Below, in pieces: positions 1-32,715 of a DNA stretch of 32,715 nt. Each line of letters begins with the position of its first letter. The stretch's first letter is position 1. A program made the position numbers and the translations under genes. The notes beneath the pieces were generated by a model. The model ran no database searches and was not told where the DNA came from. It was given only the letters and a program-made list of their open reading frames with translations. Source of the DNA: a plasmid; assembly GCF_053078305.1 (NCBI RefSeq), contig NZ_CP166878.1; one strand, 5' to 3'.

Positions 1-1866
1 ATGCAAGCAAATGATGAGTTTCTTCGCTTGGTTTTTGAAAACATATGGCCATGGTGGACATATGCCTGGGTTTTAGTTTTTTCTTTGTTATGTGTGTTTA
101 CATTTTCGGGTCATGCAGAAAAAAGTGGTGATAAGAGTACTCTGCGTTTCATTATTGAAGCAGCCAGGAAGAAATTACTTGTTGCATGGATTTTATGTAC
201 TCTTTTGTTCTTTCTATTTGTGTACATAATAGCGTGGAAACACTTTGGGGAAGATTCACATAAAGCATCACTTTATATGGAGTTATTGTATGAGCGGATT
301 GGTGACAAATCTTTCTCATTTGGTGATTATTGTGGTATAGCATTTGTGCTACTTTTTCCCTATGCCTGTCAGATAATTAATCGCCGTCTTATAAGACCAA
401 AACTATCATCATGGCTTCGTCGTTTTCGTGTGTCTCAGACCTCGGATACTATGAGTGATATTCGTGTTGAGAAAGGTAAATATTCGCCTAAAAACTTCAA
501 TCCTTTAGATTATTATAAGGATGGTCATTTCTTTTTAGGATTAGATGAAAATGATAAAGCAATCTACGTTACAGATGACTATTTGTCTAAAGTAAATATT
601 AAAATTTTAGGCGCAACGCAAACGGGTAAAGGTGTTATTCAGGGGGTTATTGCAGACCAGGCAATATTGAAAAATTGGGGTTTGTGGTTCTGGGATCAGA
701 AACCAGATAAATTTATTTACTCGATTATGAAACAACGTTGTGAGTCAGAGGGGCGAGAAATATATGAAGTTGATTTGAATGGTGAAGGTATAGGTGATTA
801 TGCGCCATTTAAGAATGGTACAAAACGTGAAATTTTGGATAGGTTTTTTAATGCGTTTTCTCTTGAGACTGGCGGGACTGATGCAGACTATTACAAAAAT
901 AATGCACAGGAGGTTATGTACTATATATATACTTTTTGGGACCGTTCGTTAAACGATTTACAAAAATTGTTGTCTGGTAGTGATGATAGAATACCGGAGG
1001 AAAAACAGGAATGGATAGCTAAAAATGGAGCTAATATTCGAACGCAGCTTAATAAATGGTTAGAGCTTCCTTGTCTATCTCCCGCTGATGGTCAGGGATT
1101 AAATGTAACTGAACTGGTTAAGTCAGGTGCGGTTATTTATGTAAAAGGTAGCACAAAAGATAAGGTTGTCAGGGCTGTCTTAAAATCAATGTTGCGTGAG
1201 TGGTCTGCGGCTGTTATTCGTGAACAACCAAAAAATCATGTGTTGGGGATAATTGATGAGGCCCGTTTTGTTATCTCGTCAGAGGTTGCTGATAGTCTGG
1301 CAACTATATTATCCTCAAATGCAAGTTTGTCTATTGCATATCAAGAGAGAGATGACCTTTTAAATATACCGGATGAAAAACCGCAGATTGCTCAGTCAAT
1401 AAAAAAAGGGACGGAAACAAATACCAATTTGACACTTGTTTATCGTTGTAATGACGAGACGGCTGAATGGGTTGCCAAAAATTCTGGTACAACTGCGAAG
1501 AGTCTGACAAAACTTGAAGAAGTCGAAACTGACGGTTATGGCGCGGAAACATGGAAGGGACGACGAATGATTGGACAGGAAGAGGATTACTATATACCAG
1601 TAAATACGGTTCTTGCAGTTGAAGAACGAGTTGGTATTATGCAGACTATGTTTGAACTCAGTCGGGTTTTATTTACATGCTGGGTTCCTGTTCAACGTTT
1701 TTATACACTTCCGGCCCGCCCTCAAACGGAGCACGATAATGTTCAGGATTGTATAAAGAATGATGGTTCAATTTCTCCGAGTGATGAGGATTACTTTAAT
1801 CCTGACATGATTAGTGATGAAGAGCTAGCGATGATAAATAAAACAGTATCGTCAGACAGTAAATAA
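1..1866 (+). CDS. Type IV coupling protein (VirD4/TraG-like ATPase)
   Basis: The 621-aa ORF has hydrophobic N-terminal helices (WWTYAWVLVFSLLCVFTF and LLVAWILCTLLFFLFVYIIAW). It has a Walker A motif GATQTGKG and a Walker B-like motif VLGIIDEARF. It lies directly upstream of a VirB11-type ATPase. The ORF starts at window base 1, so the true 5' end may lie outside the window. Confidence 0.75.
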   Translation: MQANDEFLRLVFENIWPWWTYAWVLVFSLLCVFTFSGHAEKSGDKSTLRFIIEAARKKLLVAWILCTLLFFLFVYIIAWKHFGEDSHKASLYMELLYERIGDKSFSFGDYCGIAFVLLFPYACQIINRRLIRPKLSSWLRRFRVSQTSDTMSDIRVEKGKYSPKNFNPLDYYKDGHFFLGLDENDKAIYVTDDYLSKVNIKILGATQTGKGVIQGVIADQAILKNWGLWFWDQKPDKFIYSIMKQRCESEGREIYEVDLNGEGIGDYAPFKNGTKREILDRFFNAFSLETGGTDADYYKNNAQEVMYYIYTFWDRSLNDLQKLLSGSDDRIPEEKQEWIAKNGANIRTQLNKWLELPCLSPADGQGLNVTELVKSGAVIYVKGSTKDKVVRAVLKSMLREWSAAVIREQPKNHVLGIIDEARFVISSEVADSLATILSSNASLSIAYQERDDLLNIPDEKPQIAQSIKKGTETNTNLTLVYRCNDETAEWVAKNSGTTAKSLTKLEEVETDGYGAETWKGRRMIGQEEDYYIPVNTVLAVEERVGIMQTMFELSRVLFTCWVPVQRFYTLPARPQTEHDNVQDCIKNDGSISPSDEDYFNPDMISDEELAMINKTVSSDSK

Positions 1867-1870
1867 AATA

Positions 1871-1901
1871 AATCTGGCATCTAGCTGATGCCAGATTTTT
1901 T
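1871..1901 (+). terminator. Rho-independent terminator after the coupling-protein gene
   Basis: An 11-bp stem (aatctggcatc/gatgccagatt) with a 5-nt loop is followed by a T run, starting 5 bp after the stop codon. Confidence 0.7.
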
Positions 1902-1922
1902 AGTTAATAATATGGTGTACAT

Positions 1923-2987
1923 ATGGATAAAAAGACAAAAACATATCCTTTTGGTGACATTGAGTTTTTTGACCAGTTAGAGGAACATGCATGGGACCAG
2001 ATTCATGATGGTATGCTACCAATTATGGATTTGTATCTTGATCCGACAGTAACCGATATATTTATAAACAGGTATGACAATATATATACATCTGTCAATG
2101 GCAAGTATGTAAAGACCGACAGTTCCTTTTCCAGTGAACGGGCACTTAAAGCCTGGATTGATCAAATCGCAACGGTGTTGAGGCAGCCATTTTCAACGTC
2201 AGGAAACTATAAATATGGTGATGTCATTGAGCCTGTACTTGATGCCCGATTTCCCGATGGTTCCCGGTTGATGTGTACAGACCCGGTGATTTCACCGCAG
2301 GGTTCTACGGTAAGTCTTCGTAAAGTACCTAAGCAAATACTGGAAGAAAAAGATTTTATAAATTCCGGTATGTTGACGAGAGATATTCTTGATTATCTCA
2401 TTAGTGTTATACAAAAACGGAAAAATTTTATTGTTGCTGGTAATACTGGTTCTGGCAAAACATCACTTTTACGCTTGCTCGCCAGGTATATTGATACGAT
2501 GGAGCGTGTTATCACCGCCGAAGACACTCAAGAACTTCATATACACAGGTATTTTCCGTTAGGGATTGCTCTGGAAGCTGCACATCGTAAAGATGTGAAT
2601 GCGGATCTTCCTTCTCTGGTTCACCTGACTATGCGTGGTAATCCCGATCGTGTATGGGTTGGGGAGGTAAGAACGGCAGAGGCTATAGCTGCTTATTACA
2701 TGGTTCTGGCAAGTGGAACTATAGGTAATGCTACAACTCTGCACTCCGTTACCCCTATGGGGGCAATACGCAAAATGACCTGGCTTATGTCAAGCTATCT
2801 CAGTATCGATTTTCAGATAGCTCAGGATTTAATTATGTCAGAGGTTGACGTGATTATTCAGTGCCGGAGAACATCAAAGCATGGAAGAAGAATTACAGAT
2901 ATCGTCGAAATACGTGAAGGGAAAATTGTTCCTATATTCAAGTTTGATGAAGAGCAAGAAGTACATGTCAGGTTTGACAAAAAATGA
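1923..2987 (+). CDS. virB11: VirB11-family secretion ATPase
   Basis: The 354-aa ORF has the Walker A motif AGNTGSGKTSLLRLL. It also carries the downstream motifs ITAEDTQEL and RGNPDRVWVGEVR, which are typical of VirB11/CpaF hexameric ATPases. Confidence 0.85.
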   Translation: MDKKTKTYPFGDIEFFDQLEEHAWDQIHDGMLPIMDLYLDPTVTDIFINRYDNIYTSVNGKYVKTDSSFSSERALKAWIDQIATVLRQPFSTSGNYKYGDVIEPVLDARFPDGSRLMCTDPVISPQGSTVSLRKVPKQILEEKDFINSGMLTRDILDYLISVIQKRKNFIVAGNTGSGKTSLLRLLARYIDTMERVITAEDTQELHIHRYFPLGIALEAAHRKDVNADLPSLVHLTMRGNPDRVWVGEVRTAEAIAAYYMVLASGTIGNATTLHSVTPMGAIRKMTWLMSSYLSIDFQIAQDLIMSEVDVIIQCRRTSKHGRRITDIVEIREGKIVPIFKFDEEQEVHVRFDKK

Positions 2988-3000
2988 ACATTTAGCATTA

Positions 3001-3080
3001 TATGCTTATATGCTTATATGCTTATATGCTTATATGCTTATATGCTTATATGCTTATATGCTTATATGCTTATATGCTTA
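3001..3080. repeat. Perfect tandem array, 10 x 8 bp (TATGCTTA)
   Basis: Counted directly: ten uninterrupted TATGCTTA units. Degenerate units flank it (TAGCATTA at 2993-3000 and TATCATTG at 3081-3088). It starts 14 bp after the virB11 stop codon. Confidence 0.95.
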
Positions 3081-3105
3081 TATCATTGTGTTTGTGTGAA
3101 ATATT

Positions 3106-3299
3106 GCTGTAACATCGACGGTCTACGACCACCTACCACCTGAATAGCTGTAGGTTCCGTGCGGTCAGGCTTGGCAGGGGGCTGACGCGGTTCCTGGCGA
3201 CATGAAACTCCCTGGTTAGGGGTATCGGCGCGACCTGGCATCTGTGACTCTATAAAGCCATTTTTCGCGCCTTCCATGCCGCTAAAGCGGCATATTCCA
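3106..3299 (+). repeat. 194-bp dispersed non-coding repeat, copy A
   Basis: It runs from gctgtaacatcgacggtctacgacc to gccgctaaagcggcatattcca. It differs from copy C (18900-19093) at only 3 positions and from copy B (3962-4155) at roughly 20. All three copies are in the same orientation. Confidence 0.9.
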
Positions 3300-3366
3300 C
3301 ACTTCTAGATCCGGGGTTTTGGGTATATGCTATGTTTATATGCATAATTTATGTGGGGGGCTTGTT

Positions 3367-3612
3367 ATGAGAACAAATGTGGCAGTAAAAAAACGTAGTA
3401 TAAACGTATACTTAAATGCAGGGTTACTTGAAGAAGCAAAAGATCTTGATCTGAATGTTTCTGCTATCTCTAACAAAGCTCTCGAAAAAGCGGTAAGGGA
3501 GCGTAAGCGTGAACGCTGGATAGAAGAAAACCGTGCTGGCATTGAGGCATTAAACCGTTTTGTAGAAGATACCGGGATTTTTTCAGATGATGAAAATTTT
3601 GGGGTAATTTAG
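3367..3612 (+). CDS. ccdA: CcdA-family antitoxin
   Basis: The C-terminal half (RERWIEENRAGIEALNRFVEDTGIFSDDENF) parallels F-plasmid CcdA (RAERWKAENQEGMAEVARFIEMNGSFADENRDW, recalled from memory). I prefer the ATG at 3367, which is preceded by a GGGGGG ribosome-binding site, over the ORF-track start at 3319. The gene is coupled to ccdB. Confidence 0.85.
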   Translation: MRTNVAVKKRSINVYLNAGLLEEAKDLDLNVSAISNKALEKAVRERKRERWIEENRAGIEALNRFVEDTGIFSDDENFGVI

Positions 3613-3929
3613 TGAAACAATTTTCTGTCTACAAGAACAAATCGCGAAATAAACAGGCGTACCCCTATTTTATTGATATACAGGCAGAGATGCTTGCACA
3701 CCTTAACACCCGGTTGGTGATGCCTTTAACGCCAAAAGATAATTCAAACTCGCAGGTAAAGACGTTAACGCCAGTAATAAACATCAACCAGGTAGATTAT
3801 GTGGTTCTGACTACTATGATAACGACAACGGATGCAAAAAATCTGAACTCTGATAATGTCGTTATGGATGCTTCATATTTACGAGATCAACTGGTTTCTG
3901 CAATTGACATGATGATTCTGGGTATTTAA
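3612..3929 (+). CDS. ccdB: CcdB-family gyrase-poison toxin
   Basis: The 105-aa ORF starts with GTG, overlapping the ccdA stop codon. Its N-terminus (FSVYKNK...YPYFIDIQAEML...RLVMPL) and its C-terminus (AIDMMILGI) parallel F CcdB (FKVYTYK...RLFVDVQSDII...RMVIPL...AINLMFWGI, recalled from memory). Confidence 0.85.
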   Translation: MKQFSVYKNKSRNKQAYPYFIDIQAEMLAHLNTRLVMPLTPKDNSNSQVKTLTPVININQVDYVVLTTMITTTDAKNLNSDNVVMDASYLRDQLVSAIDMMILGI

Positions 3930-3961
3930 TTTTTGCAGGGTAGTAAATAGTAAAAAATATC

Positions 3962-4155
3962 GCTGTAACATCGACGGTCTACGACCACCTACCAGCCGAG
4001 TGGCTGTCTGTTCCGTGCAAATGGGCTTTGCAGGGGGCTGGCGCGGTTCCTGGCGACCTGAAAGCCCCTGGTTAGGGGTATCGGCGCGACCTGGCATCTG
4101 TGACTCTATGAAACCATTTTTCGCGCCTTCCATGCCGCTAAAGCGGCATATTCCA
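3962..4155 (+). repeat. 194-bp dispersed non-coding repeat, copy B
   Basis: It has the same ends and length as copies A and C. The divergent positions are clustered at about 3994-4046, with a few further downstream. It forms a direct repeat with copy A around ccdAB. Confidence 0.9.
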
Positions 4156-4233
4156 AACTTTGGAGCAGTTCTGCAATGTTGTTTGAATTGTTTCGTAGTC
4201 GTATCATTATTTTTTATGTGATGATTGTTTTTT

Positions 4234-4560
4234 TTATGTGTCTGACATTTTTCCAATCATGATTTCTGTGAGATTTGTATCAGCAAAATCTCCTTTCCCC
4301 GATTCAGTGTCAAAGTCGCCTGGCGTGAACTTATGTACGTCTTGCCAGACTGCGAAGCAGGTAGGGCATGTTACAGGTAGTTCGCCCTCCGCTATCTTTT
4401 CACAACTTTCTACCAGTTCTTGTTTCTCGTTGTACCTGATGTTATAGCCGCTTGTGCAAAGCGTTTCATACCCGTGAGCGCCCGTCACTATATGTGTGGC
4501 GGTTCTTTCTGTGATTTTTCCATCAACTAATAACTGTTCATGCGTTGTGATCGTTTGCAT
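4234..4560 (-). CDS. Hypothetical small acidic protein with a CPTC motif
   Basis: The 108-aa ORF is the only long frame in this interval and runs divergently from the T4SS operon. It has a single CxxC motif (VTCPTCF). I recognise no family. Confidence 0.5.
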   Translation of the reverse strand: MQTITTHEQLLVDGKITERTATHIVTGAHGYETLCTSGYNIRYNEKQELVESCEKIAEGELPVTCPTCFAVWQDVHKFTPGDFDTESGKGDFADTNLTEIMIGKMSDT

Positions 4561-4696
4561 GTCTGTCTCTCATAATTGTTGGTTTATGTGATTGTTGGGG
4601 CGACCGTAAAAATATACGCCAGATGATGGGAGAGCATCTTATTTCGTATTGCTCAAAAAAACATATGACAAATATCACAAAAATGAAGTGCAGGTA

Positions 4697-4735
4697 TTGA
4701 CATCGGGGGGGGGGGGGTAACGTAAAGATTATAAA
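4697..4735 (+). promoter_or_regulatory. Putative T4SS operon promoter containing a G13 homopolymer
   Basis: TTGACA lies at 4697-4702 and 13 consecutive G at 4705-4717. Several -10-like hexamers follow: TAACGT at 4718, TAAAGA at 4723 and TATAAA at 4730. The spacing from -35 to -10 therefore depends on the G-tract length. Confidence 0.4.
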
Positions 4736-4787
4736 TATAAATTTTACAAAACGTAAAAATATACTACGTCATTCGGTAAGAAATCAA

Positions 4788-5120
4788 ATGGCTGAAATAA
4801 AAGGAAAAATAACCAATCCCGCACTGGTTAATGCAAAAGTTTTTTACAACAGACGAACAAAGCTGGGGATACCTACAGAGGTCTTTTTGATCCTGATGTT
4901 CCTGAATGTTTTTGCTGTTGTGCTGTGTGTTATGTATTTCAGCACATTTTCCGTTATTTCGCTGATTTTATTTGTTCTGGTATCGGTTGTTCCTATGAAG
5001 TTCGTTTTTCATGGCGATCCCGATGCTCATAAAGCTTGGATTTATGGTTATTTGTCACCTTCCAGGCTGAACAATACCCACGCAGTGAAGCGTCGTATCA
5101 CATTTATAGACGCTATTTAG
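4788..5120 (+). CDS. VirB3/TrbD-like inner-membrane T4SS protein
   Basis: The 110-aa ORF is the first gene of the operon. A central hydrophobic hairpin follows an RRTKLGIP segment. The C-terminal HGDPDAHKAWIYGY resembles the TrbD segment ADPKMRFVYLRH (recalled from memory). Confidence 0.6.
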   Translation: MAEIKGKITNPALVNAKVFYNRRTKLGIPTEVFLILMFLNVFAVVLCVMYFSTFSVISLILFVLVSVVPMKFVFHGDPDAHKAWIYGYLSPSRLNNTHAVKRRITFIDAI

Positions 5121-5140
5121 GGATTTAACCAGTAAAAGAG

Positions 5141-5497
5141 GTGTATACAATGCTCAATCGCATTTCCAGAAAGATATCAACATTCCAGATAATGCTTTAC
5201 GTAGCATTAGTGACAGGAAGTGTCACACCGGCTATGGCTGCTGGTAATAGTACAGTTAAACTTCCTACGCCGGATGATAGTTTTTTACAGAAAATCGTTA
5301 ACTGGATGCAAAGTATTCTGGATCTGGTTGGTGGGGCTGGAGCTTTGTTCTTTGCGTTTGTCAGTGGGTTTGCTTGTATTGTGTTGTGGGGACTTGCACC
5401 GCAACAGAGCCAGGCTATCGGGAAACTGTTTCGTGCTGCTGTTGCAGCAATTGCAGCGTTTAACCTGGCGTTCTTTATTGCCTGGCTGCAAAAATGA
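5141..5497 (+). CDS. VirB2/TrbC-type pilin precursor
   Basis: The ORF has a long signal peptide ending in PAMAAG. Two hydrophobic helices follow (GGAGALFFAFVSGFACIVLWGL and AAVAAIAAFNLAFFIAWL), and it lies just upstream of virB4. The ATG at 5150 is the more likely start. Confidence 0.7.
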   Translation: MYTMLNRISRKISTFQIMLYVALVTGSVTPAMAAGNSTVKLPTPDDSFLQKIVNWMQSILDLVGGAGALFFAFVSGFACIVLWGLAPQQSQAIGKLFRAAVAAIAAFNLAFFIAWLQK

Positions 5498-5508
5498 GGT
5501 GATCCACG

Positions 5509-8109
5509 ATGGGGCAGAGCTATAACGAACATCTGAATCTGGCAGGCATCGAACAACATTCCGGGCAGGTGTATACCTATACTGGAGGTGCTTTTGGTGC
5601 TATTGAACTGACAGGTGTTGATCCAACGGGTGTTACCCCTTCTCAGGGTAGCCGTATTTCTTTATTACTTCGTAATATCGTTCAGTTACTGCCCCTTTCT
5701 GTCACACTGACTCAGTATTATATCCATAATGACGGCGTTAAGATCCGGCTGACAGGGCGTGATAATCAACGCAGTCAGTTACTTTCTATGCGTCGCCAGG
5801 CATATCTTAATAAATGTCGTAATTTAAATGCCTCAAGAATTATATGGACGCTGGATGTTCACCCGGAAGAGAATATTAATCGCCTGGCATCTGCCGAGTT
5901 TTTAAAGAATCTTTTTAACAGCATGTTTGATGACACAGCCAGACGTAAAGTCAGGCTGGCACTGTCAAATCGCGAATCGTTTATCATTGAGCGTCAGGCA
6001 TTTGAAAAACAGTGCCTGTTGCTGAAAGAAACATTACGCGATCTGGACTTACGCCTTTCTTTTATTTCAGAAGATAACAGGATTCTTGATTCAGAAGGGA
6101 TCTGGCGATTACAGAAGTTCCTTGCAACATTTAATCACCATTGGCTGGCTCCACGCCGTAAGGTCACTGTACCCAATGATATGTGGGATTGTCTGGCGAT
6201 TGAAGGTGACGATATCGAGGCCATTACCTGGCGTGGCGTTGATATGTTGAAGATCCAGGGGGTACGGCCTGTTTATGTTCGCCTGGCCAGTGTGTTGAAA
6301 ATAGGCGATGAATCTGTACCGGAATGTGCCTGGGCGCTGACAAATGGCAGACCAGTTTTACAGCGGGGTAACTACGTTTACTTCATGCGGTTCACTCCCG
6401 CCAGTGCCTTTAAGAAGTCACTGATGATCAGCGGGAAAGAAAACGAACTTGTCAGGACTCAAATCAGTTTGAGCGATTTAATGACTGACAGTACGAGCAA
6501 AGATATTCTCGATGAAAAATTGCGCAGAAATTCACATCTGATGAAGATGCGCGAAGAACTGGAGAATATTTCATATTCAGATGAGCGCCTGGGGATCTGC
6601 CAGGCCGGGATTGCTGTATTTAATACAGATCCCGATAAATTACTTGAGACTTGTGCGGATATTAACCGTAGTGTCTCTCAGACCATGCAAGTTGTATGGG
6701 AGACGGTAGCACAACTGGATGCTTACAAGGTTATGCAACCAGCCTACTCACGCAATACATTTCGTGCATTACAGCTTAACGCATCTCAGATGGGGGCGGC
6801 ATCCTTGTTCTTTAAATCCCATCCAGGTATTCCTGAATGGGAGCTAAATGGACGCATGGAGGAAGCCTTCTATATTCTTGAATCAGATGATGGCGTGCCG
6901 TTTTTCTTTACGCCAAAAGTTAAAGAAAAGCTACTGCTTCTTGGTAATGGGGCGACCCGTGGCGGCAAGACTTTTATGAAAAACTGTATTGCCAGCCATT
7001 TTATTAAATTCGGTGGTCTGTATAACTGTCTGGATATCGATCCTGGCTCTATCCCAATGGCTAATTTCTTTGGGGATGATGGGGCAGCATTTACCCTTGA
7101 TAGCGATTTTCAGTGTGGTTTTAACATGTTCAGTATGGCGCAAAGCAAGGATGACAGGGTATTTCTTGCGCATCTTATAGAGCAGTTAAAAGCAATGGCA
7201 GCAGAAAATGACAGTGAGCAGGATAAATATTTAACGCCTGATGAACTTGAAAATATAACAGTGTGTGCGAGTGATCTTCTTGTACAAAAATTTTCGCCGA
7301 ATGAGGGGCGTTTAAGCTCAATCACGTTGTCAACGCTGGTTTCTAAGTGTGGTCAGAGCGTTAAACGCAAGTTAGCGCCATTTATTAGTAATGGTATTTA
7401 TGGACGTTTATTTGATAACAAAGAGGACGCGATTGGTGTTCTTGATAAGCCGGTAGCTGTTTACAACCTTTCAGGTGTGAAAGATAACCATAATCTTGCG
7501 CGGCTTGTGCACCGTGAAATCTTCTTTCGTGTCGTTCGTTTGTTTGAATCACCGGAATATCGCACGATACCAAAGTTTTTTGAAATAGATGAGGCACAGT
7601 ACACCCTGTCTGTACCACATGCCGCAGAGTTCGCTACACAGAAAGCCCGAACCTGGTTTAAGCATGGTGGGGGTATGGGATTCTGGACTCAGAACCCGGA
7701 GCACTATTCATCACTGGATGAGTGGACTACGTTACGTTCCTCGGCGTCGGTGTTTATCTTTATGCCGGATAATGAGGCAACAGTTAAAGCATTCCATGAT
7801 GCTTATGGCTTCGATGAAGAAGAAGTGAATATTATTCGCAGCCTTAAGGTAAAACAGCAGTCGTATATAAAGATCCCGGACATGCAGATTGCAAAAGTGG
7901 TGAATCTGTTTGTTGAGGCTGAACAGTATGCTGTTTGTACATCAACGTCTAATGAAGCAGCCCTGGCAGCGGAAATATGGAAACGTGAATCAGATCCCGA
8001 TGTTGCAGTGCGACAGATTGTAGAAGGTCTGATAACGAAGTGTAATAAGGACTTGATCCCAACGCCTACAGAGACTGAAAAGGATAAAACGGAGGGGTTT
8101 TTCTTATGA
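5509..8109 (+). CDS. virB4: VirB4/TrbE-family T4SS ATPase
   Basis: The 866-aa ORF has the Walker A motif GNGATRGGKT and the Walker B motif KFFEIDEAQ. Its size and its position after the pilin and VirB3 genes fit VirB4. Confidence 0.9.
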   Translation: MGQSYNEHLNLAGIEQHSGQVYTYTGGAFGAIELTGVDPTGVTPSQGSRISLLLRNIVQLLPLSVTLTQYYIHNDGVKIRLTGRDNQRSQLLSMRRQAYLNKCRNLNASRIIWTLDVHPEENINRLASAEFLKNLFNSMFDDTARRKVRLALSNRESFIIERQAFEKQCLLLKETLRDLDLRLSFISEDNRILDSEGIWRLQKFLATFNHHWLAPRRKVTVPNDMWDCLAIEGDDIEAITWRGVDMLKIQGVRPVYVRLASVLKIGDESVPECAWALTNGRPVLQRGNYVYFMRFTPASAFKKSLMISGKENELVRTQISLSDLMTDSTSKDILDEKLRRNSHLMKMREELENISYSDERLGICQAGIAVFNTDPDKLLETCADINRSVSQTMQVVWETVAQLDAYKVMQPAYSRNTFRALQLNASQMGAASLFFKSHPGIPEWELNGRMEEAFYILESDDGVPFFFTPKVKEKLLLLGNGATRGGKTFMKNCIASHFIKFGGLYNCLDIDPGSIPMANFFGDDGAAFTLDSDFQCGFNMFSMAQSKDDRVFLAHLIEQLKAMAAENDSEQDKYLTPDELENITVCASDLLVQKFSPNEGRLSSITLSTLVSKCGQSVKRKLAPFISNGIYGRLFDNKEDAIGVLDKPVAVYNLSGVKDNHNLARLVHREIFFRVVRLFESPEYRTIPKFFEIDEAQYTLSVPHAAEFATQKARTWFKHGGGMGFWTQNPEHYSSLDEWTTLRSSASVFIFMPDNEATVKAFHDAYGFDEEEVNIIRSLKVKQQSYIKIPDMQIAKVVNLFVEAEQYAVCTSTSNEAALAAEIWKRESDPDVAVRQIVEGLITKCNKDLIPTPTETEKDKTEGFFL

Positions 8110-8924
8110 GAAAACAACTTGCAGTAGTCTTGTTTTCTGTAATGACAGGATTGATTACAACACCTGCTATTTCTGGCGTTCCTGTTGCGGATGCTGCTCA
8201 GATTCTTGGTCAGGCCAGGGCTATGATGCAGGATATCAAAAACTATAAAGAATATATGGAACAGACAATTCTCAATAATAAAGAATTGCTGGAAGCATAT
8301 AAGCAATACAACCAGATGCTTGAGGATTATAAGCAAATTTTACGTGAGGCCGAAGGGCTGAAAGATAAACTTTCATCGATTGACTATAAGAATTTTATGG
8401 ATGAAATAGCCCTTATCTCTAACCAGTTCGATCCCGTTTATGGCGGGGGGCGTATGGTTAAAAATACGGGTAATGCGCCGTGGGATAAAGCCTATGAGCG
8501 TAATTTGTTGCTTAATGGCTATGGGCTTACAAACGAAGAATATGCCGAAATGCTGGCAGCGATACCATATACGAGTGATGACCGCGAACGTGCCCGGCAG
8601 ATGTTTGAATATAGGCAGCGCAGGGTTGTTGAAGGGATTTCAAAAGATGCCTTTGTTGGTGAATTGCAAATACAATTAAAAAAGCAAGGAAAAACTCTAG
8701 GGGAATTACAGGAAAGACGTTTAAGGTTAGGTGATAACGATACGACAGCCTCTATCCAGTTTTTAGCTGAACAAAATGAACAACTGTTACAACAAATTCA
8801 GAGTTTACAGTTACAGCAAGCAGAGGCGATGAAATATAGTGGTCGTCTTGAGGATCACTATTTTAACAAGCGAGCGCAACAGGAAGAATTAAAGGCACGT
8901 CAGTTACAGAGGGCATGGCAATGA
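8106..8924 (+). CDS. VirB5/TrbJ-like periplasmic T4SS protein
   Basis: The ORF has a signal peptide followed by GVPVADAAQILGQARAMMQD and long Q/E/K-rich coiled-coil segments, as in TrbJ/VirB5. Its start overlaps the virB4 stop codon (ATGA). Confidence 0.6.
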   Translation: MRKQLAVVLFSVMTGLITTPAISGVPVADAAQILGQARAMMQDIKNYKEYMEQTILNNKELLEAYKQYNQMLEDYKQILREAEGLKDKLSSIDYKNFMDEIALISNQFDPVYGGGRMVKNTGNAPWDKAYERNLLLNGYGLTNEEYAEMLAAIPYTSDDRERARQMFEYRQRRVVEGISKDAFVGELQIQLKKQGKTLGELQERRLRLGDNDTTASIQFLAEQNEQLLQQIQSLQLQQAEAMKYSGRLEDHYFNKRAQQEELKARQLQRAWQ

Positions 8925-9388
8925 AAAAATATCTGATTCTTTTCTTCATGATGTTTTCAGCCTCGGCAATGGCTAAGATTGGCTATGTTGATGAGCATCA
9001 AAAGGAAGTTGACCTAAAAATTGACGCTCTGATTTCTAAATATGAAAAAGAATGTGAAGGTAAACGCAATAGTAATATGTGTAAATCCCAGGCATGGGAT
9101 AAGGCTCATTTTGAATATGAAGATGAATTTAGAGGCGAAGATAAATATAATCATAAGCATTATGATGGCCTGACAAAAGATCAGGCAGTCGCGAAGTTAC
9201 ATGAACTTATTAAATTGCATAATATTGTTTCTAAAGATGAACGCAATCCTGAAAGTTGGCCTGGAAAATTAGACACACTAACTATTAATGGTGAGATTAA
9301 CTATATAGTTAGAAAACACTGGCCAGCATGGATTAATCCATGTGATAAGATTTGTGCGGAACTGTTACTTAGACAAATAGGTAAATGA
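8915..9388 (+). CDS. Secreted Cys-containing protein of unknown function
   Basis: The ORF has a signal peptide (LILFFMMFSASAMA). It sits between the VirB5-like and VirB6-like genes, which is the slot used by entry-exclusion genes in IncN and IncP systems. The function is only a positional guess. Confidence 0.5.
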   Translation: MAMKKYLILFFMMFSASAMAKIGYVDEHQKEVDLKIDALISKYEKECEGKRNSNMCKSQAWDKAHFEYEDEFRGEDKYNHKHYDGLTKDQAVAKLHELIKLHNIVSKDERNPESWPGKLDTLTINGEINYIVRKHWPAWINPCDKICAELLLRQIGK

Positions 9389-9417
9389 TGTAGCGTTTAA
9401 CAGGCTATATCTTTAAT

Positions 9418-10419
9418 TTGGGGGCTATTATGCTTCGAGGATTCTTTTTGTCTTTAATTAACAGACTCTTATTTGTAGTCCTGTTTTTATCTGTCTCATT
9501 TTATGCCAGTGCAGAAACAGCTATGCGCACAAACTTTCAGAATGGCGTAAGTGAGATGGTTAATAAAATACTAAATAGCCCGGATAGTGATTTACGTGTC
9601 TGGACTATTGCCGCATCAACTTTCCTGGCTGCGGTAACGGCATTCGTCTATTTCTGGCGGTTCGTGGAAAATGGTGGGGCGTTAGTTGATTTATTCACGC
9701 TTGCAATCATGTTTATGTTATCAATGTCATTGCTTGCTTCTTACTCAATGGTTGTTGATACTATCACAGGCGCTTTTTATGCGATATCAAATACACTACA
9801 GAAACTGGCGTTAGGTAATATTAAGCCGAGTTTTCTGCAAAATTTTGTAGAGGGCGTGTTAACAAAGGCTATTTCAGCACCATCGGTTGATATTTTTGAT
9901 GGCATGAATATGGTTGGCATGGCGCTCTTGTGGGAAATATGTTCTGCTATTTTGTCTGTTGCTATATATCTTGCTGATGTTTGGATTGATGTTGGGACAG
10001 CAATAGCAAAAATTACAGGTGTTATGTTTATTCCTTTTTTGGTTGCGCCAGCAACAAGAGGAATTTTTGATGGATGGTTTAAATTCTATATTGGATGGGG
10101 GCTTGCAGCGGTTGTACTTAAAATAACATCTATTGTGGTAATGATAATGATCAGGGCATCAATTAACTCTGCGGGTAGTTTCCAGGGCGCTGGCGATGTT
10201 ATCGCGTCAGATGGTACTGTTAATGGCGTTCTTAATATAACAGCTAATAATATCAGCTTGTTACGTGATATTTGTGCATATTCTGTAATCGCTGCAATTA
10301 TGGTGTTCAGTTGTTTTATATTTGCGTACATGATTGGTTCTGGTGTCGGCTCTGCAAGTCAGGGTTTGAATAATATGGCAGTAAAACTAGCCAAGAAAGC
10401 GGCTAAAGCATTATTGTAA
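9418..10419 (+). CDS. VirB6/TrbL-like polytopic membrane protein
   Basis: The 333-aa ORF has at least six hydrophobic segments and lies after the VirB5-like gene. The ATG at 9430 is the more likely start. Confidence 0.7.
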   Translation: MGAIMLRGFFLSLINRLLFVVLFLSVSFYASAETAMRTNFQNGVSEMVNKILNSPDSDLRVWTIAASTFLAAVTAFVYFWRFVENGGALVDLFTLAIMFMLSMSLLASYSMVVDTITGAFYAISNTLQKLALGNIKPSFLQNFVEGVLTKAISAPSVDIFDGMNMVGMALLWEICSAILSVAIYLADVWIDVGTAIAKITGVMFIPFLVAPATRGIFDGWFKFYIGWGLAAVVLKITSIVVMIMIRASINSAGSFQGAGDVIASDGTVNGVLNITANNISLLRDICAYSVIAAIMVFSCFIFAYMIGSGVGSASQGLNNMAVKLAKKAAKALL

Positions 10420-10428
10420 GGTGAACGT

Positions 10429-11148
10429 ATGCTGCTTGAAAAAAAAGAAGTCGAAAAAGTAAATCGCACAGCCTTTAAGGATCGTGTTGGTGAACTAAAA
10501 AAAGACAGAAATTTGTTTTTCTGGATTGCCTTGCTTCTTGCCGGGACGACGATATATCAGTCATATTCTGTTCAGGAGGCAATAGAGAAAAGCCAGAATA
10601 CTACAGAAGTAGTATGGGTGAAATTATTGCCTGATGGTTCACATAAAATATCACAATTTACGCCAGACAATGAGCAGCCTATATATACACCAACAGTGAA
10701 CTCATTGCTGTCAAAGTATATGCAGAAGCGCTATGGACAGTTAAAAGAGACTATAGAACGGGATTATGCAGAAGCGGCAGTATTTATGTCTCCTGTACTT
10801 ACAGGGGAGTTTGCCGATCCCAAAGGGTTTAATGTCGCTCAGAAAGTTGTGGATATTCAGGCCGATATGGCAGCAAAAAGGATTGATATAGAAATAAAAG
10901 ATATTGACCATTATGACGCGATAGAAGGTCAGTTTGATGGTGATGTCAAACCTGTAATTCGAACGCTTGTTACTTATCAGGAGATAACAAGGGATTATCA
11001 GGGTAAAGAAATTTCATCGGTTCAACAAATGAGGCGTCTTCAATGGACGTTGTTACAACGTAACGAACTTAGTAAACAATCGCTGGACTGGCTTAACATC
11101 AATCCGCTGGGAATCCAGATTATTGATGATAAATCCGTACAACAGTAA
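10429..11148 (+). CDS. virB8: VirB8-family protein
   Basis: The ORF has a cytoplasmic N-terminus and a single transmembrane helix (LFFWIALLLAGTTIY). Its periplasmic domain ends with the conserved VirB8 motif INPLGIQI. Confidence 0.8.
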   Translation: MLLEKKEVEKVNRTAFKDRVGELKKDRNLFFWIALLLAGTTIYQSYSVQEAIEKSQNTTEVVWVKLLPDGSHKISQFTPDNEQPIYTPTVNSLLSKYMQKRYGQLKETIERDYAEAAVFMSPVLTGEFADPKGFNVAQKVVDIQADMAAKRIDIEIKDIDHYDAIEGQFDGDVKPVIRTLVTYQEITRDYQGKEISSVQQMRRLQWTLLQRNELSKQSLDWLNINPLGIQIIDDKSVQQ

Positions 11149-11160
11149 AGGAACTTAATC

Positions 11161-11994
11161 ATGTTAGCGAAAAGAACTCTCTTATTTTCTGGAGTCCTGG
11201 CTGTTGTCATGACTACGTTCAGTGCAACAGCACAGCAATGTAGAGTGGTTAACTGGCGGCCTGGAACAATAGTTAAAGTGCAGTCCGCTTTATATCTGGG
11301 AACTCGTATAGAACTGCCGGAAGGCTCAATGTTATTAACGAAAGAACCCTTTTCTTCTAATGCGCTATGGGCCAGCACGGGAGCCGCAAATCAGGTCATG
11401 ATTCAGCCTACCAGCGAAGAGCCGGAAGGGCTGAAAACGATGGTAACAGTATTTATGACTAACGGGCAGACGCTGGATATTGAGGCTGTTCGGGTATCTC
11501 AGAACCAGAATCAACAGTGTGTTCAGATCCGTGGTGCAGGTATGCGTTCCGCAGACAGAAGTGCATTAAACACGGCTTACAGTATGGGAGCATCCGGGGC
11601 TGATGTGGCTCGTTTACAGAATGAAGTGAATACATTGCGGAGTAACAGAGAAAGCGAAGTCAAAAACGCAGTTCTTGAAGCTCTTCGTCGATACCGATAT
11701 TTCATTTATACCCGTTATAACTGGACGACAGGTAAAGGTTTTAGCGGAAAGAATATGATCTCTGATGTTTATGATGACGGGCGTTTTACTTATATCCGTA
11801 TCGCAAAACCGAATCGTGGATTACTTGCGGTACATGCAGATGTCGGAGGAAAACCAGCGGTTATTCCTACCAAGTACGACGATGCATATGCCATTTATCA
11901 TATGTCAGGGATATATCCCAAATTTACCCTTACCCTGGATGGCGTAAAGCTGGAAGTCAGCCGTGCGGATAATGCGACTGATGGGGAGAGCTAA
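11161..11994 (+). CDS. virB9: VirB9/TrbG-family outer-membrane core protein
   Basis: The ORF has a signal peptide. The C-terminal DGRFTYIRIAKPNRGLLAVHADVGGKPAVIP block is typical of VirB9, and the gene lies between the virB8 and virB10 homologues. Confidence 0.75.
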   Translation: MLAKRTLLFSGVLAVVMTTFSATAQQCRVVNWRPGTIVKVQSALYLGTRIELPEGSMLLTKEPFSSNALWASTGAANQVMIQPTSEEPEGLKTMVTVFMTNGQTLDIEAVRVSQNQNQQCVQIRGAGMRSADRSALNTAYSMGASGADVARLQNEVNTLRSNRESEVKNAVLEALRRYRYFIYTRYNWTTGKGFSGKNMISDVYDDGRFTYIRIAKPNRGLLAVHADVGGKPAVIPTKYDDAYAIYHMSGIYPKFTLTLDGVKLEVSRADNATDGES

Positions 11995-11996
11995 TT

Positions 11997-13403
11997 ATGG
12001 AAGAACGTCAGGAGAAAGTAGAAGAAAAACCAGCTACTTACCGTAAAAAAATACAGTATTACGCTTTTGGTACTTTTGGTGTGATCCTGGTAATTCTTTT
12101 TATCAATATGGTGATAAGTATTGCCTCAAGGAACGAGGAAGAACCAAAGGAAAATGCGAAACAGGAAACTGCCAGCACTGCGCCAAATACAACGGAAAAG
12201 TTTAATGCGTTACTGAAAAACAGTGGTGCACGTCCTTCTGCCTCCGTTAATCAGGCTAATACGGTTGGAAATAAGGATAGTGCCAGTAATGGAAATCCGA
12301 ATAGTGAAACAGATAAAAAACCTGTTCACCCTTACAGCCGGGAAAAAGAGGCGTCTCAGGAGAGGGGGGCGAGAGCAAGTGATGCGGGGTCACCTGATGA
12401 AATCAGGGCACGCTTTAAGGCTGATGAGATTAACCGAGCACTGCGTGCCAGGTCAGATAAAACAAATTTTGACAGCACTAAAAATACGGTTGCGGGTAGT
12501 GGTAATGCATATGCCCCGGCAGCATCGTTTACCGGAAACCGGACTAATGCGCAGCGTATCAGCGATATAAACGCAGAGCAGAATGGATTGCAGGAACGTA
12601 TCCAAATGATGGAATCAAAAGTTCGTGCTGATGAAGCCGCTTTGCCTGGACGACTGGAAGAAGCCCGGATACGTGGGGAACAGCAATTTGCAGAAGCCCG
12701 ACAGGGTGGAGCAGGAAGTAACGCGACATCGGTAACTAAGGGGAGTACCCAGAGCGTACCGTCCGGTGTTGTGGGATATACAGCCAGTAATCCTTATGGG
12801 GCAAGTGTTGATGGAATGATGAAGTTGCCAGTAGGTACGGTCCTGAATGCCATTACCACATTTACGGCTATTTCTGATTATTCCGGCGGCTCAATGAAGG
12901 CCATGCTTACGCATGATATCTATGATGCGACGCATAGCTACATTCTTGCGCCTAAAGGAAGTGAGTTCGTTATCAGGGTCGTTAAAGCCTCCCAGGTAAA
13001 CGAAATCCTTCAAAGCCGTATTGGATTCCAGGTTACATGGCTTGTATTGCCTGATGGTAACAGGGTCGATTTTAAAACCTCGTCGTCTCTTGACCGAATG
13101 GGGACTCCGGCGGTTGAAGGCGATGAGGTGGACAGGCATTTGCTCGCTCAGTTTCTTGGCGTAGCGGCCTATGCCCTTGTGGGGACGAAAACCAGCTACG
13201 AAGGCTCAGGTGATAGTAACGAGAGTTTTGCCGGGAATTTTGGCGAAGGCGCTCGTACTCAGGCAGGAAATATCGCTCAAAAATACCTCCAGGTTGTGCC
13301 TACAACAACGTTACATGCGGGAGCACCGATCAGGGTCTTTACCGAAGATGAGATATACATGAAGCCGTGGAGAAATATTTATGAAACGGATTATACGGGC
13401 TGA
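11997..13403 (+). CDS. virB10: VirB10/TrbI-family core protein
   Basis: The 468-aa ORF has an N-terminal transmembrane helix and a long low-complexity linker. Its C-terminal beta-barrel-type domain includes LPVGTVLNAITTFTAISDYSGG and GAPIRVF. Confidence 0.8.
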   Translation: MEERQEKVEEKPATYRKKIQYYAFGTFGVILVILFINMVISIASRNEEEPKENAKQETASTAPNTTEKFNALLKNSGARPSASVNQANTVGNKDSASNGNPNSETDKKPVHPYSREKEASQERGARASDAGSPDEIRARFKADEINRALRARSDKTNFDSTKNTVAGSGNAYAPAASFTGNRTNAQRISDINAEQNGLQERIQMMESKVRADEAALPGRLEEARIRGEQQFAEARQGGAGSNATSVTKGSTQSVPSGVVGYTASNPYGASVDGMMKLPVGTVLNAITTFTAISDYSGGSMKAMLTHDIYDATHSYILAPKGSEFVIRVVKASQVNEILQSRIGFQVTWLVLPDGNRVDFKTSSSLDRMGTPAVEGDEVDRHLLAQFLGVAAYALVGTKTSYEGSGDSNESFAGNFGEGARTQAGNIAQKYLQVVPTTTLHAGAPIRVFTEDEIYMKPWRNIYETDYTG

Positions 13404-13875
13404 AATATTGTTTTTTGCTGCATTCTTTGCATTTTCCTGTCAGGCAGCAAGAAGTCCTTTCCAGGTAGACAGGATGCGAGAAAGTGCGCCTGTTCAGATA
13501 TCACAGCAGGATGTGCATGTGCAGGGAAACTTTCAGGAGTTACAACCACTGGACAGGAACCAGAAAGATCCTCGCTGGCAGTATATCGATCCGTTGAGTG
13601 TTTACATGCGTACAGTTTGGCCCGATAACATCAGGACTATCAGAGCAGCGGTGAACTATCTCCTTGAACCAACAGGATATCGCCTGGTAACGAGTCATCC
13701 GGCACCGCGTGAGGCTTCCCTTCTTGTTGATAAGCCATTACCGCCAATTGCCAGAATGCAACGCACAATGCCCGTAGTTGATGCTCTTCAGTTGCTGGTT
13801 GGGCTTGATAATTATGTTGTTATTGATCGTGCCCACAGGCTGGTTTCATTTCAGAAAAATGGGGGCGGTGTATGA
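13381..13875 (+). CDS. Secreted T4SS-operon protein, possibly PilL/TcpQ-like
   Basis: The ORF has a signal peptide (ILFFAAFFAFSCQA) and overlaps the virB10 3' end by 23 nt. The segment IRAAVNYLLEPTGYRLV resembles PilL-type proteins of integrative conjugative elements, but that recollection is weak. Confidence 0.45.
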   Translation: MKRIIRAEILFFAAFFAFSCQAARSPFQVDRMRESAPVQISQQDVHVQGNFQELQPLDRNQKDPRWQYIDPLSVYMRTVWPDNIRTIRAAVNYLLEPTGYRLVTSHPAPREASLLVDKPLPPIARMQRTMPVVDALQLLVGLDNYVVIDRAHRLVSFQKNGGGV

Positions 13876-14096
13876 AGGAATGGTGTATGCGGATTATTTT
13901 TGTTGCTTTCCTGGCTATTGCAACGGTGATTCTTTGCTTATTTATGACGGGGTGTGCACAACGTTATGAGAGTGGTCATGATCAGCTTTTCGAACTGTCA
14001 GAACGCCATATCATTTACCGGGATCTGACTGTTCCGGCATCGATGAGCAATTTGCCGGAGAAGCAGCAGATAAGCGTACCGGGGATTGAGCCGTGA
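13872..14096 (+). CDS. Small lipoprotein (VirB7-like role)
   Basis: The 74-aa ORF has the lipobox LFMTGC and an ATGA overlap with the upstream gene. Its size and lipidation fit VirB7-type lipoproteins. Confidence 0.5.
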   Translation: MKEWCMRIIFVAFLAIATVILCLFMTGCAQRYESGHDQLFELSERHIIYRDLTVPASMSNLPEKQQISVPGIEP

Positions 14097-14770
14097 ACGT
14101 CCGGTTAATTTTCATGCTGGCGTTTCTGATATCTGGCGGTATCAGCGCATCAACGGATGAAGAAATTCTACTGGCGTCGATAACCGCGCCAGGAGTTACC
14201 AGCTTTACCGATGAATCACCTTCTTCGGAATGGATTACAGCGATGCAGGGACGTTGGGGGAGTACAACTGATATGAAGGATATGCGTAGTTTGCGCGAGA
14301 TAAGAGAAGCGGTGATTGCTGAAATTAATGCCGTATCAGAGCCGGTGGTGGAGAAAACAGGGCCAGAAAACAAAGAATCGACCACAGGAATAAAAATATC
14401 TGAAAAAATACAGGCGATAATCAATAAATACGCAGAAAAATATCAAATTAGTGAAACTTTGTTGAAAGCGTTAATTAAAACGGAGTCTGGATTTAATCCA
14501 AACGCTGTCAGCAGAAAAGGTGCAAAGGGACTGATGCAGTTAATGCCTGTACATACCAAAAGGCATAATGCTGATCCCTTTGATGTTGAAACCAATGTGA
14601 AAATTGGTACAGGGCATCTTTCATATCTTCTCGATAAATACGGGGATTTACGGCTTGCTCTGGCTGCATATAACGCTGGGGAAGGTGCTGTTGATAAATA
14701 TGGCGGTATCCCCCCTTATAAGGAAACACAACAGTATGTAAATAAGATCATGGCAATGTTAGGAGGTTAA
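14093..14770 (+). CDS. virB1: VirB1-like lytic transglycosylase (SLT domain)
   Basis: The ORF has a signal peptide and the SLT motifs IKTESGFNPNAVSRKGAKGLMQLMP and AAYNAGEGAV. It starts with GTG. Confidence 0.85.
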   Translation: MNVRLIFMLAFLISGGISASTDEEILLASITAPGVTSFTDESPSSEWITAMQGRWGSTTDMKDMRSLREIREAVIAEINAVSEPVVEKTGPENKESTTGIKISEKIQAIINKYAEKYQISETLLKALIKTESGFNPNAVSRKGAKGLMQLMPVHTKRHNADPFDVETNVKIGTGHLSYLLDKYGDLRLALAAYNAGEGAVDKYGGIPPYKETQQYVNKIMAMLGG

Positions 14771-14772
14771 AT

Positions 14773-15132
14773 ATGACAAAAATAAAGATACTGATATTTG
14801 CAGCTTTTGTCTCATTTGGAACCGTGCATAGCGCCAGCGCGGAAAATGGAAGTGATGCTCTGTCACTGACAGGAGAATTTCTTGAGCAACCTGTTAACAG
14901 TAGTGATCCATGTACTGTTTTTCTCTGTATGGCTGGAATGCTTAAGGGGGAATCGCCTGGTGAATGTAGTGGGGCAAAGAAAAAATTTTTCAGCATTATC
15001 AAAAGGAAGCATGGCAGTTTTCATCCAGGAAGAACATTTAATGCCCGGAAAGCGTTTCTTGGTGATTGTCCGTCAGCACCTGGAGATATTGTAGGCAAGA
15101 TACTTGATAAATACGGAAAATTACGCTGGTAA
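14773..15132 (+). CDS. TrbM-like periplasmic protein
   Basis: The ORF has a signal peptide. Its Cys pattern (C..FLCMAG...P.EC...KKFF.I...R..FL..CP) parallels the IncP TrbM pattern as I remember it. Confidence 0.55.
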   Translation: MTKIKILIFAAFVSFGTVHSASAENGSDALSLTGEFLEQPVNSSDPCTVFLCMAGMLKGESPGECSGAKKKFFSIIKRKHGSFHPGRTFNARKAFLGDCPSAPGDIVGKILDKYGKLRW

Positions 15133-15147
15133 CAGAAGGGGTAAACA

Positions 15148-15591
15148 GTGGCAAGAAAAGGTGTAAATGAAGTCACCCTAGTTGGTTTTGTTGGTAATGC
15201 TCCGGTGATATCTCAGGCCAGTAGCGGGGATAAGATCGCGGTTATTTCCGTTGCAACAACTGAAACATGGACGGACAGAAAGACAGGTGCTGAAAAAGAG
15301 AAAACCGAGTGGCATCGAGTTGTTATTTTCGGAAAAACAGCTGAGATAACGGAACAATATGTAAAAAAAGGCACATTGCTGTACATTCGCGGGAAACTGC
15401 AAACCCGTAAGTGGCTGGACCGAGACAATATAGAGCGTTACAGCACGGAAATTATTGTTAATCCGGCAGGGGGAGAAATGCAGATGCTGGGGAGTCGCCA
15501 GGATAAAGTAACCGGAGGAAAAGCCGGAAACGACATTCCTGAAAATGGCGCTGGCAGTACGGACAAGCAGCAAAGCAATGAAACCGACTAA
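15148..15591 (+). CDS. ssb: Single-stranded DNA-binding protein
   Basis: The OB-fold core closely matches E. coli SSB (VNEVTLVGFVG, TEWHRVVIFGK, YIRGKLQTRKW). The gene starts with GTG. The C-terminus ends in QQSNETD rather than the usual DDDIPF-type tip. Confidence 0.9.
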   Translation: MARKGVNEVTLVGFVGNAPVISQASSGDKIAVISVATTETWTDRKTGAEKEKTEWHRVVIFGKTAEITEQYVKKGTLLYIRGKLQTRKWLDRDNIERYSTEIIVNPAGGEMQMLGSRQDKVTGGKAGNDIPENGAGSTDKQQSNETD

Positions 15592-15613
15592 CGCGCCTTC
15601 GGCTTGTTCAACC

Positions 15614-15664
15614 CCGGAGTCACTCAGAAGCAAGTTCCGAGTGACCCCGGCGTTTTTGGTTTTT
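15614..15664 (+). terminator. Rho-independent terminator after ssb
   Basis: A stem (ccgg-a-gtcactc / gagtgac-c-ccgg) with one mismatch is followed by the T-rich tail gtttttggtttt. Confidence 0.65.
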
Positions 15665-15806
15665 ACTACGGGGATGATAATACCCATGAGGTTGATACTT
15701 GGCAGAGTCAGCTTGTGGGCATTATCAGGGGACTATAAAAGCCCATTTAAATTGTATTTAAATCATCCGGTAACGGCAAGAAAAATAATGTGTCATTCAG
15801 GCATAA

Positions 15807-16787
15807 GTGCAGGGCCATATGATTAGTCCGGCAATTGATTATTTTGCGGCAAACTTGCCATACCGACCTTATCACGCGAATGAATTGCTCTATGGGCTTC
15901 GTATCGATAAGGCAGCTAAAGCAGTGCTGGCGCGTTATATACAGCATAATCCACCTCATGCAATGTACTGGCTTGTTTTTGACGTTGACAGGCCAGTTGC
16001 GGCGATTGACTGGAATGATCTTAATGCGCCCACACCTAATTTTACGGTCAAAAATCCGGTTAATGGTCATGCACACCTGTTTTATGGGTTAAAAACGGCA
16101 GTTCGTGTTGCCAAAGACGGTAGCATTAAGGCGATCGAGTTTGCTGCTGCGGTAGAGCGAGGATTACGTGACAAACTTAAATCAGATATCGGCTATGCAG
16201 GGCTGATCTGTAAAAATCCTCTCCATACATGCTGGCAGGTTGTTGAATGGCGTGGAGAACTTTATGAGTTAGCTGAACTGGCTGATTATGTTGATTTGTA
16301 CGCGTCAACAGCGGCTAACGATGAACAGGCATTCGATATCGACTTTAGTTATGGGCTTGGGCGAAATTGTTGGCTCTTCAATCTGACCCGTATCTGGTCA
16401 TATACAGCAATCCGGCAGGGCTGGCCTGATTTCCCGCAATGGAAAGAAGCGGTGATTCAGCGTGTCGAAATGTATAACGTGCAGTTAAGCGTGCCTTTGT
16501 CTCACAAAGAATGTGTATGCATTGGCTCCAGCATCGCCAAATGGACGCATAGACGCTTCACTGAAGCTGGATTTGAGCAATATGTAGCTGATACCCATAC
16601 ATCAGAAATTCAGGCTCGTAGAGGGCGTAAGAATCGCTCAGAAGTGCAGGCTGCTAAGGGGCGTAAAGGTGGGAAAATATCTAAAAGAGGGATTGTTGAG
16701 GATTCTGCGCGGAGTTTGAAACCGTGGGTAGAGTTAGGGATCAGTCGGGCAACCTATTATCGACGTAGGGCAAATGAGACCAAATAA
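15807..16787 (+). CDS. rep: ColE2-type replication initiator (Replicase/primase family)
   Basis: Long stretches match my recollection of ColE2-P9 Rep: HALYWL.FDVD, NITVKNP.NGHAHL.Y, GLICKNP, AIRQGWP, VIQRVEMYN, SIAK.THR.F and SARSLKPW..LGISRATYYR. The ORF-track start is the GTG at 15807, and the ATG at 15819 is an alternative. Confidence 0.85.
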   Translation: MQGHMISPAIDYFAANLPYRPYHANELLYGLRIDKAAKAVLARYIQHNPPHAMYWLVFDVDRPVAAIDWNDLNAPTPNFTVKNPVNGHAHLFYGLKTAVRVAKDGSIKAIEFAAAVERGLRDKLKSDIGYAGLICKNPLHTCWQVVEWRGELYELAELADYVDLYASTAANDEQAFDIDFSYGLGRNCWLFNLTRIWSYTAIRQGWPDFPQWKEAVIQRVEMYNVQLSVPLSHKECVCIGSSIAKWTHRRFTEAGFEQYVADTHTSEIQARRGRKNRSEVQAAKGRKGGKISKRGIVEDSARSLKPWVELGISRATYYRRRANETK

Positions 16788-16812
16788 ACAACCTATATCA
16801 GATAACAGCACC
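16773..16812 (+). other. ColE2-type replication origin motif
   Basis: AATGAGACCAAATAAACAACCTATATCAGATAACAGCACC overlaps the rep 3' end. It resembles the ColE2 ori core as I recall it (..TGAGACCAGATAAGCCTTATCAGATAACAGCGCC..), and ColE2 places its ori directly after rep. Confidence 0.65.
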
Positions 16813-16994
16813 GGATCTTGATCCTTGCAGACAGATCCTTTGCCTTTAGTGATCTTCCGATTTTCAGGTATTGAGTCTTTTATGAGAGAGATGATAGCGC
16901 CCGCCGCAGCCCCAGCGACCGAACCGCCAGGTGAGCGAGTAGGCGAGGAGGCGCAAGGGAGTCAGAGGTTGATGTTTGCACTTACGCTCGATGT

Positions 16995-17291
16995 TTGAGC
17001 ACGGCAAGAAGACAAATGGAGAGTATGATGATGGTCTGTATACTTGTTGTGTCAAATAACGGTCGGGAAGAATTGATTGATTTTAATCCCGATCATGATT
17101 TAGCGCACATTATCAAATCATACCGGACACCAGAAAACAGGATGGTATGTATTATCCAGGATGGTAAGCGCATTCTTCGTTGGGATCGCAGTTATGCTTC
17201 CCGTGCAAAAAATCACTGGCGTAAGGTAGATCCAGACAGTTTTGAGATTTTAGGGTCTGTTGAATATCTCCGCTATGTTGGTCAGGGTTAG
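16995..17291 (+). CDS. Hypothetical protein
   Basis: This 98-aa ORF contains several internal Met codons, so the true start is uncertain. Its stop codon lies 2 bp before the Tn21-like inverted repeat at 17294. I recognise no family. Confidence 0.4.
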   Translation: MSTARRQMESMMMVCILVVSNNGREELIDFNPDHDLAHIIKSYRTPENRMVCIIQDGKRILRWDRSYASRAKNHWRKVDPDSFEILGSVEYLRYVGQG

Positions 17292-17293
17292 TT

Positions 17294-17327
17294 GGGGCGT
17301 TGAAAACGGAAAATAACCCACGCTAAG
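17294..17327 (+). repeat. Tn3-family (Tn21-like) terminal inverted repeat, outer end to the left
   Basis: GGGGCGTTGAAAACGGAAAATAACCCACGCTAAG resembles the Tn21/Tn501 inverted repeat (..CAGAAAACGGAAAATAAAGCACGCTAAG, recalled from memory). It has the family hallmarks of a GGGG start and a TAAG end. Confidence 0.7.
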
Positions 17328-17644
17328 ACTGTTTTTTAACCAGGCTATGATAATGCTATCTGTGACGGATGATGGTCGTTGCTCTTTTGTTAATGCTAAC
17401 GGATGCGTACATTAGCATTAACTTTTTGTGTTATGTTGCACGTGAATTTTTGAGTTTTAATATTTATATAATGTTATGAATATTAAAGATAAATGATGAA
17501 CATGCTTTGTGATGGCTTTTGGCGCATAGATTGATCTTAAGATCTGCGCATGTTATTTTTATGCGGTTTTGACGAATTTATAAGGGTAGGACGTTCCCGT
17601 AACAGCGTCCAGGGGAGGGGGTAGCGAATTTATAGCCCCCGGAA

Positions 17645-17727
17645 TGCAACAACCCCCTGATATCTCTCTTAGAGCTTTTGCGGGGCCAAAGAAGATAATC
17701 AGGGGGTCCAAAGCAGGCTTTTGCCTG
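17645..17727 (-). ncRNA. Predicted CopA/Inc-type antisense RNA controlling repA
   Basis: A minus-strand promoter reads TTGTAT (17761-17756), a 16-nt spacer, then TATAAT (17739-17734). The transcript would form a small hairpin (caggc/gcctg, 17713-17726). It would then form a long bulged hairpin closed by CCCCCTGAT/ATCAGGGGG (17653-17706), followed by the tail UUGUUGCAUU. It lies 55-130 nt upstream of repA, as in IncFII replicons. Confidence 0.55.
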
Positions 17728-17780
17728 TAAAGGATTATAGCAAATGCATTTTTCAATACAAGACTACTGCCCGGCAATAA

Positions 17781-18506
17781 GTGCGGGCGGTGGTGGCTGA
17801 AAAGAACAATTCCTTAATCCCCCGCATATCGCCGTCAGGGGTGGCCAAACAAAGTCCATGCTATAACGTTGTGTCGCGTAAGCGACGCCGTTTCCTCAAT
17901 CGCTGGATTAAATCGCTGGCGACGGTCGCTGGGCGTGTCAAAATCAAAAACGAACTCCGCCGCCGTATCCGGCATAACCGATATTGGGTTAATGAGGCTA
18001 ACAAGTTTGGCATAGAGGCACTTTGCGAACTGATGTTAGCTATCCTGGATGATCTCGATTTACGCTCCTGGGAAACCAGGCATAACCTCGAAACACTGGC
18101 AGAACGTGCCGGACTGGTGACACGCAGTGACGCGGGGCGTAAATCTATTTCCCGTGCCAGTAGGGGATGTGATCGCCTGGTCTGGTTGAATGCGATCATT
18201 ACAGATAAAGCGCCGTTTAACCCCTATGATGCACGGTGTGCCTGTAAACACATTGAAGTAACCGAAGACTTCTTTGCCATACTCGGCATTCCGTTAAAAC
18301 TGGTTTATCGGGAACGTGCCAGGCTGTTAAAGGCAGATCCTAATGAAATGATTTACTCCGGGGATGCCAGACTGATAGCTATCAGAGTCCAGAACTGGAC
18401 ACGGAAAGCGGCAGCCGGATTAGCCCGGATGAAAGCGAAACGCGACGCAGCTCGACAACGCAAAAAAGAATATTACGCTCACCCACCTACCCCTATTCCG
18501 GTCTGA
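17781..18506 (+). CDS. repA: IncFII-family replication initiator RepA
   Basis: ETLAERAGLVTRSDAGRKSISRASRGCDRLVWLNAIIT parallels R100/R1 RepA (TTLAIECGLATESGAGKLSITRATRALTFLSELGLIT, recalled from memory). The C-terminus is basic. The start codon (GTG at 17781) is uncertain. Confidence 0.8.
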   Translation: MRAVVAEKNNSLIPRISPSGVAKQSPCYNVVSRKRRRFLNRWIKSLATVAGRVKIKNELRRRIRHNRYWVNEANKFGIEALCELMLAILDDLDLRSWETRHNLETLAERAGLVTRSDAGRKSISRASRGCDRLVWLNAIITDKAPFNPYDARCACKHIEVTEDFFAILGIPLKLVYRERARLLKADPNEMIYSGDARLIAIRVQNWTRKAAAGLARMKAKRDAARQRKKEYYAHPPTPIPV

Positions 18507-18578
18507 TACAGGCTAACTTACCGCCTTATGGGGCGGTGTATCGCCACGTCCATAATAAAAAGCTGTACAAAAAATAGT

Positions 18579-18613
18579 CTTGGCGTGGGTTATTTTCCGT
18601 TTTCCATGCTCAG
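18579..18613 (-). repeat. Tn21-like inverted-repeat core, inverted partner of 17294-17327
   Basis: The reverse complement reads CTGAGCATGGAAAACGGAAAATAACCCACGCCAAG. The 26-nt core matches the left copy with one mismatch, and the similarity continues a further 10 nt inward. The outer GGGG is missing. Confidence 0.6.
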
Positions 18614-18659
18614 AAAAGAGCAGTTATAAGCTGTATCATTGGGTAAACAATGCACAGGT

Positions 18660-18668
18660 TGTGGATAA
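18660..18668 (-). promoter_or_regulatory. Consensus DnaA box (TTATCCACA), probable start of the IncFII-type origin
   Basis: TGTGGATAA on the plus strand is a 9/9 match to the consensus. It lies 154 bp after the repA stop codon, which is the spacing expected for an R1-type oriR. Confidence 0.55.
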
Positions 18669-18705
18669 TCATACTTAAAGTGCAAACGATATGCCGCAAT
18701 TACTC

Positions 18706-18750
18706 TTTTGCTTCTCTTTTAGTTACTTACGTACTAAAAGAGAAGCAAAA
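18706..18750. repeat. Perfect 18-bp inverted repeat (45-nt hairpin/cruciform)
   Basis: TTTTGCTTCTCTTTTAGT (18706-18723) pairs with ACTAAAAGAGAAGCAAAA (18733-18750). Two further pairs are possible inside the 9-nt spacer. Confidence 0.85.
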
Positions 18751-18899
18751 AAGAAAAACATTACTGTTATCCCCTTTAACAAGTGAATAACCTAAAAACA
18801 TCGGCGCAAGCGCCTCAAAAGTAGCACCCCTCGCAAGCTCGGGGCATTAGAAACAACAGCATCCCATCATCACAATCGAACTATTATTCATCTATCTTC

Positions 18900-19093
18900 G
18901 CTGTAACATCGACGGTCTACGACCACCTACCACCTGAATAGCTGTAGGTTCCGTGCGGTCAGGCTTAGCAGGAGGCTGACGCGGTTCCTGGCGACATGAA
19001 ACTCCCTAGTTAGGGGTATCGGCGCGACCTGGCATCTGTGACTCTATAAAGCCATTTTTCGCGCCTTCCATGCCGCTAAAGCGGCATATTCCA
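18900..19093 (+). repeat. 194-bp dispersed non-coding repeat, copy C
   Basis: It differs from copy A at 3 positions (cttagcaggagg and ccctagtt). One of these creates an in-frame stop in the minus-strand ORF that copies A and B appear to carry. Confidence 0.9.
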
Positions 19094-19187
19094 TAAGAAT
19101 TTACATGAGCGTATACTTTATAATCAGTATCAATGAAAGTTGCTTGTCCAAATCAGGGGCAACAATCGCATCAAATAACTTGCGCAG

Positions 19188-19505
19188 GTGAAAATTATGG
19201 AGACTTTCGATACAGATAAATTTCGCTCAGAACTGGATCTTTTATCAAAAAAGATCATGCCTGGTTGTGGTCTTGTTTTTGAGCTGTATCAACGTCGTTT
19301 GAGCGCTGCGATTGATGAATTTGTCGCCAGATTGCCGAAAGAACAACATGCTCAGGCGTTTGAACTGGCTCGCCAGGAGTTTGATTATCTTTCTGCAGAA
19401 GAGATTGCAGATGAAATACGCCGAGACGCAGAAAAAGGCTATTGTTGCCACGGCATTGATCGCGATTGCTGCCCTCTTGGTTGCGGTGATTTAGATGATT
19501 ATTAA
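19188..19505 (+). CDS. Hypothetical acidic protein with a Cys-rich C-terminus
   Basis: The 105-aa ORF has many D/E residues and ends in GYCCHGIDRDCCPLGCGDLDDY. It lies 95 bp downstream of repeat copy C. The ATG at 19197 is the more likely start. Confidence 0.5.
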   Translation: MKIMETFDTDKFRSELDLLSKKIMPGCGLVFELYQRRLSAAIDEFVARLPKEQHAQAFELARQEFDYLSAEEIADEIRRDAEKGYCCHGIDRDCCPLGCGDLDDY

Positions 19506-19570
19506 TTTAAAGGGATAAATATATTTACATACTGAAAATATAGGCTGTTTTTTTCTGGTGAAGAGGAAAA

Positions 19571-20221
19571 ATGATGGTTAATTCAAAAAAATTTGTGATA
19601 ATTGCGTTAAGTTCATTATTGTTGGCAGGGTGTGACTCATCGAAGGATGCCAATAAAGCAAACTTTGAAAAAGCGATTAATACGAAACTTGAGAAGGAAT
19701 GCATTACAATCAGTCCTCTTGGGAGGTTTGATAGTAAGCCTTATCCAGTTCAATTATCTGTCGCCCAAACTAATCGATATACATCTCAGGAACAGGCAGA
19801 CGAAATAAATACCAAAGAGTTTTCCATGTTTGATGCACTGGTTAAAGCTGGTTTATTGACAGTAAAAGATACCCTAGTTGATGAAACTATCGGATTTTCT
19901 AAAACAGGTAAAAAAGTGCCTGGGCGTGAATATGCTCTGACAGAGAATGGGAAAAAATATCTGAAATCTCCAGAGCGCCCTGATTTCTGTATTGGTCATT
20001 ATAAGGTTGATGAGATCATTGATTTTACTGAACCTGGTGATGCGATGGGAATGAAAATAACAAGGGTCAATTACACATTCAGTCCTACGAATATTGCTGA
20101 ATGGGCAAAGAGCGATGATATTCAGGCAGCATTTCCACTTCTTAAGTTTAATTTGAAAGAGAAACAGAAAAACCGTCTATCTCTGGTTTTGAAAAATGAT
20201 GGATGGTCCGCTGAACGATAG
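19571..20221 (+). CDS. Lipoprotein of unknown function
   Basis: The ORF has a signal peptide with the lipobox LLLAGC and a GAGG ribosome-binding site upstream. I recognise no family. Confidence 0.65.
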   Translation: MMVNSKKFVIIALSSLLLAGCDSSKDANKANFEKAINTKLEKECITISPLGRFDSKPYPVQLSVAQTNRYTSQEQADEINTKEFSMFDALVKAGLLTVKDTLVDETIGFSKTGKKVPGREYALTENGKKYLKSPERPDFCIGHYKVDEIIDFTEPGDAMGMKITRVNYTFSPTNIAEWAKSDDIQAAFPLLKFNLKEKQKNRLSLVLKNDGWSAER

Positions 20222-20339
20222 GTAGATAAATGACGTTGCTACGTGGTCTCCCTCTTTTGCTGATTTCACGTAGCACTCTCACTCTGCCGCTACTTCTCGT
20301 TATTCTGAACAGATGATTGAAAAATAAGGAGAATCAAAT

Positions 20340-20374
20340 AATCTCTTGATTTTATAATCCTATGATTATAAGAT
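20340..20374 (+). promoter_or_regulatory. Recurrent promoter/operator cassette, copy 1
   Basis: The box AATCTCTTGATT contains the -35 hexamer TTGATT. A 17-nt spacer and TAAGAT follow. The cassette is homologous to 23918-23952 and to the parA upstream boxes. Confidence 0.5.
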
Positions 20375-20388
20375 TGTTGTGTATGAGT

Positions 20389-20410
20389 GTTTGGATAGAG
20401 AATTATTGTA
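20389..20410 (+). repeat. Junction motif GTTTGGATA(TA)GAGAATTATTGTA, copy 1
   Basis: GTTTGGATAGAGAATTATTGTA lacks the TA dinucleotide present in the other two copies. It lies in the leader of the 20432 gene. Confidence 0.7.
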
Positions 20411-20431
20411 ATCAAGTGGGAGATATTATTT

Positions 20432-20920
20432 ATGAATAATTTACGTGATAAAAAATCAAATCCTGTTATTACATTAATTGTTGTTGTTATTTCTTTATTC
20501 CTCCTTCCTGCAATCGTCGCGGGACTAGGAACTATGGGAGTGATTTACATTGATGGTCTGCGAGAATTACCGTCTTTTTGTATAAAGGCAATAAGTGTAG
20601 CAATCTGGATGCTTGTAGTTGCATACCTGATGTGTCGTATCATGAAAGCTAAGAAAGATTTTATTCGCTTACCTGCAAAACTGACGCTTATTGGAGCAGT
20701 TCTCTTGCCTCTGATAAGCAGTTTTAATAATGTAGTGACTACTATGTCATCTCCAGATGTTTCCACCAGAACAGACTTTCATGCAGCACTTATAAAAGGT
20801 CTGGACACAATGGAAAGTGAATTTATGTTTATAGTACCTGCTTTATTATGTGCAATAGCTTCCATTATGCTGGCTGTTGGAATGATAAATATTTTACGTA
20901 ATCGTTATATGGGGCGCTAA
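20432..20920 (+). CDS. Integral membrane protein (about 4 transmembrane helices), unknown function
   Basis: The 162-aa ORF has four long hydrophobic segments and lies downstream of the recurrent promoter cassette. Confidence 0.6.
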   Translation: MNNLRDKKSNPVITLIVVVISLFLLPAIVAGLGTMGVIYIDGLRELPSFCIKAISVAIWMLVVAYLMCRIMKAKKDFIRLPAKLTLIGAVLLPLISSFNNVVTTMSSPDVSTRTDFHAALIKGLDTMESEFMFIVPALLCAIASIMLAVGMINILRNRYMGR

Positions 20921-20965
20921 TCTGATGTGCGGTGATTGTGAGGTTGATTATAGAAGGGATTTAAT

Positions 20966-21124
20966 GTGGAACTGATAACAGATAATTTTTTTGAGTGGGT
21001 GGTGGCTCTCGCTATTTTGAATTTTATCGTCACGTTGAAATCTAAAGAGAAAATAACTTTGTTGTTAACGACGATAATTAGCCTACTTATTGCTTCAATT
21101 ATATTGAGGGCAGTTTGGATATAG
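20966..21124 (+). CDS. Possible 52-aa two-helix membrane peptide
   Basis: It is absent from the ORF track because it is under 60 aa. The GTG start is preceded by an AAGGGA ribosome-binding site, and there are two hydrophobic stretches. Its last codons (GCA GTT TGG ATA TAG) lie inside junction-motif copy 2. Confidence 0.3.
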   Translation: MELITDNFFEWVVALAILNFIVTLKSKEKITLLLTTIISLLIASIILRAVWI

Positions 21125-21134
21125 AGAATTTTAC
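21113..21134 (+). repeat. Junction motif, copy 2
   Basis: GTTTGGATATAGAGAATTTTAC. The similarity to copy 3 also extends about 10 bp to the left (tattgagggca versus tattggggtca). Confidence 0.7.
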
Positions 21135-21211
21135 AAAATGAACTGTGCTATTTATCAATATCATTGATAAACACACTCTAATAATCACTCTTTACAGGAA
21201 ATGTACTCACT

Positions 21212-21529
21212 ATGATTATTAATCGAGAAAAATTTGAAATTATCAGAAAAATCATTCATGACACTCTGCTGGGTAATATTGCGCTCGTCGTTATTGCATT
21301 AATGTCTCCGGTTCTGTTAGATAAAATAGCGGAGCCTTTTAATATTATTATAGCTTCCGCCATGTCGATTTCCTTTATATTTATTCTTTGCTGGCTGGCT
21401 TCTTCAATCTGGTTGTACGCAGGAGAACTTGCGAAAAATAAAAGTTTAAGATGTACTCTTTTTATACTATGGGCACTGAGTGCTGAGGGTTCAATTATTT
21501 TAACTGCGAGAGATATTATTTTATGGTAA
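21212..21529 (+). CDS. Small integral membrane protein (3 transmembrane helices), unknown function
   Basis: The 105-aa ORF has three hydrophobic segments. I recognise no family. Confidence 0.55.
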   Translation: MIINREKFEIIRKIIHDTLLGNIALVVIALMSPVLLDKIAEPFNIIIASAMSISFIFILCWLASSIWLYAGELAKNKSLRCTLFILWALSAEGSIILTARDIILW

Positions 21530-21622
21530 TGATCGTGGCGCGATTGCCAGCGAGCTAGGGGTTCCGTGGGAATTTCTGCGATAGGGGTTTGAAGCCCAAC
21601 CGTACGAAAACGTACGCTAAGT

Positions 21623-21862
21623 TCATTTCTTGAACAACCTGGCTGACTCTATGTATTTGTACAGCGTTGGCCTCGATATCCCCATCAACACACAAATCTG
21701 CGCAACGGTATGTTTTTTCTCGTTATAGAGTTGAACAGCAAGGGCCTGTTTATCCTTACTCAGTGTTTTCGGCCTGCCGCCCTTACGTCCTCTGGCTCGT
21801 GCTGCTTGAAGCCCGGCCTGAGTTCTCTGGGGGGTCGCGCCCATTTCCTCTAAAAGTCTCAC
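21623..21862 (-). pseudogene. tnpR: Serine recombinase (resolvase) fragment, C-terminal HTH part only
   Basis: AGLQAARARGRKGGRPKTLSKDK...ICVLMGISRPTLYKYI is the linker and HTH domain of a resolvase. The roughly 100-aa catalytic N-terminal domain is missing. The stop codon lies 1 bp from the 38-bp inverted repeat. Confidence 0.75.
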
Positions 21863-21885
21863 CTTGCTTAGGTAATTAATTGAAT

Positions 21886-22085
21886 TTATTTATAAAACAT
21901 TGCAATTTTAGCATCATTTTTTATTGTTCTTTTTAACCTGAAGTACGTCGATCGAGAGATACCTGTTTTTTCTGTCACACTGCCCAGAGATTCTCCCTGT
22001 GATATAAGCTCCAACGCTGTAGGCGTTCGTGGATGCTTCTTCCTGCCAAATTTTACGCCTGCGGCAAGTGCCGCTATTGGGGTCA
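21886..22085 (-). pseudogene. Second serine recombinase C-terminal fragment
   Basis: I translated the minus strand by hand: ..PIAALAAGVKFGRKKHPRTPTALELISQGESLGSVTEKTGISRSTYFRLKRT.. followed by a stop. There is no start codon, and the frame is cut exactly at junction-motif copy 3. Confidence 0.6.
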
Positions 22086-22109
22086 GTTTGGATATAGAGA
22101 ATTATTGTA
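22086..22109 (+). repeat. Junction motif, copy 3
   Basis: GTTTGGATATAGAGAATTATTGTA marks the point where the second recombinase fragment is truncated. Confidence 0.7.
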
Positions 22110-22404
22110 CGGCAAGCCTGTTTTTTGAACAGACTTACCTATCGCGATAGGGTGTACTCCCGTGCTATACGGCGTTTTCAGGGGCTTTGGCCTTAATCGG
22201 ATAACCTAAATGCGACATAGCAAGAGCGATAACTTAAAGGCGATAGCCGCTGATGTTAAATCAATACGTTAGAATCTTAAATTGATTAAATAATGCGCTT
22301 AACGTACAAAAATTTCCGTTTCCCAAACCGCCCCCATATTGTACGTTTCCCTAACCGACCCCTTACTGGTCGCGGAAAAATCCAGGTTTCCGGCCTGGAA
22401 CCCC

Positions 22405-22536
22405 TATACAATCACTTGATTCGATAATTATAAAATTAAGTGATTTTATGATTGCATGATTCTATGAGCATGGGATTATTAGAATGTTTGGCAGAGGTAC
22501 TATGTGAACAAAGGGGAGGGGAAAATGCCTAAAGTT
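22405..22536 (+). repeat. Orphan duplicate of the parA promoter/operator and first parA codons
   Basis: This 132 bp aligns without gaps to 24844-24975, with about 10 substitutions. It includes the inverted-repeat operator, the ribosome-binding site and ATG CCT AAA GTT, after which the sequence diverges. Confidence 0.85.
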
Positions 22537-22614
22537 GGAGCAGCGGGAGCGTTCGAACAGAGACTTACGGTTTCGTTCTTTGTGCAGCAGTTGAAACCGT
22601 AATTATTTGTTTTA

Positions 22615-22865
22615 GGGGTTTGAGGCTCAGTGGAACAATAACCGCCGTTAAGCGGTCATTTTAAATAGCCAAAAATCAACCAGCCAATTTACATCGTGAA
22701 TCTGCGTTCTTGGCTATCTGTTTTGGGGGGCCAAGTTGGCTTTACTCATCCTGGCCGTTTGCGGAACAAAAGACGTTGTTGATCTCAACAGATTGATTAA
22801 CCTGTTATTGACCATTCAATTGAACCGCTTAACCGCCTTTTGAGTTCCACTACTCCCCAAACCCC
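22615..22865. mobile_element. Miniature Tn3-derived element (TIME-like), 251 bp, with target-site duplication
   Basis: The 38-bp ends are GGGGTTTGAGGCTCAGTGGAACAATAACCGCCGTTAAG (22615-22652) and, read as reverse complement, GGGGTTTGGGGAGTAGTGGAACTCAAAAGGCGGTTAAG (22828-22865). The first 22 nt resemble the Tn3 inverted repeat as I recall it. An identical 5-bp flank, TTTTA, lies at 22610-22614 and 22866-22870. There is no ORF. Confidence 0.8.
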
Positions 22866-22882
22866 TTTTATGCCAAGTAGAA

Positions 22883-23091
22883 GGGGTTTGAGGGCCAACC
22901 GTACGAAAACGTACGGTAAGAGGAAAATTATCGTCTTAAAAATCGATTAGTAGACAATGCCGTCCGTTAAGTGCCAATTTTCGATTAAAAAGACACCGTT
23001 TTGATGGCGTTTTTCTATGTCCATTATGTTTTGATATATCAGACAGTTACTTCACTAACGTACGTTTTCGTTCCATTGGACTTCAGCCCCC
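22883..23091. mobile_element. Miniature Tn3-derived element carrying res-like sites, 209 bp, with target-site duplication
   Basis: The ends are GGGGTTTGAGGGCCAACCGTACGAAAACGTACGGTAAG (22883-22920) and, read as reverse complement, GGGGGCTGAAGTCCAATGGAACGAAAACGTACGTTAGTG (23053-23091). The 5-bp flank TAGAA lies at 22878-22882 and 23092-23096. The interior has TGTC..GACA-type res-like subsites, for example TGTCCATTATGTTTTGATATATCAGACA at 23018-23045. Confidence 0.8.
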
Positions 23092-23111
23092 TAGAATACG
23101 TCAGATGTGTT

Positions 23112-23333
23112 CTACCTAGATTGTAGAGACTGAATTAGTGCTTCTACTGCCCAATCAGGACAGGTTCTGGAGCTTGGTTTATCCGGGTCATTAATCCAGG
23201 AACGGATAGTTCTTACAGAGCATGGTCGGTGAGTGTATTCACAAATTAGGTTCGCGGCTTGCGCCTGGGTTAACCCGTTATCAGTCAGTAACGTTATAAA
23301 TGCGGCACGGTTATCTGACACTATAAACCCCAT
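23112..23333 (-). CDS. Small HTH-type DNA-binding protein
   Basis: The 73-aa ORF has an HTH-like segment, NGLTQAQAANLICEYTHRPCSVRTIRSWIN. It overlaps the 3' end of the upstream membrane-protein gene by 23 nt. Confidence 0.55.
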   Translation of the reverse strand: MGFIVSDNRAAFITLLTDNGLTQAQAANLICEYTHRPCSVRTIRSWINDPDKPSSRTCPDWAVEALIQSLQSR

Positions 23334-23805
23334 CTTTTTTGAACGTAATGCTAACCTGCCCTTCTGTCGGAACCTCCATTACTTCCCGGATCTTTTTATT
23401 TATGGCAATTTCGGTAGCGCTCACAAAGATCGGAATCCCTTTTGCCGCTATGCTGATAGCTACGGCAATAACCGTCAAAGCAATACAGTAGTATGTTATT
23501 ACTCTAATAATTTCAGCTATATTCTCAGAGGGGGAGTTTCTTAGAAATGTTATTAAATGTATTAATTCTGCTTGATGATAAATAGAATAAAACATAATAG
23601 AGGCAATAAATATTGCGAAACCATGAACAAAATAATGCCAGAGTTTAAGGGGTATTCTCCAAGCAAATCCAATGTAACTGAAAACTGAAGCCACATGAGT
23701 TCTCCAGTCTTTTTTTACTGATTTAACTATTTCTTCATATTGTGATATTGGCATTGAGCCGACTTCAATATTATTGACTTTAACTATCGCTATGCCCTCT
23801 TGCAT
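23311..23805 (-). CDS. Integral membrane protein, unknown function
   Basis: I prefer the ATG at 23805, which has an AAGGAGAA ribosome-binding site 7 nt upstream, over the ORF-track start at 23898. The protein has a soluble N-terminal part and then at least three hydrophobic helices. Confidence 0.55.
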   Translation of the reverse strand: MQEGIAIVKVNNIEVGSMPISQYEEIVKSVKKDWRTHVASVFSYIGFAWRIPLKLWHYFVHGFAIFIASIMFYSIYHQAELIHLITFLRNSPSENIAEIIRVITYYCIALTVIAVAISIAAKGIPIFVSATEIAINKKIREVMEVPTEGQVSITFKKDGVYSVR

Positions 23806-23917
23806 GACTTTGTTCTCCTTCTGCCATGATAAAAGATCTTGTTTTACATACCATGATAGGCACATGTGCCTGTTTGGTGCAACATGCTTTACAAACATAA
23901 GAATAATAAAAGGATAT

Positions 23918-23952
23918 AATCCCTTGATTTTGTAATCATATGATTATATGAT
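23918..23952 (+). promoter_or_regulatory. Recurrent promoter/operator cassette, copy 2
   Basis: The box AATCCCTTGATT contains the -35 hexamer TTGATT. A 17-nt spacer and TATGAT follow. About 60 bp aligns with 20340-20400. Confidence 0.5.
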
Positions 23953-23985
23953 TGTTTTTGAGCGTGAATTATTCAGGAGGGAGTT

Positions 23986-24261
23986 ATGAGCCAGTATCGT
24001 TTAACAGGAAAATCAGCATCGCGTAGTTATGAACTTCTGGTTGGCTGGGATACCCCGCTTTCCAGGTTTTTTCTTGTTATTGAGCCAGAACTTGACGAGC
24101 CGGTATATTCGAATATTTATGAGAAAGATCCATCATCTTTGACGCTTGAGTTTTTTCAGTCAGTTCTTGAACGTTACGGGATAGAGAATGTATCTCTGCT
24201 GCCTGGTCATGAGTCAGGTTTGTATGAGAAATTGCATGATGATAGAAGAAATAATAACTAG
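23986..24261 (+). CDS. Hypothetical protein
   Basis: The 91-aa ORF has a GGAGG ribosome-binding site and lies downstream of promoter cassette copy 2. I recognise no family. Confidence 0.55.
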   Translation: MSQYRLTGKSASRSYELLVGWDTPLSRFFLVIEPELDEPVYSNIYEKDPSSLTLEFFQSVLERYGIENVSLLPGHESGLYEKLHDDRRNNN

Positions 24262-24293
24262 CGGTTTTTAATGGAATATGCAGGAATATTGCG

Positions 24294-24644
24294 ATGAAAA
24301 TAAAACTAGGGTCAGGTTCGGTATCTGTAAATGGTGTTGTGTATGAAGGAAAGGGGAAAATTATTTCCATATTAAATAATGAAGTCATTATTGATGGTGT
24401 CGTTCATGGGAAAGCCGTAGCTCTTCCTGAAATTACTGTTATTGTTAATGGTCATGTTGATTCATTACATACCGAGTTGGGAAATATAATCATTAATGGT
24501 AATGCTGGTATGGTTAAAACTGCATCGGGGGATGTTTCTTGTGAAAATGTTTCAGGAAATGTTGAGTCTATGAGTGGTAATGTTAATTGTAAAAATGTTT
24601 ATGGTGGAGTTAAAACATTATCTGGAAACATATATAAAGAATGA
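24294..24644 (+). CDS. Bactofilin-like beta-helical repeat protein (putative)
   Basis: The 116-aa ORF has Gly/Val/Asn-rich repeats of about 9-11 residues (GDVSCENVSGNVESMSGNVNCKNVYGGVKTLSGNI). These resemble bactofilin/DUF583 windings. The assignment rests on the pattern only. Confidence 0.45.
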   Translation: MKIKLGSGSVSVNGVVYEGKGKIISILNNEVIIDGVVHGKAVALPEITVIVNGHVDSLHTELGNIIINGNAGMVKTASGDVSCENVSGNVESMSGNVNCKNVYGGVKTLSGNIYKE

Positions 24645-24843
24645 GTTCATTAAAACCCCGTACAATATATTGTACGGGGGTAGTACAGAAGAGGTATTGG
24701 GTTGCTACATTTCCAGGTTATATGCAGAAACCATTTTTATTTTATCAGGTATTTATTTTTTCTTAATGAGATAGTTCACAAAATCATCAATCCAGGGACT
24801 GTTTTTCGTTATCTGCCGTATCTGCGTACCCCTGATTTTTTGG

Positions 24844-24942
24844 TATACAATCACTTGATTCGATAATCATAAAATCAAGTGATTTTATGATTGCATAATT
24901 TTATGAGTATGAGATTATTAGAATGTTTGGCAGAGGTACTAT
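24844..24942 (+). promoter_or_regulatory. parA promoter/operator region with a 12-bp inverted repeat
   Basis: AATCACTTGATT (24849-24860) and AATCAAGTGATT (24873-24884) are perfect inverted repeats separated by 12 bp. Repeated ATGATT/TATGAG motifs follow. Confidence 0.55.
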
Positions 24943-24963
24943 GTGAACAAAGGGGAGGGGCAA

Positions 24964-25587
24964 ATGCCTAAAGTTATAGCATTTTTAAATGGTAAGGGGG
25001 GGGTGTCTAAGACAACCTCGGCAGTCAATATTGCTACTGCTCTTGCTCGTAAGGGATACAAAGTTGTCGTTGTGGATACCGATCCTCAGGGAAGTGTTAG
25101 TAACTGGTATGATGACAGTAAGTGTGTTTTTGATGTAGCAGAAGCTACGACAGAAAAAGAAATTTACCGTTTGCGGAAGGCGCTTCCTTTGCACGATTTT
25201 ATCATTATTGATGGTGCTGCGGCGATTTCGGCGATATCGGCAGCTGCTGTTATGGTTTCTGATCTTGTCATTATCCCAGTTACTCCTTCGCCGCTTGATT
25301 TTGCTGCATGTGGCGCGATATTGGCAGTGATAGAAGCTCGGCAGGATTTACGCCCGGTGATTGCTCGCTTTTTGATTACTAAAAAAGTACAGCAAACGCA
25401 TATGCTATCTTTGCTGAAAGAATCTATTGCAGAAACAAGCATACCAGCATTAAAAACAGGAACGTCGTACAGGCAGTCATATATAAAGTCTATGCTAGAT
25501 GGTGGTACTATATTTGATACAAAAGATAGTGCTGCTAAAGGTGAAATATCAGTCATTACAGAAGAAATACTTGGACTATTAAAATGA
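24964..25587 (+). CDS. parA: ParA-family partition ATPase (small, type Ib-like)
   Basis: The ORF has the deviant Walker A motif [16 protein letters not shown], followed by [11 protein letters not shown] and IIIDGAAA. The ATG at 24964 has a GGAGGGG ribosome-binding site. The ORF track begins at the GTG at 24943. Confidence 0.9.
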
Positions 25588-25793
25588 GTAAAATGAAACT
25601 TGGGAATCATAAGGCAACAAACACCGCTCTGGATGCACTAAAGAAACCTGCTGGAGCAACCAGGAAATTACAAATGAATATTCCAGAAGAGTTACACCTT
25701 GCATTTAAGTTAGCTTGTGTGGAAGATGGTGTCGATATGACACAGGTAAATATAGAACTAATTCAAAACTGGTTGAAGAGTCGTAACTTATAG
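25584..25793 (+). CDS. ParG-like ribbon-helix-helix centromere-binding protein
   Basis: The 69-aa ORF has an ATGA overlap with parA. It has a flexible basic N-terminus followed by [37 protein letters not shown], which is a typical RHH layout. Confidence 0.65.
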
Positions 25794-25821
25794 TTTTTGT
25801 TATGATGCATATGGAGGATTT

Positions 25822-26313
25822 ATGGAGTATACACCAATAGCGTTAAGTCCAGGAGCTATGTTGCATAAAGGGAAATTCATTGGTTATGTCATGAAGATCA
25901 GATTTTCCGAGTGTTCTGGAGATCATCTTTTTTATTTGAGATATGATATGGTTGTTGAACTTGCAAGAGCATTAGCAAGAAAAACACACCAGATGTATCT
26001 TAAAGGGACTTTTAGTACAGATGAAAGTAGTCAGGCTACGTTAGAAATGGAAAAGGATTATAAGCAGCATGATATTCATTTAACAAGTGATGAAATATCG
26101 TCACCATCTGTAAATAACTTTGTTGCATTGTTAGATTATAATGTAAGGGATGCATCATTATTATTATCACTAATCAAAAATGATAATTCTAAAATTGATA
26201 TTAGTATACCAGAAGCAGCGGTGGAAATATTTACAGGTTATATGATGAATACTGTTATTAAGGCAGGGGGAGAAGCTTTATCTGAAAAACTTATATCAGA
26301 TATTGGAGTTTAA
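25822..26313 (+). CDS. Hypothetical protein (third gene of the par transcription unit)
   Basis: The 163-aa ORF has a GGAGG ribosome-binding site and starts 28 bp after the parG-like gene. I recognise no family. Confidence 0.5.
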   Translation: MEYTPIALSPGAMLHKGKFIGYVMKIRFSECSGDHLFYLRYDMVVELARALARKTHQMYLKGTFSTDESSQATLEMEKDYKQHDIHLTSDEISSPSVNNFVALLDYNVRDASLLLSLIKNDNSKIDISIPEAAVEIFTGYMMNTVIKAGGEALSEKLISDIGV

Positions 26314-26344
26314 TTATTGCTGCCAGGTAAACGCGAACGCTCAG

Positions 26345-26368
26345 AAAAGGGGCTTTTCGCCCCTTTTG
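26345..26368. terminator. Bidirectional terminator hairpin between convergent operons
   Basis: AAAAGGGG-cttttcgc-CCCCTTTT has an A run and a T run on either side. It lies between the par operon (plus strand) and vapD (minus strand). Confidence 0.7.
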
Positions 26369-26458
26369 AACCAAATCTTAAAGGCCACTCGCTTTCCGGT
26401 AGGGGGCAACATCCAGGCTTAACCTTCCGTCCTCCACAACATCAGGCCATGGAGGATT

Positions 26459-26737
26459 TCAACCCTTTATAGACGAAGTGAAGTCAGACCACTGTTCAAT
26501 CCTGAATGCTCTGATATCCCTGACTGAATTTGGGAACCATTCAAGAGCTTTTAATGCGTTCATAGCCTGAAAAAGGTTTGCCATATTTTCATCGCTATTT
26601 GTGTACAGGCTTCCCTGGATTCGCTCAAATCCGTACCTTTTAAGGGTCGAACTTATATCGTTGTAAGCCTGTGACACGCCTTTCGGATGGTGTTTTTCTG
26701 TATCTGCAACGGTTAAATCAAATGATATTGCGTACAT
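26459..26737 (-). CDS. vapD: VapD (Cas2-like endoribonuclease)
   Basis: MYAISFDL...HHPKGVSQAYNDI...GSLYTN...MANLFQAMNALKALEWF..SVRDIRAFRIEQWSDFT closely matches VapD sequences as I recall them. Confidence 0.85.
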   Translation of the reverse strand: MYAISFDLTVADTEKHHPKGVSQAYNDISSTLKRYGFERIQGSLYTNSDENMANLFQAMNALKALEWFPNSVRDIRAFRIEQWSDFTSSIKG

Positions 26738-26740
26738 AAC

Positions 26741-27031
26741 TTACTCTGCATCAGGATCTTGTAATAGTTTTGAAAGTTTGTACAACTCTTTCTCACCTGT
26801 CTGAACCAGTATAATGTTGACAAGAATATCACCATCAGGTAGTTCTTGGGCTGGCTCTCCTACCTCGTAAGGAATACCAAGCAGCCCGAATGTCTTAATC
26901 GTACCTGTTGGAATTTGCACTGTATTCATTGTTTTCGCTCCGATTTCCAGCCTCATCTTATCAGTCATAGCTTTGATAATAGCCTGACTGTCAGGTGACT
27001 GGGCCGCAATTACTTCTTCTAATGTTCTCAT
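26741..27031 (-). CDS. Hypothetical protein in the VapX position
   Basis: The 96-aa ORF ends 3 bp before vapD starts. Its N-terminal 30 aa (RTLEEVIAAQSPDSQAIIKAMTDKMRLEIG) resemble the N-terminus of the upstream XRE protein, but it has no HTH. Confidence 0.55.
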   Translation of the reverse strand: MRTLEEVIAAQSPDSQAIIKAMTDKMRLEIGAKTMNTVQIPTGTIKTFGLLGIPYEVGEPAQELPDGDILVNIILVQTGEKELYKLSKLLQDPDAE

Positions 27032-27049
27032 CTGTTGATGCCCAATTTT

Positions 27050-27349
27050 TTACAGGTGGAAAGCCATACGCTTGCCTGTAGGCAATGTCACGTCCAGGCT
27101 TAACTCGCCGCCCAAAGCTTTTACATAACGTTTAAGCGTCGATATTCTCGGATCGTTGTCAGTTTGCTCCATCCTGGCAACTGATGGTTGTTTTACTCCC
27201 ATCATTGTAGCCAGTTCGGTTTGGGATATGTTCAGTTCATCACGTAAAGCACTAAGTGCGAGCTGAATGCTGGCTTTTTCAACTCGGTCGGCTACGTGCG
27301 CCTGCATTTCAGGACTCTCTTTAGCCAGTAGTTCTCTGTAGGTAGCCAT
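27050..27349 (-). CDS. XRE-family HTH protein (HigA-like antitoxin/regulator)
   Basis: The HTH segment is ISQTELATMMGVKQPSVARMEQ and the C-terminus is KRYVKALGGELSLDV. I prefer the ATG at 27349, which has a GGAGAA ribosome-binding site, over the ORF-track start at 27400. Confidence 0.75.
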   Translation of the reverse strand: MATYRELLAKESPEMQAHVADRVEKASIQLALSALRDELNISQTELATMMGVKQPSVARMEQTDNDPRISTLKRYVKALGGELSLDVTLPTGKRMAFHL

Positions 27350-27720
27350 GTTATTTCTCCAGTTTTGCAAGATGTTCACGGTATTCATTATATACTGCAT
27401 TATAACGAATACACTATAATTTCCAGAAGAACAGGGCTATTTAACATAATGGACGTTATCAGCACCACCGGATCACAGTTCGTTGTCAGATCTGAAAAAT
27501 CCGCTCAAAAGATCATGTTTTCCTGGGCGTTTTTCGTCGTTTTTTATGTTGCTTATTTGTTAATAAAATCTCGTTTCTTGTTTTGGCTGAATTTGGATGT
27601 GAAAGCCTTATATTTGCAAGTTATCCGGTGAAGGGAGGTAGCCGAGACTGAGGATTGATTGTTTTGTACAAGTTCTAATGCATAATGTGTACATATAGTA
27701 GCGTTAGCATAGGGCGTAGT

Positions 27721-28224
27721 ATGCACCAAGAGCAGGATATAGCAGATGCACTTCATGAATCCCTAGCCTATTTCAATCGATATTGTCGCTATTCGCTAAA
27801 AAGGCTTGCTGCGGATTATCAGGAAGAGATTGATAACTACCAGGATGATGTATGGGAGGCTCCGCAGCGCGCTGCGCGGTTAAGTGCAGCGGTAAAAAAC
27901 TATAAAACCTCACGGATGATTGAGTTTATTTTTTATATGGCTATAAAGCTCAATCTTGATTTAACCCCGCTGGTTGTTAAGCGTTTATGTTCTTGTCTTT
28001 TTCAGCGTACTGGTAGCCAGGAGCTTATTGTTGAGATTTTTGGAAAAAAGCAGCGTGTAAATCGTAGTGCTGATAATACAATGGAACGAATCAATGACGT
28101 GACTGAACGTTATCGTAAATCGGCCACAAGACATTGGCGTAAGACATTATCAGATATAGAAAAAGTTAAAAAAGGCTATCAGAAAGAAATACGTGCACGG
28201 AGAAAAAAGAAAAGCGGTAAATGA
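27721..28224 (+). CDS. Hypothetical protein with a basic C-terminus
   Basis: The ORF is 167 aa from the ATG at 27721. The tail is Lys/Arg-rich (KKGYQKEIRARRKKKSGK). I recognise no family. Confidence 0.5.
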   Translation: MHQEQDIADALHESLAYFNRYCRYSLKRLAADYQEEIDNYQDDVWEAPQRAARLSAAVKNYKTSRMIEFIFYMAIKLNLDLTPLVVKRLCSCLFQRTGSQELIVEIFGKKQRVNRSADNTMERINDVTERYRKSATRHWRKTLSDIEKVKKGYQKEIRARRKKKSGK

Positions 28225-28350
28225 AGTGAACTCACTCACTACAAAGGTTGTGGGGGGAGAGTGGATATCTTTTAATCATTAGTGTATCTTTTTTCTGTCT
28301 GCGGGATAGGGAAGGGCAGACTGTAACCTATCATTAACCAATTCTCTGTC

Positions 28351-28385
28351 GAGGCAACGTTACGTTGCCTCTGGCAGCGTAACGT
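28351..28385 (+). promoter_or_regulatory. Conserved leader hairpin, copy 1
   Basis: GAGGCAACG-tta-CGTTGCCTC is followed by TGGCAGCGTAACG. An alternative pairing joins ACGTTACG (28357-28364) with CGTAACGT (28378-28385). It lies about 26 nt upstream of the ATG at 28411. Confidence 0.6.
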
Positions 28386-28410
28386 GATCCTCTTGTTTGA
28401 GGTAAACGTT

Positions 28411-28761
28411 ATGAAAGACAATCAAAACCAATCACTCCAGGTAGGTGACGCAACTATTCGTATTGGTGACATTTTTCATACCCATTGGGGCTATGAGCAA
28501 ACTAATATCGAGTTTTATCAAGTTGTTTCACTACATGGAAAGAAAACAGTAGGGCTTCGGGAGATTGCTAGGGAAGTCGTAGAGCACACCAGTTGGTGTA
28601 GTGCAGAGATTCGCCCTGTTCCTGATAAGTTTATTGATGAAGCCATCCATAAACGCCGGGTTATCGCAAAATGGGGGTCTGTCCTTGTACGGTTCAGTGA
28701 TGTAACCAATGCATGGCGAACTTCACCAGAAGCTTTACACCATTGTTCCTGGGGATACTAA
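28411..28761 (+). CDS. Hypothetical protein
   Basis: The ORF is 116 aa from the ATG at 28411, which has a GAGG ribosome-binding site. I recognise no family. Confidence 0.5.
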   Translation: MKDNQNQSLQVGDATIRIGDIFHTHWGYEQTNIEFYQVVSLHGKKTVGLREIAREVVEHTSWCSAEIRPVPDKFIDEAIHKRRVIAKWGSVLVRFSDVTNAWRTSPEALHHCSWGY

Positions 28762-28884
28762 ACGTTGTGAGAAGGCGCAGTTGCGCCTTCTTCTTTATGC
28801 GTGATAGATTGGTTCTGTCAGATGATGCAGCATCAATTTTGATGTTCTGACGTTTCAGCATCAAAGAACATTCACACAACTGTC

Positions 28885-28917
28885 GAAGCAACGTTACGTT
28901 GCTTCGGCAGCGTAACG
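28885..28917 (+). promoter_or_regulatory. Conserved leader hairpin, copy 2
   Basis: GAAGCAACG-tta-CGTTGCTTC is followed by GGCAGCGTAACG. Relative to copy 1, the stem carries a G-to-A change paired with a C-to-T change. Confidence 0.6.
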
Positions 28918-28943
28918 CAGCTTCTGAATACAGGAGTCTGGTT

Positions 28944-29303
28944 ATGACTAGTGTTATAAACAATTTATCATCGTTAAACCTGATCCCTTGCAGATCTCCA
29001 TTTGATTCTGTAATGGGAGAACGATGCTATCAGTCGATTGTTTCTGTTGATACATTCACTGATTTCATTGTTGAGGCTCAAGCTGATGGTATGCTGAATG
29101 AATGCAATCTTCGCGAAAATGATAGGTATTCTCGATTATTGAGAACATATCTTTTCAGGAGTATGGCAGTTATTCATGCTGTAATTGATCTACGAGCAGG
29201 TATTGTTCATTTGATTGTATACTCGCTCGTGACAAATGAGATTACGGAGTTTGAAGCCGAATATTTCATTTGTCAGATTCGTCAGAATCTAGACCGTTAT
29301 TGA
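28944..29303 (+). CDS. Hypothetical protein
   Basis: The ORF is 119 aa from the ATG at 28944, which has a CAGGAG ribosome-binding site. I recognise no family. Confidence 0.5.
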   Translation: MTSVINNLSSLNLIPCRSPFDSVMGERCYQSIVSVDTFTDFIVEAQADGMLNECNLRENDRYSRLLRTYLFRSMAVIHAVIDLRAGIVHLIVYSLVTNEITEFEAEYFICQIRQNLDRY

Positions 29304-29328
29304 TCTGATTCTGAACTGTAAGGGAATG

Positions 29329-29925
29329 CTATTGCATTCCCTTTTTTTCTATCAGTGTTGAAAGTTTTTCGCTGTATTCTTTTCGATTATGATGTAATTT
29401 TAGCCTAACGTTAGAAAACTTTTTAAGAACAACTCTTCTATTGCTATAGAAGTCCTTTTTTGATATTTCTCCACAAAGATAAAGAATCCGTTGTTGCTTA
29501 ATGATGTTATCTGTAAGGGTGATAAGGGATATCATCATCATAACAACAGGCGATATAAGAACAGGTATTTTTATTTTTTTGTTATCATTATTTATATGGT
29601 TGTATATATCTTTATAATTTGGTATTTCTGAAACAGTTTGTTTTAAGTGTTCGTAATGCGACGAAAACTCATCTTTTTGAATACGGATAATTTCTTCTGC
29701 TTTTGGCAATAATGATTTTGCAACTATATGTTTTATATAGTGCTCTTTGTTTTTATAACGTTTTAGATTGCTTGATGTAAAAAGAATTTCAAGATATTTA
29801 ATTGTATTAATCGCATCGGTAACATGATGCTTGTGAATAAGTTTTTCACTATGTAATTTGTTGTCAATTTCTCCAATAAGAAATTGATCATTTATTCTTA
29901 AATTAAGTTGTTTTCTCTCCATCAT
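29329..29925 (-). CDS. Hypothetical protein with one central transmembrane helix (AT-rich operon, gene 2)
   Basis: The 198-aa ORF has a very Lys/Asn/Ile-rich composition and a single hydrophobic segment (IPVLISPVVMMMISLITL). It has an ATGA overlap with the upstream gene. Confidence 0.6.
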   Translation of the reverse strand: MMERKQLNLRINDQFLIGEIDNKLHSEKLIHKHHVTDAINTIKYLEILFTSSNLKRYKNKEHYIKHIVAKSLLPKAEEIIRIQKDEFSSHYEHLKQTVSEIPNYKDIYNHINNDNKKIKIPVLISPVVMMMISLITLTDNIIKQQRILYLCGEISKKDFYSNRRVVLKKFSNVRLKLHHNRKEYSEKLSTLIEKKGMQ

Positions 29926-30380
29926 ATATACCCACCTTTTTCTTCAACTAGTGTCAGTTTATCAGTCGATGCGATTTTGTTACCACTCATAAAAAACATA
30001 CTGACCCATAAGTACAAATCTGATTCATAGTAAAATCCTTCGTGTTTTTTTAGTTTGCTTAAAGTGCTATAATGTTCATCCTTATTTTTTGCATAATAAA
30101 GTTTGACAATAAGGTAACACTCTTCCTGTGTTCCCTTTGATAAACACCAATCGAATATTCCATCCCATGAGATATTTTCTAAGCTAAAAAAGTTCTGTTT
30201 TCTTAATTTCTGGCGTTGTCTGTTTAAAAGAATGCTTTGTTGAGTATCGTTGTATTGCTGGGCACCAAGAACAGGATCTTCACAGCGAACGCCACGAACA
30301 GGGCGTTTGTCAAATGACAGTTCCCATAGGTTAATATCTGGTATGAACTCGTAATCTTCCGGTTTCGCCAGACGGAACAT
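29922..30380 (-). CDS. Hypothetical protein (AT-rich operon, gene 1)
   Basis: I prefer the ATG at 30380, which has an AAGGA ribosome-binding site, over the ORF-track start at 30449. The product is about 152 aa, soluble, and of no family I recognise. Confidence 0.6.
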   Translation of the reverse strand: MFRLAKPEDYEFIPDINLWELSFDKRPVRGVRCEDPVLGAQQYNDTQQSILLNRQRQKLRKQNFFSLENISWDGIFDWCLSKGTQEECYLIVKLYYAKNKDEHYSTLSKLKKHEGFYYESDLYLWVSMFFMSGNKIASTDKLTLVEEKGGYI

Positions 30381-30460
30381 AACGCTATCCTTTGTCTGTT
30401 GTGTGTTCGGTAGTTCTGGTTTACCGTAAAACAAAAATTTTTTCAACAAAGGTGTTTAAT

Positions 30461-30676
30461 ATGAGCGATAAGATCCAAGAAATCACACAAAAAATTGAGA
30501 AATTGCAGATAAAATTGAGCAAAATTGAAGAGGAAAAAAACAAGATACAATCAAAGCTGGTTAAGTTAGAAGAAGAGAAAAAATCAATACAGCGCAAGCT
30601 GATTCTACAGGAGAAAAGAGAAGAGCTTGAAATGCTTTTAGACAAAGAAAGTTTTGATATTTTATTCAATAAATGA
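30461..30676 (+). CDS. Small coiled-coil protein
   Basis: The ORF is 71 aa from the ATG at 30461. It has heptad-like K/E/L/I repeats (KIEKLQIKLSKIEEEKNKIQSKLVKLEEEKKSIQRKL). It runs divergently from the AT-rich operon. Confidence 0.5.
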   Translation: MSDKIQEITQKIEKLQIKLSKIEEEKNKIQSKLVKLEEEKKSIQRKLILQEKREELEMLLDKESFDILFNK

Positions 30677-30692
30677 GCATGATTTTTGGGAG

Positions 30693-30721
30693 AATTGCCC
30701 TCTGATTATCAGAGGGCAATT
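30693..30721 (+). terminator. Terminator-like hairpin after the coiled-coil gene
   Basis: An 11-bp perfect stem (aattgccctct/agagggcaatt) has a 7-nt loop. The following T run is short. Confidence 0.5.
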
Positions 30722-30942
30722 TGTCATTGGTAGTGCCTATTACCGTTAGTTATGATCACGAAAAACGCGATGATTGTTCATTACAATGCCCTATCGTTAG
30801 ACAGGACATGTGAGCGTTTTATCAACAACGTAAGCAGAATTTTTTGCAGAAATGATCCTGCATCAATACTGAAAATCGTTGTTGTCTTACATGTGTTAAA
30901 CATGATTTTTTAGTCAATTTCATAACAAAATATACCTACGTT

Positions 30943-31883
30943 TTTTTGGGAAGTCCTCTTACTGAACCAACAGAAAGAGGACGAAAAAGAGGAAACATGA
31001 ATGTTTCCTCTGCCATGTTACTACCGTGAATTTTCAGCTACTTATCTGTACTGGTTGCCTCCAGTATTTTCAGATTCATCTACAGACTTCGGCTATATCG
31101 TCTGTAGATTTTTGCGCCTACTCGTTCACTCTCCCACACTCAGGAATGTAATTTCGGTGCCACCCGAAATTTTCCAGAGTGCTTCCCACGTTAGCTGATC
31201 TTGTCGGGATAACCCGCCACTGGCTCAGACAAACTACTAGGCTACGCCTTACCATTTCTGGCTTTCAGGGGGCCGAGATTCCAAAGCACCTCCCTTACTC
31301 ATAATTTGCCGTCAACACCATAGCCAGACACTTAAGTCATGGCTGGTTATCACTTACCCGAATGCGACCTCTTCGGACGCAATTACAGGCTTGAGCTTTA
31401 CAGCGATCTGCAAAGGTTGCCCCTCACAGTACCGACGTTTCCAGGTTTCCCCTCAACGCCCTGACACCTCACGATGCCCTCAGCAGCCCACCTGTCGGGA
31501 ATATGTTGTACCTTCTCAAGCACCCCATATTCGGGATTTTCACCCGTTCAAGATCAACAGGGATCACGTAGTCACCTACGTTCCCGTTTCCGTGTCGCCC
31601 AGTCTCACGCTTTGGCGTGGATTGGGTCGGACAGGGGAGTTTCACCCCCGAACGCCCTTCGTAGCCGTACCAGCCCAATTACAGGCATACGGCTTCGGCA
31701 GTAACTGTTATCAGGGTTGGCAGTCCTGATAACTCACCTTCGTTTGGCAGACGAAGGCTTTTGGCTTTTTTCGTCTTTCGACTTCCCAAAAATGCGTCGA
31801 GAGTTGGCAGCTCGCAACGCACGTTTTGTTACGTAAGCGATGCTTGATAGTCCGGCGCCCGAAAGGCTCGCATCGAGCCGGAC
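30943..31883 (-). ncRNA. ORF-less group II intron-like ribozyme with domain order D5-D6-D1-D2-D3
   Basis: All coordinates are plus-strand and the RNA is read on the minus strand.
- Domain V is AGCCGUAUGCCUGUAAUUGGGCUGGUACGGCU (31694-31663). It has the AGC triad, a 2-nt bulge and a 5-bp upper stem, and compares with the consensus GAGCCGUAUGCGAUGAAAGUCGCACGUACGGUUC.
- A domain VI-like hairpin with a GAAA loop and a bulged A (at 31627) spans 31657-31624.
- Downstream lies domain I-like sequence, including GGGUGAAAAUCCCGAA.
- A J2/3-domain III-like motif, UAGUAGUUUGUCUGAG, lies at about 31240-31225.
- The 13-nt termini UUUUUGGGAAGUC (31792-31780) and GACUUCCCAAAAA (30955-30943) are complementary.
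- A promoter-like sequence reads TTGCGC (31918-31913), a 17-nt spacer, then TATTAT (31895-31890).
- No reverse-transcriptase ORF is present. Confidence 0.55.
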
Positions 31884-31984
31884 ATCAGTATAATATTTAA
31901 CCTGTAAGCGCAGCGCAAGGAATCTCTTTATAAGGTATTCCCATATGTTGATTTCTTTTATGTAGCGGTTACTACATAGCTTTT

Positions 31985-32689
31985 ATGAGGATTTCGATGA
32001 TTTACCGTTTTAAAACCGATTTTATGCGTCAGATAGCCATGCTGTTTTCGCTGGGATATACAAGGTGGTTTGGTGGCGAAATTCCTCTAAACCCTCACTA
32101 TAAATTCGTGTCACTAAAAGCACGTTTTGATGAACTCTACGCTATCAATGCAACAGCACAACAACGTTTCAGGAGAAGAGAAAAAGGAGTAGCAAACTGC
32201 AAATTTCTTGTCTGGTTTGATGAAAAAAATGCAACTCTTTTATGGGTGTTACTTGCAACAGAAGGGGATGTATACAATGAAGAGAAATTTTATGATGGTA
32301 TGAATAAAAAAACTCGTATTTCTGTTTCAGGTTATGAACTAAAAACAGTTCCACATCGAGGTAGAAAACCTAGCGTTTCATGGGCTATGAAGAAAGAAAC
32401 TTATGAAAAGTGGCATGCGGATATAAAGAAGTCGATAAGAACAAGAAATGATGAGAATATAGAAAAATTATGGTATTCACTCAGGAGGGTGGCAGGGTTT
32501 AGTGAGTTACGTAGACAGGTATTTAAGTTACAGAGATATGCAATGACAGAGTGGAAACGCTCCAGAAGAGGTGAATATCCTTATGAGAAGATTTTTGTTG
32601 GATGGTTAGGACGATTTAAACAAAGTGAAACCATCACAGATGAAGAGCTTTTGTTAATATCGAAGTCAAAAAAAGCTGATATCTTTTAG
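31985..32689 (+). CDS. Hypothetical basic protein
   Basis: The 234-aa ORF contains several early Met codons, so the start is uncertain. It is divergent from the ribozyme-like locus. I recognise no family. Confidence 0.5.
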   Translation: MRISMIYRFKTDFMRQIAMLFSLGYTRWFGGEIPLNPHYKFVSLKARFDELYAINATAQQRFRRREKGVANCKFLVWFDEKNATLLWVLLATEGDVYNEEKFYDGMNKKTRISVSGYELKTVPHRGRKPSVSWAMKKETYEKWHADIKKSIRTRNDENIEKLWYSLRRVAGFSELRRQVFKLQRYAMTEWKRSRRGEYPYEKIFVGWLGRFKQSETITDEELLLISKSKKADIF

Positions 32690-32715
32690 TTTTATCAACA
32701 TAGCGTGAGGTGCTT

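Follow-up and report, generated by a model that had tools for sequence, protein, structure and literature searches.

The DNA analysed here, a window of 32,715 nucleotides, makes up an entire circular plasmid of E. coli (about 32.7 kb). It encodes a basic protein transcribed away from a structured RNA with the look of a permuted group II intron. The locus raises the question of what this protein is and whether it serves the RNA beside it. The reading frame was examined using ORF calling, which gave an uninterrupted plus-strand frame at 31985-32689 with a capacity of 234 amino acids, as the first-pass annotation had reported. The open frame stood and the start moved. ATG 31985 is an in-frame upstream start lacking a ribosome-binding site; the second methionine, ATG 31997, is preceded by a Shine-Dalgarno sequence, is the start used by close homologues, and yields the length of a 230-residue hypothetical protein (WP_021563020.1) annotated by RefSeq at the equivalent position of pEc631_3. 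On these grounds the true start is most likely ATG 31997. The resulting protein has a pI of 9.9, with 46 lysine and arginine residues against 28 aspartate and glutamate residues, and the basic motifs noted earlier (RFRRREKG, HRGRKPS and KRSRRGEY) are all present. A word-indexed search gave seven clusters of close relatives with identities of 43–99%, and an exhaustive profile search gave 764 clusters (50% identity) at E ≤ 1e-3 against the family profile. Because of these matches the frame is judged to be a conserved gene and no chance reading frame.

The protein had been described as unassigned, a label that did not survive, since its family already has a published name, AcpG, though no Pfam entry or known function. 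Roth, Weinberg, Vanderschuren, Murdock and Breaker described a conserved ORF of about 260 amino acids, TTHC007 of Thermus pTT8, located immediately upstream of circularly permuted (CP) group II RNAs and divergent from them. They named it AcpG and reported no detectable homology to any known protein class (Roth et al., 2021, iScience; PMC8637638). A family HMM built from the target protein and 143 family representatives scored TTHC007 at 56.6 bits (E = 1e-19) over residues 7–209, nearly its whole length. Alignment of eight close homologues with TTHC007 using hhalign gave E = 3e-5, and tblastn gave E = 1e-19 to a G. diazotrophicus gene labelled TTHC007 in the context table of Roth et al. Based on the family HMM and tblastn matches, the frame at 31997-32689 encodes an AcpG. 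Direct pairwise BLASTP between the target and TTHC007 of T. thermophilus HB8 pTT8 was not significant, and the link to that protein therefore rests on the profile.

The present AcpG and the published AcpG/TTHC007 proteins are alike in size (about 230–260 residues), in plasmid location, in having no Pfam family and in being transcribed divergently at 100–160 nt from a CP group II RNA. On pTT8 the published RNA (6026–4860, minus strand) and acpG (6164–6943, plus strand) are divergent across a gap of 138 nt, and on pPNAP05 the gap is 159 nt. The present gene differs from the published family in being joined into an operon with genes for a type IV coupling protein (T4CP) and VirB11. The published taxon list of Roth et al. 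contains no E. coli or Salmonella member, and the locus is thus an enterobacterial member of an already described, functionally unexplained RNA-protein pair. Within the limited library of literature searched, AcpG/TTHC007 is mentioned nowhere beyond Roth et al., and a physical or functional interaction between AcpG and the ribozyme is not established in that literature, Roth et al. included. Searches of AcpG against Pfam, NCBIfam, PHROG, PADLOC and PDB sequences, profile searches included, gave no match. No Pfam domain was found in the 143 family members, nor in ten longer members of 314–408 residues, eight of which were candidate domain fusions. A role for acpG in a defence system was considered and dropped, as there was no PADLOC signal.

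The neighbouring RNA was examined by homology, covariance modelling and consensus folding, and its elements are listed with the protein-coding genes in Table 1. Searches of the RNA block against Rfam returned no family match even at E ≤ 10 and no match to a group II D5/D6 model, and the ribozyme class was therefore established through homology to published members and through structure. The block gave a blastn match to the published Pna-1-1 RNA (E = 1e-14). A covariance model, R1, built from copies of the present RNA region, scored 205 bits on the RNA core of this plasmid (31750–31561, minus strand) and matched Pna-1-1 (103 bits), Gdi-1-1 (86 bits) and pTT8 (20 bits) within their published coordinates. 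The core was also found on plasmids of Halomonas, Azotobacter, Thiothrix, Paraburkholderia, Ralstonia, Acinetobacter and others, and the 3' two-thirds of the RNA is conserved among loci. Nucleotide identity is 80–83% to loci whose AcpG is merely 48–58% identical, so that the RNA is more conserved than the protein.

Table 1. Features of the acpG locus and its operon, with coordinates in the 32,715-nt window. Elements of the RNA are predicted.
Feature	Position	Strand	Basis
acpG coding sequence, 230 aa	31997..32689	+	ORF; homologue starts; RefSeq; family HMM; tblastn
Shine-Dalgarno GAGGA, 5 nt 5' of ATG 31997	31987..31991	+	read from sequence
CP group II ribozyme gene, about 900 nt, P1-P2-D5-D6-linker-D1-D4	30984..31883	-	homology, covariance model
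Putative RNA promoter: -35 TTGCGC (31918-31913), 17-nt spacer, -10 TATTAT (31895-31890)	31890..31918	-	read from sequence
5' hairpin, P1-like, GUCCGGC...GCCGGAC	31850..31883	-	sequence; P1 assignment inferred
P2-like hairpin with conserved CUGCCAAC loop	31705..31735	-	stem covaries across 10 loci
Domain 5: AGC triad, five base pairs, UG bulge, upper stem with UAAU loop	31663..31694	-	covariation
Domain 6, bulged branch-point A at 31627	31624..31657	-	RNAalifold, covariation
3' splice site, after AAU	31623-31621	-	definition of Roth et al. (NU)
20-nt linker CCACGCCAAAGCGUGAGACU between 3' and 5' splice sites	31601..31620	-	covarying hairpin; ends in IBS1
5' splice site (GGGCG from 31600) and D1 start, GGGCGACACGGAAACGGG	31583..31600	-	invariant in 10 aligned loci
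EBS1 AAUCUC, conserved D1 terminal loop	31275..31280	-	covaries with IBS1
Terminator-like hairpin and T-run, RNA 3' end	30984..31011	-	sequence
Type IV coupling protein (T4CP, VirD4/TraD-like), 621 aa	1..1866	+	blastp, weak TIGR03743
VirB11-type secretion ATPase, third gene of apparent acpG operon	1923..2987	+	Pfam T2SSE, E = 3.5e-25

Analysis of ten diverged copies using RNAalifold gave compensatory changes in 22 of 43 predicted pairs. Domain 5 has compensatory changes in six pairs and a geometry that fits the description of Roth et al. (PMC8637638). The adenosine at 31627 of Domain 6 was unpaired in all ten sequences and the pairs of the Domain 6 stem covary. The UGCCA loop of the P2-like hairpin is also present in the published alignment rows, and the region of the 5' splice site and D1 start is almost the same in the published Thermus rows (UGGGCGACGCGGAAAG). 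EBS1 covaries with the last six bases of the linker across loci (GAGAUU/AAUCUC, GGUGUU/AACAUC), and in the present plasmid five of the six positions pair (31275-31280 with 31601-31606), leaving one A.C mismatch. The mismatch, at the penultimate linker base, is found in the enterobacterial copies and in locus L029, and most other lineages pair at all six positions; it is A.C where the linker ends in CU and A.A in locus L004, where the linker ends in AU.

By homology and covariation the RNA is a CP group II ribozyme, which bears out the D5-D6-D1 permuted arrangement proposed in the first-pass annotation. The ribozyme appears catalytically intact and self-processing of the present copy is predicted. 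The 20-nt linker is the predicted excised RNA circle, using the splice-site definitions (NU and GGGCG) and the circle range of 15–86 nt given by Roth et al. (PMC8637638). The RNA shares with the published CP group II ribozymes (formerly T-large RNA; Cte 1, Pna-1-1, pTT8) the D5-D6-linker-D1 order, the NU/GGGCG splice sites, the linker hairpin, the EBS1 loop and a length of about 900 nt, and differs from them in its enterobacterial lineage and in the single A.C mismatch of EBS1-IBS1. The ends of the gene were placed using the promoter-like site and the terminator-like hairpin. We infer the promoter from its two hexamers; a consensus scan did not call it, and its -35 element is weak. The predicted -10 element lies approximately 100 nt from the start codon of the protein, in agreement with the divergent arrangement noted earlier. 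The GC content of the RNA block is 0.495, compared to about 0.35 in the flanks. Three other identities considered for this GC-rich block, a ColE1-type origin, an oriT and a pseudogene, were excluded by the strand-specific covariation of D5, D6 and EBS1-IBS1.

Co-occurrence of the protein and the RNA on other replicons, a check proposed in the first-pass annotation, was positive in both directions. The RNA core pattern was scanned over one genome per GTDB species, giving 36 loci. An AcpG ORF lay directly upstream and divergent in 24 of the 27 loci with upstream room, and no AcpG ORF was present in the fetched DNA of the other three. In the reverse direction, 18 of 22 non-E. coli AcpG plasmids from PLSDB have the RNA within about 1.5 kb, the four exceptions being two longer AcpG-like proteins of acetic acid bacteria and two IS-flanked fragments. 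Among four distant metagenomic members the RNA was adjacent in three, in two of these immediately downstream on the same strand, and the fourth member is on a 2-kb contig. The association had been called purely positional; it is positional, and the partnership is a predicted one, and as judged by this co-occurrence across genomes it is evolutionary besides.

The RNA is also found by itself. Small RepL plasmids of E. coli, about 3 kb in size, have a ribozyme copy of roughly 96% identity but lack an AcpG ORF. These are NZ_CP045717.1 (L002, 1307-2025) and six similar plasmids, on which the copy spans P2 onward. Strain FHI_NMBU_11 holds both an RNA-only RepL plasmid and a 34-kb acpG plasmid, and the six other genomes with the small RepL plasmid gave no match to the large acpG plasmid. 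Genomes with the RNA and without acpG, together with self-processing in vitro without protein, were reported by Roth et al. (PMC8637638). On the Gluconobacter and Novacetimonas plasmids (L056 and L057, 3483-4649) the AcpG-like domains lie within longer proteins of 388 residues, and no ribozyme core was found within 3.5 kb of either gene. In Novacetimonas a short ribozyme-like match was obtained on another plasmid record, NZ_CP062149.1, possibly from the same strain. The Pandoraea plasmid pPO70-4 (L059) has two covariance-model matches to the ribozyme core beside acpG (1471-1663 and 2938-3102), one flanking and one overlapping the end of an IS256 transposase gene, which suggests that the ribozyme gene there is duplicated or IS-disrupted.

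The fold of AcpG was predicted using AlphaFold2 with 143 sequences, which gave a model with a pLDDT of 96.4 and a pTM of 0.90. The model consists of an N-terminal α/β domain with two β-hairpins and a C-terminal helical bundle. Members of the family are mostly about 210–300 residues long among the matches listed, and the conserved residues include E96, R107, Y113, E114, W129, R148, PGF166-168, R172 and R188, with D100 joining E96 and E114 among the conserved acidic positions. The conserved arginines R148, R172 and R188 fall in the helical bundle. Structural alignment covered about 100 residues with 5hhj, a chain containing only the reverse transcriptase (RT) domain, and about 170 (166–170) with full-length maturases, a difference that points to a palm plus thumb (X-like) layout. 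AcpG would thus have a reduced RT-like palm followed by a thumb-like helical bundle, most like those of group II intron maturases, and the fold is probably RT-derived.

Neither the terminus of the first palm strand nor the turn of the first hairpin has a conserved acidic residue; judged by topology and conservation these two sites would be RT motifs A and C, and the catalytic aspartates are apparently absent. A Foldseek search of the model against the PDB, also proposed in the first-pass annotation, returned nothing at E ≤ 0.001. No match was obtained when the AcpG profile was aligned using hhalign with two group II RT sequences, of which the GsI-IIC RT sequence was 100% identical to 6ar1_A, and no RVT_1 or GIIM match was found in the 143 members. 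The RT-like fold is without support from Foldseek or from any sequence method. Because of the missing RVT_1 and GIIM matches, the null hhalign result and the lack of acidic residues at the motif A and C positions, AcpG is not classed as an RT family member and appears to be RT-like in fold only.

Compared with the group II RT/maturases (7UIM chain D, 6ME0 chain C and the GsI-IIC RT 6AR1), AcpG is about half as large, and its gene sits outside the RNA whereas theirs are encoded inside D4. In the topology-based mapping it has no conserved YxDD or motif A aspartate, its fingers are apparently largely missing, and it has no DNA-binding or endonuclease domain. Plant MatK and nMAT and spliceosomal Prp8 are RT-fold proteins that aid RNA splicing after loss of polymerase activity. 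The first AcpG model, which was of low confidence, had Prp8 among its weaker structural neighbours. These proteins are eukaryotic or organellar and far larger than AcpG, and the relationship to them would be one of analogy. There was no relaxase among the structural neighbours. Roth et al. state that ORFs for intron-encoded proteins (IEPs) are never in or near CP group II RNAs (PMC8637638) and report no homology of AcpG to any class, whereas the present model resembles RT/maturases.

The first-pass annotation had taken the protein to be the only nearby candidate partner of the RNA. The plasmid is circular and acpG is therefore not at an edge; the gene heads a T4CP-virB11 operon, so other neighbours exist. 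The T4CP gene starts 26 nt past the acpG stop, with equal spacing in pEc631_3. Annotated T4CPs of Ralstonia and Paraburkholderia match its product at 29–31% identity (E of 1e-64 to 1e-68), and the protein of locus L003 does so at 40%. Ten PLSDB records, pEc631_3 among them, cover the region at a nucleotide identity of at least 99%, and the plasmid is found in E. coli strains from several sources. It carries a VirB-type type IV secretion system (T4SS), ParA/ParG and CcdAB. As in the present plasmid, acpG heads virB11/T4SS genes in L003 and in pGDIPal5I, and in these two the RNA reads toward the T4CP gene. In the GTDB set, 11 of the 36 loci have a T4CP homologue immediately after the RNA and in the same orientation, and because of this arrangement RNA and T4CP could be co-transcribed at such loci. 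The supplementary tables of genomic context in Roth et al. (PMC8637638) list T4CP and VirB4 neighbours, which the paper does not discuss.

The present plasmid and those of loci L003, L008, L013, L054 and L055 are T4SS plasmids of E. coli, Ralstonia, Paraburkholderia and Gluconacetobacter. Each encodes a coupling protein together with a complete VirB set, and the RNA/acpG pair is always at the head of the T4CP or virB11 genes. Neither annotation nor MOB-suite gave a relaxase for these plasmids, which are typed non-mobilizable. Of 32 AcpG-bearing plasmids 31 are typed non-mobilizable, some with a full T4SS. AcpG contains no known relaxase domain from Pfam or NCBIfam, and no hidden relaxase was found among the other ORFs of the plasmid or among the proteins common to two related T4SS plasmids. 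The large proteins common to the E. coli, Paraburkholderia and Gluconacetobacter plasmids are only T4SS parts, the T4CP, SSB, ParA and AcpG.

The reading we favour, with moderate confidence, is that AcpG is the conserved genetic partner of the ribozyme and acts as its non-polymerising, maturase-like cofactor. AcpG would bind the ribozyme and stabilise its active fold at cellular Mg2+, and this would promote back-splicing, releasing the 20-nt RNA circle and leaving a 2'-5' branched RNA. The analysis shows that the protein belongs to the AcpG family and co-occurs with the RNA, whose identity and integrity are likewise observations. We infer the RT descent of AcpG, its binding to RNA, its effect on splicing and any downstream biological role. 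The proposal that the basic protein is a candidate RNA partner has gained support, the AcpG family having been named for exactly such an association. Protein assistance to the ribozyme was raised as a possibility by Roth et al. (PMC8637638), and an RT/maturase-like fold would give that idea a structural rationale. The basic charge of the protein and the conserved arginine and lysine residues of its helical bundle also favour the cofactor reading. Against it, the RT-like fold has no backing from Foldseek or sequence comparison, the conserved acidic positions E96, D100 and E114 are not accounted for by it, and the RNA persists without AcpG on the 3-kb RepL plasmids and at three of the 27 genomic loci. 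The self-processing in vitro without protein and the genomes with the RNA alone, both reported by Roth et al. (PMC8637638), also count against it.

Few large natural ribozymes lack a known biological role; CP group II ribozymes are one such group, and AcpG is their sole recurrent protein neighbour. The plasmid is natural in E. coli, and the RNA-protein relationship is therefore directly testable in that host. Confirmation of the RT/maturase-like fold would change the published picture in which the permuted ribozymes have shed their intron-encoded protein: the protein would instead have moved outside the RNA and been reduced to a non-polymerising core, in parallel to MatK, nMAT and Prp8. The fixed place of the pair at the head of T4CP/virB11 operons, on T4SS plasmids that lack a relaxase by the searches above, provides a concrete biological context in which its function may be sought. 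The fold and the conserved T4CP/T4SS context are the leads added here.

Other readings of the locus place AcpG on DNA. It is unlikely that AcpG regulates transcription by binding DNA at the divergent promoters or at the T4SS operon, with its proximity to the RNA reflecting shared regulation. The protein is small, basic and encoded first in its operon, and the C-terminal helical bundle gave generic structural matches. Between the RNA promoter and the acpG start, the intergenic region that the two genes share contains a 6+6 inverted repeat (ATGTAGcggttaCTACAT, 31960-31977), which could be an operator. However, a helix-turn-helix, ribbon-helix-helix or other DNA-binding family was found in none of the 143 members. 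The association with the RNA is also kept on replicons whose downstream genes differ considerably, and some members have the RNA directly downstream on the same strand, two features that make a link through a regulator and its operator hard to reconcile. A role in plasmid DNA transfer, with AcpG acting alone or as a ribonucleoprotein in DNA processing or T4CP coupling and replacing the missing relaxase and oriT, is distinctly unlikely. It would suit the position of acpG as first gene of the T4CP-virB11 operon and at the head of virB11 in L003 and pGDIPal5I, the T4CP homologues that follow the RNA, and the prevalence of non-mobilizable plasmids whose common large proteins hold no relaxase candidate. 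Yet the RNA-AcpG pair is also carried by plasmids of 4–8 kb without a T4SS, by pTT8 and, according to Roth et al. (PMC8637638), by a Thermus chromosome. AcpG has no HUH or catalytic-tyrosine relaxase signature and no structural match to relaxases, and a relaxase that is undetected is not the same as one that is absent. Extremely improbable is the extension of this idea in which the AcpG-ribozyme particle is the DNA-processing module, an RNA-based relaxase, of a widespread group of proteobacterial T4SS plasmids with a coupling protein and without a recognisable relaxase. If this were true, the branched ribozyme would use reverse back-splicing to nick the plasmid at a hairpin-plus-6-nt site like the nic region of an oriT and would stay covalently attached to the DNA 5' end, AcpG would hand the complex to the T4CP, and the RNA-only 3-kb plasmids would be explained as persisting mobilisable passengers.

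The remaining readings concern the RT-like fold and the association itself. It is very unlikely that AcpG is an active minimal polymerase copying the circle or the branched RNA, for instance through rolling-circle reverse transcription. Such an activity would be consistent with the predicted fold, with the conserved acidic residues E96, D100 and E114, with the circle of 15–86 nt that the ribozyme yields (PMC8637638) and with structural neighbours that include DRT2 and DRT9, two RTs that function together with non-coding RNAs. Against this, the AcpG family, at 210–260 residues, is smaller than the structurally matched RT chains of more than 300 residues, of which 166–170 residues align, there is no conserved acidic residue where the topology-based mapping puts motifs A and C, and there is no sequence similarity to RVT_1. 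That acpG is an unrelated gene travelling with the RNA by chance or shared ancestry, with no functional link, is highly improbable. Some RNA loci are without AcpG, the two full-length AcpG-like genes of Gluconobacter and Novacetimonas are without a nearby RNA, and Roth et al. warn that the association may not imply physical interaction (PMC8637638). However, the adjacency spans Alpha-, Beta- and Gammaproteobacteria and Thermus, and multiple phyla according to Roth et al. (PMC8637638). It is found on replicons of different Rep types and in three relative orientations, and the predicted fold suggests the class of proteins by which group II introns are served.

Several smaller features of the plasmid were also observed. 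Downstream of the ribozyme, past the terminator-like hairpin, two overlapping minus-strand ORFs of 175 and 198 residues occupy 29329-30449; they gave no family match beyond weak noise and could be expressed by read-through from the RNA promoter. A plus-strand ORF of 94 residues at 30392-30676, with a predicted coiled coil, overlaps the 5' end of the 175-residue ORF and may be no real gene. A PK-repBA pseudoknot was identified using Rfam at 17651-17778 (86 bits), just 5' of an ORF starting at 17781, and marks an IncB/I-type antisense-controlled replicon. A second Rep gene, of the RepA family by annotation, is present on pEc631_3.
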